From positions 340-64,339 of the forward strand of contig DATBHR010000099.1 of NCBI GenBank assembly GCA_036557365.1: a stretch of DNA of 64,000 nt, in the 5' to 3' direction. Of this stretch, positions 1 through 64,000 are shown one piece after another (position 1 is the first letter of the stretch; the number at the start of each line of letters is the position of its first letter). Position numbers and translations under genes: made by a program. The notes under the pieces are model-generated. The model had not been told where the DNA came from and did not search any database. It saw nothing but the letters and a program-made list of their open reading frames with translations. Source of the DNA: Vicinamibacterales bacterium (GTDB lineage: Bacteria > Acidobacteriota > Vicinamibacteria > Vicinamibacterales > CAVVIG01).

Positions 1-1
1 G

Positions 2-124
2 GCGACCGCTCAACGGTTCCCCTACGTGATCGCGTTCGAAAAGCACGAGCATCACGTGCTCGTTCTCGCGATCGCACACGCCAAGCGCCGGCCGCTCTAC
101 TGGTTCACGCGCACGAACCCTTGA
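2..124 (+). CDS. ParE/RelE-family type II toxin, C-terminal fragment (5' end lies outside the window)
   Basis: Frame 2 reads ATAQRFPYVIAFEKHEHHVLVLAIAHAKRRPLYWFTRTNP and then TGA at 122-124. The FPY..I......V.VL.I.H..R pattern matches the C-terminal strands of ParE/RelE toxins as I recall them. Confidence 0.5.
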   Translation, partial: ATAQRFPYVIAFEKHEHHVLVLAIAHAKRRPLYWFTRTNP

Positions 125-239
125 AAAAGATCATGGATCAAGAGAACGCTCCAACCTTCGTAGCTCTTTCACCATGCGCAGTGTGCAACATAGAAGCCGG
201 GATTTGCTTCTTGAAGAATCCGTGGTCGCCGAACCATAA

Positions 240-692
240 GTGCTGCAACCGATGATGACTGACGTTAGCGTCAAGCGATGCCTCTGGTTTTTTCTCGTGT
301 TTTTTCTCGCGGCAATCAGTGAAATCGCGTGCGCCGAGTCCAACTTTGAATTGGCCGGCGAATCGAGGCTGCCTCGCTGGTTTGCGATTCCAGTAGGGCT
401 GTCGCGTCAGGATGTTACCGTGTCATTGCGGTACTACGCCTGGCCGCCGACCACCGGTTCAGCCACCTTCAAGTTGTGGGACAGTCATGGCCGCAAACTC
501 GCAGAACGTTCCGCGCCCCTCACGGGACACGGACCGCGCACCCTGGGGCCAGATCCGTATCCATCCTACGAAGTCATCACTTACAATGGCACTAGTGAGG
601 TCATTGAGCAGAAACGTCCCGAAGCACTCTTTTACATTTCAGACGACCCGATCGTAAGAGAGAAGTTAGGTGTGACTGCTAGCCCTCATTGA
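240..692 (+). CDS. hypothetical secreted protein (N-terminal signal peptide)
   Basis: A 150-aa ORF in a visibly lower-GC patch. It has a hydrophobic N-terminus, CLWFFLVFFLAAISEIACA. ATG alternatives lie at 252 and 255. I recognise no family. Confidence 0.4.
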   Translation: MLQPMMTDVSVKRCLWFFLVFFLAAISEIACAESNFELAGESRLPRWFAIPVGLSRQDVTVSLRYYAWPPTTGSATFKLWDSHGRKLAERSAPLTGHGPRTLGPDPYPSYEVITYNGTSEVIEQKRPEALFYISDDPIVREKLGVTASPH

Positions 693-1106
693 CCGCATCT
701 CGCGGACTGCAACACCACCGTCTGGATCACTCCGATCTGCCTCAACCACTGGATCAGTTGGTTCCAACTGGCGCTGGTCTGGTCCACCAACCACAAATCC
801 GCACCCGCGATGTGAAAGGCCGAATTCCCTGTTGCGAGGCCAGTAGTGCAACCGACCGTATTGTTGGCGCTGGTCGTCCGTGCTTTTTCGCCGATCGCCA
901 CGCCGATCTTGGGGTACGCCCACCAGTTTGATGATCTATCGCGTTTGCCGAACGATGTCGATTGGGCTGTGATGCCTGTCAGACAGTGGGGCGGTGATGC
1001 GGAGTTGAAAGAAAAGCGCCAAGCCGAGTTTCTAGTCCATGAGTGGTGCCCGGGGAGGCCTTCACCGAGAGCCGCGCGATGGTCCAGGTCGTTCAGGCTG
1101 CCATAG
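689..1106 (+). pseudogene. DarT-like (DUF4433) ADP-ribosyltransferase remnant, frameshifted
   Basis: Two overlapping + frames together give ...EASSATDRIVGAGRPCFFADRHA (frame of 689..931), then ILGYAHQFDDLSRLPNDVDWAVMPVRQWGGDAELKEKRQAEFLVHEW (frame of 846..1106). This resembles the FTDRH ... DW......W...EL.EK.QAEFLV C-terminal blocks I recall from DarT. The frame switches near 905-915 and the N-terminal half is missing. No macrodomain (DarG) gene follows. Confidence 0.35.
739..805. repeat. dispersed repeat copy A with a 16-bp perfect palindrome core (CAGTTGGTTCCAACTG, 755-770)
   Basis: The string gcctcaaccactggatCAGTTGGTTCCAACTGgcgctggtctggtccacca aligns base-for-base with 9909-9959, about 85 percent identical by eye. 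The spacing from GCCTCA to the palindrome is the same in both copies. Confidence 0.6.
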
Positions 1107-1288
1107 CGAATTGTGCCCATAATGCGAAGCGGAAAATGGAGGGAAAAAGCTACTGAACTTCTGTCAGCAAAACCCTGTTTTTTTGCGCGCTTGTAGGTGG
1201 CCTCGGCATCACGGCGGTGCAGCCGGAACTTGGTCCGGCACTCCTACCGGCATTCATGACGGGTAGTCGTTAACATTGGAGTTCACTT

Positions 1289-1525
1289 ATGGGTGTGAGC
1301 AATAGATTCGCTTTGTACGAGCAAAAGGCGAATATCCTCCAAGCAATCGCGCAACGGTATGCGGCTGATTCGATTGAGCATCAAGTCCTAAAAGAAGCGG
1401 CATTCGCCCTTTGTTTTGCATTGACGGAAAAGAGCGCGGAGTTCGCCACCTATCTGGAAAATACGACTAGCTCGCTATCCGACGACGAAAAAAGCAGATT
1501 GAAATCGCTCGGTTTTGATAAGTGA
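1289..1525 (+). CDS. small hypothetical protein (possible immunity-type ORF in a polymorphic-toxin remnant)
   Basis: A 78-aa ORF with an ATG start preceded by ttggag, in a lower-GC stretch. It sits between the toxin-like remnant and an Rhs core fragment. No recognisable family. Confidence 0.35.
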   Translation: MGVSNRFALYEQKANILQAIAQRYAADSIEHQVLKEAAFALCFALTEKSAEFATYLENTTSSLSDDEKSRLKSLGFDK

Positions 1526-2275
1526 CGACGGATGCCTACAACACCTCCAGTTTGTGGATGCGGCGGGGCGACTGCTCGCGACCACAACCTCGCTGGGTCA
1601 GACCAGGCGCACGAGCCTGGACAAGCGGAATCGGACGACGGCGGTCATCGATCCACTCGGCGGGCAGACCTCGTTCAGCTACGACGCGAACAGCAACCTG
1701 ACCGCCTTGACCGATGCGCTGACGCACACGACGAGCTATGCCTACGACGACAGCGACCGCGTCGCTACCCGGACCGATCCGCTCTCGCACGCCGCGTCGT
1801 ACGGCTACGACGGCAATGACAACCTGACGTCGACGACGGACCGGAAGAGCCAGGTGACGAGCCGCACCTATGACGCGCTGAACCGACTGCAGGTCGTCAC
1901 CTTCGACGACAGTTCGACGATCACGTACACCTACGATGCTGGCGACCGGGTGACCGCCATCGTCGATTCGGCGAACGGGACCATCAACCGGACATACGAC
2001 GCGCTGGACAGGCTCACGGAGGAGGCGACCGCCGAAGAGACCGTCGACTACACGTATGACGGCGACGGCCGGCGCGCGACGATGACGGTCGCCGGGCAGA
2101 CAGCAGTCAGCTATACCTACGACGCGGCACATCGGTTGACGACGATTACGCAGGGAACAGACGTCGTCGGCTTCACCTATGACGATGCGAATCAGTTGAC
2201 CGGCCTGACCTATTCATTGGGAGCGACCACGCTCGGTGATCTCAGTTACACCTACGACCTCGTCGGTCGGCGACC
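1515..2275 (+). pseudogene. Rhs/YD-repeat core fragment, truncated at both ends
   Basis: There are about ten consecutive YD repeats (SFSYDANSNLTALTDAL, TSYAYDDSDRVATRTDPL, ASYGYDGNDNLTSTTD, TSRTYDALNRL, ITYTYDAGDRVTAI, and so on). No credible start codon is present (TTG at 1515). The PxxxxDPxGL core end and a C-terminal toxin are absent. The repeat signal stops at ...LSYTYDLVGRRP. Confidence 0.75.
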
Positions 2276-2933
2276 CGAACGTAGATCGTGGAGGTTGTCG
2301 AGGGTGTCATGCGTCATGCCGAAGATCGAGATCGTGTTCCGGCACGACCCGAAAGGCGCCGATGGCGGCCAGCGTCCGGCTGTCTGCGCCGTCCAACTCG
2401 TGGACTCGGTCGCGGTCAACGACTAGCTCGCGCGCGTCACTTCGCGGCAAGTCAAGATCCCGCATTCGCGCGTTCCGCGGATCGCGATCGTCCCGGTCGC
2501 GCGGATCGTACACGCGCCATTCGTTGCCGCGATCGCGGGTATCGTGTTCCCGTGGATCACTCCATCGTGAGTTGGATATCGCTCCTCCTTGCGATAGTGC
2601 AGCGGTTGCGTTGTCGGTGAAGACGCCCTGGCAGTTGTTGCCAGAGGTGGTTCAGGAAGGTGCCCGAAGTGCCGGCCGTTTTGCCGGGCCTTCAACGGCG
2701 TGGTCGAGATGAGGAATCCAAGCGCGGGCTCTGATGAGCGCCGGGCGGATTCAGCCTGCGTGCTGACACGATGCAACGAGGCCGCAGCCCGACCAGACTG
2801 CGTCGACCGTTATACGCCTCGGTGAACTGCATCGCAAGCCGCCCGACGCTCGTCCACATTTGGGCTGCCTGCTCCCCCATCCTAGCGGCGTCATTGAGCA
2901 CGGGAACCGCAGACTACGCGATCGCAGGGGCGA

Positions 2934-3398
2934 CTATCGACGAACCTTTTCAATGATTCTCACTTCGGGTCCGCGGGAGATCTTCGCAATGAAGCCGTTT
3001 GCCGCGTGCTGCCGGCATAGGCGCGTCATGGCGCGTACGGCAGACAGAATGAGAGAAGCGGCCTCGTCGCCGGTCAACGACGAGGACGTGATGCTGAAGA
3101 AACGGAGCTTCGCGGCGAGGACGGCTTGTTTCTCGAGCTGGTTGTATCGAATTCGATCGTCACGAGTGATAACCACCCATCGATTGGCTCCTGCTTCGCC
3201 CAACCAGACAACATCCTGCGTTCCTTGAGGAAACAGTTCATCGTGAACGCGGACATCAAGCCCAGCGGCCCGCAAAGCTTCGGGCACCTTTTTGCGGCCG
3301 AGAGATCGATCGATGAAGAATACGAGGGGCTCAGGCAGCTTTCGCCGGCTGGAGCTCGCAGCGGACGGCTTCTTCGATGTTGAGCGGCTCCTCGCCAT
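2934..3398 (-). CDS. DUF5615/PIN-like toxin (VapC45-like)
   Basis: LVFFIDRSLGRKKVPEALRAAGLDVRVHDELFPQGTQDVVWLGEAGANRWVVITRDDRIRYN is typical of the Mut7-C/DUF5615 toxin partner of DUF433 proteins. It lies directly downstream of, and overlaps, the DUF433 gene. The true start is uncertain, because the ATG at 3398 overlaps the upstream gene by 68 nt. Confidence 0.6.
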   Translation of the reverse strand: MARSRSTSKKPSAASSSRRKLPEPLVFFIDRSLGRKKVPEALRAAGLDVRVHDELFPQGTQDVVWLGEAGANRWVVITRDDRIRYNQLEKQAVLAAKLRFFSITSSSLTGDEAASLILSAVRAMTRLCRQHAANGFIAKISRGPEVRIIEKVRR

Positions 3399-4086
3399 AG
3401 TCTTCAGCGAGATCAGCGATCGACTCGCCCGCCTTGTACCGATCCGCTATCACGGCGGTCGGCACCGCCGACACCTTTAGAATAGGCCGGCCGAACTCCA
3501 CCCGCGGATCCATCGCGACCACTCGGGGCTGCGAGGCTTCTTCAGCAGGACTCTGTCGACTGCGCGTAAACGGATAGAGGCGCGCGACGAATCCGTCCTT
3601 GTCCCAGTCCACCCGCTGAAGATGCAAGCCAATTAGATCACGCATCGCGAGTTGGCCGTGCCTGGATGCATTGATCACATCCTTGAGGCCCGCCGCTTCA
3701 ACGAAAAGGTGTTTGCCGTCCGTGAGCATCTCGTGGTGAACCAGCGGATGCTGAGTCCGGAAGTGCTCGCGCAGGTAATTGACGGCACGCCGAATCTGCG
3801 GCAGTTCGACCTGATATTGGCGCCGCAGGGCGTCCAGGACATGCGCTTCGGTGAGGTTGCTGAATGATAGCCGGGCGTTCGCCGAATCTGCGAGTTCGAT
3901 GACCGGGTCAGATCGGCGGTGTGCGCCGGACCGCAACGGGTACGAGCGTCCGGAAACCCAGGAACGAAGCGTGTTCTCGGGAATCTGCAGGTACCGCGAG
4001 GCTTCGAACACCGAGTACAGGGGTACTTCCAGGACTTGAGGTCCCGAGTACAACTGCTCCAGGTTCCGACGTCTGGTGACGGCCAC
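3331..4086 (-). CDS. HTH + DUF433 antitoxin-like protein (VapB45-like)
   Basis: The N-terminus carries a helix-turn-helix, YSVFEASRYLQIPENTLRSWVSG. The C-terminus has the DUF433 block DPRVEFGRPILKVSAVPTAVIADRYKAGESIADLAEDYG. Confidence 0.65.
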   Translation of the reverse strand: MAVTRRRNLEQLYSGPQVLEVPLYSVFEASRYLQIPENTLRSWVSGRSYPLRSGAHRRSDPVIELADSANARLSFSNLTEAHVLDALRRQYQVELPQIRRAVNYLREHFRTQHPLVHHEMLTDGKHLFVEAAGLKDVINASRHGQLAMRDLIGLHLQRVDWDKDGFVARLYPFTRSRQSPAEEASQPRVVAMDPRVEFGRPILKVSAVPTAVIADRYKAGESIADLAEDYGEEPLNIEEAVRCELQPAKAA

Positions 4087-4197
4087 GCGCCAATCCTAAC
4101 TCGTCGTCAGCAACGGCACAAATCGCCAGCGTACCCGCCCGTTGGTCACCCGTTTGGCGGAGCCGTTGCGGCGTACCGACAGGCAACGAATCAGTCA

Positions 4198-5166
4198 TCA
4201 TGCGGCACACGCTTGGTCGCGGTCGCCCAACGACTGACGGCACAGATCGAATGCGGCATCCCGCCAGTACGAATATTTGAACTTGAAACCATGCTCGAGC
4301 AATCTGGCGGGAACAACTCGTCGGCTCTTGAGAATGAGTTCGGTTTCCGTGCGCATGAAGACAGCGCCGATCTCGAGCATCCACTTCATTGCAGGCAGGC
4401 CGAGCGGAACGCCACACGCCTCGCGAAGTATCTGCATGAACTCTGCATTCGGCAAGGGGTTTGGCGCCGCGATGTTCACGGCTCCTTCGACGTCATCGTG
4501 GTCGATCAACCATCTAACCGCCGCGATGAAGTCCTCGTAGTGAACCCACGACATGAACTGTCGTCCGTCACCTGCACTGCCGCCGAGGCCGTGGCGTACC
4601 AAGGCGAGGAGCGTGTCGAACACGCCTCCAGCGTCCGGACTTAACGTCATTGCAGACCGAAGTGCAACCTTCCGAGTTCCATCAACAACCTGTTCTTCGA
4701 AGGCGCCCTCCCATGCCTGCGCGACGTCAATGCTGAATCGCCAAGTGTCTGGTGCGTCAGGTTCCTGGCCACCAAGAATTCCTGAGTACTCGTCGTTCGG
4801 ACTGTCGTACCGGTGCGCATAAATCGTCGCGGTGCTCGCCTGCAGCCACACGCGTGGCTTGCATGTCGCCGCCGCGATTGCCTGTCCAACGACACGTGTC
4901 GACAACACACGCGATTGCATGATCTCGGCTCGATTCGCTGCCGTGTACCGGCAGTTGACGCTGCGGCCGGCCAAATTGATCACGACATCGCAGCCATCGA
5001 TTTCGCGTTGCCACTTGCCTAGGGTCGCGCCATCCCATGCGACCACCCGCCACAGACTGCGCTGCGGTTGTCGGCTGAGCACGACGACATCGTGGCCTCC
5101 GCGGTGAAACGCTCTCGCCAAGATCGTGCCGACCTGTCCGGCCCCACCTGGAATGACGATCTTCAT
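4198..5166 (-). CDS. TIGR01777-family NAD-dependent epimerase/dehydratase with C-terminal DUF1731
   Basis: It starts MKIVIPGGAGQVGTILARAFHRGGHDVVVLSR (Rossmann GxxGxxG). ATG is at 5164-5166, and the longer track ORF is an upstream extension. The C-terminal part, ...ILKSRRVVPARLLEHGFKFKY, is typical of DUF1731. Confidence 0.8.
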   Translation of the reverse strand: MKIVIPGGAGQVGTILARAFHRGGHDVVVLSRQPQRSLWRVVAWDGATLGKWQREIDGCDVVINLAGRSVNCRYTAANRAEIMQSRVLSTRVVGQAIAAATCKPRVWLQASTATIYAHRYDSPNDEYSGILGGQEPDAPDTWRFSIDVAQAWEGAFEEQVVDGTRKVALRSAMTLSPDAGGVFDTLLALVRHGLGGSAGDGRQFMSWVHYEDFIAAVRWLIDHDDVEGAVNIAAPNPLPNAEFMQILREACGVPLGLPAMKWMLEIGAVFMRTETELILKSRRVVPARLLEHGFKFKYSYWRDAAFDLCRQSLGDRDQACAA

Positions 5167-5180
5167 ACGGCTCTCCCCGT

Positions 5181-5630
5181 TCACTCGACGAATCGGTCCC
5201 GGAATTCCCGCCGCGGCGCAAGACACTGCTCGAAGCGGCCGAACACCCGATACCGGTTTCGGGCAACGACGTTGTAAGCGCGATCCAGCAGCGCGCTTGG
5301 CAGGACGCGCGCAATGATTGCCGCCTTCCACGGCCAACCAAGCTGGCCTGCGACGAAGAGCGCTGCTTGGCTCTTAGCAAAAATCTGGCTGTGACGCGTC
5401 CGGTAGTTTGCCAAAACGTAAAACGACGTCAGTTCCGTGGGGTCGCCGCCGACATCTTCAACCACCGAGCGGCCAGTTGCGCTCTGCAGCGAAGCGAACG
5501 CGAACACGCCGCGCCGGTCATGGGGGAGAAGGAACTGGAGCAGGCTGCTGCACAGCCCACACACCCCGTCGTAGAGCACGAGGTGAGCGCCTCCCCCAGC
5601 GGATGCAGGTTGCATCAGTGAATCAGCCAT
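5181..5630 (-). CDS. thiol-disulfide oxidoreductase, DCC family (DUF393)
   Basis: It has the LVLYDGVCGLCSSLLQFLLPHDRRG motif (CxxC) and a C-terminal NRYRVFGR block. Confidence 0.8.
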   Translation of the reverse strand: MADSLMQPASAGGGAHLVLYDGVCGLCSSLLQFLLPHDRRGVFAFASLQSATGRSVVEDVGGDPTELTSFYVLANYRTRHSQIFAKSQAALFVAGQLGWPWKAAIIARVLPSALLDRAYNVVARNRYRVFGRFEQCLAPRREFRDRFVE

Positions 5631-5642
5631 GCTCTAATATTA

Positions 5643-6362
5643 ATGAACATGTTCACTAAAAATATCAAGCCGCGAAAACGGGGCCGTCCGGCCGGTCCAA
5701 CGGCTCAGGGCGCCGCAGCGAGAGACCGCCTGTACGCGACGGCGACGCAGTTGATCGCCGCCCGCGGCTATGAAGCGACGACCCTTCGGGACATCGCCAA
5801 GGAAGCGGGGGTCAGTGTCGGCCTTCTGTATCGCTACTTCCCAAGCAAACAGGCTGTCGTCATCGCGCTCTATGACCAACTGTCATCGGAGTACGCGCAG
5901 CAGACGGCGAGTATTCCGTCCGGTCGATGGCGAGACCGTTTCATCTTCGCCCTGAAGACCAGCCTCGATGTCCTCGAGCCGCATCAGATGGCGCTCCGGG
6001 CTCTGACGCCTGTCATGGTTGGCGACCCTGAAGAAGGCATCTTCTCCCCGAGCACGGCGTTCTCCCGCCTTCGCGTCCAGCGGGTGTTCGAGCAGGTTGT
6101 CGCCGAGTCGAGTGATGCCCCGAAACAGCCACTTACCGAAGCGCTCGGGCGTCTCTTGTATCTCGTCCACCTGGCAGTGCTCCTGTGGTGGCTACTGGAC
6201 AAGAGTCCGAATCAGCGCGCGACCGCGTCGCTGGTGTTACTGACCCAGCAACTCCTGCCCTCCGCGGGGCTGGCGCTTCGTGTTCCGCCGGTTCGCAAGT
6301 TCGTGATCTCCGTCGACGAACTGGTTCGTGAGGCCCTGTTCGGCAGCCCAGTCTCTGCCTGA
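5643..6362 (+). CDS. TetR/AcrR family transcriptional regulator
   Basis: The N-terminal HTH reads RDRLYATATQLIAARGYEATTLRDIAKEAGVSVGLLYRYFPSK. It is divergent from the DCC gene with only 12 bp between the annotated starts. Confidence 0.85.
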   Translation: MNMFTKNIKPRKRGRPAGPTAQGAAARDRLYATATQLIAARGYEATTLRDIAKEAGVSVGLLYRYFPSKQAVVIALYDQLSSEYAQQTASIPSGRWRDRFIFALKTSLDVLEPHQMALRALTPVMVGDPEEGIFSPSTAFSRLRVQRVFEQVVAESSDAPKQPLTEALGRLLYLVHLAVLLWWLLDKSPNQRATASLVLLTQQLLPSAGLALRVPPVRKFVISVDELVREALFGSPVSA

Positions 6363-6369
6363 GGCATCG

Positions 6370-6957
6370 ATGTTCCTGGCTCGACGTCCAACTCGTAGCG
6401 TCATCGATCGATTCATCCGCGAATCGCAGGACCTGCCGCTGTCGTACGGACCAATCGGAATCGTCCGAACCCGGACGATCGGTCAGGACGTCGACGAGGT
6501 GACTGTCACCATCGGGCGGGGACAATCCGACTTCGAGCGAGCACGAGCCGCGCTACTCGCATGGAAGCAGTTCGACATCGGCTGGGTCGAAACGTTTCCG
6601 CGTCAGGCACCTATCGCCTTCGGGACTGTTGTTGCCGTGCTGATCCGACATCTCGGGTTCTGGTCCTTGAACGGTTGCCGTGTCTTGTACACCGTCGGAA
6701 GCCAGGGTGATGTCGCTCGGTTTGGTTTCGCATACGGAACGCTGACGAACCACGCCGAGAGCGGCGAAGAGCTCTTCGAGGTCTTCCTCGACCCGCGGAC
6801 GGAGGAAGTTGCGTATCGAATCCGCGCGACTTCTTCACCACAGGCCACGCTCGCCCGATTCGGCCAGCCAATTGTGCGTTCGCTTCAAAAGCGATTCCGA
6901 GATCACTCAGTGGCTGCGATGAAAGTGGCAACACGCTCCAACGGCGTTCAAGCATGA
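6370..6957 (+). CDS. DUF1990 domain-containing protein
   Basis: It starts MFLARRPTRSVIDRFIRESQDLPLSY and contains ...GFAYGTLTNHAESGEELFEV..., as in DUF1990 proteins. ATG is at 6370, 8 nt after the TetR stop. Confidence 0.7.
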   Translation: MFLARRPTRSVIDRFIRESQDLPLSYGPIGIVRTRTIGQDVDEVTVTIGRGQSDFERARAALLAWKQFDIGWVETFPRQAPIAFGTVVAVLIRHLGFWSLNGCRVLYTVGSQGDVARFGFAYGTLTNHAESGEELFEVFLDPRTEEVAYRIRATSSPQATLARFGQPIVRSLQKRFRDHSVAAMKVATRSNGVQA

Positions 6958-7862
6958 GCATCTACGTCGAGATTCTTGTTCGGGCGCCGATCGATACGCT
7001 CTGGTCACATACGCAGACGCCAGCACTGCACGAGCGGTGGGATCTGCGCTTCTCGCGAATCGAATACCTCCCGAGAAACGGTAAGTCGGAACCGCAACGA
7101 TTCCAGTACGCGACGCGGATCGGTTTCGGTCTTGAGGTCAGCGGCAAAGGCGAGACCGTGGGGCGGCGAGATTCAAGTGACGGCAGCTCCACCTCCGCGC
7201 TGAAATTCGGCTCGGATGAACCGCTCTCGATCATCAGCGAAGGTAGTGGTTACTGGAAGTACATCCCTACAGAGAGCGGAGTTCGATTCTTGACCTGGTA
7301 TGACTACCGAACGCGTTTCGGCGTGGCAGGCACACTTTTCGATCGATTGATCTTCCGTCCGCTGATCGGCTGGGCGACGGCCTGGAGCTTCGATCGTCTG
7401 CGTTTGTGGCTCGAGCAGGATGTGGCCCCGGAGCAGGCGATCCGGCAGTCGCTGATTCACGCGATCTCACGTGTCGCCATTGCCGCCATCTTCATCTATC
7501 ACGGGCTCATTCCGAAGCTACTCACCCGGAACGTCGATGAAATCGCTATGGTCCGCGACGCCGGGCTCGCCGCCGGTGTTGCGGGCTTCGTAGTCACTGC
7601 CCTCGGCATTCTTGAATTGTCGTTCGCGGCGGCGCTGCTTGTCGCTTGGCACCGGCGCTGGCCCCTGCTTGTTTGCCTCGGGTTGATGCTGGTCGCCACT
7701 GCGGGCGTCGGAATAAATTCACCGCGATATTTCAGTACGGCGTTCAATCCGTTTACGCTGAACCTCGCGGTCGCCTGCCTCGCGAGCATCGACCTTCTTG
7801 TGGTCGGAAAAATTCCGTCCGCCGCACATTGCCTGCGGCGTCCTGGACCGGAGAAGGCATGA
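6954..7862 (+). CDS. SRPBCC-domain / DoxX-like membrane domain fusion protein
   Basis: The N-terminal half, MSIYVEILVRAPIDTLWSHTQTPALHERW, is SRPBCC/polyketide-cyclase-like. The C-terminal half has 4 predicted TM helices (AIFIYHGLIPKLL ... LLVCLGLMLVATAGV), as in the DoxX-like family. ATGA start/stop overlaps occur at both ends. Confidence 0.65.
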   Translation: MSIYVEILVRAPIDTLWSHTQTPALHERWDLRFSRIEYLPRNGKSEPQRFQYATRIGFGLEVSGKGETVGRRDSSDGSSTSALKFGSDEPLSIISEGSGYWKYIPTESGVRFLTWYDYRTRFGVAGTLFDRLIFRPLIGWATAWSFDRLRLWLEQDVAPEQAIRQSLIHAISRVAIAAIFIYHGLIPKLLTRNVDEIAMVRDAGLAAGVAGFVVTALGILELSFAAALLVAWHRRWPLLVCLGLMLVATAGVGINSPRYFSTAFNPFTLNLAVACLASIDLLVVGKIPSAAHCLRRPGPEKA

Positions 7863-8530
7863 AATCGATTTATGAGCACGTGCTCGGATCCGACTTTCAC
7901 CGGCTGCACCCGCAAATTCAGCGCCGGTTCGGCTTCTCAAGCTCCGACAGGATGGCCTCGATCGGTACTGGCGTAATGGACGAGATCTGGAAGGGCAGGT
8001 TCTACACGGAGCCGTTCCTTCGCGTCGGCAGCTGGCGGCGCATCATGTTTCCTGAGACGGGACGAAACATCCCGTTCACGATCGAGAACTATGCCTTCGT
8101 CGATCAATTCGGGCGAGAGACGGTCTCGTGGGTTCGAACGTTCAAATCGCGGCGAACGCGTCGGTTCGATGCGTACATGGTCTACAGCGACTCTCGACGT
8201 CGGATTGTGGACTACCTGGGGTCACACGAGCACCTGGCAGTTGATATCGACCTGTCGGTAGACGAGGCAGGCGGACTAAGGCTGCGATCGGGTGCGCAGC
8301 GGTTCTATGAGGGTGTGATTGGGTTCAACTTCCCGATGCTGTTCAGCGGGATCGCTGACGTCCGGGAATGGTACGACGATGCGGCCGGATGTTTTCGAAT
8401 CGTCGTCGACGTACAGAACAGCGTTTGGGGACCGTTGTTTGGCTACCGCGGGAGCTTCAACGTCGAGTGGCGGAAGGTGACGGAAGTTCCCAGTCACATC
8501 CTTCCGAAGCGCCAGGAACGGCGGGACTAA
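7860..8530 (+). CDS. DUF4166 domain-containing protein
   Basis: MKSIYEHVLGSDFHRLHPQIQRRFGFSS... is the characteristic DUF4166 N-terminus. ATG at 7860 overlaps the previous stop. Confidence 0.7.
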
Positions 8531-8551
8531 CCAGCCAGCACTTGGGCGCCC

Positions 8552-9898
8552 TTGAGGGAGAGTGTCCCGAATTTTGTGTGTAGGGCATAGCATGAGGAGC
8601 TGCGATGCCTCGTACGCGCAAGAAGACGCCGCTGGACGTCCCTGAGGAGGTCCTGGATCACTTTGCCGGCCCAGCCCGGCCGATGTCTCCGGCGGATGTC
8701 GACGCGGTATGCCGCCGATTCAAGAAGGCGATGGTCGAGCGGATGCTGGGCGGCGAGCTGACGCATCATCTCGGCTATCCGCCGGGCGGCGATCAGCCGG
8801 CGGACGTCACCAATCACCGCAATGGCACCACGAGCAAAACGGTGCTGACGGAGGATGGGCCGGTGCGGCTCGACATTCCTCGGGATCGCGAAGGGACCTT
8901 TGAGCCGCAGCTGATTCCCAAGCACGCGCGCCGGTTTGACGGGTTCGACGAGACGATCCTCGCGTTGTATGCGCGGGGGATGACCGTGCGAGAAATTCGG
9001 GCGTTCCTCGAGGAGCGCTACACCGTGGACGTCTCGCCGGCGTTCATCAGCACGGTGACGGACGCGGTCCACGCCGAGGTGACGGCGTGGCAGCAGCGCG
9101 CGCTGGAACCGATGTATCCGGTCGTGTTCTTCGATGCGCTGCGGGTCAAGATGCGCGACGAGGGCACCGTGCGGAGCAAAGCCGTCTATCTCGCCCTGGC
9201 CGTGCGGCCGGACGGCAGCCGCGACATCCTCGGCATCTGGGTCGAGCAGACCGAAGGCGCCAAGTTCTGGCTGAAGGTGTTCACCGATCTGCAGACGCGG
9301 GGCTGTCACGACATCCTGATTGCGGTCACCGACGGCTTGAAGGGCATGGCCGAGGCCCTCGGCGCCGTGTTCCCTGCGACCACGCTGCAAACCTGCATCG
9401 TGCATCTGATTCGGCACAGTCTGGATTTCGCCACCTGGAAGGTGCGCAAGGAGTTGGCGGCCGCGCTGCGGACCATCTACACGGCGACGGATGCCGTGAG
9501 CGCGGCGACGGCGCTCGACCAGTTTGCCGAGGGACCGTGGGGCCGCCGGTATCCGTCGATTGTGGCGAGCTGGCGTCGCGCCTGGCCCCACGTGATTCCG
9601 TTTTTTGCCTTTCCGCCGGAGGTTCGCAAGGTGCTCTACACGACCAACGCCTTGGAAAGCGTGCATGCACGGCTCCGCAAAATCCTCAAGACGCGCGGTC
9701 ACTTTCCGACCGACGAGGCGGCGACCAAGCTCCTCTGGCTCGCCCTCCGAAACATCACGGCGACCTGGGGCAAGGAAGCCAATTACTGGCGCAGTGCGCG
9801 CAATCAATTCGCGATCGTGTATGGTGAACGCTTCACGGCGCCGGTGACGTCGTGACCAACCGCTCCACACACAGAATTTCTGACACTCCCCCCTGAGG
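8552..9898 (+). mobile_element. IS256-family insertion sequence, apparently intact
   Basis: A single transposase ORF is flanked by imperfect ~30-bp terminal inverted repeats. The left one (from ~8552) is ttgagggagaGTGTCccGAAtTTtTGTGTGT. The reverse complement of the right end (to ~9898) is ctcaggggggaGTGTCaGAAaTTcTGTGTGT. No direct target duplication is evident at these boundaries. Confidence 0.85.
8605..9855 (+). CDS. IS256 family transposase
   Basis: A 416-aa protein with the typical Transposase_mut blocks: HLGY...NHRNG, RDREGTFEPQLIPK, YPVVFFDALRVK, WLKVFTDLQTRG, DGLKG, TCIVHLIRHSL, TTNALES. Confidence 0.95.
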   Translation: MPRTRKKTPLDVPEEVLDHFAGPARPMSPADVDAVCRRFKKAMVERMLGGELTHHLGYPPGGDQPADVTNHRNGTTSKTVLTEDGPVRLDIPRDREGTFEPQLIPKHARRFDGFDETILALYARGMTVREIRAFLEERYTVDVSPAFISTVTDAVHAEVTAWQQRALEPMYPVVFFDALRVKMRDEGTVRSKAVYLALAVRPDGSRDILGIWVEQTEGAKFWLKVFTDLQTRGCHDILIAVTDGLKGMAEALGAVFPATTLQTCIVHLIRHSLDFATWKVRKELAAALRTIYTATDAVSAATALDQFAEGPWGRRYPSIVASWRRAWPHVIPFFAFPPEVRKVLYTTNALESVHARLRKILKTRGHFPTDEAATKLLWLALRNITATWGKEANYWRSARNQFAIVYGERFTAPVTS

Positions 9899-9908
9899 AT
9901 GTCGAGCC

Positions 9909-10000
9909 GCCTCAGCCAGGGCAGCAGTTGGTTCCAACTGCCGCTGTTCTGGTCCACCACTTCCTCGCTTCGCTCCGTCCTTCGTGCATCAATCCGCACC
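9909..10000. repeat. dispersed repeat copy B with an 18-bp perfect palindrome (GCAGTTGGTTCCAACTGC, 9924-9941)
   Basis: It aligns with 739-805. It begins about 10 bp from the right end of the IS256 element. Confidence 0.6.
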
Positions 10001-10243
10001 TTGGCGCAATCTCCCGATCGTGTGTGTTCAACCCGCCGACCAGCGTTACACGCGCGTCGCAATCCGATCGACGACCTCCCACACGTAGAAACGTCAGCTG
10101 CCAGTTGGCGGTGACGTGGAGACTCCACGTCGGGTCGAGTCTGAGCCCGCAGGCAGCAGCATGTCGGGCCATTGATGAGCGTGACAAGTCTCGAACTCAC
10201 ACACGCCGGCAGAAGCTGTTCCGCCATCGATGTGGACCGAACT

Positions 10244-12760
10244 ATGCTCTCTGCAATGCTCGTGTTTCGCGTGCCTTTTGGAGAGGGACACGTGAACTCG
10301 AGCTTGGAACGCCGTCGTCCGTGCTCGAGTCGGCCATCCTTCGTCGTGCTCGCCGTCGGCGCGATCGCTCTGATGCTCGCCGGCGCCTCCTGTGCGTCGG
10401 CCCAATCTCAAGAACGGATGTGGTTTCCAGCAGTCGAGAACGTCGCCGGCGAATTGATCCGCCGCATCAACGCGGAAACCGTCCGCCTCGACATTTCGAT
10501 GTGGTACCTGACCGAGCATTCGGTATCTATCGCTATCGCCAATCGCTTTCGTGCCGGCGTGCCCGTCCGCCTCGTCGGGGATCGCAACGCCATTTTCGAG
10601 ATTGATCCAAAAACGAAGGCGGAGTTCTACTACCTCGCGAACGCGGGCGTGCCGATCCGGCTTCGCTTCAATCCGACGTGGTTTCCCGAGATCGACCACA
10701 TGAAGATGGCGATCTTCGTCGGACAGAACGTCGTCGAGTTCGGTTCAGCGAATTGGGACACCTTCTCCATCATCCCGTTCTCCTCGACGAACTTCAACGA
10801 CGAGACGGCGTTCTTCACCGACGACCCTGCCATCGTCGGCGCCTTCAAGACGCAGTTCGATCGACTGTGGAACGACACAACCCCGGAGCCGGAGAGCATC
10901 TTCGGCGGGCCACCTTACCTCAAGGATTGGATGGACGCGTGCACGCACGAACCGACGGGGTGTGACTTCCTTTCCGTCTACCCCGCGCCCGCCCCGATGA
11001 TCATCGACACCGCACGACGCGAGCCCGACAATCCGACGCCGGTTGATCTCATCTGGGGCCAGGGTCCGGACTTCAACCGGCGGCTCGTCACCGAGATCAA
11101 CCTGGAACACAACTCCATCCTGTTCGCGAACTATCGGCTGACGGTCGACGATGTCACGAATGCCCTGCTCGAAAAGCAAGGCTCGGGTGTGCCGGTCCGG
11201 CTCATCATCGAGCCCGACGAGTACTTGAATCGATCGTGGCCCGAGTTCTGGCTGACGCACGCCAACTACGACAAGCTGTGGGCGGCCGGCGTGCAGATCA
11301 AGCAGCGGAATCATCAGGGCAACATGCACATGAAGACGCTGATCACGTCGAGCTTCGCGACGAACGCGTCGTCGAACATCGCGGCGGCCTGGCAGCGCGA
11401 CAACGACTATTTCATTTCGGCTGCCGCCAAGCCATCGATCTACACAGCGGTCAGGAACCGCGTCGTCGCGATGTGGAACGATTCGTCAGGCTTTGTTCCG
11501 TTCAAGCCGGGACCGCCGGACGCAGCCGGCCTGTTGACGCCGGGAAACGGCGCGTCGCAGGTGCCCGCCAACGCCTCACTCGTGTGGAAGACCGCCGCTT
11601 TCGCCACCGACTACGACGTCTTCATGGGGTTCTCGTCGTCGTCGATGGAGCGCGTCGCCAACGTCAAGGCGCAACTGGTCAACAACCCGCCGTCTCAGTA
11701 CTTCTGGACGCCACCGGCGCCGCTCTGCGCCGGGACGAGGTACTACTGGTTGATCCACTCGCGTACCAACGCGACGCCTGTCGATCCATCGCTGTTCGCC
11801 GCGTCGGCGTTGCAGGTGTTCACGACGGCCGGCCCCAATCAAGGGTGCGCGCATCTGCCGGGGTCGCCGAGGGGCACTGAGGCCGCGGATTTCGACGGCG
11901 ACGGAGTGACCGACCTGACCATCTGGCGGCCGCCGACCGGGGACTGGTACATCCGCACGTCATCGAGCGGCTTCACCAATAGTCGTGTCGTGCAGTGGGG
12001 GCTTCCCGGCGATGTTCCGCTGTCAGGAGACTTCGACGGGGACGGCAAGATCGATATGACCGTCTGGCGGCCGTCCAACGGACTCTGGTACATCTGTTTT
12101 TCCAGCCTCAACTACAACTGCGGCAGCCCGGGTGTCGTTCAATGGGGGCTGCCAGGGGACGTTCCGCTGATCGCCGACTTCGACGGCGACGGACGATCTG
12201 ACATCACCGTCTGGCGACCATCTGAAGGCAACTGGTACATCCTGTTCTCATCGGCGTCCTGGAGCGCCGCCGCCGCGACGACGGTACAGTGGGGTCTTCC
12301 AGGCGATCAGCCTCTGGCAGGCGATTTTGACGGCGACGGCAAGACCGATTTCACCGTATGGCGGCCATCGAACGGGACCTGGTACATTCGGTTCTCGTCG
12401 CTCGGCTACAGCGCTGCCAACCCTGGCGTCGTGCAGTGGGGAATGCCGGGAGACATACCGATCATTGCCGACTACGACGGGGACGGAAGGGCGGAGTTGA
12501 CGATATTCCGGCCTTCCATCGGGGGCTGGTTCATTCGATATTCTTCACAAGCCTACGCGGGCAGCCGTTTCCTGCAGTGGGGCCTGCCAGGCGACGTCCC
12601 GATCGCTCCGGACTTCGACAAGGACGGATGCGCGGACATCGCGGTCTATCGCCCCTCGACCGGGACTTGGTACATCCTGCAGTCGAGCACGAACGTCACG
12701 GCGGCCGCCGTTTACCAGTGGGGCACCGGAACGGACGTCCCGATTTTCGGCAGACGCTGA
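10244..12760 (+). CDS. secreted phospholipase-D-superfamily protein fused to FG-GAP/VCBS-type repeats
   Basis: A signal-like segment, RPSFVVLAVGAIALMLAGASCASAQ, is present. There are two HxK motifs with GSxN-like tails: HMKMAIFVGQNVVEFGSANW near 10697 and HMKTLITSSFATNASSNI near 11327. Six tandem DFDGDG..D.T(V/I)WRP..G.WYI repeats run from about 11887 to 12745. The start is uncertain (ATG at 10244 or GTG near 10292). Confidence 0.75.
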   Translation: MLSAMLVFRVPFGEGHVNSSLERRRPCSSRPSFVVLAVGAIALMLAGASCASAQSQERMWFPAVENVAGELIRRINAETVRLDISMWYLTEHSVSIAIANRFRAGVPVRLVGDRNAIFEIDPKTKAEFYYLANAGVPIRLRFNPTWFPEIDHMKMAIFVGQNVVEFGSANWDTFSIIPFSSTNFNDETAFFTDDPAIVGAFKTQFDRLWNDTTPEPESIFGGPPYLKDWMDACTHEPTGCDFLSVYPAPAPMIIDTARREPDNPTPVDLIWGQGPDFNRRLVTEINLEHNSILFANYRLTVDDVTNALLEKQGSGVPVRLIIEPDEYLNRSWPEFWLTHANYDKLWAAGVQIKQRNHQGNMHMKTLITSSFATNASSNIAAAWQRDNDYFISAAAKPSIYTAVRNRVVAMWNDSSGFVPFKPGPPDAAGLLTPGNGASQVPANASLVWKTAAFATDYDVFMGFSSSSMERVANVKAQLVNNPPSQYFWTPPAPLCAGTRYYWLIHSRTNATPVDPSLFAASALQVFTTAGPNQGCAHLPGSPRGTEAADFDGDGVTDLTIWRPPTGDWYIRTSSSGFTNSRVVQWGLPGDVPLSGDFDGDGKIDMTVWRPSNGLWYICFSSLNYNCGSPGVVQWGLPGDVPLIADFDGDGRSDITVWRPSEGNWYILFSSASWSAAAATTVQWGLPGDQPLAGDFDGDGKTDFTVWRPSNGTWYIRFSSLGYSAANPGVVQWGMPGDIPIIADYDGDGRAELTIFRPSIGGWFIRYSSQAYAGSRFLQWGLPGDVPIAPDFDKDGCADIAVYRPSTGTWYILQSSTNVTAAAVYQWGTGTDVPIFGRR

Positions 12761-12801
12761 AGCTCTACGCAGATTCGACGTTACCCGCGCGAAAGCGGCA
12801 G

Positions 12802-12851
12802 ACATGTGGACACGCCACATGTGTTGCGGTAATACTGTGGCCATACCACAG
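12802..12851 (+). promoter_or_regulatory. two TGTGG-N5-CCACA inverted repeats upstream of padR (candidate PadR operators and promoter)
   Basis: ACATGTGGacacgCCACATGT lies at 12802-12822 and CTGTGGccataCCACAG at 12835-12851. A possible -35 TGGACA, 17-nt spacer and -10 TAATAC overlap the first repeat. An AGGAGA sequence lies 8 nt before the TTG start at 12863. Confidence 0.3.
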
Positions 12852-12862
12852 GAGACGCCGCG

Positions 12863-13207
12863 TTGCGTTCGAAACTGGACCTGCTGCAAGGCACGCTCGA
12901 CCTCATGGTGCTGCAGACCCTCGACGTGATGGGACCGCTGCACGGCTACGGTCTTGCGCGCCGCATCGAACAGCTCGGAGGAGATGGCGTACTGCTCAAT
13001 CAGGGCACGATCTACGCCTCGCTCGTGCGACTGCAGCAGCGCGGCTGGATCGCCGCCGAATGGGGTATCTCGGAAACGAATCGCAAAGCGAAGTTCTATT
13101 CGATCACGAAAGCGGGAAAGCGTCAGATGAAGGAAGACCGTTCCGAGTGGGAACGTTTGTCCGCCGCGATGGGCCGGGTCCTTGCCGTGTCGAAGAAGGG
13201 TGTGTAG
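12863..13207 (+). CDS. PadR family transcriptional regulator
   Basis: LLQGTLDLMVLQTLDVMGPLHGYGLARRIEQL...GTIYASLVRLQQRGWIAAEWG...NRKAKFYSITKAGKRQ is a canonical PadR winged helix. The start codon is TTG. Confidence 0.9.
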   Translation: MRSKLDLLQGTLDLMVLQTLDVMGPLHGYGLARRIEQLGGDGVLLNQGTIYASLVRLQQRGWIAAEWGISETNRKAKFYSITKAGKRQMKEDRSEWERLSAAMGRVLAVSKKGV

Positions 13208-13213
13208 GACGAC

Positions 13214-14962
13214 ATGGTCACTGTTCGCGAAGCCATTGCCCGCCTGGTGTCGTTCTTCCGCAAAGATCAGCGCGATCGAGAATTCGACCAGGAACTGGCC
13301 ACTCACCTCGAGATGGCGACGGCAGACCATATTCGCGAAGGCCTCGCTTCACCGGAAGCGCGCCGAAGGGCTTTGGCACGTCTCGGTGGCATCGAACCCG
13401 CCAAGCAGTTGCACCGTGAGACACGAGGTCTGCCGCTTCTGGATGACCTCGCTCAAGACATTCGATATTCCAGTCGGACGCTCGTGCGCAGTCCGGCGTT
13501 CACGCTGGCCTCGGCCGGAACGCTTGCCATCGGCATCGCTGCCACCACAGCGATCTTCAGCACCGTGAACGCGACGCTCCTGAGGCCCTTGCCGTATCCG
13601 GCGGCCGAGCAGCTCGTCGACGTCCACACCAGATACGTGGATGGGCGCATGACGAGCGGTCTGGTCGCCACGTCTGAGATCGTGGCCCTGAGAAGGGTGC
13701 CTGGGATCGCCGGCGCGGCCGGTGTCAACTATACGGTCCTCGACGGAACGTGGATCAGGCAGGATGGAACGCTCACCGCTGTCGCCATTCGTCGGGTCAC
13801 GTCAAGGTTCTTCGACGTCTTCGGCCTGCCGATGACGCTCGGCCGGGCGTTCACCGACGAGGAGCACAGCGGCGAACCCGCTGTCCAGCCATCCGCGACG
13901 GTCGTTTCGCATCGGACATGGATGCAGCAATTCGGCGGCGACCCCAGCATCATCGGTAAGTCCGTTCGCGTCGGCGAGTTTTCGGAGCCGCTTCTGGTGA
14001 TCGGCGTGGCTTCGCCACGGCTCGACTTCCCGGCCGGCACCGACTTCTGGGTCAATGCCCGGTCCAGCGATCTCGACGCCTCGCACACGTACAACGCCGT
14101 CCTCCGGATGCGCCCGGGTGTGACGATGGCGCAGTTGCTGAGCGCCGGCAACATCGCGATGGCGGAACTGGGCAAGACGGTTCCTCAGGCCGTCGGACGC
14201 GAGTTCCTGTTCCAGTCGTTGCTCTCGTCGATCGTCGGCGACCTGCGATCGATCCTTCTGATCGTCCTTGGCGCGACCGCATTGCTCTTGTTACTCGCCT
14301 GCGTGAACGTCACGAACCTGTCTCTCGCAAAAGGCGCGACCCAAAACGACATTCGTTACAAGGCGGTATCCGAGGAGGCAGAGCCGACCTTCTATTTATC
14401 GCAGGAACAGGTTACCTATTCTGTACGTCGCCTGTCGGTCGTGGTCTCAACCGCAGACCAGCCGGCCGACGCACTCATTCCCCAAATACGCAATGCGCTG
14501 AAGGCATTCGACCCGAGCTTGGCCGCGAACTTCACATCGGCTGAAACGATCGTCGACGGCACCTTAAGGCGCCAGCAACTCGGGATGACGTTGATGCTGG
14601 TCTTCGGCGCGACCGCGCTGGCGTTGGCGGCCATTGGTCTCTATGGCGTCATTGCTTACGCCGCGTCGCAGCGGCGTGGAGAGCTCGCCACCAGAATCGC
14701 CCTCGGCGCCAGCGGCCGACACGTGTTCTGGATGATGATGAGCGGCGGACAGCGGCTCATCGCCGTCGGCGTCGCACTCGGTCTGTGTGTTGCCTACGCT
14801 GCTGGCCGTATCGTGTCCCGCAACGTGTTTGCGATGCGCGCCGAAGATCCGCTCGTGTTGTTGACCGCCGCAACGGTCGTCGGCATGGTCGCGTGGATCG
14901 CAACGACAATCCCGGCTCTCAGGGCGAGCCGCCAGGACCCGGTCAGCGTTCTCCGCGATTAG
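13214..14962 (+). CDS. ADOP-type (MacB/FtsX-like) permease carrying an in-frame internal deletion
   Basis: The N-terminal 375 aa match the first module of the two full-length paralogues in this window, up to TM2 (...LLLLLACVNVTNLSLAKGA). The sequence then jumps to the end of the second periplasmic domain (TQNDIRYKAVSEEAEPTFYLSQEQ..., compare VVGDVKYSGLNAPAEPAFYLADRQQ in 44004..46409) and the last three TM helices. It is 582 aa against 801 and 908 aa for the paralogues. Confidence 0.8.
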   Translation: MVTVREAIARLVSFFRKDQRDREFDQELATHLEMATADHIREGLASPEARRRALARLGGIEPAKQLHRETRGLPLLDDLAQDIRYSSRTLVRSPAFTLASAGTLAIGIAATTAIFSTVNATLLRPLPYPAAEQLVDVHTRYVDGRMTSGLVATSEIVALRRVPGIAGAAGVNYTVLDGTWIRQDGTLTAVAIRRVTSRFFDVFGLPMTLGRAFTDEEHSGEPAVQPSATVVSHRTWMQQFGGDPSIIGKSVRVGEFSEPLLVIGVASPRLDFPAGTDFWVNARSSDLDASHTYNAVLRMRPGVTMAQLLSAGNIAMAELGKTVPQAVGREFLFQSLLSSIVGDLRSILLIVLGATALLLLLACVNVTNLSLAKGATQNDIRYKAVSEEAEPTFYLSQEQVTYSVRRLSVVVSTADQPADALIPQIRNALKAFDPSLAANFTSAETIVDGTLRRQQLGMTLMLVFGATALALAAIGLYGVIAYAASQRRGELATRIALGASGRHVFWMMMSGGQRLIAVGVALGLCVAYAAGRIVSRNVFAMRAEDPLVLLTAATVVGMVAWIATTIPALRASRQDPVSVLRD

Positions 14963-15018
14963 TTCGTCCGGTCAGAACTCCACAGGCGTCGGCTGCAGAT
15001 CAAACGTTCATCCAGCCG

Positions 15019-15447
15019 TTACCCGGAGAACGACCCGATCGCCGCGACGTGCGTGGCGAGCTCTGGCCACCGCGCCAGTCCGGCGACAAGGCGTTCGTCA
15101 GCCGTGAGCATCTGTGTGTGCAACCGCACGGCGAGTGCCACATACAGGCAGTCGTAGGCGGTCCGGTCACTCGCGAGCGCCAGCGCATAGGCGTCGTCGG
15201 CGAGAAGGCGGGAGGGAACGGCCTCGACCGCGCTGCGGCCGATGTCCTTCACGAGCTGGCGACCCTGGACGGGCGTCAGATCGCCACGACGGACTTTCTT
15301 CCAGATCGTGTTGGCGGTCTCGGCCCACAAGAGATCCGGCGCGCAATACCGGTGCGGTCGTGCGAGGAGTCTCTGGGCGGCGTCGCTGTCGAGTTCGGGC
15401 ACGAACCACTTGATGACGACGCTCGCGTCCACGACGAACACGCTCAT
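15019..15447 (-). CDS. vapC: PIN-domain toxin VapC
   Basis: It starts MSVFVVDASVVIKWFVPE... and contains ...YDCLYVALAVRL..., with the PIN acidic residues in the expected order. ATG is at 15445-15447 and overlaps the antitoxin stop. Confidence 0.85.
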   Translation of the reverse strand: MSVFVVDASVVIKWFVPELDSDAAQRLLARPHRYCAPDLLWAETANTIWKKVRRGDLTPVQGRQLVKDIGRSAVEAVPSRLLADDAYALALASDRTAYDCLYVALAVRLHTQMLTADERLVAGLARWPELATHVAAIGSFSG

Positions 15448-15683
15448 CGCGTGCGATCGTCGCGGACCGCGGCGGTGCTGTCGGTGTGGACGGCGCCGCC
15501 GGGCAGGCGCAGGCGCTTCAGCCAGCGCGCGGAGATGCGACGCGTCTCCGCCAGGCTCATGGCACCAGCGTTTTCGAGGATATCGTGGATTTCGGCCTGG
15601 AGCGACCGACCGTGCATCTTGGCAGCCGCCTTCAATTGCGCAATCACCTCGGCGTCGAGGCCCCGCACGAGAATGTCGGGCAT
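15444..15683 (-). CDS. vapB: ribbon-helix-helix (FitA/Arc-like) antitoxin VapB
   Basis: MPDILVRGLDAEVIAQLKAAAKMHGRSLQAEIHDILENA is the typical plasmid-stability/FitA-like N-terminus. ATG is at 15681-15683. Confidence 0.7.
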   Translation of the reverse strand: MPDILVRGLDAEVIAQLKAAAKMHGRSLQAEIHDILENAGAMSLAETRRISARWLKRLRLPGGAVHTDSTAAVRDDRTR

Positions 15684-15920
15684 GGTATCGAAATGATACC
15701 ATGGCGTGGCGTGGCGGTCCGTCCGCTGGCGTGCGTCCGGTCTGTTCGACATCCGAGAACGGCGCCGACGTCGATGACGTGGCGAGACCGGAGAGACGCC
15801 GCTGCACGCCGCTTTGTGCAAGGCGAACCGGCCTGTCTACGACGAAGTGGTCAAGGTGCTGCTGGCACAGGGCGCTTACCCGCTTACACTATCCTCCGTT
15901 AGCGTGTCAGAATCTGGCTA

Positions 15921-16559
15921 ATGCGTTTTCCATTCAGCTCAGGGTTCGTCCGGGTGTGCCTGGTGCTCGCGGCCTCGGGCGCAGCCGCATGCGCCAGTGC
16001 GCCGCCGAAGGCGACCTCGGCCATTCACCAGACGCCGGCCGGTCTCGGGCAGTTTCCGTACAGCGATGCCGACGTGGAGTTCATGTCGGGCATGATTCCG
16101 CATCACGCGCAGGCGCTCATCATGGCCGGCTGGGCGCCGACGCACGGCGCGCGCCAGGACGTCGCCATCCTGTGCGAGCGGATCCTGGTGGGGCAGCGCG
16201 ACGAGATCGCGATGATGCAGCAGTGGCTCAGCGACCGCGGCCTCGAGGTGCCCGACGGGACCTCCACACGCCACAAGATGAAGATGAATGGCGTGACGCA
16301 CGAGATGCTGATGCCGGGGATGATGACCGACGAACAGATGGCCGCGCTCGACAAGGCGCGCGGCCCCGAGTTCGATCGCCTGTTCCTCGAGGGGATGATC
16401 CGCCACCACCAGGGCGCGATCGACATGGTGGACGTCCTGTTCAAGTCGTACGGCGCGGCGCAGGACGAAACGATCTATAAGTTTGCGTCCGACGTGTACG
16501 CCGATCAGTCGATCGAGATCGATCGCATGCACGAAATGCTGGGAGATCGCCAGAAATGA
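15921..16559 (+). CDS. DUF305 domain-containing (lipo)protein
   Basis: It has duplicated MIPHHAQALIMA and MIRHHQGAIDMV helices plus the YADQSIEIDRM motif typical of DUF305. The N-terminus is signal-like. Confidence 0.8.
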   Translation: MRFPFSSGFVRVCLVLAASGAAACASAPPKATSAIHQTPAGLGQFPYSDADVEFMSGMIPHHAQALIMAGWAPTHGARQDVAILCERILVGQRDEIAMMQQWLSDRGLEVPDGTSTRHKMKMNGVTHEMLMPGMMTDEQMAALDKARGPEFDRLFLEGMIRHHQGAIDMVDVLFKSYGAAQDETIYKFASDVYADQSIEIDRMHEMLGDRQK

Positions 16560-18655
16560 ACACTACGCACTCGTTGTTGATCAAGGGTCTGCTCGCCGCC
16601 GGCCTGGCCGCCGGCATCGCCGGTGTGGTGCCGGCATGCGCGACATCGCAAGGCACTTCGTCGGCCCCGGCCGCGTCGCCGGCGCCGCCGCCAGCTCCCG
16701 CGCCCGCCGCGGCGCCTGCGCCGGCAGCGCCTGCCGCGACGCCAGCGCCAGCGGCTGCTGCAGCCCCGGCGCCCGCCGCCGCACCTGCTGCGCCAGCACC
16801 CGCCGCCGCTCCGACGATGGCCGAAGCTGCGCCTGCCGGTCGCGGTGCCGCGCCCGCGCCTCCACCTCCGCCGCCGCCTCCGCCGCCGAACGTCATGCCC
16901 AAGCCGGTCGATCCCGTCGTCGGTGCGACGGCGCCGACGCCCGACCCGCGACCGAACCTGAAGCCGGGCCGATGGGACGCGGGCGAAGCGGCGTGGAACA
17001 TGCGCATGCTGTCGACGACGCCGCCAAAGGGGAAGACGCTGGGCTCCACGCACTCCGACCTGGCGTTCTCGGGCAACCTGGTCATCCAGGGCAACTACAA
17101 CGGTTTCGACATCTACGACATCAGCAACCCGTCAAAGCCGGTGCTGATGCAGACGTACCTCTGTCCCGCGTCGCAGAACGACGTGTCCGTGTACCGCAAC
17201 CTGCTCTTCATGTCGTCGGAAGCGACGAACAGCCGCGAGGACTGCGGCTTCGAAGGCGTTCCCGAACCGGTGAGCAAGCTGCGCGTGCGCGGCATCCGCG
17301 TGTTCGACATCGCCGATCCGCGCCATCCCAAGCTGGTGACGACCGTCCAGACGTGCCGCGGTTCGCACACGCACACGGTGGTTCCGAAGATCGGCGACGA
17401 CACGAACGTCTACATCTATGTGTCGGGCACGGCGGGCGTGCGCTCCGCGGAGGAAGTGCCCGGCTGCGCGGACGGCGGCATCGACGACCCGAACACGGCG
17501 CGCTTCCGGCTCGAAGTGATCAAGGTTCCGGTGAAGACGCCGCTGCAGGCTGCGATCATCAGCTCGCCCCGCATCTTCCAGGGCCTGCCGGTGCCGCCGG
17601 TCAACGAGGAGCGCAACGCCTCCGACCAGCGCGATCGCGAGGCCGCGGCGGCTGCTGCGGCGGCGCGCGGCGAGCCGGCTCGCGGCGGCGGTCCGGGACG
17701 CGGCCGCGGCAACCAGACGCCCACCGGCCCGAACCAGTGCCACGACATCACCGTGTATCCGGAAATCGGTCTCGCCGGCGGCGCCTGCGCCGGCCTCGGG
17801 CTGCTGCTCGACATCCGCGATCCGGAGCACCCGGTGCGCATCGACGCGGTCGCCGATCCGAACATGTCGTTCTGGCACTCGGCGACGTTCAACAACGACG
17901 GCACCAAGCTGCTGTTCAGCGACGAGTGGGGCGGCGGCGGCCAGCCGCGCTGCCGCGTCACCGACAAGCTGGAATGGGGTTCGGACGCGCTCTTCACTAT
18001 CGAGAACAACAAGCTCAAGTTTCACTCGTACTACAAGCTGCCGGCCCCGCAGTCGTCGCTCGAGAATTGCGTCGCGCACAACGGCTCGCTCATCCCGATC
18101 CCCGGCCGCGACGTGATGGTGCAGTCGTGGTATCAGGGCGGCTTGTCCGTGTTCGACTGGACCGACATCGATCACCCGAAGGAGATCGCCTACTTCGACC
18201 GCGGTCCGGTGGACGGCGGCCGCATGATGATGGGCGGCTCGTGGTCCGCGTACTGGTACAACGGCGTCATCGTCAGCTCGGAGATCGCGCGCGGCCTCGA
18301 CATCTACGAGCTCGTGGCCAACGGTCTGATCTCCGAGAACGAGATTGCCGCGGCGAAGACGGTGCGGATGCCGTACTGGAACACGCAGGATCAGCAGAAG
18401 CTGGTGTGGGCGCCGAGCTTCGTGCTCGCGCGCGCCTATCTCGATCAGCTCGCGCGGACGAACGGGCTGCCGGCGGATCAGATCGCCGCGGCGCGCACGA
18501 CGCTTGCGAGCGCCGAGCGCCGCTCGGGCAACGAGCGCCGCACCGCGCTGACGCAGCTCGCGTCGCAGTTGAACGCCGCCGCGGGCGGATCGGGCGACCA
18601 GGCGAAGGTCAAGATGCTGTCGTCGACCGTGACCGATCTGGCCAACGGGCGCTGA
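16556..18655 (+). CDS. LVIVD-repeat beta-propeller lipoprotein with a long Ala/Pro linker
   Basis: The start overlaps the DUF305 stop (ATGA). A lipobox-like VVPAC is present. Repeats of the GNLVIQGNYNGFDIYDISNPSKP, GIRVFDIADPRHPK and GLDIYEL type match LVIVD repeats as I recall them. Confidence 0.6.
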   Translation: MNTTHSLLIKGLLAAGLAAGIAGVVPACATSQGTSSAPAASPAPPPAPAPAAAPAPAAPAATPAPAAAAAPAPAAAPAAPAPAAAPTMAEAAPAGRGAAPAPPPPPPPPPPNVMPKPVDPVVGATAPTPDPRPNLKPGRWDAGEAAWNMRMLSTTPPKGKTLGSTHSDLAFSGNLVIQGNYNGFDIYDISNPSKPVLMQTYLCPASQNDVSVYRNLLFMSSEATNSREDCGFEGVPEPVSKLRVRGIRVFDIADPRHPKLVTTVQTCRGSHTHTVVPKIGDDTNVYIYVSGTAGVRSAEEVPGCADGGIDDPNTARFRLEVIKVPVKTPLQAAIISSPRIFQGLPVPPVNEERNASDQRDREAAAAAAAARGEPARGGGPGRGRGNQTPTGPNQCHDITVYPEIGLAGGACAGLGLLLDIRDPEHPVRIDAVADPNMSFWHSATFNNDGTKLLFSDEWGGGGQPRCRVTDKLEWGSDALFTIENNKLKFHSYYKLPAPQSSLENCVAHNGSLIPIPGRDVMVQSWYQGGLSVFDWTDIDHPKEIAYFDRGPVDGGRMMMGGSWSAYWYNGVIVSSEIARGLDIYELVANGLISENEIAAAKTVRMPYWNTQDQQKLVWAPSFVLARAYLDQLARTNGLPADQIAAARTTLASAERRSGNERRTALTQLASQLNAAAGGSGDQAKVKMLSSTVTDLANGR
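16664..16888 (+). repeat. coding low-complexity tract: about 75 codons of almost pure Ala/Pro, ending in Pro11
   Basis: The translated tract is APAASPAPPPAPAPAAAPAPAAPAATPAPAAAAAPAPAAAPAAPAPAAAPTMAEAAPAGRGAAPAPPPPPPPPPPP. At the DNA level it is a degenerate (GCN/CCN)n array. Confidence 0.9.
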
Positions 18656-18741
18656 CGTACCGACGAGTACGTGAGCCCCTGTGCCAGACACCGGGCGCTG
18701 CGCTCTCGACGAGGCGTGTGCGCGCACCGGCCGGACCCGCA

Positions 18742-18935
18742 GTGAAGCTGGCCCGCGACGCGCTCCGGCGGCAGCTCGCGCTCTTGCGGTTCGAACGTTT
18801 GCGCAAACGCACGCTGCCGTTCGCTGAGTCGCAGGGCTACCTCACGGATGAAGACGTCTTTCGCGACGTGTCGTGAAGGTCTTCTTCGACACGAATGTGC
18901 TGGTCGCTGCGTTGCCACGCGGGGGTTGTGCGCGC
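18742..18935 (+). pseudogene. degraded toxin-antitoxin remnant (short antitoxin-like ORF plus truncated PIN toxin start)
   Basis: VKLARDALRRQLALLRFERLRKRTLPFAESQGYLTDEDVFRDVS ends at 18876. It overlaps GTGA with MKVFFDTNVLVAAL (a canonical PIN N-terminus), which then degenerates into PRGGCARGPGPGS. On the opposite strand, ERTIIVSLADEQYRKLLVEVAD looks like an RHH antitoxin N-terminus truncated at the same GPGPG junction. Confidence 0.3.
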
Positions 18936-19162
18936 GGACCCGGTCCCGGGTCGGCCACCTCCACCAGCAGCTTCCGGTACTGTTCGTCCGCCAGGCTCAC
19001 GATGATGGTCCGCTCGGGATGGCGGACATCCCACCGTGCCACCAGCTGCCGACCTGATCGGGATCGTGCTCGACGTTCGTGATGTACGCGAGCGGGATCG
19101 TCAGCTCGCTTCGATCCCCTTCGCGCATCGCATGGCCGCAGACATGAGATCATCGCGGCGCC

Positions 19163-21499
19163 ATGAAATCGCACGTCCTCCGCCGTCTCGCGCTGTCGCT
19201 GCTGCTCGCCACGCCCGTTCTCGTGTCGGCACAGCAGCCGTCGCCGTCCGCAGGCGTCGCCGCGGCTGGCGACATGATCGACCGCATTTTCGCCGCGCGC
19301 GAATTTTCGCCGCGGCCCTCGCCGCAGCCGCAATGGTTCGACGGCGGCGCGTCGTACTTGCTGGTCGAACCCGCCGGCAGCGGCGCCGGACAGGTGAACG
19401 TCGTCAGGTACGATAGCACCACGGGCGCGAAGCGCGACGTGCTGATCACGCCGGCCCAGCTCACGCCCGCCGGCGCATCCGCGCCGCTCGACATCGCCGA
19501 CCTGTCGTGGTCGCGCGACGGCCAGCGCGTGCTCGTGTTCACGAACACCCGCCGCGTGTGGCGAACGAATTCCCGCGGCGACTACTGGCTACTCGACCGG
19601 CGCGTCGGCGCGATCAGAAAGATCGGCGGCGACGCGCCCGAAGCCTCGTTGATGTACGCGAAGTTCAGCCCGGACGCGACGAAGGTCGCCTACGTGCGGC
19701 AGAACGATCTGTACGTCGAGGACCTGTCGACCGGCGCGGCGACGCGGCTGACGCACGACGGCACCGATCTCGTCGTCAACGGCGGCTCGGACTGGGTCAA
19801 CGAAGAAGAGCTCGATCTGCACGACTGCTACACATGGAGTCCGGACGGCGCGCACATCGCGTTCTGGCAGTTCGACATGCACGGCGTCGGCGACTTTGCG
19901 CTCGAGTACTATCTCGGGAAAGATCGGCAGATCGTCACGCACATTCCGTATCCGCAGAACGGACCGTATCCGATCGTCGCCAACATCCCGTACCCGCTCG
20001 CCGGCACCACGAACTCGTCCGTGCGCGTCGGCGTCGTCGCAACCGGCGGCGGCGGTGCCGTGGCCTGGATGGCGCTTCCGGGCGATCCGCGCGAGCACTA
20101 CGTCGCGCGGATGCAATGGGCCGATGCGCGCACGCTGCTCGTCCAGCAGCTGAATCGATTGCAGAACACCCACCGTCTGTTCCTGGCCGAGGCCGGGACC
20201 GGATCCGTGCGCCAGATGTGGATGGATCATGACGATGCGTTCATCACGATCGGCTTCGGCGGGCTGCTCGAAGCGCGCCCGATCCGCGACGGCGCCGAGT
20301 TCCTCGTAAGGTCGGAGAAAGACGGCTGGATGCACGTGTACCGCGTGACGCGGGACGGCCAGGAGACGCTGCTCACGCGCGGCGAGATGGACGCTGTGTC
20401 CGTGGCCGGCGTCGACGAGACGCGCGGCTTGCTGTACTTCGTCGCCTCGCCGGAGAACGCGACGCAGCGGTACCTGTACCGCACGTCCCTCGACGGGAAA
20501 GCGACTCCCGAACGCGTCACGCCGCGGACGTTCGCGGGCTCGAACACGTACGATGTCTCGCCCGACGGCCGTTACGCGTTTCACCGCTTTTCGAGCTTCG
20601 ACGATCCCGGCATCCGCGAGCTGGTCGCCCTTCCGGATCATCGCGTGGTGACGGTCACCGACGACAACGACGCGCTGAAGCAGAAAGTCGCGGCCCTCGT
20701 CAAACCGCCGGTCGAATACTTCAAGGCCAACGCGGGAGACAGCGTCGTCGTCGACGGCTTCATGCTGAAGCCTCCCGATTTCGTCGCGTCGAAGCGTTAC
20801 CCGGTGCTCGTGCAGGTCTACGGTGAACCTGCAGGACAGACGGTCGAAGATCGCTGGGGCGGACCGACGACGCTTTTTCATCGTTATCTGGCGAGCCTGG
20901 GTTATCTCGTCGTGAGCTTCGACAACGCCGGCACGCCGGCGCCGCGCGGGCGCGCGTGGCGCAAGGCTGTCTACGGCGCGGTGGGCGTTCTGTCATCGCA
21001 GCAGCAGGCCGAGGCGCTCCGGTCGCTCGGCGCGAATCGCTCGTACGTGGATCTCGATCGCGTGGCCGTGTGGGGCTGGAGCGGCGGTGGCACGAACACG
21101 TTGAACCTCATGTTTCGATCGCCGCAGCTGTACAAGGTCGGAATGGCCGTGGCGCCTGTGCCCGATCAGCGCCTGTACGACAGCATCTATCAGGAACGCT
21201 ACATGGGTCTGCCCGGCGCCAATGCCGACGGATACCGGCAGGGCTCGGCGATCAACTTTGCGGAAGGACTGAAAGGCGACTTGCTGATCGTGCACGGCTC
21301 AGGCGACGACAACGTCCATTACCAGGGCACCGAGCTCCTGGTGAACCGGCTGATCGAGCTCGGCAAGCCCTTCGATTTCATGACCTATCCGGATCGCACG
21401 CACGCCATCTCGGAAGGGCCGGGCACGTCGTCGCACCTCTATCACCTGCTGACGCGATACCTGACGACGCACCTGCCGGCGGGGCCGAACATGCAATGA
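19163..21499 (+). CDS. S9-family serine peptidase, dipeptidyl-peptidase IV-like
   Basis: It has a signal peptide, an N-terminal DPP-IV-type propeller (WSRDGQRVLVFTN, KFSPDATKVAYV, WSPDGAHIAFWQ) and a C-terminal catalytic domain with VWGWSGGG, GSGDDNVHYQ and PDRTHAI. Confidence 0.85.
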   Translation: MKSHVLRRLALSLLLATPVLVSAQQPSPSAGVAAAGDMIDRIFAAREFSPRPSPQPQWFDGGASYLLVEPAGSGAGQVNVVRYDSTTGAKRDVLITPAQLTPAGASAPLDIADLSWSRDGQRVLVFTNTRRVWRTNSRGDYWLLDRRVGAIRKIGGDAPEASLMYAKFSPDATKVAYVRQNDLYVEDLSTGAATRLTHDGTDLVVNGGSDWVNEEELDLHDCYTWSPDGAHIAFWQFDMHGVGDFALEYYLGKDRQIVTHIPYPQNGPYPIVANIPYPLAGTTNSSVRVGVVATGGGGAVAWMALPGDPREHYVARMQWADARTLLVQQLNRLQNTHRLFLAEAGTGSVRQMWMDHDDAFITIGFGGLLEARPIRDGAEFLVRSEKDGWMHVYRVTRDGQETLLTRGEMDAVSVAGVDETRGLLYFVASPENATQRYLYRTSLDGKATPERVTPRTFAGSNTYDVSPDGRYAFHRFSSFDDPGIRELVALPDHRVVTVTDDNDALKQKVAALVKPPVEYFKANAGDSVVVDGFMLKPPDFVASKRYPVLVQVYGEPAGQTVEDRWGGPTTLFHRYLASLGYLVVSFDNAGTPAPRGRAWRKAVYGAVGVLSSQQQAEALRSLGANRSYVDLDRVAVWGWSGGGTNTLNLMFRSPQLYKVGMAVAPVPDQRLYDSIYQERYMGLPGANADGYRQGSAINFAEGLKGDLLIVHGSGDDNVHYQGTELLVNRLIELGKPFDFMTYPDRTHAISEGPGTSSHLYHLLTRYLTTHLPAGPNMQ

Positions 21500-21545
21500 A
21501 CCGTACTCGGCAGTTTCCTCTTCGAGTGGCTCATCCGTGACGAGT

Positions 21546-21569
21546 GATGAGCTCCCCCAAAAGCTCATC
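21546..21569 (+). other. stem-loop GATGAGCT-N8-AGCTCATC between the dpp-like gene and pgaA, with a competing upstream partner GCTCATC at 21529-21535
   Basis: An 8-bp perfect stem is read directly from the sequence. There is no U-tract, so it is not a classical intrinsic terminator. Confidence 0.25.
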
Positions 21570-21607
21570 GCCCGGAGCCCAACCCAGCGCTAAGATGCCG
21601 TCGGGAA

Positions 21608-23962
21608 ATGAATCGGGCATTGCCGGCCGATCTCATCAGGCCGCTGCGCTGGTCGCTCATCGTCGTGCTCGTTATCTCGTCCTGTGAAAGCACGTTGGCG
21701 CAGACGCGTGAGCAGGCAGTCGCCGAGGCGCGAAGCGGACGCGTCGAGGAAGGCATCTCAGCACTTCGCGCCCTGATCGCCGCGGGCGACACGTCACCGG
21801 GCACCGCCTACGATCTCGCGGTCCTGCTCACGTGGGCAAAGCGGCCGCAGGAAGCGACGCAGGTCTTCGAGCAGGCAGAGTCCGGCAAACCTGAGCAGGC
21901 AGAGACCGACGCGCCCGAGTACGTGCTGCTGGCGATCACGCGCGCTTACTGGGACCAGCGGCGGTATGTCGAAGCTGAGCGAATGGCGACGGGCGGACTC
22001 GCGGCGTTTCCGGCGAGCGCAGACTGGACCAAGCTGTTTGGCCTGATCGCCGGCGAGAAGGCGGATCGCTCCGGGGACATGTACACGGCGCTGCGCTACT
22101 ACGGCGATGCGATGCGCCAGGTTCCCGACGACCGGGATCTCGAGAATGCCGCCGCCGGATTGCTCGCACGCCTGGGCGCGCCGTATGCGGCGGCGTCGGT
22201 CCTCGGGCGGCCCGACACGGGCCTCGACGCGCAAAAAGCTGCGACGATGGTGCGCTGGGGCGATCAGGTGCACCCACCCGAACCCGAGCTGCGTTTCGCG
22301 GGAACCGATGCGGCGCTCGCCAGGCTCGATGAATTGATCGCCGAAGCATCGGCCGCGAAGCCGCCCGACGCCGGCTTGCTCGCGCGCCTTCGGCGGGACC
22401 GCGTCGTGGCCTTGCGCGATCGTGAGCGGTGGTCCGATGCGGTGGCGCAGGCGGACGCGCTGCGACGCGAGGAGATTCCGCTTCCGATCTACGTGCGGCT
22501 GGCCGAAGCCGACTCGCTGCTGGCGCTTCGTCGTCCGTCGGAGGCGCGCGCGGCGTTCCAGGAAGTCATCGACGCCGATCCGCAAAATCCTGGCGCGCTG
22601 ATCGGACGGTTCTACGCGGAGGTCGAGGACGAAGATTTCCAGGCAGCGTTCGCCACCGTGGATACGCTGGCCGCGAAACAGAGTCCGACGAACCGGTCGA
22701 GCAACGCGGCCGTCGTCCTCCCCAACCCGGACTGGCTGGGCGATCGCATCACGGCGGGGCAGGCGCGCAATTACGCCGAGATGAACGCCGATGCGTGGCG
22801 GCGGCTTTACCCGCTTTCGCAGGAGGCGCCGGGGCTCGGATACTTGCGTGCCGCCATCGGATCGGTCGCGGCAGCGCGGGGTTGGCCTCGCCTTGCCGCG
22901 GAAGAAGTGGAAATCGCCGCGACGCTCGCGCCCGACGATCTCGGCGGGCAGGTCGCCCTCGCCGAATCTGCGCTTCAGCGGCGCAAGTATGCGGAGGCGC
23001 GGAAGCGCGCCGCAGATCTCGAGCGGCTCTATCCGGAGAACGCATCCGTCCAGCGGCTCGTGAGAGACGTCGACTCGTTCGATCGGTTCGAGTTCCGGAC
23101 GGAATCGCATACCTACACCGAGCGCGGCAACGTCCTCACCGATGCGCCCGGCGACGGATTCGACACGATCAACCGGCTCTATTCGCCGCCGATCGCGAAC
23201 AACTGGCGGCTCGTGGGCGGGTTCGATGCCTCGTACGCGCAGCCCGAAGAAGGTCCGGTCAACCGCTACCGCATCGGAGGCGGGCTCGAATGGCGCATTC
23301 CGAACCTCACGGTCGAAGCGACCGGCTGGGGCAATACTGGAGGCCTGAACCGCGGCAGCGCGGCCGTCGTCGCCAGCTGGTCGCCGACCGACCACTGGAC
23401 GTTCGGCGCCGATGCCGAACTGTATTCGGTCGAGACGCCGTTGCGCGCGGTGCTGAATGGCATCACCGGAAACTCGGCGCGCGTCAGCGCCGGCTATGAC
23501 TGGCACGAATCCACCGGATGGGCGGCGAACGTCGGCGTCGTCGATTTCTCCGACGGCAACCAGCGCGTGTCCGGCGGCTTCCATTTCGTGCAGCGGCTCG
23601 CAGACCGTCCGCACCTGAAGTTGACCCTGCGTCCAGAACTCTACGCGTCCGGCAACACGAAGGCGGACGCGCCGTACTTCAACCCGTCGCGCGACGTCTC
23701 GTTTGTGCCCGGCCTCGACCTGACGCACATCATCTGGCGCCGCTACGAACACAGTTTCAGCCAGCACGTGAGCGGCGGTGTGGGTGCTTACTGGCAGCAG
23801 ACCTTTGGAACCGGTGCGATCGTCACGGCGACGTACGAGCAGATCTACGGCGTGAGTCCGAACACCGATCTGCACTACGGCGCCACCTATGCGAGGCGTC
23901 TCTACGACGGCGAGTCGGTCAATTCGATCGCCTTGCTGCTCGGCCTCTCGCGGAAGTTCTGA
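21608..23962 (+). CDS. pgaA: poly-beta-1,6-N-acetyl-D-glucosamine export porin PgaA
   Basis: It has a signal peptide, an N-terminal TPR-like region and a C-terminal beta-barrel-like alternating pattern that ends ...LLLGLSRKF (terminal Phe). It lies immediately upstream of pgaBCD. Confidence 0.8.
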   Translation: MNRALPADLIRPLRWSLIVVLVISSCESTLAQTREQAVAEARSGRVEEGISALRALIAAGDTSPGTAYDLAVLLTWAKRPQEATQVFEQAESGKPEQAETDAPEYVLLAITRAYWDQRRYVEAERMATGGLAAFPASADWTKLFGLIAGEKADRSGDMYTALRYYGDAMRQVPDDRDLENAAAGLLARLGAPYAAASVLGRPDTGLDAQKAATMVRWGDQVHPPEPELRFAGTDAALARLDELIAEASAAKPPDAGLLARLRRDRVVALRDRERWSDAVAQADALRREEIPLPIYVRLAEADSLLALRRPSEARAAFQEVIDADPQNPGALIGRFYAEVEDEDFQAAFATVDTLAAKQSPTNRSSNAAVVLPNPDWLGDRITAGQARNYAEMNADAWRRLYPLSQEAPGLGYLRAAIGSVAAARGWPRLAAEEVEIAATLAPDDLGGQVALAESALQRRKYAEARKRAADLERLYPENASVQRLVRDVDSFDRFEFRTESHTYTERGNVLTDAPGDGFDTINRLYSPPIANNWRLVGGFDASYAQPEEGPVNRYRIGGGLEWRIPNLTVEATGWGNTGGLNRGSAAVVASWSPTDHWTFGADAELYSVETPLRAVLNGITGNSARVSAGYDWHESTGWAANVGVVDFSDGNQRVSGGFHFVQRLADRPHLKLTLRPELYASGNTKADAPYFNPSRDVSFVPGLDLTHIIWRRYEHSFSQHVSGGVGAYWQQTFGTGAIVTATYEQIYGVSPNTDLHYGATYARRLYDGESVNSIALLLGLSRKF

Positions 23963-25701
23963 TGATGCGTGGGCGACTCATCCTCGTGATCGCATTGATC
24001 GTTCCGTTGACGGCGCGCGCCAGCTTCACGTCCCGGCCGCACTACATGACCATCGCGTTCCACGACGTCGTCGATCGAGCCGGCGACGGAGACGAGAATT
24101 CGGTCACGGCGGCGAGCCTCGTCGGCTTCTTCGAATGGCTGCGCGGAAACGGCTGGACGGCGATTACGCTCGACGACATCGCACGCGCGCAATCTGGGGC
24201 GCGCGCGCTCCCAGATCGCGCGGTCCTGATTACGTTCGACGATGGCTACCGCAGCCTGTATACGAGGGTCTATCCGCTGCTGCTTGCGTACAAGCTGCCT
24301 GTCGTCGCCGCGCTGGTGGGCGCGTGGATGGAAGATGCGGCCCGGGAAACCATTCGACGGGGCGACGATCTGATCCCCGGGACGAATCGCCTGATCTCCT
24401 GGGACGAGGCCCGTGAAATGGCGCGGTCCGGGCTGGTCGAATTCGCCAGCCACAGTTACGATCTGCACCGCAGCCAGCTGGCCAATCCGCAAGGCAGCGA
24501 AATGCCGGCGGCGGCCATACGAGCGTATGCCCGCGGCGGGGGATACGAAGACGACGCATCCTACCGACGACGAATTCGAGCGGACTTCGATCGGTCGCGC
24601 GTGCTGCAGCAGAAGGAGATCGGCGTCGCGCCACGGGCATTGGTCTGGCCGTTCGGACGGTACACTCAGGCTGCCCGTGAAGAAGCCCTTGCCGCGAACT
24701 ACCAGTTCCTGCTCACGCTGGATCCGGAGCCCGGCTTCATCGAAGATCTGCCCAACGTGCCACGTCTCCTGCCGGTCGCGAATCAAGACCTGCGCGCGAT
24801 GATCAGCTTTCCCGTCGCGCCTTCGTCGGCGGTCCGTCTCGTTCGCTTGAATCCCCAGACGCTCGTGCCGACGGATGCTGCGGCGTTCGAGAAAAATCTC
24901 GGAGCCACAATCGAACGCGTGAAGAGGCTCGGCGCCACCACCGTCGTTGTCGATGCTGCATCGCCCGGAGCGCAGAATCGGCTGGAAGGCGCCTGGTTCC
25001 CGAACCGCGTGCTCCCGATGACAGCCGACGTGCTGTCCCGGATCGTCTGGCAGCTTCGCACGCGCGCGGGCGTGAACATCGCGGTGTCGCTCCCGGTGTC
25101 CAGCGCGCTCGCGACCCTCGGGAACGACGACGCGGTCGTCCGCCTGTTCGAGGATCTCGGACAGAGCGCGATGGCCGATGCGCTCCTGCTCGACCACGTG
25201 CCGGCGTTGACGGAGATCCGGTCCGACGAGTCGTCGTTCGCGCCCCGGTGGGAGGTCAGGCGGCGGCGATCCTCGCTGGACACAACGCGTCTTCCCGCCG
25301 CCGACGCGCTCGCGATGCGCGCCTTTGCTGCTTTCGAGCACGTGCGTCCCGGCACCCGCCTGTTCCTGCTGACCGACACCATCGGTGGCGCTCCGAGCGC
25401 GATCGCCGATCTGACGCTGGTGAAGACGCCGCTGCCGGAAAAGCCGTTCGAAGACGTGGTGAACCGGCTGCTGGCGGCCGGATGGATGCAGCCCGGCCGC
25501 CGATACAGTTCGGGCGTCTGGATACTCGGGCAGGCACCGCCGTCTGCGGCAGTGCTCTCGACGGACGTGCGCTTGTTTCAGCGCCGCGGCGGCGTGGCGT
25601 TCGGGTGGGAACAGGACGATCCGCTCTCCGATGAACCCAAGGCTGCGCTGGCGGCGCCCGCAGTTTCGGCCGCAACCTTTCCGCTCGTGCCGAAACAATG
25701 A
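23962..25701 (+). CDS. pgaB: poly-beta-1,6-N-acetyl-D-glucosamine N-deacetylase PgaB
   Basis: It starts MMRGRLILVIALIVPL (signal), then has the NodB-type deacetylase block AVLITFDDGYRSLYTRVYPLL and a long C-terminal glycoside-hydrolase-like domain. ATG overlaps the pgaA stop. Confidence 0.85.
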   Translation: MMRGRLILVIALIVPLTARASFTSRPHYMTIAFHDVVDRAGDGDENSVTAASLVGFFEWLRGNGWTAITLDDIARAQSGARALPDRAVLITFDDGYRSLYTRVYPLLLAYKLPVVAALVGAWMEDAARETIRRGDDLIPGTNRLISWDEAREMARSGLVEFASHSYDLHRSQLANPQGSEMPAAAIRAYARGGGYEDDASYRRRIRADFDRSRVLQQKEIGVAPRALVWPFGRYTQAAREEALAANYQFLLTLDPEPGFIEDLPNVPRLLPVANQDLRAMISFPVAPSSAVRLVRLNPQTLVPTDAAAFEKNLGATIERVKRLGATTVVVDAASPGAQNRLEGAWFPNRVLPMTADVLSRIVWQLRTRAGVNIAVSLPVSSALATLGNDDAVVRLFEDLGQSAMADALLLDHVPALTEIRSDESSFAPRWEVRRRRSSLDTTRLPAADALAMRAFAAFEHVRPGTRLFLLTDTIGGAPSAIADLTLVKTPLPEKPFEDVVNRLLAAGWMQPGRRYSSGVWILGQAPPSAAVLSTDVRLFQRRGGVAFGWEQDDPLSDEPKAALAAPAVSAATFPLVPKQ

Positions 25702-26957
25702 CCTGGGACGTCCGCGCGGTGCTCGCGGCGGTGTGCTTCGGCTATCCATTCGTGATGGCCTGGTACTGGATGGCCGGAGGCCTGCTGTTTCGCTACGTCC
25801 GCGAACGGCACGAACCGCTTCCCACGCTTCCTCCGCCTCTCGCCAGTCACCCTCTGGTCTCGATCCTCGTGCCGTGCCACAACGAGGAGAACCAGGCCGC
25901 TGAGACGTTCGGCGCGCTCAGCCAGATCGCCTATCCCAACTTCGAGATCGTCGCCATCAACGACGGCTCGCGCGATCGCACCGGGGAGATCCTCGACGAG
26001 CTGGCCGCGCAGATTCCGCAGATGCGCGTCGTGCACCTGACGAGCAACCAGGGCAAGGCGAACGCGCTCAACGCGGGCGCGCTGCTCGCGCAGGGCGAGC
26101 TTATGGTCTGCATCGATGGCGACGCGCTGCTCGACGCGCACGCGGTCACCTGGTTCGTGCGGCGCATGCAATCCGACGGACGCCTCGGCGCGCTCACCGG
26201 CAACCCGCGGATCCGCAATCGCGGTTCGCTGCTTGGACGCCTGCAGGTCGGCGAGTTCTCGTCGATCGTCGGACTGATCAAGCGCGCGCAAACGGTGTTC
26301 GGCTGGATCTTCTCCGTGTCGGGCGTGATCGTCTGTTTCCGCAAACGCGCCGTCCACGAAGCCGGATGGTGGTCCGCCAGCACTCTCACCGACGACGTCG
26401 AGCTGACGTGGCGGCTGCAGCTCGCGGGCTGGCACGTCGAGTTCGAGCCTCAGGCCGTCTGCTGGATCCTGATGCCGGAGACGCTTCGAGGTTTGTGGCG
26501 CCAGCGCCTGCGCTGGTCGGAGGGCGGCACGCAGACCATTCTCATGTCGCTGCCGAAACTTGTCGCCGAGCCGGTTCGACATGCGCGAGGCTGGCCTGCC
26601 TGCATCAACTACCTCGTGAGCATCCTGTGGGCGTATCTGATTTGCCTCGGCACGCTGATGTGGGTGGTTAGCCGGACAGGCATTCCCGTCATTCCGTTCA
26701 TCCCCGAGTTCCGCATCCTGCCGGAGTGGGCGGGGCTCGTCCTCGCGGTCACCTACCTTCTGCAGGCGTTGATCAGCCTCTTCCTCGACCGGCGCTTCGA
26801 AAAGAGCCTCGGCCGATCGTTTTTCTGGGTCGTGTGGTATCCGCTCGCGTTCTGGAGTCTGCAGGCGATCACGGCCTGTGTCGGCCTGCCGCACGCCATT
26901 TTCCGCATGCGCAATCCCAAGGGGACGTGGACCAGTCCGGATCGAGGGTTCGCATGA
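25698..26957 (+). CDS. pgaC: poly-beta-1,6-N-acetyl-D-glucosamine synthase PgaC (GT2)
   Basis: It contains VSILVPCHNEE, AINDGSRDRT, CIDGDALLD and the Q(R)xRW motif WRQRLRWSEGG. Multiple TM helices are present. Confidence 0.9.
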   Translation: MTWDVRAVLAAVCFGYPFVMAWYWMAGGLLFRYVRERHEPLPTLPPPLASHPLVSILVPCHNEENQAAETFGALSQIAYPNFEIVAINDGSRDRTGEILDELAAQIPQMRVVHLTSNQGKANALNAGALLAQGELMVCIDGDALLDAHAVTWFVRRMQSDGRLGALTGNPRIRNRGSLLGRLQVGEFSSIVGLIKRAQTVFGWIFSVSGVIVCFRKRAVHEAGWWSASTLTDDVELTWRLQLAGWHVEFEPQAVCWILMPETLRGLWRQRLRWSEGGTQTILMSLPKLVAEPVRHARGWPACINYLVSILWAYLICLGTLMWVVSRTGIPVIPFIPEFRILPEWAGLVLAVTYLLQALISLFLDRRFEKSLGRSFFWVVWYPLAFWSLQAITACVGLPHAIFRMRNPKGTWTSPDRGFA

Positions 26958-27439
26958 ATTCCAGTCCTGCGACGCCGGTCGTCACACGCTGGCCGCCGCT
27001 CGTGACAGGCGCACAGCGTCCGTACTGGGTAGGGGTCCGGGATGCGCTGCTCACGTTGATGGCGTGGTTCATTCTCGCGTGGCTGCTCAGGGATCTGGTG
27101 TACCTCGCCTACGACTTCCTGCGTCCTCCGAGGTTCGAATTGACGATCGCGGCTCCGGACCTGGGCGCGCTGTGGGAACGGCTGCAGTACTTCGTCATGG
27201 CGTCGGCGACGCTGATCGCCTCGCTGGCGCTGTGGGCCGCCATCGATCGTCGTCGGCTCCTCGAGGCCGAACGAATTCCGCAACCCAGTCCGTTGACGAT
27301 CGGTGATGAAGCGCATCGGGCCGGCGTCGACGAGAAGTCCATCGGTGAGGCCCGCACACACAAGCTGACGAAGGTCATCTTCCGCGCGGACGGATCGATC
27401 GCGAGCTTCCAGGAAGGCGATCGGGTGGCGCGAGCGTAG
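26954..27439 (+). CDS. pgaD: PgaD-like biofilm PGA synthesis protein
   Basis: A small protein with two TM helices (LLTLMAWFILAWLL and FVMASATLIASLALWAAI). It is translationally coupled (ATGA) to pgaC. The call rests on position and size. Confidence 0.7.
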   Translation: MNSSPATPVVTRWPPLVTGAQRPYWVGVRDALLTLMAWFILAWLLRDLVYLAYDFLRPPRFELTIAAPDLGALWERLQYFVMASATLIASLALWAAIDRRRLLEAERIPQPSPLTIGDEAHRAGVDEKSIGEARTHKLTKVIFRADGSIASFQEGDRVARA

Positions 27440-27440
27440 G

Positions 27441-27587
27441 CTACGTCAGCTTGAACAAACGGCGTGCGTTGCCGGACAGGATCTTCTCGCGGCTCGCCGC
27501 GTCGATCGGCATCACCTGCACCGCCGGAAGCGTCTCGCGATAGAGCCGCGCGCCGAGCTCGTTGTCGTACGGCATGTCGGTCGCGAA
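27441..27587 (-). pseudogene. 3'-terminal fragment of a second amidohydrolase gene (paralogous to 31588-31734)
   Basis: A 147-bp stretch aligns colinearly with the last 147 bp of the intact amidohydrolase gene, about 85-90 percent identical by eye. It would encode ...[48 protein letters not shown]. Confidence 0.7.
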
Positions 27588-27589
27588 CG

Positions 27590-27673
27590 AGTGCGGTGGC
27601 GTGGGGGAGGCGGAGCGTGCGGTGAAGCTCGCCGTGCACGCCGAGAGAGTATCAGCGAAGAAGCGCGACTGCC
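27590..27673 (-). pseudogene. 5' fragment plus upstream leader of a second APC permease gene (paralogous to 33922-34004)
   Basis: About 85 bp show roughly 8 mismatches to the start region of the intact permease. It encodes MHGELHRTLRLPHATALV and then joins the amidohydrolase tail out of frame. Confidence 0.65.
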
Positions 27674-27690
27674 TAGGGCGGATTGTCGAG

Positions 27691-28539
27691 TCAGTGCGAG
27701 GCGGGATCTTCGTCCAGGTACTTCACGAACACGACCTCGTTCCGCTGCTCGTTGTAGAGCAGCTCGTCGACGCTCGCGCGCACTGTCAGCAAGCCGAAGC
27801 CTCCGGGACGAATGCCCTTCGCCTCGCGGACTTCCATGTGCGCGATCGGATCTTCGGACGGCTGGCCGACCGCGGCGTGCGGCAAGTCCTCGAGATTGAA
27901 TCCGGTTCCCGGATCGGCGATGCGGTACATGATCATCCGCTTCGCGCGCAGGCAGGCGATGCGGACGGTTCGCGACGGATCGAGCTTGCCGCCCCATTCG
28001 ACGGCGTTCAACAGCAGCTCGCGGAAGGCATAACCGATCGACGCGCGCACATCGGGCGCGAGATCGGCATCGAGCTGCGACATGACTGCCTCGATGTGCC
28101 CCGCCGCCTCGCGCGTGCACGGCACGACGAGCTCGACCCACTCGGGGCGCGCCGAAATCACGTCGACGCGCGGAGGGTTGGACACGGCCAGCGCCTCGCG
28201 GACGGTTTCGAGGAGCTGGTCCGCCTGCACCGGCTTGTGGACGTAGTTAATCGCCTGTTCGCGCACGGCCTTCAGCAGGGTTTCCGGCGCATCGTCCGAC
28301 GTCATCACGACCACGCGCGGCCGCGCTTCGATCGCGCGAAGTTTCGCCAGCAGCTCCAGACCGTTCATCCGCGGCATCCAGACGTCGAGCAGCATGAGAT
28401 CGAATGGCTCCGAGCCGAGCGTTTTGAGCGCCTCGAGGCCGTCTCCTGCGACGGCCGTCGAAAACCCCGCACGCGTCAGGATGCTCTTCAGCATGTGACA
28501 CGTGGCCTTGTCATCGTCGACGACGAGAATCTTGTTCAT
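27691..28539 (-). CDS. response regulator: REC domain fused to a GHKL/SpoIIAB-RsbW-like ATPase domain
   Basis: The REC part is [21 protein letters not shown]...[18 protein letters not shown]...VVVMTS. The C-terminal part, [15 protein letters not shown]...[10 protein letters not shown]...RPGGFGLL, is HATPase_c-like. Its ATG overlaps the kinase stop (ATGA). Confidence 0.8.
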
Positions 28540-31500
28540 GATCGCGCGCGCTTTCGGGATGAGCGGTGCGTGCGGGCCGTTGTCGCCCGCCGCGGCCGCC
28601 GCGACGTCAGGCGTGCCCTGGCCAGCGCGTGCTCGAGCCGCTCGAGCTCCCGGCGCAGCTTCGCGTACGCCGGGCCGGCGCGTTCGAAGTCCTGCGAGCG
28701 AGCCATTTCTTCGAGATCCGCCGCGACCTGCCGCGCCGCCGGCGCACCCACGGTCGCAATGGATCCCTTGAGTCGATGTGCAGCCAGTCGAAGCGCTTCG
28801 GGATCGCGTCCCCGGAGCGCGCGATCGATCGTGCGCAACGACGATGGATAGTCCGTGCGAAAGAGCTGGATGACCTCTCTGAGAAGACCGCGATCGCCGC
28901 CGGTGTACGAAAGTGCGGTTGGCTCGTCGAAGACCAACTCGCTCGGCTCCGGCGGGCTGACCGGTGCAGCAGCGGACGCATCGCCGGTCCCGAACCGCTC
29001 GACGGCGGCGATCAACTCATCGACATCGATCGGTTTCGCAAGGTATCCATCGAAACCCGCTTCGAGACAGCGGGCGCGATCGCCTTGCATCGCGTGAGCG
29101 GTCAAAGCAATGAGCGGCAATCGCCGCGCACCGTCGCGCTCCTGATTGCGGATCACGCCGGCGGCCTCCAACCCACCCATCTCTGGCATCTGGAGGTCCA
29201 TCAGCACGGCATCGAACGGCGCCGCGGCGTGAGACGCTACCGCGTCCACTGCCTCGCGGCCGTTCTCAACAGCCTTGACCGTGTGCCCGCGCTTTCTGAG
29301 CAGCGTCGTCACCAGCTTGCGATTCACCGGATTGTCTTCCGCAACGAGCACGCGCAAGAGACGGAGCGGCCGCACACCAATCCGCGCCGTCGTCGGCTCG
29401 GTGCGCGCGTGTCGCGTCGCGACGCCGAAGAGCCGGCCGAACGCGTCGAGCAGATCGGAATGCTTGGCCGGCTTGGTCAGCAACACATCGACGTCGTTCC
29501 TGTGCCGTCGCGTGCGATCGTTCGACTGTCCGACCGAGGTCAGCATCACGATGGGCGTCTTCGCGAGCCGCCGCACCTTTCTGACCCGGCGCGCGAGCAT
29601 GAACCCGTCGACGTCGGGCATCTGGCAGTCGGACACCATCACGTCGAATTTCGTGCCCGCGTCCGCAGCCGTCTTCAGCGCCGACATGGCCGATTCGGCA
29701 TCACTCACCGTGGTCGGCAGCATGTGCCAGCTCGCGAGCATCTCCTCGAGGATGCGGCGGTTCGTCGCGTTGTCGTCCACGACGAGCACGCGCAATCCTT
29801 CGAGCGCGCGCGGTTTGGCGCGTGTGACCGGCGTGTCCGCCGCTTGCGGCTTGTCGAACGTCGCCGTGAAGAAGAACGTGCTGCCCCGGCCCTCGGTGCT
29901 CTCGACCCAGACCCTGCCGCCCATGAGCTCGACGAGGCGCGCGACGATCGTGAGACCCAGGCCCGTGCCGCCGTAGCGCCGGGTCGTGGAGCTGTCGGCC
30001 TGGGTGAACGCCCGGAAAATGTGCGGTAGCTTCTCCTGCGGGATGCCGATGCCGGTGTCGCTGACGGCGAACTGAAGCGTCACTCGATCGGTGTTCACGG
30101 TCTGTACGCTGACGCGCAGGACGACTTCGCCCTGCGCCGTGAACTTCACGGCGTTCCCCATCACGTTCAACAAAACCTGACGAAGACGCCCGCTGTCGCC
30201 CAGCAGCACCTCTGGCACGTCCGCCTTGATGTGACACGCGAGCTCGATGCCTTTTTCGGCAGCCCTGAGCGCGAGCAGCTTGGCGGCGTCGCCGACGGTT
30301 TCGCGAAGATCGATGGGGGCGCGTTCGAGATCGAGCCGCTGCGCCTCGATTTTCGAGAAGTCGAGGACGTCGTTGACGATCTCCAGCAGCGACTGCGCCG
30401 ACGACTGCACCGTCGTCAAATAGTCTCGTTGTTCCGCCGAGAGCCGCGTCTTGAGCGCGAGCGCGGTCATGCCCAGGATGCCGTTGAGCGGCGTCCGTAT
30501 CTCGTGGCTCATGTTCGCGAGGAACGCGCTCTTCGCCTCGGTCGCTTCTTCGGCCCTGCGCTTTGCGATCTCCAGCTCTTTGACGAGCTGGGCGAGCCGC
30601 GCCGCCTGATCCTCGAGCTCGCGCTGGCTCTCCTCGAGCTCGCGCGCGTAGCTCGCCATCGTTTCTTCTGCGGCCTTCCGTTCCGTGATGTCCCGCGCGG
30701 CGGCGTACACCACCTGCTGTTCGCGGAGCGGCGTCGAGGTCCACATCAACCAGCGCAGCGTGCCGTCCTTGTGAAGGTAGCGATTCTCGAAGTAAACGAC
30801 TTCCTGTCCCAGCTCGACCTGCTTCCGTACTTCGGCGACCGTGGCCTCGCGATCGTCCGGGTGCACGAACTCCATGTAGGGGCGCGACAGCAGCTCCGCT
30901 TCGGAATATCCCAGCAGGCGCTGCCAGGCCGGGTTGATGCGCTGGAAGTAGCCGTCGAATCCCGCGATGCAGAGCATGTCGAGCGAGAGCATGAAGAAGC
31001 GATCGAGCTCTTCCTGCGCGCGGCGGCGTTCGACGAACAATCCGATCTGGTTGCCGATGCTCGTGAGCATCGACAGCAGATCCTCGTCCGGCGGCCGGAT
31101 GTCGCGGCTGAAGAACTCCATGACGCTGAGCACGTCGCCGCGGAGCAGGATCGGAAATCCGAATGCGGCGTGCAGCCCTTCGCGGGCCGCGACGCTGGCG
31201 CGCGGAAAGTTCGGGTCCTGGACGACGTCGAGGATCCAGGACGGCTGAGCGGTGGCCCAGACGCGACCCGGAAGGCCGACGCCCCGCGGGAATGTCGAGG
31301 TCGCGCTGATCGTGTGGAAATCGGGAAAGTCGACGGATTCAGCCGGCCAGGCCTGACTGCAGCGAAGAACGTCCGTTTCCCGGTCGACGGTCCACAGCGC
31401 GCCGTACTCCCAGTCGAGCGCCTTGCAAATCGCCTCGAGAATCTTCGGCGCTGCGTCCGCGAACGTCGACGCTTCCACGAGCGCACGCGCGACGACATGC

Positions 31501-31562
31501 TCGGCCGTGAGACGTCGCTCGGCCAACCCGTTGCCGCTCGGTGCGCGAGCCTGGCGTGCCAT
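28536..31562 (-). CDS. hybrid sensor histidine kinase (GAF-PAS-HisKA-HATPase-REC-REC-HPt)
   Basis: Domains in order: GAF ([13 protein letters not shown]...GLPGRVW); PAS ([27 protein letters not shown]); H-box ([18 protein letters not shown]); N/G boxes (NAVKFT, DTGIGI, GGTGLGL); two receiver domains ([14 protein letters not shown] and [13 protein letters not shown]); and a C-terminal HPt (AHRLKGS). I take the ATG at 31560-31562. The longer track ORF runs into the repeat and amidohydrolase tail. Confidence 0.9.
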
Positions 31563-31587
31563 GGGCCAAGGCTGACGATTATATCGG

Positions 31588-32598
31588 CTACGCCAGCCTG
31601 AACAGGCGCCGTGCGTTGCCGGACAGGATCTTCGCGCGGCTCGCATCGTCGATCGGCATCGCCTGCACCGCAGGAATCGTCTCGCGATAGAGACGTGTGC
31701 CGAGCTCGTTGTCGTACGGCATGTCGGTCGCGAAGACCATGTGGTCGGCGCCGAAAAATTCATACGCGCACATCAACGCCGGTGTGTTGCCCTGAATCGC
31801 GGTGTCGCAGTAGAACCGTCGGTAGTAATCGAGCGGCGAATGCGTCAGCGTCTGGCCATCGCCGCTGTATCCCATCCGCTCGATGTTGAAATCCCACGAC
31901 AGTTCGACGCGCTTGTGGAAGAACGGGATCATGCCGCCGGCGTGATGGGTGATGATTTTCAGGTTCGGAAATCGTTCCAATACACCGCCGAACGCGAGCC
32001 GCGCCATCGCCAGCGACGTCTCGAACGGCCAGCCGAAATTTGTGTAGATGAGGAACTTCGATCGTTCTTCACCGGCGTAGTCGGCAGTCGTGTTGGTGCG
32101 CCGCGGATGGAGCAGTATGGGCAGATCGAAGGTCTGCATCTGCTCGAAGAGCGGCAGGAACTCGGGAGCGTCGAGCGGCACGCCGTTGATGTCGGTGAAC
32201 ATCTCGACGCCGCGAAATCCGAGATCCGTGATCGCGCGCCGCATCTCGACGAGGGCCGCATCGACATCGCTCATCGGCAAACATGCGCACGCCGTGACGA
32301 AGCGCGACGGATACTTCGCAACGAGCTCCGCCATCTCATCGTTCGCGATGCGAGCGCATTCGACGGCATCAACGGGCGACGTGATGCTTTCGACGTTCGG
32401 CCCGGCCTCGGTCAGGATCTGGACGACGTCCGGGTACTGATCCATCACGCGGAAGCGGATGTCGAGGTCGGTCAGCCCTGGATTGGCCTTCCAGTATTTC
32501 GCGTATTGCGTTCCGAAGCGCGATCCGGCGCGGCTGTTGCGTTCGTGCAGATATCGCGGCGTGAGAATGTGAGCGAAGACGTCAACAATGGGCGGCAT
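31588..32598 (-). CDS. amidohydrolase-2 family protein (ACMSD-like metal-dependent hydrolase/decarboxylase)
   Basis: It starts [16 protein letters not shown]... and contains ...[12 protein letters not shown]...FATDMPYD. The start is taken at 32598, 10 nt after the permease stop. The track ORF starts at 32637. Confidence 0.75.
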
Positions 32599-32608
32599 CA
32601 GGGTGGTA

Positions 32609-33970
32609 TCAGTCGTTGAGGGCAGCTGCCGTCGCACGTTGCGGCGCGAGCACTGCGCGAGGCCGGCGCCAGATGTAATACACGGGAATTCCCGCGGCGA
32701 CCAGCGCGAGGCCGGCGGCGCTGTCCAGCGGAAACGCCAACAGGCGATTGATCACGATCGCGGTCGCGGCGACCACGAACGCGATCGGCGTCCACGGATA
32801 ACCCCACACGCGATAGACCGGCCGGTACTCCGGCCGTCGCCGGAGGAGAAAGATGCCGCCCGCCATCAGCGCGAAGAAGATCCACTCGGTGAAGATGACG
32901 CGCGAGAACAGCTGACGGTACGTGCCCGTCAGGACGAGCACCGACGCCCAGACCGCCTGGATGGCGATCGCGCGGTGCGGCGTCCCGAACCGCGGATGCA
33001 GATGGTTGACCCACGGCAGGAACAGACCGTCCTTCGCCATCGCGAAATAGACGCGCGGTGCGGCGAGGATGCTGCCCATCATGGCGCCAAACACGGAGAA
33101 CATCACGAGCGCCGCGATGCCTCGCGCGCCTGCGTCGCCGAGGACGACCGCTGCCGCGTCGGCGGCGACGCGCGTCGACGCCAGCACGCGGTCGATCGGC
33201 AGGATGTAGAAGTACACCGCGTTGAGCGCGACGTAGGCCGCGGTGACGATGGCGATGCCGAGACCGAGCGCGCGGGGAATCGTGCGCTCCGGATCGACGG
33301 TCTCCTCCGCGGTGTAGGTGACAACGTGCCAGCCTCCGAACGCGAACAGGCCGGCGACGACGGCGAGCAGAAACTCGGAGAACACGATCGTCGAGCCGAC
33401 GGCAGCATGCTGCTCGATCGATGGCGCGCTGCGGGCCGGCAGCTGTGAGCCGAGGGCGAATCCGACGACGACGATCAAGGCCACAGCCCCGACCTTCGTC
33501 GCTGTGATCGTCGTCTGAAGGCTGCTGCTGCGCTTGACGCCCGCGTAGTTGATCGCCGAGTTGATCAGGATCGCTGCGACGGCAACCGCGCGCATGCCTC
33601 CGTCGCCAAGCGGGACGAAGACGCCGGCATAACGCGCGAAGACCATCGACATCGCCGCGATGATGCCTGAGTGCATGACCCAGAACATCGCCCAGCCCCA
33701 GAGAAAGCCGGCGAGCGGCGAGTAGATCTCGCGCAGGAAGACGTAGACGCCGCCGGTGCGTGGAAACGCGGTGGCGAGCTCGGCGCAGGCGAGAGCGCCG
33801 AACAGCGTCAGCACGCCCGAGACCACCCACACCGCGAGCACTCCGACCACGCTGGGCACGTGATGCGTCACTTCCGACGCCTGCACGAACACCGCCGATC
33901 CGATGATCGTGCCGACGACGAGCGCGGTTGCGTGGGAGAGGCGAAGCGTGCGGTGGAGCTCGCCGTGCAC
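32609..33970 (-). CDS. APC-family amino acid permease
   Basis: It has about 12 predicted TM helices. The N-terminus, LSHATALVVGTIIGSAVFV, is typical of amino-acid/polyamine permeases. The start codon is GTG. Confidence 0.85.
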   Translation of the reverse strand: MHGELHRTLRLSHATALVVGTIIGSAVFVQASEVTHHVPSVVGVLAVWVVSGVLTLFGALACAELATAFPRTGGVYVFLREIYSPLAGFLWGWAMFWVMHSGIIAAMSMVFARYAGVFVPLGDGGMRAVAVAAILINSAINYAGVKRSSSLQTTITATKVGAVALIVVVGFALGSQLPARSAPSIEQHAAVGSTIVFSEFLLAVVAGLFAFGGWHVVTYTAEETVDPERTIPRALGLGIAIVTAAYVALNAVYFYILPIDRVLASTRVAADAAAVVLGDAGARGIAALVMFSVFGAMMGSILAAPRVYFAMAKDGLFLPWVNHLHPRFGTPHRAIAIQAVWASVLVLTGTYRQLFSRVIFTEWIFFALMAGGIFLLRRRPEYRPVYRVWGYPWTPIAFVVAATAIVINRLLAFPLDSAAGLALVAAGIPVYYIWRRPRAVLAPQRATAAALND

Positions 33971-34061
33971 GACGAGAGCGTATCAGCGAAGAAGTGCGAC
34001 TGCCAGAGCGCATTCGCGGGCTGTCTGCTGGTTTGATAAGGTATCCGCCAAGGAGCGGATC

Positions 34062-37000
34062 ATGTCATTCCGAAGGCTCGCGCTCGCATCCGTCGCGCTC
34101 GTCGTCGCCGGCGTCGTTCATCGCGCCCCGCTGTCGGCCAACGGCCAGGGCACGCGGCTGCTGCGCTCGCCGACGGTCAGCGCGACGCAGATCGCGTTCG
34201 CGTACGCGAACAACATCTGGATTGTCGAGCGCGCCGGCGGCGCCGCGCGGCGCCTGACGAGCTTCCAGGGACAGACATCGAATCCGCACTTTTCTCCTGA
34301 TGGCACCACCATCGCGTTCAGCGGCGAGTACGCCGGCAACACCGACGTCTACATCGTGCCCGTCGCGGGTGGCGAACCAACGCGGCTCACGTGGCATCCC
34401 GGCGCCGACACCGCGCAGGGATGGACGCCTGATGGCACGAAGGTCCTCTTCACGTCGTCGCGCGCGAGCGCCGCGCCCAACGCGACGCCACGGTTCTGGA
34501 TGGTGCCCGCAGCAGGCGGCGTCGAGGAGCCGATGCAGTTGCCGCGCGGCTACCAGGGCAAGCTGTCGCCTGACGGCTCACACATCGCGTATCGCATGAA
34601 CTCGTCGTGGGACGAGGAGCGCCGGAATTATCGCGGCGGGCAGAACCGTCCGATCTGGGTCGTCGATCTCAAGACGTTCGATCTCGTCTCGCCACCGTGG
34701 ACGGATTCGAAGGATGTCGATCCGGCGTGGATCGGCGACACGGTGTACTTCATCTCCGATCGCGATGGCGTCGCGAACGTCTGGTCGTTCGAGCCGAACA
34801 CCAAGAAGCTCGCGCAGCTGACGCGCTTCACCGACTTCGACGTCAAGACGCTCGACTCCGGCGGCGGCAGTATCGTCTTCGAGCAGGCCGGCTACGTCCA
34901 CGAGCTCGACCCGCGCTCCGGCAAAGAGCACATCGTCACCATTACCGCCGCCGGCGACTTTCCCTGGATGATGCCGCACTGGGAGGATGTGACGACGCGC
35001 ATGACGAATATCGGGTTGTCGCCGACCGGTAAGCGCGCGGTCGCCGAGGCGCGCGGCGAGATCTTCACGATCCCGGTGGAGAAAGGCGACGTGCGCAACA
35101 TGACGCACTCGAGCGCGTCGGCGGAGCGCGACCCGGCGTGGTCGCCGGACGGCAAGTACCTCTCGTACTTCAGCGACAAGAGCGGCGAGTATCAGCTCGT
35201 CATCGAGGAGCAGGACGGCCTGACGCCGCCGCGGACCATCGCGCTCGAACGGCCAACCCACTACTACACGCCGGGCTGGTCGCCTGATTCGAAGAAGCTG
35301 GTCTACACCGACACGAATCTCAAGGTGTGGGTGATGGACGTGGCCAGCGGCAAGGCGAAGATTGTCGGCAGCGATCCGTGGATGGTGCCGCAGCGCACGG
35401 TCAACCCGACGTGGAGCCCGGACAGCAAGTGGATCGCGTATGCGGTCCACCTCAACTCGCTCTATCACGCGATCGTCGTCGCGAACGTGGAGAGCGGTGA
35501 GACCAAACAGGTGACCGATGGCCTCGCCGACGCGATCTGGCCGGTGTGGGACGCGAGCGGCAAGTATTTGTGGTTCCTCGCGTCCACCGATTTCGGTTTG
35601 AAATCGCAGTGGCTCGACATGACGTCCTATCCGTACAACCCGACGTTCGGTCTCTACCTCGCCGTGCTGAAGAAATCCGATCCGAGCCCGCTGCTGCCCG
35701 AGAGCGACGAGGACAAAGGCGTCGGCAGCACGTCGCGTCGCCGTGAGGGCAGCGATTCGGAAGACGATTCATCGCCCGACCGCGCCACAACATCTCCAGG
35801 CGCGCCGGCGGCGGCATCGGTCACGGTCCAGATCGATTTCACCGGCCTGGCGCAGCGGATCATCGCCGTGCCCGGCATGCCGGAACGCGCGTACTCGCAC
35901 CTGAAAGCCGGCGTGTCGGGAACCGTTTTCTATCTCGAGACCGACTCGCCGTCTGCGGCCGACGCGGGACCGGCGACGAGAGGGAGCGCGTTGATGCGGT
36001 ACCGCCTGCGCGACCGCCGCGCCGCGCGGTTCATGAGCAACGTCGCCGAGTACAGCGTCAGCGCCGACGGTCGCAAGTTGCTGTACCGCACGGCGTCGGA
36101 AGGCGGAGGCCGTGGAGCGGCAGCGAACGAGAGCCGTCCGCAGTTGTTCGTCGTCGACGCCGATCGCGCGGTGCCGCAGGCCGGACAGGGCCACGTCAAC
36201 GCGACGCTGCGGATGTTTCTGGAGCCGAAGGCCGAGTTCGCGCAGATCTTCAACGAGGGCTGGCGCAATCAGCGCGACTACCTCTACGTGAAGAACATGC
36301 ACGGGACCAACTGGGCGGACGACAAGGAGCGCTACGGCGAGATGCTGCCGTACGTGAACCATCGCGCCGACCTGAACTACCTGCTCGACACGATGGGAGC
36401 GGAAATCGCCATCGGCCACTCGTACGTGCGCGGCGGCGCGATGCCGGAAGTTCCCGCGTCGGTCGGCGGCCTGCTCGGCGCTGACTTCACGATCGAGAGC
36501 GGCCGCTACAAGATCGCGCGCATCTACGACAACGAGAGCTGGAACGTCGACCTGCACGCGCCGCTGGCCGGACCCGGCGTCGACGTCAACGTCGGCGACT
36601 TCATCGTCGCCATCAACGGCGTCGAGCTGCGTGCGCCCGACAATATTTATCGCCTGCTCGATGGCACGTCGGGGCGACAAACGGTGATCGCGGTCAACAG
36701 CCGGCCGTCGATGGACGGCGCGCGCAATGTCACGGTCGTGCCCGTGCCGAACGAGCAGCCGCTGCGCACGCGCGCGTGGGTCGAAGCGAATCGGCGGCTC
36801 GTCGACAAGCTCTCCGAGGGCAAGCTCGCGTACGTGTATCTGCCGAACACCGGTCAGCCCGGCTACAGCAGCTTCAACCGGTACTACTTCTCGCAGCAGG
36901 ACAAGAAAGGCGCCGTCATCGACGAACGCTACAACGGCGGCGGATCGGCGGCGGACTACATCATCGACGTCCTGCAGCGCGACTTCGACGGCTACTTCAA

Positions 37001-37457
37001 CAATGTTGCCGGCGATCGCGTGCCTTTCACCAGCCCGTCGGCCGGAATCTGGGGTCCGAAGGTGATGATCATCAATGAAATGGCCGGCTCGGGCGGCGAC
37101 CTGATGCCGTACATGTTCCGCAGCCGCAAGATCGGTCCGCTGGTCGGCAAGCGCACATGGGGCGGCCTCGTGCACACGGCCGACACGCCGACCTTCATCG
37201 ACGGCGGCAGCATGATCGCGCCGCGCGGCGGTTTCTTCTCGAAAGAAGGCAAATGGGCGGTCGAGAACGAAGGGATCGCTCCGGATATCGATGTCGAGAA
37301 CTGGCCGAAGGATGTGATCGCCGGCCACGATCCGCAGCTCGAACGCGCGGTTCAGGAAGGACTGCGATTGCTCAAGGAACATCCGGTCAATCGAATGACC
37401 AGTGAGCCGCCGCCGCCGACGTGGGGCAAGCGGAAGAATGGCAGCTCGCAGTTCTAG
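34062..37457 (+). CDS. tricorn-protease-like S41 peptidase (TolB-type propellers + PDZ + S41 domain)
   Basis: AGGAGC lies 6 nt before the ATG at 34062, and a signal peptide is present. The N-terminal block is LLRSPTVSATQIAFAYANNIWIV...FSPDGTTIAFSGEYAGNTDVYIV. WSPDG/WSPDS propeller repeats recur. The C-terminal part has DERYNGGG...MAGSGGD, as in the S41/tricorn core. Confidence 0.85.
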   Translation: MSFRRLALASVALVVAGVVHRAPLSANGQGTRLLRSPTVSATQIAFAYANNIWIVERAGGAARRLTSFQGQTSNPHFSPDGTTIAFSGEYAGNTDVYIVPVAGGEPTRLTWHPGADTAQGWTPDGTKVLFTSSRASAAPNATPRFWMVPAAGGVEEPMQLPRGYQGKLSPDGSHIAYRMNSSWDEERRNYRGGQNRPIWVVDLKTFDLVSPPWTDSKDVDPAWIGDTVYFISDRDGVANVWSFEPNTKKLAQLTRFTDFDVKTLDSGGGSIVFEQAGYVHELDPRSGKEHIVTITAAGDFPWMMPHWEDVTTRMTNIGLSPTGKRAVAEARGEIFTIPVEKGDVRNMTHSSASAERDPAWSPDGKYLSYFSDKSGEYQLVIEEQDGLTPPRTIALERPTHYYTPGWSPDSKKLVYTDTNLKVWVMDVASGKAKIVGSDPWMVPQRTVNPTWSPDSKWIAYAVHLNSLYHAIVVANVESGETKQVTDGLADAIWPVWDASGKYLWFLASTDFGLKSQWLDMTSYPYNPTFGLYLAVLKKSDPSPLLPESDEDKGVGSTSRRREGSDSEDDSSPDRATTSPGAPAAASVTVQIDFTGLAQRIIAVPGMPERAYSHLKAGVSGTVFYLETDSPSAADAGPATRGSALMRYRLRDRRAARFMSNVAEYSVSADGRKLLYRTASEGGGRGAAANESRPQLFVVDADRAVPQAGQGHVNATLRMFLEPKAEFAQIFNEGWRNQRDYLYVKNMHGTNWADDKERYGEMLPYVNHRADLNYLLDTMGAEIAIGHSYVRGGAMPEVPASVGGLLGADFTIESGRYKIARIYDNESWNVDLHAPLAGPGVDVNVGDFIVAINGVELRAPDNIYRLLDGTSGRQTVIAVNSRPSMDGARNVTVVPVPNEQPLRTRAWVEANRRLVDKLSEGKLAYVYLPNTGQPGYSSFNRYYFSQQDKKGAVIDERYNGGGSAADYIIDVLQRDFDGYFNNVAGDRVPFTSPSAGIWGPKVMIINEMAGSGGDLMPYMFRSRKIGPLVGKRTWGGLVHTADTPTFIDGGSMIAPRGGFFSKEGKWAVENEGIAPDIDVENWPKDVIAGHDPQLERAVQEGLRLLKEHPVNRMTSEPPPPTWGKRKNGSSQF

Positions 37458-37488
37458 CGGGCGCGGATCGCGAGCGCGCGTGCGAACG

Positions 37489-38448
37489 ATGCGCTTCGGC
37501 GGATTCTCGATATTCGTCGTGTGTGTCCTTGGGTTGCTTCGTGTGTCAGCGCAGCAGCCTCCGGTGTTTCGCGGCACGAGCGAAGTCGTTCCGGTCTTCG
37601 TCACCGTCATCGACAAGGACGGCCGCCTCGTCACCAAGCTCGGTCGTGACGCGTTCGAGCTACGCGACGACGGGAAGCCGCAGCCGATCACGCAGTTCGA
37701 CGATACGCCGCGGCCCATCCGGCTCATTGTCATGCTCGACGTCTCGGCGAGCATGGAAGGCAACCTGCCGTTGCTCCGCGCCGCCTCGCAGCAGTTGATC
37801 GGGCGACTGGGGCCAGACGATGTCGCGCGCATCGGAACGTTCGGCCGCGAGGTCACCATCAGTTCGACGTTCACGCGTGATGCCGACACGCTTCTGGCGT
37901 CCTTGCCCGACTCAATCGCGCCTGATGCGCCGACGCCGCTGTGGCGGGCGATCGATCAGGCAATGGATACGTTCGGTCAGGACAGCGAGAGCCGTCCGGT
38001 GATTCTCGTCCTCAGCGACGGGAAGGATTTTGTGCCTCCGAGCTTTCGTCAGCGTACGGTCAGCCAGGCCGAAGTCATCGACCGGGCACGCAAGGAAGAG
38101 GTGATGATCTACGGCGTCGGCATGCGCAGCCGGCCCAGGCAACAGACGATGCCGCCTGGCATCGGTCCCGGTGCGCTGCAGGCGATGCTGATGGCCGACT
38201 TTCCCGATCCGGGTCTCGCGCGCGTCGCTGAAGAAACCGGCGGAGGCTATGCGGAAATTCGCTTCGGGCAGGATCTCGGCGCCGCCTTCGCGCGCGTCGC
38301 CGACGAGTTGCACAGTCAGTATCTGCTTGGCTTCGCACCGCCCAAACGCGACGGAAAAACGCACAACATCAGCGTGCGGATGGTGCGCGGCGGCCTGACG
38401 CCGCGCGGCCGAAAGAGTTACATCGCGCCGAAAGGCGAATCGCGATGA
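37489..38448 (+). CDS. VWA domain-containing protein (acidobacterial VWFA-related type)
   Basis: It has a signal peptide, then FRGTSEVVPVFVTVIDKDGRLVTKLGRDAFELRDDGKPQPITQF and a MIDAS-like LIVMLDVSASM. This matches my recollection of TIGR03436. Confidence 0.8.
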   Translation: MRFGGFSIFVVCVLGLLRVSAQQPPVFRGTSEVVPVFVTVIDKDGRLVTKLGRDAFELRDDGKPQPITQFDDTPRPIRLIVMLDVSASMEGNLPLLRAASQQLIGRLGPDDVARIGTFGREVTISSTFTRDADTLLASLPDSIAPDAPTPLWRAIDQAMDTFGQDSESRPVILVLSDGKDFVPPSFRQRTVSQAEVIDRARKEEVMIYGVGMRSRPRQQTMPPGIGPGALQAMLMADFPDPGLARVAEETGGGYAEIRFGQDLGAAFARVADELHSQYLLGFAPPKRDGKTHNISVRMVRGGLTPRGRKSYIAPKGESR

Positions 38449-38464
38449 GCGATGTCGATGCGCG

Positions 38465-39637
38465 TCACGATGCCGCGAACAGCGAGGCGATCGTGTTCAC
38501 CGCTCGCTCGGCCTCGGCGCGGTCCGGCTTCTCGTTGTCCTCGTTGTAGCCGTAGTAGTCGCTCTCGCCGGTGACCTGAAACACGAGACCGTCGCGACGC
38601 GGGACGAACCCGACGTTCTTGTAGAAGAGCCCGTAGGTCACGTCGGAGTCCGGCATGGTGCGCGCGAGCTGTCCGCGCACCGGAACGATCGAGTTGTCGG
38701 CGAACAGCGCACGCGCACCGTACCCGGTGGCGTTGACCAGCGTCTTTTCCTTCAAACGGACGAAATCTGCCGGCGTGTGAAATTCCGCGATTTCGATCTT
38801 GCCGCCGTTCGCGGTGAAGTCCGTCACCAGCGTTCGCGCATACGAAGTGATGTTGAACATCAGCTGCGAATTGCGCATCAGGGTCCGGTGACCCAACGTG
38901 TGCTGGCCGGGCTCGTACTGAACGGGGCGCGGCACGAGATCGGGGATCAGCTCGCGCTGCAGTTCCGCGAACGGCGGCTTGCCTTCCAGTGGCGGGCGAG
39001 ACCGTTCCGCCGCGGGATCGTCGGACACGAAGTAGCTGTCGATGAACTCGACGGGTGTGCCGGCGAGGCCGAGAAAACTCTGATACCTCTCGAACGAAGC
39101 TCGAGCCATCTGCGCCCACTGCTGCTTGAACGCCGGCGTTGCGTGTTCCTCCAGGCAAATGCGCGAATCCGGAGTGAACAGCCCTGTCGCCAGCGAGGAG
39201 CGCACATTCGGCGGCATGTCCTTGGCGTAGATCGTCACGTGCGCGCCGGCGCGCTGCAGCAGCAGCGCCGTCGTCAAGCCGAGCGCGCCGCAGCCGATCA
39301 CCGCGATGTCGTGTTCGCCCGTCGCCATCGCATTGGCCGTGGCGATGGCGCCCGAGCCCCACGACAATGACCACCCGCTGCCGCCGTGGCCGTAGTTGTG
39401 GACGACCGTCTTCGTGCCGATCTTCTCCACGTCGAGCCGCGGACCCTGCGCGCGGAAGGGACGGGTGCAGACCGTGATGCGCGTGATGTGATCGACACCC
39501 GTGCGCAGCGGCCGCAGCTGCAACGTGGGCGTGGCGGGTCCTTCGCGCACCGACCGGCAACCGTCGAGGATGCCGAGTGCGGCAACCGCTCCGGCGCCCG
39601 CGAGGAACTGACGACGTCCGATGACTGATTTCTGCAT
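38465..39637 (-). CDS. FAD-dependent oxidoreductase (DAO family) with twin-arginine signal
   Basis: The Tat motif is GRRQFLAGAGAVAALG. The dinucleotide fold is DIAVIGCGALGLTTALLLQRAGAHVTIYAKD. Confidence 0.75.
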   Translation of the reverse strand: MQKSVIGRRQFLAGAGAVAALGILDGCRSVREGPATPTLQLRPLRTGVDHITRITVCTRPFRAQGPRLDVEKIGTKTVVHNYGHGGSGWSLSWGSGAIATANAMATGEHDIAVIGCGALGLTTALLLQRAGAHVTIYAKDMPPNVRSSLATGLFTPDSRICLEEHATPAFKQQWAQMARASFERYQSFLGLAGTPVEFIDSYFVSDDPAAERSRPPLEGKPPFAELQRELIPDLVPRPVQYEPGQHTLGHRTLMRNSQLMFNITSYARTLVTDFTANGGKIEIAEFHTPADFVRLKEKTLVNATGYGARALFADNSIVPVRGQLARTMPDSDVTYGLFYKNVGFVPRRDGLVFQVTGESDYYGYNEDNEKPDRAEAERAVNTIASLFAAS

Positions 39638-39691
39638 GGGCAGGTTCTCAGGCCGTGTGTTCGGCGGGCGCGACGCGCCCGCCGTGGTCCG

Positions 39692-40228
39692 TCAGCGCTT
39701 TCGCTGCTGAATCTGTGCGAGGAAGAATTCCTTCAGCTTTTCGTTCGTGAGTCCGAGCTGCGTCGCTTCGTCCAGCGCCTTGTCGGTGTCCCATCCGTCG
39801 ACCATCGTGCGTTTCATGAGCCACATCCCGGCGGCTCTTCCACCGCCCGCTCAATGAATGAACGCCGGCTGGACGCCCGGCGCGGTGATCGTCTTCAGGA
39901 ACGTGTCGACGGCGGCTGGATCCGGCGCCGACCCGCTGAATGGGATGTGATAGTAGGGGATGCCGGTCGCTTTTGCCGCGGCGATGTTCGCGTCGATGTC
40001 GGCACCCGGCTCACTCGCGAGACGCAGGTTGATGATCGACGCGTAACCCATCTTCTTGATTTCGGTGATTGCCGACGGCGTGATGGCGCCCGCGCACGCC
40101 ACCGTCGTTTCAATCTTGGCGAAGTTCCGGATGCCGGGAACTTCCTGCTTCACAACCTGCGCGCTCGCCGCGGCTGCCGTCAGCCAGACGACGGCGAACG
40201 GCGCAACCCTCGCAACCCACAATCGCAT
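39692..40228 (-). CDS. secreted DUF442/DSP-phosphatase-like P-loop protein with an in-frame TGA at the catalytic Cys position (Sec candidate or fresh pseudogene)
   Basis: GGAGGTG lies 5 nt before the ATG at 40226-40228. The signal peptide is MRLWVARVAPFAVVWLTAAAASAQ. The body, ...MGYASIINLRLASEPGADID...GIPYYHIPFSG...PAFIH, is followed by TGA (39851-39853) and then in-frame AGGGRAAGMWLMKRTMVDGWDTDKALDEATQLGLTNEKLKEFFLAQIQQRKR to TGA at 39692-39694. H-[TGA]-AGGG-R reproduces the H-C-X4-R loop. Confidence 0.55.
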
Positions 40229-40433
40229 GGCGCACCTCCGTGGTGCGCAGCTTACCACCTGACGAATGTCAGTTCGCATGCGCCGCGGACCGTCGCTGCG
40301 CCTCACCGTGTTGGACGAGCGACTGCACAGGATCACTCGTTCACCGGACACCTCTTCGGTGCATCCGTCGCTCCGGCCGACGGGATCGTGCCGGTCGAGA
40401 GCTGGCTGGAGGCGCAGCCCGCGATTGTGCCCG

Positions 40434-40982
40434 TCAGCTCGGGAACTCGAGAAACTGACGCGGCACGTGCTCGGTGAGCCAGATGCCGCTCGCCGACAGA
40501 AAGAGCGCGTGGCCGGCTCGGTGCATCTGGCCGGAGAGGACGAGAACCACAACGGGCCGTCCGCGCCGCCGCGCCACGACCTCCGCGGTCGCCACGTCCG
40601 TGGACAGGTGAACAAACCGGCGTCCACCCGCGATCAGCCCTTCCTCGCGGATTCCGTTCAGGAATTTCGCCACCGTCCCGTGATAGAGATGCTGCGGAGG
40701 CGTCTCGGGGATCAGGCCGAGATCGACGTCGACGGAGTGACCGTGACTCGCGCGAATCCTCGCCCGATCGGCCGTCAACACGAAGCGCTGCTTGTCGCTC
40801 GAACGTACCAGCTCTTCGAGTTCGGACCGCGCGAGCGTCGCTCCTCGCGCGGAGAGAGCCGCGAGCAGACTGGTGACGTCGGTGAAGCCCGCCTGATCCA
40901 GCGTGATGCCGAGCGCAGCGGGATCGTGACGCAGCGCAAGGGCGATCAGCCTGCTGGCTCGAACGTTCGGACGGTGCACCAT
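40434..40982 (-). CDS. kptA: RNA 2'-phosphotransferase KptA/Tpt1
   Basis: It contains SRLIALALRHDPAALGITLDQAGFTDV, IRASHGHS, LYHGT and VHLS, the conserved Tpt1 blocks. ATG is at 40980-40982. Confidence 0.85.
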   Translation of the reverse strand: MVHRPNVRASRLIALALRHDPAALGITLDQAGFTDVTSLLAALSARGATLARSELEELVRSSDKQRFVLTADRARIRASHGHSVDVDLGLIPETPPQHLYHGTVAKFLNGIREEGLIAGGRRFVHLSTDVATAEVVARRRGRPVVVLVLSGQMHRAGHALFLSASGIWLTEHVPRQFLEFPS

Positions 40983-41078
40983 CGGGAAGTATCGGGACTG
41001 TACACGCGTTCGCCCGTCGTGAGGCAACGATCCGCTGTCAGGATAGAATCCGGTCTTCCGGCGGCATCGAGACGGGTC

Positions 41079-41987
41079 ATGGCTCCCGCAATGCGTCCTT
41101 CGAATTGGCTCACGTGTTCCGCGGCGACCATCGTCGCCGTGTCGTTGTGCTCCGGCGACCTCGCTGCCGCACCGTCCGCTGGTGTCCTCCGCTCGTTCTA
41201 CGTCGCAAAAAACAGCGCCTTCGGTGGCTGGGGCCACACGATCGTCAGCATCGAACCCATCGGACCCGACGTCCGCGTCCGCCTGATCACCATCGCGTCC
41301 GTCAACGATGTGTGTCCCGACATCCGCGTCGTCCAGGCCGCTGATCGGATCGTGCGGCCGTCGACGGTGCAGGCGCTCGCTCGCGTCCGTCTGTGCGACA
41401 TGACGCAGGAGATCATCGACCAGGCTCTGGCGCGGTCGAAGACACCGCCCGTCAACTACGTCGACTATCTGGGCAGTCAGCAGACCGTGGTCGCAGATTG
41501 CGGCGGACTCTGGGATCTGAGCGAACGCCTGTCCGAAGGCATGCTGACCGCCGGCACGCCGACGTCCGCGGCGGCTTACGAGGCCTTCGGAACCTCACTT
41601 GTACCCGAGCTGCGTTCCGCAAAGTACGCAACCGCGTTCGGCGACGTTCTCGTCAACGAGCTCGAAGGCTACACGGGACCGCCGGCCCAGCGTGAGCCGC
41701 TGCCTGCAGAAGTCCTCGAGCAAGATTCCCTGCCGCTGATCACGTTCGTCGCGCCGAAGTTTCCGCCCATTGCGCTATCCGCGCGGGTCACCGGCGATGT
41801 GCGATTGCGTCTGACCGTCAACGCGGAGACGGGTGCCGTCACGCAAGTAGATCGCCTCGCGGTCAAGCCGCTGCTGGCGGACGCGGCCGAGCAGGCGGTA
41901 CGTGCCTGGACCTTCGATCCTGCACGCATCCCGCGCGCGCCGATCGACGTCACCTTGCGTTTTCAGATTCGCTGTCCCAGGAACTGA
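41079..41987 (+). CDS. secreted protein with C-terminal TonB-like domain
   Basis: It has a signal-like N-terminus. The last ~80 aa, PKFPPIALSARVTGDVRLRLTVNAETGAVTQVDRLAVKPLLADAAEQAVRAWTFDP, resemble TonB_C. The upstream part of the 573-aa track ORF is antisense to kptA and was discarded. Confidence 0.45.
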   Translation: MAPAMRPSNWLTCSAATIVAVSLCSGDLAAAPSAGVLRSFYVAKNSAFGGWGHTIVSIEPIGPDVRVRLITIASVNDVCPDIRVVQAADRIVRPSTVQALARVRLCDMTQEIIDQALARSKTPPVNYVDYLGSQQTVVADCGGLWDLSERLSEGMLTAGTPTSAAAYEAFGTSLVPELRSAKYATAFGDVLVNELEGYTGPPAQREPLPAEVLEQDSLPLITFVAPKFPPIALSARVTGDVRLRLTVNAETGAVTQVDRLAVKPLLADAAEQAVRAWTFDPARIPRAPIDVTLRFQIRCPRN

Positions 41988-41999
41988 CCGACGAACGGG

Positions 42000-42569
42000 C
42001 TATCGGTGAAGCGCTCCTTCGTGCATGAGCGTGTAGCTGCCGACGGAGCGTTCATTGCCGTCCGCCTGCGTGGTCAGGAGGATCTCGACTGTGGTGACGG
42101 GGAGTTGACGGACCCATTTCGCGGGCAGCGAGTAGATGACTTCGTCGGGCGAGCCGCCGGCGACGTATCCGGTCGAGCGGAGCACTTCGTTTCCCGCGAC
42201 GCGTTGTGACATGGTCACCTCGCCTGCGCCGCCAAAGTTGGCGCGCAGCCGGAGCACCATCACCTCGTCGTCCGCCCACACGGCGCAGGGGACCACGGCA
42301 CCTGGCGACAGGACGAACGTCCGCACGTGCACCCCGTCGCGTGCCAGCTGGTTCAGGACATCTTCCGTGACGAAGCCGCCGACGTCGGCGGATCGGATTG
42401 CGGGCGGAATCGCGCGCACGAGTGCGTCGATCTCGGCCGCCCGCACCGCGCAGTCGGCACACGAGAAGAGGTGCTCTTCGATCGCCGCCGCGTCGGCGTC
42501 GGACAACTCGCCCGCGGCGTAGTCGGTCAGCGCGGCGAGCGCGATCCGGGCGCATCCTGCAGGAGTCAT
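42000..42569 (-). CDS. zf-HC2 anti-sigma factor
   Basis: The N-terminus, LTDYAAGELSDADAAAIEEHLFSCADCAVRAAEIDAL, carries the H-x3-C-x2-C motif. It overlaps the sigma factor stop by 4 nt. Confidence 0.65.
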   Translation of the reverse strand: MTPAGCARIALAALTDYAAGELSDADAAAIEEHLFSCADCAVRAAEIDALVRAIPPAIRSADVGGFVTEDVLNQLARDGVHVRTFVLSPGAVVPCAVWADDEVMVLRLRANFGGAGEVTMSQRVAGNEVLRSTGYVAGGSPDEVIYSLPAKWVRQLPVTTVEILLTTQADGNERSVGSYTLMHEGALHR

Positions 42570-43144
42570 GAGCGCACTCCTCCCATCACGCAGTCGCGAA
42601 GGCGCACGATCGCCCGATGCCGGATCACACGAACGGCGCCCGGCGAGAGGTTCAACTCCTCGGCGATGCGCGGCGCCTCACGATCCGCGTAGTACGTGAG
42701 CATGACGACGAGCCGTTCCCGCTCCGCGAGTTCGCGCAGGCACGCGGCCACGCGCGGACCATCGAGCGCCGCCATCGACGGCGGTGCGGTCTCGAACGAT
42801 GTATCGACGAAGCGCGCCGTCAGCGACTCCCTTCGCCGCGCGATCCGGCGTTCGGCGTGGCACATCATCCGGCTGGTTCCCAGGATGAACGATCCGATCA
42901 GCTCCATTTTCTGTACTTCGCCGGCCCGCAGCCGTTCGATCGCGAGCAGGAGGACTTCCTGCGCGAGATCGTCGGCGGCCGCATCGCTCCGCAGGTGGCG
43001 GCGGCCGTAGAGCCGAACCCGCGGTGCGAAGCGGCGATAGAGCTCCGATTCCTCGGCGTCGGTGGATCCCGAGGGACCGCCGGCAATTCGCCGCGCAAGC
43101 GCTTCGTCGCTCACGGCCTCGATCGTCGCGTGCGTGTCCGGCAT
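42566..43144 (-). CDS. ECF-type sigma-70 family RNA polymerase sigma factor
   Basis: Region 2 is LYRRFAPRVRLYGRRHLRSDAAADDLAQEVLL. Region 4 is YYADREAPRIAEELNLSPGAVRVIRHRAIVRLR. Confidence 0.85.
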   Translation of the reverse strand: MPDTHATIEAVSDEALARRIAGGPSGSTDAEESELYRRFAPRVRLYGRRHLRSDAAADDLAQEVLLLAIERLRAGEVQKMELIGSFILGTSRMMCHAERRIARRRESLTARFVDTSFETAPPSMAALDGPRVAACLRELAERERLVVMLTYYADREAPRIAEELNLSPGAVRVIRHRAIVRLRDCVMGGVRS

Positions 43145-43159
43145 GCAGCCGGACGGTAC

Positions 43160-43912
43160 TCAAGCGACGCGCGGCGCGTCAAGCGGTGCGGCGCCAAGAC
43201 GACGCTGCAGCATGTCGGCGGCGGACCGCAACGCGGCCGCGCCATCGCCGACGAACGTGGATCCGTGCATCGCCGCGAGAATCTTCGGCTGCAGATCGGC
43301 GAGCTCGTTCAGTCGCCGCCGCGTGGCCGGCGTCAGCGGGACGTAGTCCATCAGGACCGGATGCTGCTGATAAGCGGCCACTGCGGCATCCCATCGGCCG
43401 AGGACGTCGTTGGACGTGACCGGCTCGACGTCGCCGACCTGGTGAAACAGATCCGAGCACAAAAGCACGCCCGATTTCTCTTCGAAGAGCACGCCAGCGT
43501 CCCAGCCGTGCGGCAGATGAGGCGTCGGGACGTATCGATACCGATGACGTCCGGTCTCGATCACATCGTTCTTCGACAAGCCGACGGGAGGACGGTCGGC
43601 GAAGTCTTCGATGTTGACCATGGCGCCCACCTGGCTGCAGATGGCTTGCGCGTTCGGGGCAGCCGCGAGCCATTCGTTCAAGGCACCGCACTCGTCCACC
43701 TCGAAGTGGCTCCAGCTGATCCAGCGGAGCGCCGCGGGATCCATCAGCTTTGCGACGGCGTCACGCACTTCCGGGAACATCTTCCGTAAGCCGGTATGGA
43801 AGAGCAGCGGCTCGTCGTCCTTGATCACGAAGTGATTGAACTGCAGGTCGATCTGCGGCACGTAGATGGACACTCGAAACAAATCGGGCGCAATTTCGTC
43901 GATCCGGGCCAT
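43160..43912 (-). CDS. MBL-fold (ODP/FprA-like di-iron type) protein
   Basis: It contains IAPDLFRVSIYVPQIDLQFNHFVIKDDEPLLFHTG and ISWSHFEVDECGAL (HxExD-like metal motif). The family assignment is tentative. Confidence 0.5.
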   Translation of the reverse strand: MARIDEIAPDLFRVSIYVPQIDLQFNHFVIKDDEPLLFHTGLRKMFPEVRDAVAKLMDPAALRWISWSHFEVDECGALNEWLAAAPNAQAICSQVGAMVNIEDFADRPPVGLSKNDVIETGRHRYRYVPTPHLPHGWDAGVLFEEKSGVLLCSDLFHQVGDVEPVTSNDVLGRWDAAVAAYQQHPVLMDYVPLTPATRRRLNELADLQPKILAAMHGSTFVGDGAAALRSAADMLQRRLGAAPLDAPRVA

Positions 43913-44003
43913 CGAACACCTCCTTGACGCGGCCTCTTTCGCGGCGTCCTGAGAGGAAGTGCCACGAGCCGTCCATGTGTTACGCGGGCCCCGCGGCCAG
44001 ATA

Positions 44004-46409
44004 TCACTCCGAGCGCAGGGTCATCATCGGATCGACGCGGGTCGCGCGTCGCGCCGGGACGTAACTGCCCGCGAGCGCGATCGCCATCAGGATCGCAGCG
44101 ATCGAAGCAAACGTCGTCGGATCCGTCGGCGTGACGCCGAACAGCAGCGCCGCCATCAGCCGCGTCGTCGCGACGGCGCCTGCGACGCCGAGCACGACGC
44201 CGGCCGCTGCCAGCACGAACGCCTCGCCCAGCACCATCCGCATCACGTCGCTCGTTGTCGCGCCCAGGGCCACTCGGACGCCGAGTTCCCGCGCGCGTTC
44301 AGAGACCGTGTATGCCATGACGCCGTAGATCCCGATGGCGGCCAGCGCGAGGCCGAGGATCGCGAAAATGGCCACCAGCGTCGTGCGGAAGCGCGGTGCG
44401 GCCACGGAGTCGTTCATCAGCTGATCGATCGTGTACAACCGCGTGACCGGCACATCGCGATCCAGTGCGGACACGATCGTTCGGATCGAATTGAGCGCCG
44501 ATCGCGGATCGGCGGAGGTGCGGACCAGCACGTAGCGGCTGTTAAATGGCTGCTGGCGGTCGGCGAGATAGAAGGCCGGCTCCGCCGGCGCGTTGAGGCC
44601 GGAGTACTTGACGTCGCCCACGACGCCCACGATTTCCATCCATGGATTCTTCGGCCGCTCAGAGCCTCCCTGCTTCAATCGTTTGCCGACGGCATTGCCA
44701 CCCGGAAAGTAGCGAGTGGCGAGCGTCTCGTTCACGATGACCGCCCACGGCGCGCCGGGTGCGTCGCGCTCGTCGAAGAATCGGCCAGCCACGAGCGGAA
44801 CGCCAAGCGTCTTGAAATAGTGTTCGTCCACGAAGATGAGCGGCGCGACGGGCGGACTCTGGTTCGGCGGAATCTGCTGTCCTTCCGCGATGAAGTTGTC
44901 CGTCATCGTGTTTCCGTCCGGCGGCACACTCGTCGCACTGCCGACCGACTGGATGGCTGGGTCGGCCTCGAGCCGCGATCGCAGCGCGTCGAACAGCCCG
45001 GAAATTTTCTGCGGCGTGTCGTACCGGCGCTCCGGCAGGTTCAGGCGGAACGTGACGAGATGTGCCGGCGCAAAGCCGGGACTGACGCTCGCCAACGCCG
45101 CCATGCTGCGGATCATCAGGCCTGCGCCGACAGACAGGATCAGCGCCAGCGCAATTTCACAGACGACGAGCGCGCGCTGCGTGCGGCGCTGGCTCATGCC
45201 CGCTCCGCTGCGTCCACCTTCTTTCAGGCTTTCGACGAGCGGCAGTCCGGCGGCCCGGAGTGCCGGCGCGAGGCCGAACAGAACGCCGCACAAGGAAGCG
45301 ACGCCGACGGCGAACGCAAACACGGTCGCGTTCAACCGCACCTCGTCGAGGCGCGGGATTCCGTCGGGCGCGATCGCGAGCAGCGCTCGCGTGCCCCACG
45401 ACGCGATCAGCAGCCCGGCCAGACCGGACAGCACGCCGAGGACCACGCTCTCGGTGACGAGTTGCGCGACGATGCGCGCGCGTCCTGCGCCGATGGCCGT
45501 GCGGACAGCGATCTCACGCGTCCGCGAGCCGGCGCGCGCGAGCAGCAGGTTGGCGACGTTGGCCGTCGCGATCAGGAGCAGGAATCCGACGGCGCCGAAC
45601 AATAGATAGAGCATGCGGCGCACGTTGCCGACCATCTGTTCCTGCAGCGGCACGAGCGAGTACGTCCACTGGTTCGGTCCGGGATAGCTGCGCTTGAGGT
45701 TGTCCGCGATGACGGAAAGATTCGTGCGCGCACGCTCGAGGCTCGTGTCCGCCTTCAGGCGCGCGATCCCTCGCGTGTAGAACGGTCCGCGCCGCGTTGC
45801 CGGTCCTATCGTAAGGATTCGCCAGCCGTCGAGATCCTTCTCCGGAAACGCAAAGGACGCCGGCATCACACCGACAATCGTGTGGCTGACGCCGTCGAGC
45901 AGAACGGACTGGCCGATCGCGCGTTCGTCACCGTGGAAGTGCTGCTGCCAGAACGCCTGGCTCAACACGATGGACTTCGGCACTCCCGGTCCGTCTTCGC
46001 CGTCGTTGAACGTGCGGCCGAGCAGCGGTGCGACGCCGAGCGTCGCGAAGAACCGGTCGGTCACGTTGCGCACGATGATGCGTTCCGCGTTTCCTTCGCC
46101 AGTCAGCGCGAGGCCCTCGCCCCCGTCGTAGGCGGCCACGGACGAGAACGCCTCGTTCTGCTCCCGCCAGGCGATGAAGTCAGCGTCGGGCAGCGGGTAT
46201 GTGTCTCCGTCGTCTCCATGAATCGTCAGTTGAACGAGTCGATCCGGCTGGGCGAACGGCAAGGGACGAAGCAGCACCGCCTCGACCACCGAGAAAATGG
46301 AGGTCGAAGCGCCAACGCCGAGCGCGAGCGTCAGGATGGCGACCGCGGCGAAGCCCGGGCGTTTGACGAGAAGACGCAGTGCGAACCGGACGTCCTGGAG
46401 GGTACGCAT
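44004..46409 (-). CDS. ADOP-family duplicated MacB/FtsX-like permease (orphan: no PadR or ATPase gene adjacent)
   Basis: An 801-aa protein with two MacB_PCD + FtsX modules. It starts LQDVRFALRLLVKRPGFAAVAILTLALGVGASTSIF and ends ...YVPARRATRVDPMMTLRSE. Confidence 0.9.
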   Translation of the reverse strand: MRTLQDVRFALRLLVKRPGFAAVAILTLALGVGASTSIFSVVEAVLLRPLPFAQPDRLVQLTIHGDDGDTYPLPDADFIAWREQNEAFSSVAAYDGGEGLALTGEGNAERIIVRNVTDRFFATLGVAPLLGRTFNDGEDGPGVPKSIVLSQAFWQQHFHGDERAIGQSVLLDGVSHTIVGVMPASFAFPEKDLDGWRILTIGPATRRGPFYTRGIARLKADTSLERARTNLSVIADNLKRSYPGPNQWTYSLVPLQEQMVGNVRRMLYLLFGAVGFLLLIATANVANLLLARAGSRTREIAVRTAIGAGRARIVAQLVTESVVLGVLSGLAGLLIASWGTRALLAIAPDGIPRLDEVRLNATVFAFAVGVASLCGVLFGLAPALRAAGLPLVESLKEGGRSGAGMSQRRTQRALVVCEIALALILSVGAGLMIRSMAALASVSPGFAPAHLVTFRLNLPERRYDTPQKISGLFDALRSRLEADPAIQSVGSATSVPPDGNTMTDNFIAEGQQIPPNQSPPVAPLIFVDEHYFKTLGVPLVAGRFFDERDAPGAPWAVIVNETLATRYFPGGNAVGKRLKQGGSERPKNPWMEIVGVVGDVKYSGLNAPAEPAFYLADRQQPFNSRYVLVRTSADPRSALNSIRTIVSALDRDVPVTRLYTIDQLMNDSVAAPRFRTTLVAIFAILGLALAAIGIYGVMAYTVSERARELGVRVALGATTSDVMRMVLGEAFVLAAAGVVLGVAGAVATTRLMAALLFGVTPTDPTTFASIAAILMAIALAGSYVPARRATRVDPMMTLRSE

Positions 46410-46544
46410 GCGGGTTAGACGGAAGGGGAGAGCAGGGAGTTGGCCGACAGGCGCAACGTTCGACTGGCGTGTCGGTGAGTCCGCGGCGCGCCGCCTCGCG
46501 TGGGCTCGGCGGGCGCGCCCGACTCAGTGTTACAGCTGACGGAG

Positions 46545-47006
46545 CTACTTCTTGCGGCGGTTGTAGGTCACGTGCGTGACCCCGGTGATCTTTCCATCCT
46601 TGTCCATCCGGATGTACTCGTTGTTGATCGTGTTGTTGTCGGCCGTCAACGTATTGATCACGACCTGGTAGACCACGCCGTTCCGCTTGTTGTAGATGCG
46701 GGTGCTCTTGTCGTTGATGACCTCGACCGCCGTCTCGGAGTTCTGCTGACCCTCGACCGGGCGGAATTTGCCGTCGAACATCGTGACGTAGCTCCACGTG
46801 GCCTTCGGATCGCTCGGATTGCTGACCGTGATCTTCATGCCGCCCTTCTCGTAGGGCTCGTACGTCATGACGTTGTTCGGGTTCGTCGAATTGTCCCAGA
46901 CCCCGAATCGCGTCTCGCCCTGCGCCCATGCCGGCATGGCGGAGACGATGGCGGCGGTGATCGCCGCCAGAGAGATAGTAAGAATTCGCTGCTTCATCGA
47001 TGACAC
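46545..47006 (-). CDS. small secreted hypothetical protein (possibly lipocalin-like)
   Basis: It has a signal peptide, LTISLAAITAAIVSAMPAWAQ, followed by a GVW motif and beta-rich sequence. Its GC content is noticeably lower than its neighbours. Confidence 0.4.
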   Translation of the reverse strand: MSSMKQRILTISLAAITAAIVSAMPAWAQGETRFGVWDNSTNPNNVMTYEPYEKGGMKITVSNPSDPKATWSYVTMFDGKFRPVEGQQNSETAVEVINDKSTRIYNKRNGVVYQVVINTLTADNNTINNEYIRMDKDGKITGVTHVTYNRRKK

Positions 47007-47065
47007 CTCTTTGTCGCCACAAGGGCGCCTGTCAGCATACCGCAGGCGCCCCCCGATCGGCGGGA

Positions 47066-49249
<2,184 letters not shown>

Positions 49250-49255
49250 TTACCT

Positions 49256-49750
49256 CTATTTCTTGTGGGAGCGTGCTCGGGTCGTCCGGCGTCGCCGACC
49301 GCGTGCAGGCGGCCGCCTGCGTGACGCCGTGTGCGCCTTGGCGAGGCAGTCCGGACACCGGCCCCAATAGGCGACTTCCGCCTCCTCGATCTCGTAACCC
49401 CCATCATCCATCGCCGTGAGACATGGAGCCGAGCCCACGGCGCAGTCGACGTCGACGACGCGGCCGCAGACGCGACAGATGAGATGATGGTGATTGTCGC
49501 CGACGCGATCCTCGAATCGAGCCGGCGAGCCGGCAGGCTGGATGCGCCGAATCAGGCCTTCGGTGACCAGAAGTCCCAGCGCATCGTAGACCGACTGCAG
49601 CGAGATCGCACCGATCTCTGCGCGAACCGCATCAGCTACAGCGTCGGCCGTGATGTGCGGCTCCGCGGCGACGGCGCGCAGCACTGCGAGCCGCTGCGCA
49701 GTGACCTGGATGCCGCGCTGCCGAAGCACGTCGCGCTTGTCGCTGTTCAT
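49256..49750 (-). CDS. furA: Fur-family transcriptional regulator (FurA/PerR-like, upstream of katG)
   Basis: It contains [29 protein letters not shown] and GRCPDC (two CxxC pairs). The last ~30 residues form an unusual basic tail, [21 protein letters not shown]. Confidence 0.85.
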
Positions 49751-49760
49751 GCCGCCCAGG

Positions 49761-49789
49761 AGAATACATCAAGATCTGGATTGACTCAA
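49761..49789 (-). promoter_or_regulatory. candidate sigma-70-type promoter for furA-katG in an AT-rich patch
   Basis: The minus strand reads TTGAGT-17 nt-TATTCT, ending about 10 nt before the furA ATG, which implies a near-leaderless mRNA. The spacer contains TCAAtccAGATCTTGA-type dyad symmetry. Confidence 0.3.
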
Positions 49790-49842
49790 AAATTGGATGC
49801 GAGCCGAACTAAGCTGATCAGAGCGCCAAAAGCTCAGCCGGT

Positions 49843-50292
49843 TCAATCGATGAAGCGACTTCGGAACTCGGGTCTGGGAATGGGGCAGCTGTCGTAGCGT
49901 CCGAACACGCGGTACCGGTATCGCGCCACGATCTCATAGACGCCGTCGCGGATCCGCTTCGGCACGATGTGCATCAGCCGAGCAGCTTTCCACGGCCAAC
50001 CCAATTCTCCGGCGAGAAACAGCGCAGCGTCGCTCTTCGTCAGGACGCGCGCAGCCGGCGTCCCACGCGCGGCGACGACGTAGAACGTTGTGAGCTCGCC
50101 CGGATCGCCGCCGGTCTGCGACACGATCGACTGACCGAGGCTGCCCTGCAGCGACGCGAAGCGAAAGACACCGCGGTGATCGTGTTTCAGCAGAAAGCGG
50201 AGAACACCGTTGCACAGTCCGCAGACGCCGTCATACAGCACCAGGTGCGTATGGCCTGAGAGCGGGCCGGCTCTGGCACCCTTTCGGATCAT
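49843..50292 (-). CDS. thiol-disulfide oxidoreductase, DCC family (second paralogue)
   Basis: It has LVLYDGVCGLCNGVLRFLLKHDHRG and a C-terminal RYRYRVFGRYDSC, parallel to 5181..5630. Confidence 0.8.
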   Translation of the reverse strand: MIRKGARAGPLSGHTHLVLYDGVCGLCNGVLRFLLKHDHRGVFRFASLQGSLGQSIVSQTGGDPGELTTFYVVAARGTPAARVLTKSDAALFLAGELGWPWKAARLMHIVPKRIRDGVYEIVARYRYRVFGRYDSCPIPRPEFRSRFID

Positions 50293-50717
50293 TTCGGTCG
50301 TCGCGCCGCAGACTTGCGAGAGACGGTCTTGCGATCCTTCGCCGCGATCAGTTGAAACGCTTCCCTGACCAGCGCTCCCAGTTGATCGTCATCCACCTTC
50401 GCCAGTTCGACGCCAACCCAGCCGGCAGGCCCAACGTACGGCGGGCGGAAGTAGACGTCCGGCGCTTCCTCGATCAACGCCTCCTGCACGCCTGGTGCTG
50501 CAGGAAGCCACACAGCCACGTGCCCGTCGTCATGGTGATTGTTGGCGAACATGGCGAAGACGCGTTTGGGCGTGAAGAACGTTGGTTCGCCGTGGGAGAT
50601 TTTCTCGATCGCGCCCGGAGTCGACAGGCAGATCCGACGGAGGCGCTCGATCTGCGTGCCGTCGTCCTTCCGGCGTGCTGGCGTGAACGTGCGCTGCGCG
50701 TTCGTGCGCGTTCTCAT
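50289..50717 (-). CDS. MmcQ/YjbR family DNA-binding protein
   Basis: It contains LRRICLSTPGAIEKISHGEPTFFTPKRVFAMFANN...YFRPPYVGPAGWVGVEL. It overlaps the DCC start by 4 nt. Confidence 0.65.
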   Translation of the reverse strand: MRTRTNAQRTFTPARRKDDGTQIERLRRICLSTPGAIEKISHGEPTFFTPKRVFAMFANNHHDDGHVAVWLPAAPGVQEALIEEAPDVYFRPPYVGPAGWVGVELAKVDDDQLGALVREAFQLIAAKDRKTVSRKSAARRPK

Positions 50718-50810
50718 CGTGCCTCGCTGGCGTCAGGAAGTGCGCGTCGATTCTAGTCGAATGTTTCGGACTCTTGCGCGAAACGACTGGACGCGTTAGG
50801 GTGCACGCGC

Positions 50811-51821
50811 ATGAGAGCCGATCGGATCGCGGTCGTGATCACGGCGACGCTGGTGTCGGCGGTGTGTCTGCACGCGATGGCCGTCCGCGAGCCTGCGCCG
50901 GCTCCTGCTGCCCGTCAGAGCCGTGTCGCCGTCGGCGACGCGTCGCTCTACGTTCGGGAAATCGGCAGGGGTCAGCCGGCGATTGTTCTGCACGGCGGAC
51001 CCGACTTCGATTCGGCGTATCTGCTGCCAGACCTCGATCGCCTCGCGGACAAACTCAGGCTCATTTACTACGACCAGCGCGGACGCGGGAAGTCGGCGGC
51101 GCACGTGCATCCCGAGGAGGTGTCGCTTGCGTCCGATCTGGACGATCTCGACAGGATCCGTCGGCATTTCTCGCTGAAGGCGCCCATTCTGCTCGGACAC
51201 TCGTGGGGAACCGTTCTCGCGCTCGAGTACGCGCTTCGGCATCCTGCAAATGTGTCGCGCCTGATCCTCATGAATCCGGCGCCGGCGTCCGCAGCGGACG
51301 TGGCGCTGTTCCGCACCGCCTACATCCAGGCGCTCGGTTCCGACATGGTTCGCCAGCGCGCCATCGTCCAGACTGCCGCATACCTGGAAGGCGATCCCGA
51401 GACGGTGGCGTCGCGGTATCGCATCCACTTCAAGCCGGCATTCGAGAGCACGGACGCGTACGAGAAGTTGATGGCCACGATGAAGACGGCGTTTGTCCGC
51501 CAGGGAAAAACTGGAATCGTCGAAGCACGCGCCGTCGAGGACCGCTTGATGCGGGATACGTGGGAAATTGACGGCTACGATCTCCTGCCGAAACTTCGCA
51601 GCCTGAACGTGCCGACGCTCGTCATGACCGCGGACCACGATTTCATTCCCGTCGACGTGGCCTCGCATATCGCCGATGCGCTGCCGAAGGCGCAGCTCTT
51701 CACGATCAAGCACTGTGGACACTTCGCGTACCTCGAATGTCCCGGCGATGTCCGGCGTGCCGTCGATAATTTCCTGGCACCAGCGCAGACAACGTCTTCC
51801 AGGCCGGCGAAACGAGACTGA
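50811..51821 (+). CDS. alpha/beta hydrolase (proline iminopeptidase-like), secreted
   Basis: It contains PAIVLHGGPDFDS, the nucleophile elbow LLGHSWGT and a C-terminal HCGHFAYLECP. The N-terminus is signal-like. Confidence 0.8.
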   Translation: MRADRIAVVITATLVSAVCLHAMAVREPAPAPAARQSRVAVGDASLYVREIGRGQPAIVLHGGPDFDSAYLLPDLDRLADKLRLIYYDQRGRGKSAAHVHPEEVSLASDLDDLDRIRRHFSLKAPILLGHSWGTVLALEYALRHPANVSRLILMNPAPASAADVALFRTAYIQALGSDMVRQRAIVQTAAYLEGDPETVASRYRIHFKPAFESTDAYEKLMATMKTAFVRQGKTGIVEARAVEDRLMRDTWEIDGYDLLPKLRSLNVPTLVMTADHDFIPVDVASHIADALPKAQLFTIKHCGHFAYLECPGDVRRAVDNFLAPAQTTSSRPAKRD

Positions 51822-51833
51822 CCGGCTCCGCCG

Positions 51834-53267
51834 TCAGCGGTTGTGGGTGTCCTTCAGCAGCGGTGCAGGCACCGGCTCGCCGGTGAGCGTTGTGAGGAAC
51901 GCTTTCAGCGCACGCTTTTCCTCGTTCGACAGGTGCAGCGGTCGAATCTCCTTCGGCTCGCCCAGAAAGGTACCGTCCGAATCGCCGCCGCGATCGTAGA
52001 ACTCGATCACCTCGTCCAGTGTCGCGGCTTGGCCGCTGCGGAAGTACGGCGCGGTTTCGGCGACCTGTCGAAGGCCCTTGGTCCGCCAGCGTCCGACCGG
52101 AATGGACTGGGTGCAGAAGCCTTGGTTGCGCGTCGTGGCGGGATCGTCGCTGAAGTGACCGTTGACGCTGAAATCGCCGCCGGCCACGGACGGATCGCAG
52201 ATGAGCGGCTGGTTGGCCACGCGGCCCTGTTCCTTGGGATCGGCGTGCGGCGACCGCGTCGTGTCGATCGCGAGACCGGTGACATGAAAATCGTCGTCTG
52301 AAAACAGCGGCGTGTTGTGGCAATGGACGCATCCCGCCTTGCCGACGAACAACTTCAGGCCGAGCGTCGCGTCGCGAGAGATGGCGTTGCGATCGCCGGC
52401 GACGAACCGATCGAACGGCGCGTTCCGGCTGACGAGTTTTCGAAGGTACGCTTCGATGGCCTTGCCGTAGTTCGCCAGGATGCGATTGACGATCTCCTGA
52501 TCGTCGTGGCTCAGACGGGTCCAGTTCGCGGTGTCGGTGGACGGCGACCCGGTGGCGGGAAACCGCTTGTAATCGGCCAGCGTCGGATCGAGCGGCCACT
52601 CCGGAAACGCGGCTTCATAATCGCGCCGATAGTGTTCGAAGATCAGGTGCGCCAGCTGCAGACGGCTGCCGTTCTGGACCGGCGGACCCTCGGGCTCGCT
52701 TTGCGCATCGAACCACACCGAATCAGAGAACCCGTCGTTCTCGCGCCAATGCGCGCCGGATCCCGCGTGCACGTAGAACACCGTGTTGACGAGGCTGCTC
52801 GCGTTGCGCGTCATCCATTGCGAGCCGAGCGCCGTCGCGTTCGGGATCGGACCGCCGTTGTTCGAGCGGATGTCGAACAGCCACTTCGACTCCGGCATGT
52901 GGCAATTCCGGCACGCGATCTTGCCGGACTCGCCGACGCGGCCGAGTTGACCCTCCGCGCGTGTGCCCGCCTGGATCGGTCCTGAAAGGCGCGGTTCGAA
53001 AAACAGTTGCTGACCGAGACGAGCCGCAGCAGGCGAGTCGCTGTACTTGTTCGTCGTGTCGCCGGGAACTGGCGGAAGCGGCGAGAGCGTTTTGACAGTG
53101 GCCCACTCCGCCTGCGTAAAGTCGGCCCGCGTGGAGTCAGCCGTCTGGGATGCCGGTCCTGCCGACATCATGCTGCATGCTGTGGCGATCACAGCGAAGT
53201 GGCACAGCGGCTTCAGTTTTCTCGACATCGACGGCTCCAGGCCTGCGAACAGAAAGCTCCTCAGCAT
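51834..53267 (-). CDS. di-haem cytochrome c peroxidase (CCP/MauG family)
   Basis: Two CxxCH haem motifs are present (CRNCHMP and CVHCHNT), along with the conserved APYFRSG block. A signal peptide is present. An alternative start lies at 53228. Confidence 0.85.
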   Translation of the reverse strand: MLRSFLFAGLEPSMSRKLKPLCHFAVIATACSMMSAGPASQTADSTRADFTQAEWATVKTLSPLPPVPGDTTNKYSDSPAAARLGQQLFFEPRLSGPIQAGTRAEGQLGRVGESGKIACRNCHMPESKWLFDIRSNNGGPIPNATALGSQWMTRNASSLVNTVFYVHAGSGAHWRENDGFSDSVWFDAQSEPEGPPVQNGSRLQLAHLIFEHYRRDYEAAFPEWPLDPTLADYKRFPATGSPSTDTANWTRLSHDDQEIVNRILANYGKAIEAYLRKLVSRNAPFDRFVAGDRNAISRDATLGLKLFVGKAGCVHCHNTPLFSDDDFHVTGLAIDTTRSPHADPKEQGRVANQPLICDPSVAGGDFSVNGHFSDDPATTRNQGFCTQSIPVGRWRTKGLRQVAETAPYFRSGQAATLDEVIEFYDRGGDSDGTFLGEPKEIRPLHLSNEEKRALKAFLTTLTGEPVPAPLLKDTHNR

Positions 53268-53273
53268 ATCGCG

Positions 53274-54173
53274 TCAATCGTCACTCAGGACGGCGCTCAA
53301 CGTGGCACTGCCCAACGCCGCGAGCGCGCCATCGTCGCGCGAGTTCGCGAGGTACGCGAGCGACAGTGCGAGCGCCCAGCCCCGCGCGCGCATCACGATA
53401 TCGCGATCGACGGAGTAGAATGCCGCGCCCGCCGCTTCGACGAACGCCGAACGCGCTGAACCTGGCAACAGCATCCACATGACCGATAGATCGGTCGCCG
53501 GATCGCCGGCGGTCAGATCGCCGAAATCGACGATGGCCGAGAGGTGACCGTCGAAGATGACGAGGTTGCCCGGATGAAGATCGCCATGGAGCCACAACGG
53601 CGGTCCTGACCATGCCGGCGCAGCGAGCGCACGTTGCCATAGATCGAGCGCCGCTCGCTGATCGACCAGACCGCCGAGCCGAGCGAGGTGCGTTCGCACG
53701 GATGCCGCGCGTCCAGCCAACGGAATTCCTCGCCACGGGTTGAGCGGCGCATCATCGGGTGCGGGTCGATGAAGCGCGGCGAGAAACGATCCGAGCTCGA
53801 TGCCCGTGGCAACGAAATCGTGAGGCGGCTCGAGCAGCGCCGGGCGCCCCGGAAACCACGAAGTGACCGACCATGACCACGGATAGCCACGGCCTGGCAG
53901 GCCGATACGGCGCGGCACAGGAATCGGCAGCGGCAAGCGCGGCGCCAGCTCTCCAAGCCATCGCTGCTCGTGTGCAATGAGCGTCGCCGCGGCCGCACGG
54001 CGCGGCAGACGGACCGCCAGCGAATCGCCCAGGCGAAACAGCTTGTTGTCCCATCCCTCGCCGACGTCCTCGAGCGACAGATGGGCGAGATCCGGATGCT
54101 GATCCTGAAGAAGAGCCCGCACCAGCGGCGCGTCGATCGACACTTCCGCGGGCGGCTTTGCGCTGATCGTCAT
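53274..54173 (-). CDS. aminoglycoside phosphotransferase (APH) family protein
   Basis: It contains GEGWDNKLFRLGDSLAVRLPRR, the catalytic loop LWLHGDLHPGNLVI and the Mg site IVDFGDLTAGDPATDL. ATG is at 54171-54173. Confidence 0.8.
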   Translation of the reverse strand: MTISAKPPAEVSIDAPLVRALLQDQHPDLAHLSLEDVGEGWDNKLFRLGDSLAVRLPRRAAAATLIAHEQRWLGELAPRLPLPIPVPRRIGLPGRGYPWSWSVTSWFPGRPALLEPPHDFVATGIELGSFLAALHRPAPDDAPLNPWRGIPLAGRAASVRTHLARLGGLVDQRAALDLWQRALAAPAWSGPPLWLHGDLHPGNLVIFDGHLSAIVDFGDLTAGDPATDLSVMWMLLPGSARSAFVEAAGAAFYSVDRDIVMRARGWALALSLAYLANSRDDGALAALGSATLSAVLSDD

Positions 54174-54562
54174 CGATGGTTCGGACTGCGCATTATCCGT
54201 CTTCGCGCGCGTGCGACGGCGTCGCCCGTTCTCATCCATCGATTCGGCGTCAAAACCGAAAGGTCGAGCTTGAAGAGAATGGTCGAGAGCGTACCGGCGG
54301 CATCTGTCGACTCGCGGCTGACGGTACGGTGGGCGTCAACATCGGCCCGAACGCGGCGATGCCGACGCCCGCGTTGAGCCGCTGTCTATCTCGGCAAGAC
54401 TGCGACCGAGGACAGCTACATCGGCCTCGCGACCGTGACGGTCGCCGCCGACGGCAAGTCCGGCAGCTCGCGCTGAACGATGGCAAAGCCGCAGGCACGT
54501 TCGACTGCGGCGGGCCGCCGACGCGCTGAGCGGTTCTCGAGCATCTCGCGCCAGCGCTGTCG

Positions 54563-54592
54563 TTGACAGTAGACACTCTACTACGACACAAT
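54563..54592 (+). promoter_or_regulatory. candidate promoter/operator of the third PadR-permease operon
   Basis: TTGACA (54563-54568), an 18-nt spacer and CACAAT (54587-54592) lie about 40 nt before the PadR ATG. The spacer carries the AGTAG-N5-CTACT dyad. A second dyad, CGGCAC-N5-GTGCCG, lies just downstream. Confidence 0.3.
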
Positions 54593-54632
54593 CCCGCCAT
54601 CCGGGTACGGCACCGACCGTGCCGATCGCGTC

Positions 54633-54980
54633 ATGGCGAAGAAATCGTCCCCGCGTCTGGAGCTTTTGCAGGGCACGCTCGACATGCTGGTCCTGCGCGC
54701 CCTTGTCTTCGGTCCCCTCCACGGGCACGCCATCGCGACGCACATCCAGCGCACGTCCGAGGAGATGCTGCGCGTGGATCACGGCTCCCTGTATCCAGCG
54801 CTCTATCGACTCAAACGCCGCGGCTGGATCGCGTCGAGCTGGGAGGCGATGCCCGATCGCAATCGGGAGGCGAAGTACTACCGATTGACGCCGGCCGGAA
54901 AGAAGCACCTGGCGCGCGAACACTCGAAGTGGCGTCAGCTGGCGCGCGCAATCGGCCTCGTCATGGAACCGGTGCGATAG
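54633..54980 (+). CDS. PadR family transcriptional regulator
   Basis: LLQGTLDMLVLRALVFGPLHGHAIATHIQRTSEEMLRVDHGSLYPALYRLKRRGWIASSWE...NREAKYYRLTPAGKKHL. Confidence 0.9.
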   Translation: MAKKSSPRLELLQGTLDMLVLRALVFGPLHGHAIATHIQRTSEEMLRVDHGSLYPALYRLKRRGWIASSWEAMPDRNREAKYYRLTPAGKKHLAREHSKWRQLARAIGLVMEPVR

Positions 54981-54990
54981 GGAGGCTCTC

Positions 54991-57717
54991 ATGCGCCATC
55001 TCCGCTTCTGGCGATGGAGACAGGCGGAGGACGATGACATCGATCGCGAGCTGGCGACGCACCTGGACATCGCAGCGGAGGAGCGGGCCGACGCCGGCGT
55101 CCCGGCGAAAGACGCCGAGCTCGCCGCACGCCGCGAATTCGGCAGCGTGGCGTTGACGAAAGAACGTCTGCGCGCGTTGCGACCGGGTTCCACGATCGCG
55201 CGGCTCGTGTCGAACGCCGTCCGCGATTTCTTCCACGGTCTGCGGCTCCTTCGCAAGGAACCCGCGTTCACCGCTGTTGCGGTCATCACGCTGGCGCTGC
55301 CGATCGCCGCCAACGCCGTGATGTTCACGCTCGTCAACGCGCTGGTGCTGCAGTCGCGTCCAGGCCGCATCGACTCGCTCGTCTCTGTGTTCAGCCGCGA
55401 CCGGCAGCGGCCGGACTCCTATCGGGACTTTTCCTATCCGCTGTACGTCGATCTCCGCGATCGCAGCGGGGTGTTCAGCGACCTGATGGCGCACACCGTC
55501 GCGCTCGTTGGCATCCGCGAGGGCGACACGACCAGGCGATCCTTCGTCGAAGTTGTCTCTTCAAACTACTTCTCGACCATCGGCGTCCAGCTTGCGGCCG
55601 GCCGTGCTTTCTCCCCCGTCGAAGAACGTCCCGGGTCGAACGCGCTGGTGACAATTGCGTCGTACAGCGCGTGGCAGCAGCACGGCCTGCGTCCGGACTT
55701 CATCGGCAGCCGCGTTCGGGTCAACGGCTCGCTGTTCACGATCGTCGGCATCGCTCCGAAGGGAATGCGGACCACGCCGCTCGTGTCGCCTGACTGGTGG
55801 TTCCCGCTCGGCACGTACGACAAGGTCATCAACGAATGGTTCCGCGACGGCCCGCGAGGGCTCGACGATCGCGCGAACCACACGCTCTTTCTCGCCGGCT
55901 CGCTCGAGCCGGGACTGACGAGGGCCGCGGCGGACGCGAAGCTCGATGCGCTGGCGCTGCAGCTTGCCGAGCAATTTCCCGGAACCGATCGCGATCGAGC
56001 GTTCGCGACCGCTCCTGTGCCGATGAACCTGGGCTCGAGTCCAAGGAACGACACACCGCTGACGTTCGTCGCCGGACTGCTGCTCCTGATGGCGGCGCTC
56101 GTGCTCGGGATCGCGTGCCTGAATCTGGCGAACCTGATGGTCGCGCGCGGTGCGGCGCGCCGCAAGGAAATCGCCATTCGACAGGCGCTCGGTGGCAGCC
56201 GCTTCCGCATCGTCGGCCAACTGTTCATGGAAGGCCTCAGTGTGTCGCTCATCGGCGCAGCGGCGGGGCTGATCCTCTCGTGGTGGGCGGACGCGGCGCT
56301 GAACGCGTGGCTGGGCAGCGCCGTCCGGTTCGTCGCGATCGACGGCATCGACGTCGCGATCGAACCTTCGCGGCGGATGGCGGCGGTCGCCGGCGGACTC
56401 GCGCTATTCAGCACGTTCTGCTTCGCGCTCGGCCCGGCGTGGCGGCTGTCGCGGCCGGCGGTGACCTCGGACCTCAAGGATCTGCCCGGCGTTGTCGAGC
56501 GCCGCTTCGGCAGCGGCAGCGTGCTCGTCGCCATCCAGCTCACCGTGTCGCTTGCGCTGCTCGCTGTCAGCGGTCTCTTCGTGCGCAGCGCGATCGAGGC
56601 GGCAAGCGCGAGCCCGGGCTTCGCTCTCGAACGCGAGCTCGTGTTTTCAATCGATCCGAGCCTCGGCGCCTACGACGAGGCGCACACGCGTGCGTTGTAT
56701 CGCGACGCGCTGCAGCGCGTCCGTGTGCTTCCCGGCGTCGACCACGTGAGCCTCGCGTCCAAAGTTGCGTTCGGCGAATTCGAGGAGGGAGGTTTCGTCG
56801 GCGTTCCGGACATCCGAGCCAGGGACGTTACCGCCGGCTTCACGATCGTCACATCCGATTACTTTGCGACGCTGCGTCTTCCGGTCCTGCGCGGCCGCGG
56901 ATTCACGCACGAAGAGGACACGCGGCCTGGCGGAATCGCCGCCGCCATCGTCAGCGAACCGCTGGCGCGGCGGCTCTTCGCGGACGCCGATCCCCTTGGT
57001 CGTCAGGTGACGCTGAGAAAGGGCAGCGCCGAGACGGGCGGACGCGGGAACGCCGAGACGAAGGAAACGCTGACGATCGTCGGCGTCGTACCAGGTACGA
57101 CGCAGGATATCTTCGACGCCGAGCCCAGGTTGCAGATTTACGTGCCGTACGGCTCGCGATTCAGGGCCGCGATGGTGCTTCACGTTGCGATCAGTCCGCT
57201 CGCGGACGAATCGGCGATGCTGAAGAACGTTCAGCAGGAACTTCGTCGGCTCGACAGCCAGTTGCCTATTCTGACTGCGAGGACGATGAACGCACAGCGC
57301 GATGCCAGCGTCCCGCGGTGGGCGGTCCGCGCCGCCGCGGTGATGTTCGGCATCTTCGGGACGCTCGCGCTGCTCATCGCGTCCACCGGCGTGTACGGCC
57401 TCGAGTCCTACGACGTCGCGCGGCGGACGCGCGAACTCGGCATCCGCATGGCGCTTGGCGCGACCACAACGGACGTCCAGCGGCTCGTACTGCGGAAGGG
57501 ATTGACGACGGCCGTCGTCGGTCTTTCGCTCGGCATGTTGCTGGCCGCAGGCGTCGGCCGACTCGTGAGCAGCATCCTCTATCGCGTGAGCCCGCTCGAT
57601 CCGGCGGCTCTCATCGCCGCGGTAATTGTCCTCGCAGCGGCGACGATGCTGGCCTGCTATGTTCCGGCGCGACGGGCCACTCGAATCGAGACGCTGGAAG
57701 CGCTCAGGACGGAATGA
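54991..57717 (+). CDS. ADOP-family duplicated MacB/FtsX-like permease, full length
   Basis: A 908-aa protein with an N-terminal cytoplasmic extension (DIDRELATHLDIAAEE) and two MacB_PCD/FtsX modules. It ends YVPARRATRIETLEALRTE. Confidence 0.9.
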   Translation: MRHLRFWRWRQAEDDDIDRELATHLDIAAEERADAGVPAKDAELAARREFGSVALTKERLRALRPGSTIARLVSNAVRDFFHGLRLLRKEPAFTAVAVITLALPIAANAVMFTLVNALVLQSRPGRIDSLVSVFSRDRQRPDSYRDFSYPLYVDLRDRSGVFSDLMAHTVALVGIREGDTTRRSFVEVVSSNYFSTIGVQLAAGRAFSPVEERPGSNALVTIASYSAWQQHGLRPDFIGSRVRVNGSLFTIVGIAPKGMRTTPLVSPDWWFPLGTYDKVINEWFRDGPRGLDDRANHTLFLAGSLEPGLTRAAADAKLDALALQLAEQFPGTDRDRAFATAPVPMNLGSSPRNDTPLTFVAGLLLLMAALVLGIACLNLANLMVARGAARRKEIAIRQALGGSRFRIVGQLFMEGLSVSLIGAAAGLILSWWADAALNAWLGSAVRFVAIDGIDVAIEPSRRMAAVAGGLALFSTFCFALGPAWRLSRPAVTSDLKDLPGVVERRFGSGSVLVAIQLTVSLALLAVSGLFVRSAIEAASASPGFALERELVFSIDPSLGAYDEAHTRALYRDALQRVRVLPGVDHVSLASKVAFGEFEEGGFVGVPDIRARDVTAGFTIVTSDYFATLRLPVLRGRGFTHEEDTRPGGIAAAIVSEPLARRLFADADPLGRQVTLRKGSAETGGRGNAETKETLTIVGVVPGTTQDIFDAEPRLQIYVPYGSRFRAAMVLHVAISPLADESAMLKNVQQELRRLDSQLPILTARTMNAQRDASVPRWAVRAAAVMFGIFGTLALLIASTGVYGLESYDVARRTRELGIRMALGATTTDVQRLVLRKGLTTAVVGLSLGMLLAAGVGRLVSSILYRVSPLDPAALIAAVIVLAAATMLACYVPARRATRIETLEALRTE

Positions 57718-57751
57718 GCGTCGGCGCGATCGGCGCGAGAGCAGCCAGATC

Positions 57752-58198
57752 ATGCTGATTCGCCGCATCACCGAGCGCGATCGACCCGACTGGCTGCGAA
57801 TGCGCGACGCGTTGTGGCCCAACTCGCTGTCCGACCACGACGAAGAAACGCGCGCGTACTTCGCGGCCGAGACGCAGACGCTCGTCGTCTTCGTCGCTGA
57901 GGACGAAGGACGCGTCGTCGGATTTCTGGAGCTGGACTTCCGGAAGTACGCGCCTGGCTGCCGATCGTCGCCGGTGCCCTTCATCGAAGGCTGGTACGTC
58001 GAGGCGGGAAAACGAGGGCAGGGCATCGGGCGTGCGCTCGTGCACGCCGCCGAAGCGTACGCGCACGGGGAAGGCTATCGCGAGATTGCGAGCGACGCGG
58101 AGGTCGGCAACACCGGCAGCATTGCCGCCCACCGCGCGCTGGGATTCGACGAGATCGAGCGCGTCGTCTGCTTCCGGCGCTCGCTCGACGATTCGTGA
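57752..58198 (+). CDS. GNAT acetyltransferase, AAC(6')-I-like
   Basis: It starts MLIRRITERDRPDWLRMRDALWPNS... and contains ...FIEGWYVEAGKRGQGIGRALVHAAEAYA...EIASDAEVGNTGSIAAHRALGF. This resembles aminoglycoside 6'-N-acetyltransferases from memory. Confidence 0.6.
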   Translation: MLIRRITERDRPDWLRMRDALWPNSLSDHDEETRAYFAAETQTLVVFVAEDEGRVVGFLELDFRKYAPGCRSSPVPFIEGWYVEAGKRGQGIGRALVHAAEAYAHGEGYREIASDAEVGNTGSIAAHRALGFDEIERVVCFRRSLDDS

Positions 58199-58217
58199 TG
58201 GCAGAGAACCGGCGCGA

Positions 58218-59321
58218 CTATGCCGTCGGCTCGCGCGTCGAGCGATTCGTCGCGCTGATCTGCAGGTCGTACCCGTTCGGCGTCGTCGTGTGATAGCTCT
58301 TGTACGACGAGCTGTGAATGTCGCCGCGTCCGCCGGTGTCCACGCGGGCCGTCAGCCCGCGTTTTTCCAGCTCGGCCTTCACCTGATCCGCGTCGAACGG
58401 CGTGATGCCGAACGCGATGTGTCCGATCGACGCATGGCGCGCTGTCGGAGCCGGCGTCGGCGCAGCGCCGCGGCCCCCGCCGCCGCGGCGGATGATGATG
58501 TCGCCGACGTCGCCAATCTCGCACTGGCTCTGGCTGCCTTCGTCGGTTCCCGGCTTCCAGCCGAGCAGCGCCGTGTAAAACGCGACGGTCTCCTTGTAGT
58601 TGGACACCTCGTACGAGATGTGATCGAGCCAGACCGTTCTCCAGTTGGTCGGTTCGAACGGCGCGGGCGCCGACGTCTTCCCGTTTGCCGCGCCCTGACG
58701 ACGATTCTTGCGGTTGCCGTTGCTGATCTGGAGATCGAAGCCGTCCGGATCTTTCACGTGGAAGCTCTCGAAATCTTTGCCGTGGTTGTCCGGGACCGGC
58801 GAGAGCCCGCGCTTCCGGAGTTCCGCTTCCACCTTCTTCGCGTCCCACGGGTCGATGCCCCAGCAGAAGCCATCGAAGACTGCGTTGCGCGGAGGTCGAG
58901 GACCACCGCGGCCGCCGCCCGGCGCTTCGGTCGCTGGTGAAGGCGGCGGCGGCTGGTATCCGCCGCGAATGACGAGACCGCCCCAATCGCCGATGTCGAG
59001 CACGGCCTGCTTCCCATCGTCGCTTCTGATTTTCCAGTTCATCAGCGCGGCGTAGTACGCGGCTTCCTTCGGATACTCGACGACCTGGCAGGACAGATGA
59101 TCGAGGAGGACCGTTTTCCATCCCGTCGATTCGAACGGAAGCTTGGCAGGCGTCGGATCGCATCCTGGTGTGCCGGCGCGGGCTCCGCCGCACTGGCCCT
59201 GCGCGAATGCAGCGGCGGGCCGGATGGCGGCGGCGATTCCCAGCGCGGCCAGCAGCTGGCGGCGCGACATCTTGCCGCGGTCGAAGTCAGCGAACAGCGT
59301 CGCAAGGTCGGTATTCATCAA
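58218..59321 (-). CDS. tandem VOC (glyoxalase/dioxygenase-fold) protein with Tat-type signal
   Basis: The Tat-type signal is MSRRQLLAALGIAAAIRPAAAFAQ. Two repeats of the type LDH(L/I)S..V....E...FY..L(M/L)(N/G)WK follow, separated by Gly/Pro/Arg-rich linkers. Confidence 0.55.
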   Translation of the reverse strand: MMNTDLATLFADFDRGKMSRRQLLAALGIAAAIRPAAAFAQGQCGGARAGTPGCDPTPAKLPFESTGWKTVLLDHLSCQVVEYPKEAAYYAALMNWKIRSDDGKQAVLDIGDWGGLVIRGGYQPPPPSPATEAPGGGRGGPRPPRNAVFDGFCWGIDPWDAKKVEAELRKRGLSPVPDNHGKDFESFHVKDPDGFDLQISNGNRKNRRQGAANGKTSAPAPFEPTNWRTVWLDHISYEVSNYKETVAFYTALLGWKPGTDEGSQSQCEIGDVGDIIIRRGGGGRGAAPTPAPTARHASIGHIAFGITPFDADQVKAELEKRGLTARVDTGGRGDIHSSSYKSYHTTTPNGYDLQISATNRSTREPTA

Positions 59322-59613
59322 TCACTCCTGTGGAAGTACGGATGAATTCGCCACAAGTATGTGAGCGGTTGTCCGCGTTTGGCAAGCACGCGCGTTCGAT
59401 CGACGTGAAACGAACACGGTGCGCGCACGCGTCGCGCTTCGCGCGCGTACTGCGACCGCGACATCGAAGGTCCGCGTACGTCGCGCGCATTCGTCGCGCG
59501 TGTGCGTCAGCCAGCTCGACCATGAAAGGTTGACGCGAGAACGATCGTCGCGAGACTACAATGCGGCCGTTCTGCTTCGCGCAGCCCGGCGCGCGGGATT
59601 GAGGAGCGATGAC

Positions 59614-60093
59614 ATGGCTTCAGATATTTTCGCCAAGCTCGGTGACATCAAGGGCGAGTCCCTGGACGACAAGCACAAGGACGAGATCGAAGTCTTGTCG
59701 TATTCGTGGGGCGTGACGAACAGCGGAACCATGCTCGCAGCGGGCGGCGCCGCAGCCGGCCGCGCGACGTTCAAGGACATTTCAATCGTGCACCGCGTGG
59801 ACAAGTCGTCGCCGCTGCTCATGCAGGCGTGTGCGACCGGCGTGCACCTGAAAGACGCGACGATCACGCAGCGCAAGGCAGGCAAAGGACAGCAGGAGTT
59901 CCTCGTGATCAAGATGAACGACGTCATCATCACGAGCGTCTCGCCGCAGAGCGCCGGGCCCGACGGCCTGACGGAAACCGTCGCCCTCGCGTTCGCGAAG
60001 ATCGCCGTCCAGTACACGCCGCAGAAAGCGGACGGCAGCCTCGATGCCGCGCTCCAATTCAAATACGACCTCAAGGCCAACAAAGAGTTCTAG
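59614..60093 (+). CDS. hcp: type VI secretion tube protein Hcp (TssD), orphan copy
   Basis: GAGGAG lies 7 nt before the ATG. The sequence MASDIFAKLGDIKGESLDDKHKDEIEVLSYSWGV...VDKSSPLLMQACATGVHLKDATITQRKAGKGQQEFLVIKMNDVIITSVS is the Hcp1 signature. Confidence 0.9.
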   Translation: MASDIFAKLGDIKGESLDDKHKDEIEVLSYSWGVTNSGTMLAAGGAAAGRATFKDISIVHRVDKSSPLLMQACATGVHLKDATITQRKAGKGQQEFLVIKMNDVIITSVSPQSAGPDGLTETVALAFAKIAVQYTPQKADGSLDAALQFKYDLKANKEF

Positions 60094-60109
60094 CGGCTCT
60101 GGAACCGCG

Positions 60110-61435
60110 ATGACCGCGTCCGAGACGACGCGCGAGCTGACGATCGACGAAGCCGTCGCCGTCGCGATAGTGCTGCAGCAGAACGATCAGCTCGCCGAAG
60201 CCGGCGAGTTGTATCGCCGTGTGCTCATCGCGGATCCGACGCGCGCCGACGCCGTGCATTACTCCGGCGTCCTGGCGCATCAACAGGGACGGACCGACGA
60301 GGCCGCCGCACTCATCACGCGAAGCCTCGCCATGGTTTCGGGAAACGCCGACTGGCACAGCAATCTCGGCATCGTGCTTCAATCGCAGGGCAAGCTCGAC
60401 GCCGCGATGGACGCCTTCAGGCGCTCCATCGAGCTCGATCCGCGACACGCGAACGCGCACAGCAACCTCGGCGTGCTCCTTCGAGCAGCCGGCAGGCCGT
60501 CGGAGGCCGAAGCGTCGTACCGCGCCGCCATCGCGATCGATCCGAAGCACATCGACGCCTACACGAACCTCGGCATCCTGCTCAATTCCCTGCGCCGACC
60601 GGCCGAAGCGTCCACGTGCTTCTGCAAGGTCATTACGCTGCGGCCGAAGCATCGCGACGCGCGCAAGCTGCTGGCGCTGGCGCACTGCGCGCTCGGCGAG
60701 ACGACCGAGGCCATCCGCATCTTCGAGCAGTGGCTGGAGGAAGAGCCGGACGATGCGATCGCGCGTCACATGCTGGCGGCGTGCTCGGGACGCGACGTCC
60801 CGCCGCGGGCATCCGACGGCTTCGTCGAACAGACCTTCGACGGGTTTGCCGCGACGTTCGAGTCGAAGCTGCAGAAGCTGTCGTACCGCGCGCCAGGCCT
60901 CGTTGCGGCGATGGCGGAACGCGCGAATCTTCCGGCGGCGAAGGCTCTCGATGTGCTCGACGCGGGATGCGGCACCGGTCTGTGTGGTCCGCTGCTCGCA
61001 CCGTACGCACGTCGGTTAGTCGGTGTCGATCTTTCCGAGGGGATGCTGGCGCACGCGCGCGAGAAGCGCGTGTACGACGAGCTCGTCAAGCGCGAGTTGA
61101 CGGACTACTTGATCCGCGCGCCTGATCGCTTCGATCTCATCGTCTCGGCGGACGCGCTCGTCTACTTCGGCGATCTCGACGTCGTTGTTCGTGCCGCGGC
61201 GTCTTCGCTTCGTTCAGGAGGGTGTCTCGTCTTCACACTCGAAGATGCGGCGGGCCGTGAACCGGACGTTGCGTATCGTCTCGAAACGCACGGCCGTTAC
61301 AGCCACGACGAGAGCTATGTCGACCGTCTGCTTCGAGCCGCTGGGCTGGCGCCGGAGATCGTACACGCGGAGCTGCGTCTCGAAGCGGGTGTTCCCGTTG
61401 CAGGCTTGGTCGTCCGCGCGACGAAGAAACGCTAG
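60110..61435 (+). CDS. TPR-repeat protein fused to a class I SAM-dependent methyltransferase
   Basis: The N-terminal TPR units are A..YRRVL..DP..A.A...LG repeated about 6 times. The C-terminal part has the SAM motif VLDAGCGTGLCGPLL and the DLIVSADALVYFGDL block. It starts 16 nt after hcp. Confidence 0.8.
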   Translation: MTASETTRELTIDEAVAVAIVLQQNDQLAEAGELYRRVLIADPTRADAVHYSGVLAHQQGRTDEAAALITRSLAMVSGNADWHSNLGIVLQSQGKLDAAMDAFRRSIELDPRHANAHSNLGVLLRAAGRPSEAEASYRAAIAIDPKHIDAYTNLGILLNSLRRPAEASTCFCKVITLRPKHRDARKLLALAHCALGETTEAIRIFEQWLEEEPDDAIARHMLAACSGRDVPPRASDGFVEQTFDGFAATFESKLQKLSYRAPGLVAAMAERANLPAAKALDVLDAGCGTGLCGPLLAPYARRLVGVDLSEGMLAHAREKRVYDELVKRELTDYLIRAPDRFDLIVSADALVYFGDLDVVVRAAASSLRSGGCLVFTLEDAAGREPDVAYRLETHGRYSHDESYVDRLLRAAGLAPEIVHAELRLEAGVPVAGLVVRATKKR

Positions 61436-62421
61436 GCAGGCCCCGATCGCGTTTTCGTCCTATTTACCTGCTGCGCGATGAAGGCTTTCACCATCTCGCG
61501 CGCGCGGTCGGTCTGAGGCCCGGGCTTCGCGACCCATTCGTGCTCGCATCCTTCGAACAGCTCGTACTGGCAGTGACCGCCGGCGGCGTTGTACGTGGCG
61601 ACGAACCGTTGCTGCACCGCCGGCAGCATGTTGTCGTCGAGGCCGCCCTGCATGACGAAGAGCGGCACGGTGGGGACGACTTCCTTCCGCCGGAGGATCT
61701 CGACCGGGTTGCTCTCGTGAATCGTCTCCCACGGGTTGAAGAAGATCTTGTGGTTCGTGATCATCGCGTCGCGCTTCATCTTTTCGGCGTTCTCGAACCG
61801 CGCGACCGGATCGCTGATGGGCGAGCGCATCGCCGCGTACGCGATCGTGGCGTCGACGTTCGGCGCGTCGGCCGGCAGCGCGATGGCGTTGTATCGCGGA
61901 TCGGCAGGCCGCAGCGCGAGCAGTTCCGCGACGTGGCCGCCGCTCGAACTGCCGTAGATGCCGAGCCTCGACGCGTTTCCGTTCCAGGTCGACGCTTTCC
62001 ACTTCAGCCAGCGGACCGCGTAATTCGCGTCCTGCACCGAGGCGGGATACGGCGCCTCGGGCGCCAGCGTCATGTCGATGGCGACAACGAGAAGACCGCT
62101 GGATGCGAGCGCGCGATCCATCGGCTCCTCGGCGTGACGATCTTTCGCATTCCAGGCGCCGCCATGGAGATCGAGGACGGTCGGAAACGGTCCCGCACCT
62201 TTCGGCTGATAGACGCGGGCCATGAGCATCCGCCCGGCGTGATTCCTGCGGAACTCGATGTCGGTCGCCGTGATGTCGAAGTGGCCGGCCGGATTGTAGG
62301 AGGCAGCGTCGGGAGATGACGCGGCGATGCCGGTGACGCCGCATGCCGCGCCAGCCGCGATCAGCTGCACGAACTCGCGACGTCCGAGAGGACGATGACC
62401 TCCATAATCCCGGCGATCCAT
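61432..62421 (-). CDS. alpha/beta hydrolase fold-3 esterase/lipase with Tat-like signal
   Basis: It contains GRREFVQLIAAGAACG, the oxyanion block LDLHGGAW and the nucleophile elbow GSSSGGH. ATG is at 62419-62421. Confidence 0.75.
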   Translation of the reverse strand: MDRRDYGGHRPLGRREFVQLIAAGAACGVTGIAASSPDAASYNPAGHFDITATDIEFRRNHAGRMLMARVYQPKGAGPFPTVLDLHGGAWNAKDRHAEEPMDRALASSGLLVVAIDMTLAPEAPYPASVQDANYAVRWLKWKASTWNGNASRLGIYGSSSGGHVAELLALRPADPRYNAIALPADAPNVDATIAYAAMRSPISDPVARFENAEKMKRDAMITNHKIFFNPWETIHESNPVEILRRKEVVPTVPLFVMQGGLDDNMLPAVQQRFVATYNAAGGHCQYELFEGCEHEWVAKPGPQTDRAREMVKAFIAQQVNRTKTRSGPA

Positions 62422-62497
62422 GTTCAGGTCCTCCGTTGCAGACCCAGAGCATACAATGCGCCTGTCCGCCGCGTCTGCGGCGTTTCGAGGTGACGAC

Positions 62498-63649
62498 ATG
62501 ACGGTGCGGAAGGCAGTTCTTCTGTTGATGGCGTTGGCTGTGGCCGGACTCATCGTGCGGCATCCGCTCGCGCAGCAGCGCCAGCGGTTTCTCTACGCCG
62601 CGCTCCCCGGCGTCGGCGGCGGAAACAACATGAGCTACGGCGGTGCGGGCATCCTGGTCTTCGACATCGATCACGGCCACAAGTTCGTCAAGCGCCTCGC
62701 GCTGCAGGGTGAACCGCCGCCGCCACCCGATCCTTCGGCGACGGGCCGCGGCGGAAGCGGGCAGGAATCCATCAAAGGCATCGCCGCTCACGCGCAGACG
62801 GCGAGGCTGTACGTCTCCACGAGCCGGCGCGTCGCCGCGTACGATCTGCTGACGGACAAGCTCGTCTGGGAGCAGAAGTACGAAGGACGCGGCACCGATC
62901 GCATCGCCTTGTCACCGGACGGCACGACGCTCTACGCGCCCGTGCTCGGCGCGCCGAAATGGGTCGTCGTCGACGCGAAGACCGGCGCCCAGGTCGCCAC
63001 GATCGACAAGCCCGGCACCGCGCACAACACGCAGTTCTCTCACGATGGCACGCGCGTGTACTTCGAGTCGCAGGGCAACACGCGGACGATGTCGATCGTG
63101 GACGCGAAGGCGCGGACCATCGTGAAGGAGGTCGGGCCGTTCGGCCACGTCGTCCGCCCGTTCGCCTACAACGGCAAGGAGACGCTGCTGTTCGCGAATG
63201 TCAACGACATCCTTGGATTCGAGGTGGCGGACGTGAAGACCGGCGCGGTACTGCATCGCGTCGAGGTGCCCGGCGTGACGCCCGGCAAGTCACCGACCCA
63301 CGGCATTCCCAGCCACGGCATTGCGATGACGCAGGACGAAACCGAGATCTGGGTGGCCGACAACGCCAACAACTTCGTTCGGATCTTTGACGCGACCGTC
63401 ATGCCGCCGACGCTCAAGACAAGCGTCAAGGTTCGCGACGAACCCGGGTGGATCACGTTCGGCATCGACGGCACGCTCGGGTATCCGTCCACAGGCGACG
63501 TCGTCGACGTGCGCACGAAGCGAATCGTCGCGACGCTGCAGGACGAGCACGGCGCGAACGTCGAGAGCGAGAAGATGCTCGAAGTCGATTTCGCCGGGGG
63601 CAAGCCGGTCCAGGCCGGCGATCAATTCGGGAAGGGCAAGAAGCGGTAG
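62498..63649 (+). CDS. secreted beta-propeller protein (YncE/lactonase-like repeats)
   Basis: It has a signal peptide followed by repeated SPDGTTLY, SHDGTRVY and TQDETEIWVAD blade motifs. A Pro-rich insert, GEPPPPPDPSATGRGGSG, is present. Confidence 0.55.
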   Translation: MTVRKAVLLLMALAVAGLIVRHPLAQQRQRFLYAALPGVGGGNNMSYGGAGILVFDIDHGHKFVKRLALQGEPPPPPDPSATGRGGSGQESIKGIAAHAQTARLYVSTSRRVAAYDLLTDKLVWEQKYEGRGTDRIALSPDGTTLYAPVLGAPKWVVVDAKTGAQVATIDKPGTAHNTQFSHDGTRVYFESQGNTRTMSIVDAKARTIVKEVGPFGHVVRPFAYNGKETLLFANVNDILGFEVADVKTGAVLHRVEVPGVTPGKSPTHGIPSHGIAMTQDETEIWVADNANNFVRIFDATVMPPTLKTSVKVRDEPGWITFGIDGTLGYPSTGDVVDVRTKRIVATLQDEHGANVESEKMLEVDFAGGKPVQAGDQFGKGKKR

Positions 63650-63700
63650 CGCAAGGCTTCAGTCCGCGCGCCTCGCGCCGCGGCACGACCGCGCAAGAAA

Positions 63701-63728
63701 AACGAGCCGGCCCGAAGGCCGGCTCGTT
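63701..63728. terminator. bidirectional intrinsic-terminator-like hairpin between convergent genes
   Basis: AACGAGCCGGCC-cgaa-GGCCGGCTCGTT forms a perfect 12-bp stem with a 4-nt loop. It is preceded by AAAAA and followed by TTG, giving A/T tracts on both strands. Confidence 0.6.
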
Positions 63729-63750
63729 GCGTGTGGAACGGGTCGCGCGG

Positions 63751-64000
63751 TCAGTGCACGCGCGGACCGGCGAGCACGGTCGACCAGCGCAGGTCGTGCG
63801 CCGCGCGCCAGTCGTCGGCGACGATCGAATACAGCACCTGATCGAGATAGCGGCCGTCGCGCAGGAACGATTTGCGAAGGACCGCTTCCTGAACCGCGCC
63901 GACTTTCAGCAGCGCGCCGTTGCCGCGGCCGTTCAGCACGGCCGCCCGCGCCTCGAGCCGATGCACGCCGAGGATGTCGAACGCGAACTGCAGCACCTGC
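63751..64000 (-). CDS. GNAT-family N-acetyltransferase, C-terminal part (5' end outside the window)
   Basis: ...FAFDILGVHRLEARAAVLNGRGNGALLKVGAVQEAVLRKSFLRDGRYLDQVLYSIVADDW is typical of RimJ/RimL-type acetyltransferases. The frame is open to the window edge. Confidence 0.6.
   Translation of the reverse strand, partial: QVLQFAFDILGVHRLEARAAVLNGRGNGALLKVGAVQEAVLRKSFLRDGRYLDQVLYSIVADDWRAAHDLRWSTVLAGPRVH

Follow-up and report, generated by a model that had tools for sequence, protein, structure and literature searches.

A secreted Vicinamibacterales enzyme of the DUF442/PTP fold very probably carries selenocysteine in place of its catalytic cysteine

Selenocysteine (Sec) in place of the catalytic Cys of a sulfurtransferase-type loop is known from the rhodanese-like PF00581 selenoproteins (forms 1-5, PMC13188914), which occur as Sec/Cys pairs and combine a UGA codon with a downstream in-frame bSECIS. 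The gene described here appears to follow the same plan, but its product belongs to another fold and family: it is a PTP/DSP-like DUF442 protein with a U-X4-R loop and a signal peptide. A Pfam scan (E<=0.1) gave no match to the PF00581 rhodanese domain.

The closest described proteins by family are Blh (Xylella/Agrobacterium, NF040641) and the N-terminal DUF442 domain of the Cupriavidus pinatubonensis SQR, both of which fall in PF04273, have a C-X4-R type loop and need their active-site Cys for rhodanese-type sulfur transfer. This Cys-dependent sulfurtransferase activity of DUF442 has been shown experimentally (PMC5823870, PMC9163753). Whereas these proteins are cytoplasmic or fused to a membrane enzyme and use Cys, the protein studied here is stand-alone, secreted, encoded with TGA at that position, and has an additional invariant Cys45; its similarity to Blh and to TIGR01244 proteins is only distant. 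The PTP-fold phosphatases TpbA (P. aeruginosa), SsoPTP and Tk-PTP share its overall fold (TM 0.6-0.68), and TpbA is likewise periplasmic, but all three have the classical H-C-X5-R loop, which is one residue longer than the loop found here.

With respect to decoding, the best comparison is the SECIS of Escherichia coli fdhF, also an intra-CDS hairpin just after the UGA with an apical motif of the G-G-U type, and one that fits the same bSECIS consensus model. The prokaryotic selenoproteome list is dominated by thioredoxin-fold proteins. Among them are the ResA-like WAxxUGC selenoproteins (NF041054), a known redox family of extracytoplasmic type that is unrelated to the present protein and is of use here solely as evidence that organisms of this kind decode Sec (see below).

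The gene lies on the minus strand of the window (the whole stretch of DNA analysed, 64,000 nucleotides) and has the following features:

39692-40228, minus strand: whole gene, 178 codons, proposed to encode a secreted DUF442/PTP-fold protein with UGA at codon 126
40233-40239, minus strand: Shine-Dalgarno-like GGAGGTG, ending 5 nt 5' of the ATG (direct sequence reading)
40226-40228, minus strand: ATG start codon (direct sequence reading)
40160-40228, minus strand: predicted Sec-type signal peptide, codons 1-23, MRLWVARVAPFAVVWLTAAAASA, with A-x-A before Gln24 (translation)
39854-40228, minus strand: CDS part 1, codons 1-125, ending ...PAFIH (translation)
40094-40096, minus strand: Cys45 within T-V-A-C-A-G, candidate resolving or partner cysteine (invariant in alignments A2 and A4)
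39851-39853, minus strand: in-frame TGA, codon 126, proposed Sec codon at the nucleophile position of the H-[C/U]-X4-R loop
39695-39850, minus strand: CDS part 2, codons 127-178, AGGGRAAGMWLMKR...QQRKR, P-loop and C-terminal helices (dN/dS, homology)
39692-39694, minus strand: TGA, true stop of the 178-codon gene (direct sequence reading)

The open reading frame, ribosome-binding site, signal-peptide-like N-terminus, internal TGA and 52 open codons beyond it had all been reported in a first-pass annotation and were found again at these positions. Automatic gene callers take the 125-aa product (P0005) to be the complete protein, and a 52-codon open frame is by itself unremarkable at 65% GC. The signal-peptide cleavage site, between MRLWVARVAPFAVVWLTAAAASA and QVV, was placed by eye. 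A hydrophobic N-terminus of similar kind is present in all homologues, and residues 1-21 have low confidence in the AlphaFold model of P0001, the closest Cys form, as expected of a signal peptide. Cys45 falls in strand 43-46 of this model. Just past the second stop (39692-39694), similarity among relatives drops to chance-level identity.

The pairing of Sec and Cys forms proposed in the first-pass annotation is supported by its relatives, a subfamily of roughly 5,000 members. The same TGA at the same column is found in 36 independent sequences, seven of them metagenome-derived (the window included) and 29 from species-representative genomes. It is thus not private to the organism of the window: the 35 others, nearly all from Vicinamibacterales, comprise six metagenome contigs and the 29 genomes. 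Full-length homologues have Cys at this column in 110 of 112 cases, in the context PAFIH-C-x4-RAA, and the read-through product can be aligned from end to end (100% of its length) with full-length homologues that are 75-77% identical to it. In addition, a degenerate DNA pattern specific for the TGA form was run against 596 Gb of reference genomes; it recovered 29 true homologues and only three chance matches. Together with the homologue matches, this yield places the read-through frame beyond chance.

Each of the 36 sequences has 51-52 conserved in-frame codons 3' of the TGA, and none of the complete loci contains a frameshift or stop in this part. Neutral drift of these codons was the outcome to be checked for, and it is not what we see: dN/dS is 0.04-0.21 at dS 0.27-0.60, similar to the part of the gene before the TGA, and by this measure the 52 codons evolve under purifying selection. 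The eight codons between the TGA and the first internal ATG show synonymous variation at six codons, and the sole amino-acid change among them (Gly to Ser) also occurs in Cys forms; such nearly pure synonymous variation implies that translation reads through and does not restart. Of 25 complete related loci, 20 end this same gene with TGA; these organisms therefore continue to use TGA as a stop codon, and the genetic code has not been reassigned.

The fold is DUF442/PTP-like. The read-through protein matches Pfam PF04273 (DUF442/BLH_phosphatase) with 39.5 bits against a cut-off of 26.1, over residues 39-139, a match that spans the TGA column. For TIGR01244, the score of 44.6 bits is below the curated threshold of 85.85; the score for NF040641 (Blh), 46, is likewise below its threshold (625). 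By these scores the protein falls outside both subfamilies and is only distantly related to them. The AlphaFold model (pLDDT 85.4), which is that of the 77% identical Cys form P0001 and not of the window protein itself, has as its best matches the DUF442 structures 3GXH and 3GXG, with 2F46 and PTP-fold phosphatases also among the matches. In alignments to SsoPTP and TpbA, the catalytic Cys of these enzymes falls on the TGA column, with a gap of one residue needed in the loop, which here reads U-A-G-G-G-R (X4) and not the H-C-X5-R of classical phosphatases.

If the TGA is decoded as Sec, a SECIS element is expected. Published bSECIS criteria call for an apical loop of 3-9 nt, an upper stem of 4-16 bp, a G within the first two loop nucleotides, a UGA-to-loop distance of 16-37 nt and a minimum free energy of <=-7.5 kcal/mol (PMC13188914). 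The relevant features are:

39818-39837, minus strand: proposed bSECIS core, 7-bp stem GAGCCGC/GUGGCUC (folding and bSECIS criteria)
39825-39830, minus strand: apical loop CGGGAU, 6 nt, beginning 20 nt after the UGA
39809-39850, minus strand: codons +1 to +14 after the TGA, with suppressed synonymous variation (codon entropy)
39806-39849, minus strand: possible SECIS lower stem, nt 5-10 with nt 43-48 after the U of UGA (RNAfold/RNAalifold; weakly supported)

A hairpin at 39818-39837 had been drawn in the first-pass annotation with 5 bp and a 10-nt loop. Its existence stands but its dimensions do not: two further pairs (G-U and C-G) extend it to 7 bp and reduce the loop to 6 nt, with G at loop position 2 followed by another G. 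In this form it lies within all four published limits (7 bp, 6-nt loop, 20 nt, -10.5 kcal/mol), although the folding energy is not unusual for GC-rich sequence (z=-0.42). The stem is paired in 100% of cells in 29 distinct sequences. The lower stem is paired in 87% of cells, and three of its five pairs are often broken. A second hairpin, GGCGG/CCGCC at 39830-39847, had been offered as a competing candidate. This one is less likely to be the SECIS: its loop starts 8 nt after the UGA, where at least 16 nt are called for, and the six GCA variants described below disrupt its outer pair.

An indication that the hairpin matters as RNA comes from codon usage. In the TGA forms, codon entropy falls to 0.58 over codons +1 to +14 from 1.19 elsewhere in the gene (p~1e-5 by permutation; these windows are the lowest in the gene). 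Over the same stretch in 62 Cys-form genes of a distant clade there is no dip, with values of 1.31 and 1.47, respectively (p=0.11). The codons GGC, GCC and CTC show no variation among all 28 TGA forms compared, and the rare codon AGA is preferred for Arg. This comparison indicates an RNA-level constraint on the hairpin codons that is limited to TGA forms. The hairpin had at first been called weak, a judgement overturned by its conservation, its agreement with the bSECIS criteria and this constraint.

Conservation of the hairpin alone is not proof of function, since the closest Cys forms retain it in full. For the same reason they are of no use as a control lacking a SECIS, and the distant Cys clade was used instead; even that clade can still form a weaker hairpin, GCCGCG/UGUGGC. 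The stem is in part dictated by the peptide A-A-x-M-W-L. Within its seven pairs we found no compensatory change, the pairs being either invariant or altered on one side only. A coupled change does occur at the loop: positions 39830 and 39827 change jointly from C..G to A..U (GCC>GCA with GGG>GGT) in 6 of the 36 sequences, in at least three lineages and with no intermediates. At a distance of only 2 nt, the two positions are too close to pair with each other as in an ordinary hairpin. The resulting variant, GCA[GGUA]UGU, resembles GCA[GGUC]UGC of fdhF shifted by one codon, the loop being one codon further from the UGA here (nt 25-28 versus 22-25); unlike fdhF, the common form has the 6-nt loop CGGGAU and no bulged U is evident. 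No Rfam SECIS model matched anywhere in the window at the gathering score, and a search of the locus at E<=10 yielded no SECIS family, only chance matches to unrelated families.

Genes for the decoding machinery were also sought. No tRNA-Sec was found in tRNA/tmRNA scans of the 64-kb window and 31 related loci, and E. coli SelA, SelB and SelD queries gave no tblastn match in the window and related loci (363 kb). These absences weigh little, as the pieces searched are small parts of genomes whose contigs reach 4.6 Mb. Long contigs with the TGA form include CAVPVV010000003.1 (4.6 Mb), CAVRVT010000004.1 (4.2 Mb), CAVUIM010000001.1 (3.7 Mb) and JBFWNR010000001.1 (1.3 Mb). Sec users are known among the Acidobacteriota. 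On one related locus (L021), the TGA-form gene adjoins a divergent gene that matches NCBIfam NF041054 'WAxxUGC' (E=7.8e-83) and has TGA at the U. The homologues of this neighbour read WASWCGC, and a database search with its protein returned mostly full-length Cys forms, from Planctomycetota and from unlabelled metagenome proteins. The neighbour can present GGU at nt 25-27 after its own UGA. Other ORFs split by a TGA, with high GC3 on either side of it, were scanned for as well. Of the 120 candidates obtained, nearly all were off-frame noise or adjacent genes; the WAxxUGC gene on L021 was the only credible one, and the window held nothing else.

Three other readings of the TGA deserve consideration. 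The first, raised in the first-pass annotation, is a pseudogene: a recent TGC/TGT-to-TGA nonsense mutation that truncates the protein to 125 aa and leaves the downstream frame to decay. Gene callers do report the 125-aa product, one base change turns TGC into TGA, and close relatives with TGC exist. This reading is nevertheless refuted to the point of being extremely improbable, because 36 independent sequences keep the TGA at its column despite divergence to dS~0.5 (which excludes that they are copies of one contaminant), and because the downstream codons remain intact and under purifying selection. It is also very unlikely, though slightly less so, that translation ends with the TGA and is reinitiated from the ATG nine codons on, with the 125-aa and 44-aa pieces assembling into a protein that lacks the catalytic Cys. 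A 44-aa ORF is called from this ATG in every locus. However, the eight codons skipped by such a restart encode the P-loop AGGGRAAG and evolve as coding sequence, the frozen, GC-rich hairpin shows no evident ribosome-binding site, and a PTP fold without its nucleophile and P-loop has no known activity. Moreover, Met at +9 is also kept in Cys forms (50 of 62), which makes it part of the fold rather than a dedicated start.

The remaining alternative grants recoding but not Sec. Some bacteria have tRNA(Sec)-like tRNAs that insert Cys at UGA, and a SelB/SECIS-dependent insertion of Cys by such a Cys-tRNA, or near-cognate read-through (Trp/Cys) stimulated by the hairpin, would leave much the same trace: the sequence evidence speaks for recoding but is silent as to which residue is inserted, and the easy switches from Sec to Cys in the clade show that Cys works at this position. 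We regard this reading as improbable, if less so than the other two. In its spacing and its apical GG/GGU motif, the hairpin fits the bSECIS consensus, which is specific to Sec; the neighbour on L021 belongs to a curated selenoprotein family and has TGA at the U; and the phylum is one with established Sec users. Trp at the catalytic nucleophile would inactivate the enzyme, and if Cys were the residue inserted, selection would prefer TGC over a costly signal maintained in at least 29 species. Every test that could be run and that might have told against Sec favoured it. We consider it highly likely that the TGA forms make up a selenoprotein family decoded by the standard Sec mechanism; this family is well supported and has apparently gone unreported.

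According to this selenoprotein model, positions 39692-40228 of the minus strand would be one gene of 178 codons for a secreted (periplasmic) DUF442/PTP-fold protein, and the UGA at codon 126 would be decoded as Sec by the standard bacterial route. The SECIS would lie inside the CDS (stem at 39818-39837, with a GG-containing apical loop 20 nt after the UGA), and the hairpin would bring SelB, loaded with Sec-tRNA(Sec), to the ribosome; Sec would thereby take the place of the catalytic Cys in the H-C-X4-R loop. The chemistry, whether that of a sulfurtransferase, a phosphatase or a reductase, is inferred from distant relatives. By analogy with those DUF442 domains whose rhodanese-type sulfur transfer has been characterised, we tentatively suggest that the selenolate attacks the sulfane sulfur of thiosulfate, polysulfide or a persulfide, that the Se-S intermediate is held by the AGGGR loop, and that the sulfur is then handed to an acceptor or the intermediate is resolved by the invariant Cys45; this sequence of steps is possible rather than probable.

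The Sec form seems to have a single origin, from a Cys ancestor within Vicinamibacterales, followed by several reversions to Cys, those of P0001 and P0006 among them, that left fossil hairpins behind. A more specific proposal, which we hold to be probable, makes the protein the first PTP/DSP-fold (DUF442) selenoenzyme: a secreted Sec-dependent sulfur/selenium transferase of at least 29 Vicinamibacterales species, with a SECIS half-encoded by the peptide A-A-x-M-W-L and with toggling between Sec and Cys that leaves fossil SECIS elements. The first-pass annotation had guessed that such a family would fall outside the known selenoproteins, which agrees with the May 2026 catalogue of 119 bacterial and archaeal families: no DUF442 or PTP-fold selenoprotein is present in it. 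Searches of the literature, including the deep-Sep paper and its supplements, likewise turned up no earlier account of a DUF442 or TIGR01244 selenoprotein.

Were this assignment correct, a new fold class (PTP/DUF442) would join the prokaryotic selenoproteome. The gene is annotated throughout as two pieces, a truncated "phosphatase" of 125 aa and an orphan ORF of 44 aa, and its recognition would put right the annotation of many metagenome contigs and of dozens of genomes from Vicinamibacterales. The natural Sec/Cys pairs of this clade, which are 75-77% identical and whose SECIS elements are intact or fossil, would be a handy system for studying the benefit of Sec over Cys in sulfur transfer, and the clade would show how a SECIS can arise from a hairpin implied by protein sequence. 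Vicinamibacterales are a common and abundant soil group, mostly uncultured. A selenium requirement is suggested for this poorly cultured group, and its extracytoplasmic sulfane-sulfur or redox chemistry would hinge on selenium supply.

One neighbouring gene in the window was considered as an operon partner:

38465-39637, minus strand: DAO-family FAD-dependent oxidoreductase with a twin-arginine-like N-terminus, MQKSVIGRRQFLA (Pfam PF01266, E=1.4e-26)

This gene was set aside as a conserved partner because it occurs downstream of the TGA-containing gene only in the nearest relatives (L001, L003, L004 and L006).

Re-reading of the sequence showed that the coordinates given by the first-pass annotation for the open reading frame (ORF), its in-frame TGA and the 52-codon extension were exact. 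The frame has a hydrophobic, signal-peptide-like N-terminus, and the public annotation presents the gene as a 125-amino acid (aa) DUF442 phosphatase and a 44-aa orphan. The gene comprises:

40233-40239, minus strand: GGAGGTG upstream of the ATG (sequence read)
40226-40228, minus strand: ATG start codon (sequence read)
39851-39853, minus strand: in-frame TGA after ...PAFIH (translation)
39818-39837, minus strand: hairpin GAGCCGC[CGGGAU]GUGGCUC, nt 17-36 counted from the U of UGA (RNAfold, RNAalifold)
ending before 39692, minus strand: downstream open frame of 52 codons, AGGGRAAGMWLMKR...QQRKR (translation)
39692-39694, minus strand: final stop TGA (translation)

Profile searches were made with the 178-aa read-through product, with Cys put at the TGA. 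This product matches Pfam PF04273 (BLH_phosphatase/DUF442) at 39.5 bits (cut-off 26.1) over residues 39-139, spanning the TGA position, while its TIGR01244 and Blh matches are below their curated cut-offs.

A search of 5.8 billion proteins yielded 5,053 homologues. Full-length homologues (approximately 177-179 aa) carry the motif PAFIH-C-x4-RAA, with Cys at the TGA column in 110 of 112. In another six clusters (87-93% identity to the window protein), the proteins have a length of exactly 125 aa and terminate in ...PAFIH; their DNA, from independent JGI, ENA and Logan assemblies, reads CAT-TGA-GCG in every case, with exactly 52 open codons up to a stop, past which the sequence is unrelated. One genome per bacterial or archaeal species (596 Gb) was searched with the TGA-specific degenerate pattern P-A-F-I-H-TGA-x-x-[G/A]-x-R-A. 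This returned 32 loci, of which 3 are chance matches and 29 are true homologues that have TGA at the Cys column followed by 51-52 conserved codons in frame; almost all come from Vicinamibacterales/Acidobacteriota metagenome-assembled genomes (MAGs). Relatives with Cys and orthologues with TGA (6 clusters and 29 genomes) thus both exist, as expected of the proposed selenocysteine (Sec)/Cys pair. The related loci L018, L024, L027 and L031 carry typical Vicinamibacterales-type TGA-form genes in bins labelled Terriglobia, Acidimicrobiia, Bifidobacteriaceae and Gemmatimonadaceae, which probably reflects mis-binning or loose labels and not true cross-phylum spread. In L014, L016 and L022 (long-read MFD MAGs) the gene is out of frame upstream of the TGA, with the downstream 52 codons intact; these frame breaks are probably assembly indel errors.

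The 52 downstream codons have a dS of 0.27-0.60 and a dN/dS of 0.04-0.21 (Nei-Gojobori), compared to 0.28-0.61 and 0.03-0.07 for the upstream mature domain, and identity between relatives is at chance level in the 60 nt past the second stop. A recent nonsense mutation is ruled out by this lack of neutral drift after the TGA and by retention of the TGA in independent relatives. Reassignment of TGA is contradicted by its use as the gene's own terminator in 20 of 25 complete loci. Translational restart would have to occur at the next ATG, with eight codons lying between it and the TGA. These codons encode the P-loop AGGGRAAG; six of them vary, all synonymously except for one Gly-to-Ser change that Cys forms show too, indicating that the ribosome reads through.

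A SECIS-like hairpin at 39818-39837, proposed earlier but described as weak, does exist. The bacterial SECIS (bSECIS) consensus, as restated in a 2026 review, has an apical loop of 3-9 nt, an upper stem of 4-16 bp, G in the loop's first two positions (usually G[G|U]), a UGA-to-loop distance of 16-37 nt and a minimum free energy (MFE) of -7.5 kcal/mol or lower (PMC13188914). The window hairpin agrees with all four bSECIS criteria: its stem has 7 bp, its 6-nt loop has G at positions 2 and 3, the spacing is 20 nt and the energy is -10.5 kcal/mol. It is also conserved and under the RNA-level constraint described below. Taken alone, its folding energy is not exceptional for a sequence this GC-rich (z=-0.42), so evolutionary evidence was sought. 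In 29 distinct sequences, every cell of the upper stem (100%) is paired; six pairs are invariant and one goes from A-U to G-U. The predicted lower stem is weak, with 87% of cells paired, and no compensatory change within the stem was found. Rfam SECIS models did not match the locus.

In 28 codon-aligned TGA forms, the first 14 codons after the TGA (+1 to +14) have a synonymous-codon entropy of 0.58 versus 1.19 for the rest of the gene (permutation p~1e-5), and windows over them are the lowest in the gene. GGC(+2), GCC(+6) and CTC(+11) are invariant (28/28), the rare Arg codon AGA is favoured (23/28), and the His preceding the UGA is always CAT (28/28), in contrast to the second conserved His, for which 27 of 28 use CAC. 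As a control we used 62 unique genes of a distant Cys clade (CASGNRAAAMWLIKR) from a metagenome scan. Here the R-A-A-x-M-W-L stretch varies freely (entropies of 1.64, 1.74 and 1.74 for Ala and 1.78 for Leu) and the local dip is absent (1.31 vs 1.47, p=0.11), so the constraint is specific to TGA-bearing genes. Two synonymous changes, GCC>GCA (nt 24) and GGG>GGT (nt 27), occur always together and never singly (6 of 36 sequences), at three or more separate places in trees from either half of the gene; these positions are too close together for an ordinary base pair. In the variant fold, an A-U pair closes the 8-bp stem and the loop is a GGUA tetraloop (-11.9 kcal/mol). Its apical element, GCA[GGUA]UGU, closely resembles the GCA[GGUC]UGC of E. 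coli fdhF, although its distance to the UGA is longer by one codon. The peptide sequence fixes part of the stem, and a weaker GCCGCG/UGUGGC hairpin can still form in the Cys clade. In the related locus L044:1001-1534 and in Cys-clade loci L054-L133, this weak hairpin tends to be encoded at the same place by the peptide A-A-x-M-W-L; the protein sequence may have predisposed the site to evolve a SECIS.

The conserved TGA, the purifying selection and the TGA-specific hairpin constraint support the Sec/Cys-pair interpretation, and on this comparative evidence the window gene is very probably a true selenoprotein gene. Recoding of the UGA to a residue other than Sec and a possible lack of the Sec machinery make up the small probability that remains.

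No selA, selB, selD or tRNA-Sec gene was found in the 64-kb window and approximately 363 kb of related loci, which says little because these loci (8 kb or less) are small pieces of contigs of up to 4.6 Mb. Selenoprotein users among the Acidobacteria have been on record since 2006, and a 2025 study lists an Acidobacteriota isolate as a Sec user. A scan for other TGA-split ORFs gave one credible case, on the related locus L021:

L021:5617-6900 (TGA 6322-6324), minus strand: WAxxUGC-type gene, ...LLVTWASW-TGA-GCRLD... (TGA-split ORF scan and NCBIfam match)

This gene adjoins the TGA-form DUF442 gene divergently and matches NCBIfam NF041054 ("ResA-like WAxxUGC motif-containing protein", E=7.8e-83), with the TGA exactly at U; at least 95 of its best 120 homologues have WA(S/T)WCGC. 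Its MFE structure is a competing hairpin, and an alternative 7-bp stem can present GGU at nt 25-27 after the UGA, which is the register seen in the DUF442 gene.

Of solved structures, those of PTP-fold enzymes are nearest by sequence. The catalytic Cys of SsoPTP (lvhCvggiGRtg) and that of periplasmic TpbA fall at the TGA column in alignments that contain a one-residue gap, since the loop in the window protein is C-X4-R. For the closest Cys form, an AlphaFold model (pLDDT 85.4, pTM 0.79) has its best matches in the DUF442 crystal structures 3GXH/3GXG, followed by Tk-PTP, SsoPTP, TpbA and NMA1982. Experiments have shown rhodanese-type sulfurtransferase activity that needs the active-site Cys for the DUF442 domains of Blh and of a Cupriavidus sulfide:quinone oxidoreductase (PMC5823870, PMC9163753). 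From these precedents and the fold match we tentatively suggest that the window protein might be secreted and act as a Sec-dependent sulfurtransferase or redox enzyme; it may instead be a phosphatase or a reductase. The selenolate would take up sulfane sulfur to form a Se-S adduct in the AGGGR loop, and Cys45, invariant in T-V-A-C-A-G, could be its resolving partner.

Among the 119 prokaryotic selenoprotein families catalogued in May 2026 there is no entry for the PTP fold, DUF442, PF04273 or TIGR01244, in agreement with the earlier statement that DUF442-type proteins are not known among the well-known families; NCBIfam release 20 has no selenoprotein-specific model matching the window protein, and our literature search found no report pairing DUF442 or TIGR01244 with selenocysteine or selenoprotein. 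Rhodanese-like Sec forms are the closest analogues in chemistry but differ in fold. The mechanism appears to be ordinary bacterial Sec decoding and the novelty to lie in the protein family. More than 110 families are already listed in this field and the discovery logic is well established; the gene would represent an apparently unreported family in an abundant soil order and a clean natural Sec/Cys system.

Two proteins, P0001 (L040:1443-1979, L041:3554-4090) and P0006 (L042:4001-4543, a Vicinamibacterales MAG), are the closest Cys forms, and P0006 closely resembles the TGA forms L012, L030 and L039. Both have CAT-TGC followed by the complete hairpin, including the rare AGA/AGG Arg codon; in the simplest reading, they look like recent Sec-to-Cys reversions with a fossil SECIS. 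P0056 (L043:91-684; low contig coverage, 1.58x) has TGG (Trp) at this column, an intact hairpin and a divergent, longer C-terminus; the TGG is either a sequencing error or a mark of an inactivated copy. The TGA forms L001:6487-7023 and L002:1495-2031 are identical over codons 1-125 (0 differences in 102 codons compared as DNA), whereas their 52 codons after the TGA have diverged to dS~0.6, with 11.5 non-synonymous changes, and they carry different SECIS variants (GCA/GGT versus GCC/GGG). These differences point to a recombination breakpoint close to, or at, the recoding site.

No fixed operon partner of the DUF442 gene was found among related loci. Neighbouring genes in the window include:

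38465-39637, minus strand: DAO-family FAD-dependent oxidoreductase with a twin-arginine-like N-terminus (MQKSVIGRRQFLA), starting 55 nt past the gene's stop
47066-49243: catalase-peroxidase KatG
49256-49750: Fur-like regulator

Only the nearest relatives (L001, L003, L004 and L006) share the Tat-signal DAO flavoprotein at this position. The region 42000-49750 is stress-response in character, also encoding an anti-sigma (zf-HC2) and an ECF sigma factor, an ODP metallo-beta-lactamase-fold protein and a MacB/FtsX permease; its KatG-Fur block is syntenic with L001. Approximately eleven ORFs at 2423-8530 have a third-position GC content of 0.64-0.74, compared to 0.75-0.90 elsewhere in the window, and may represent a foreign or differently expressed segment.
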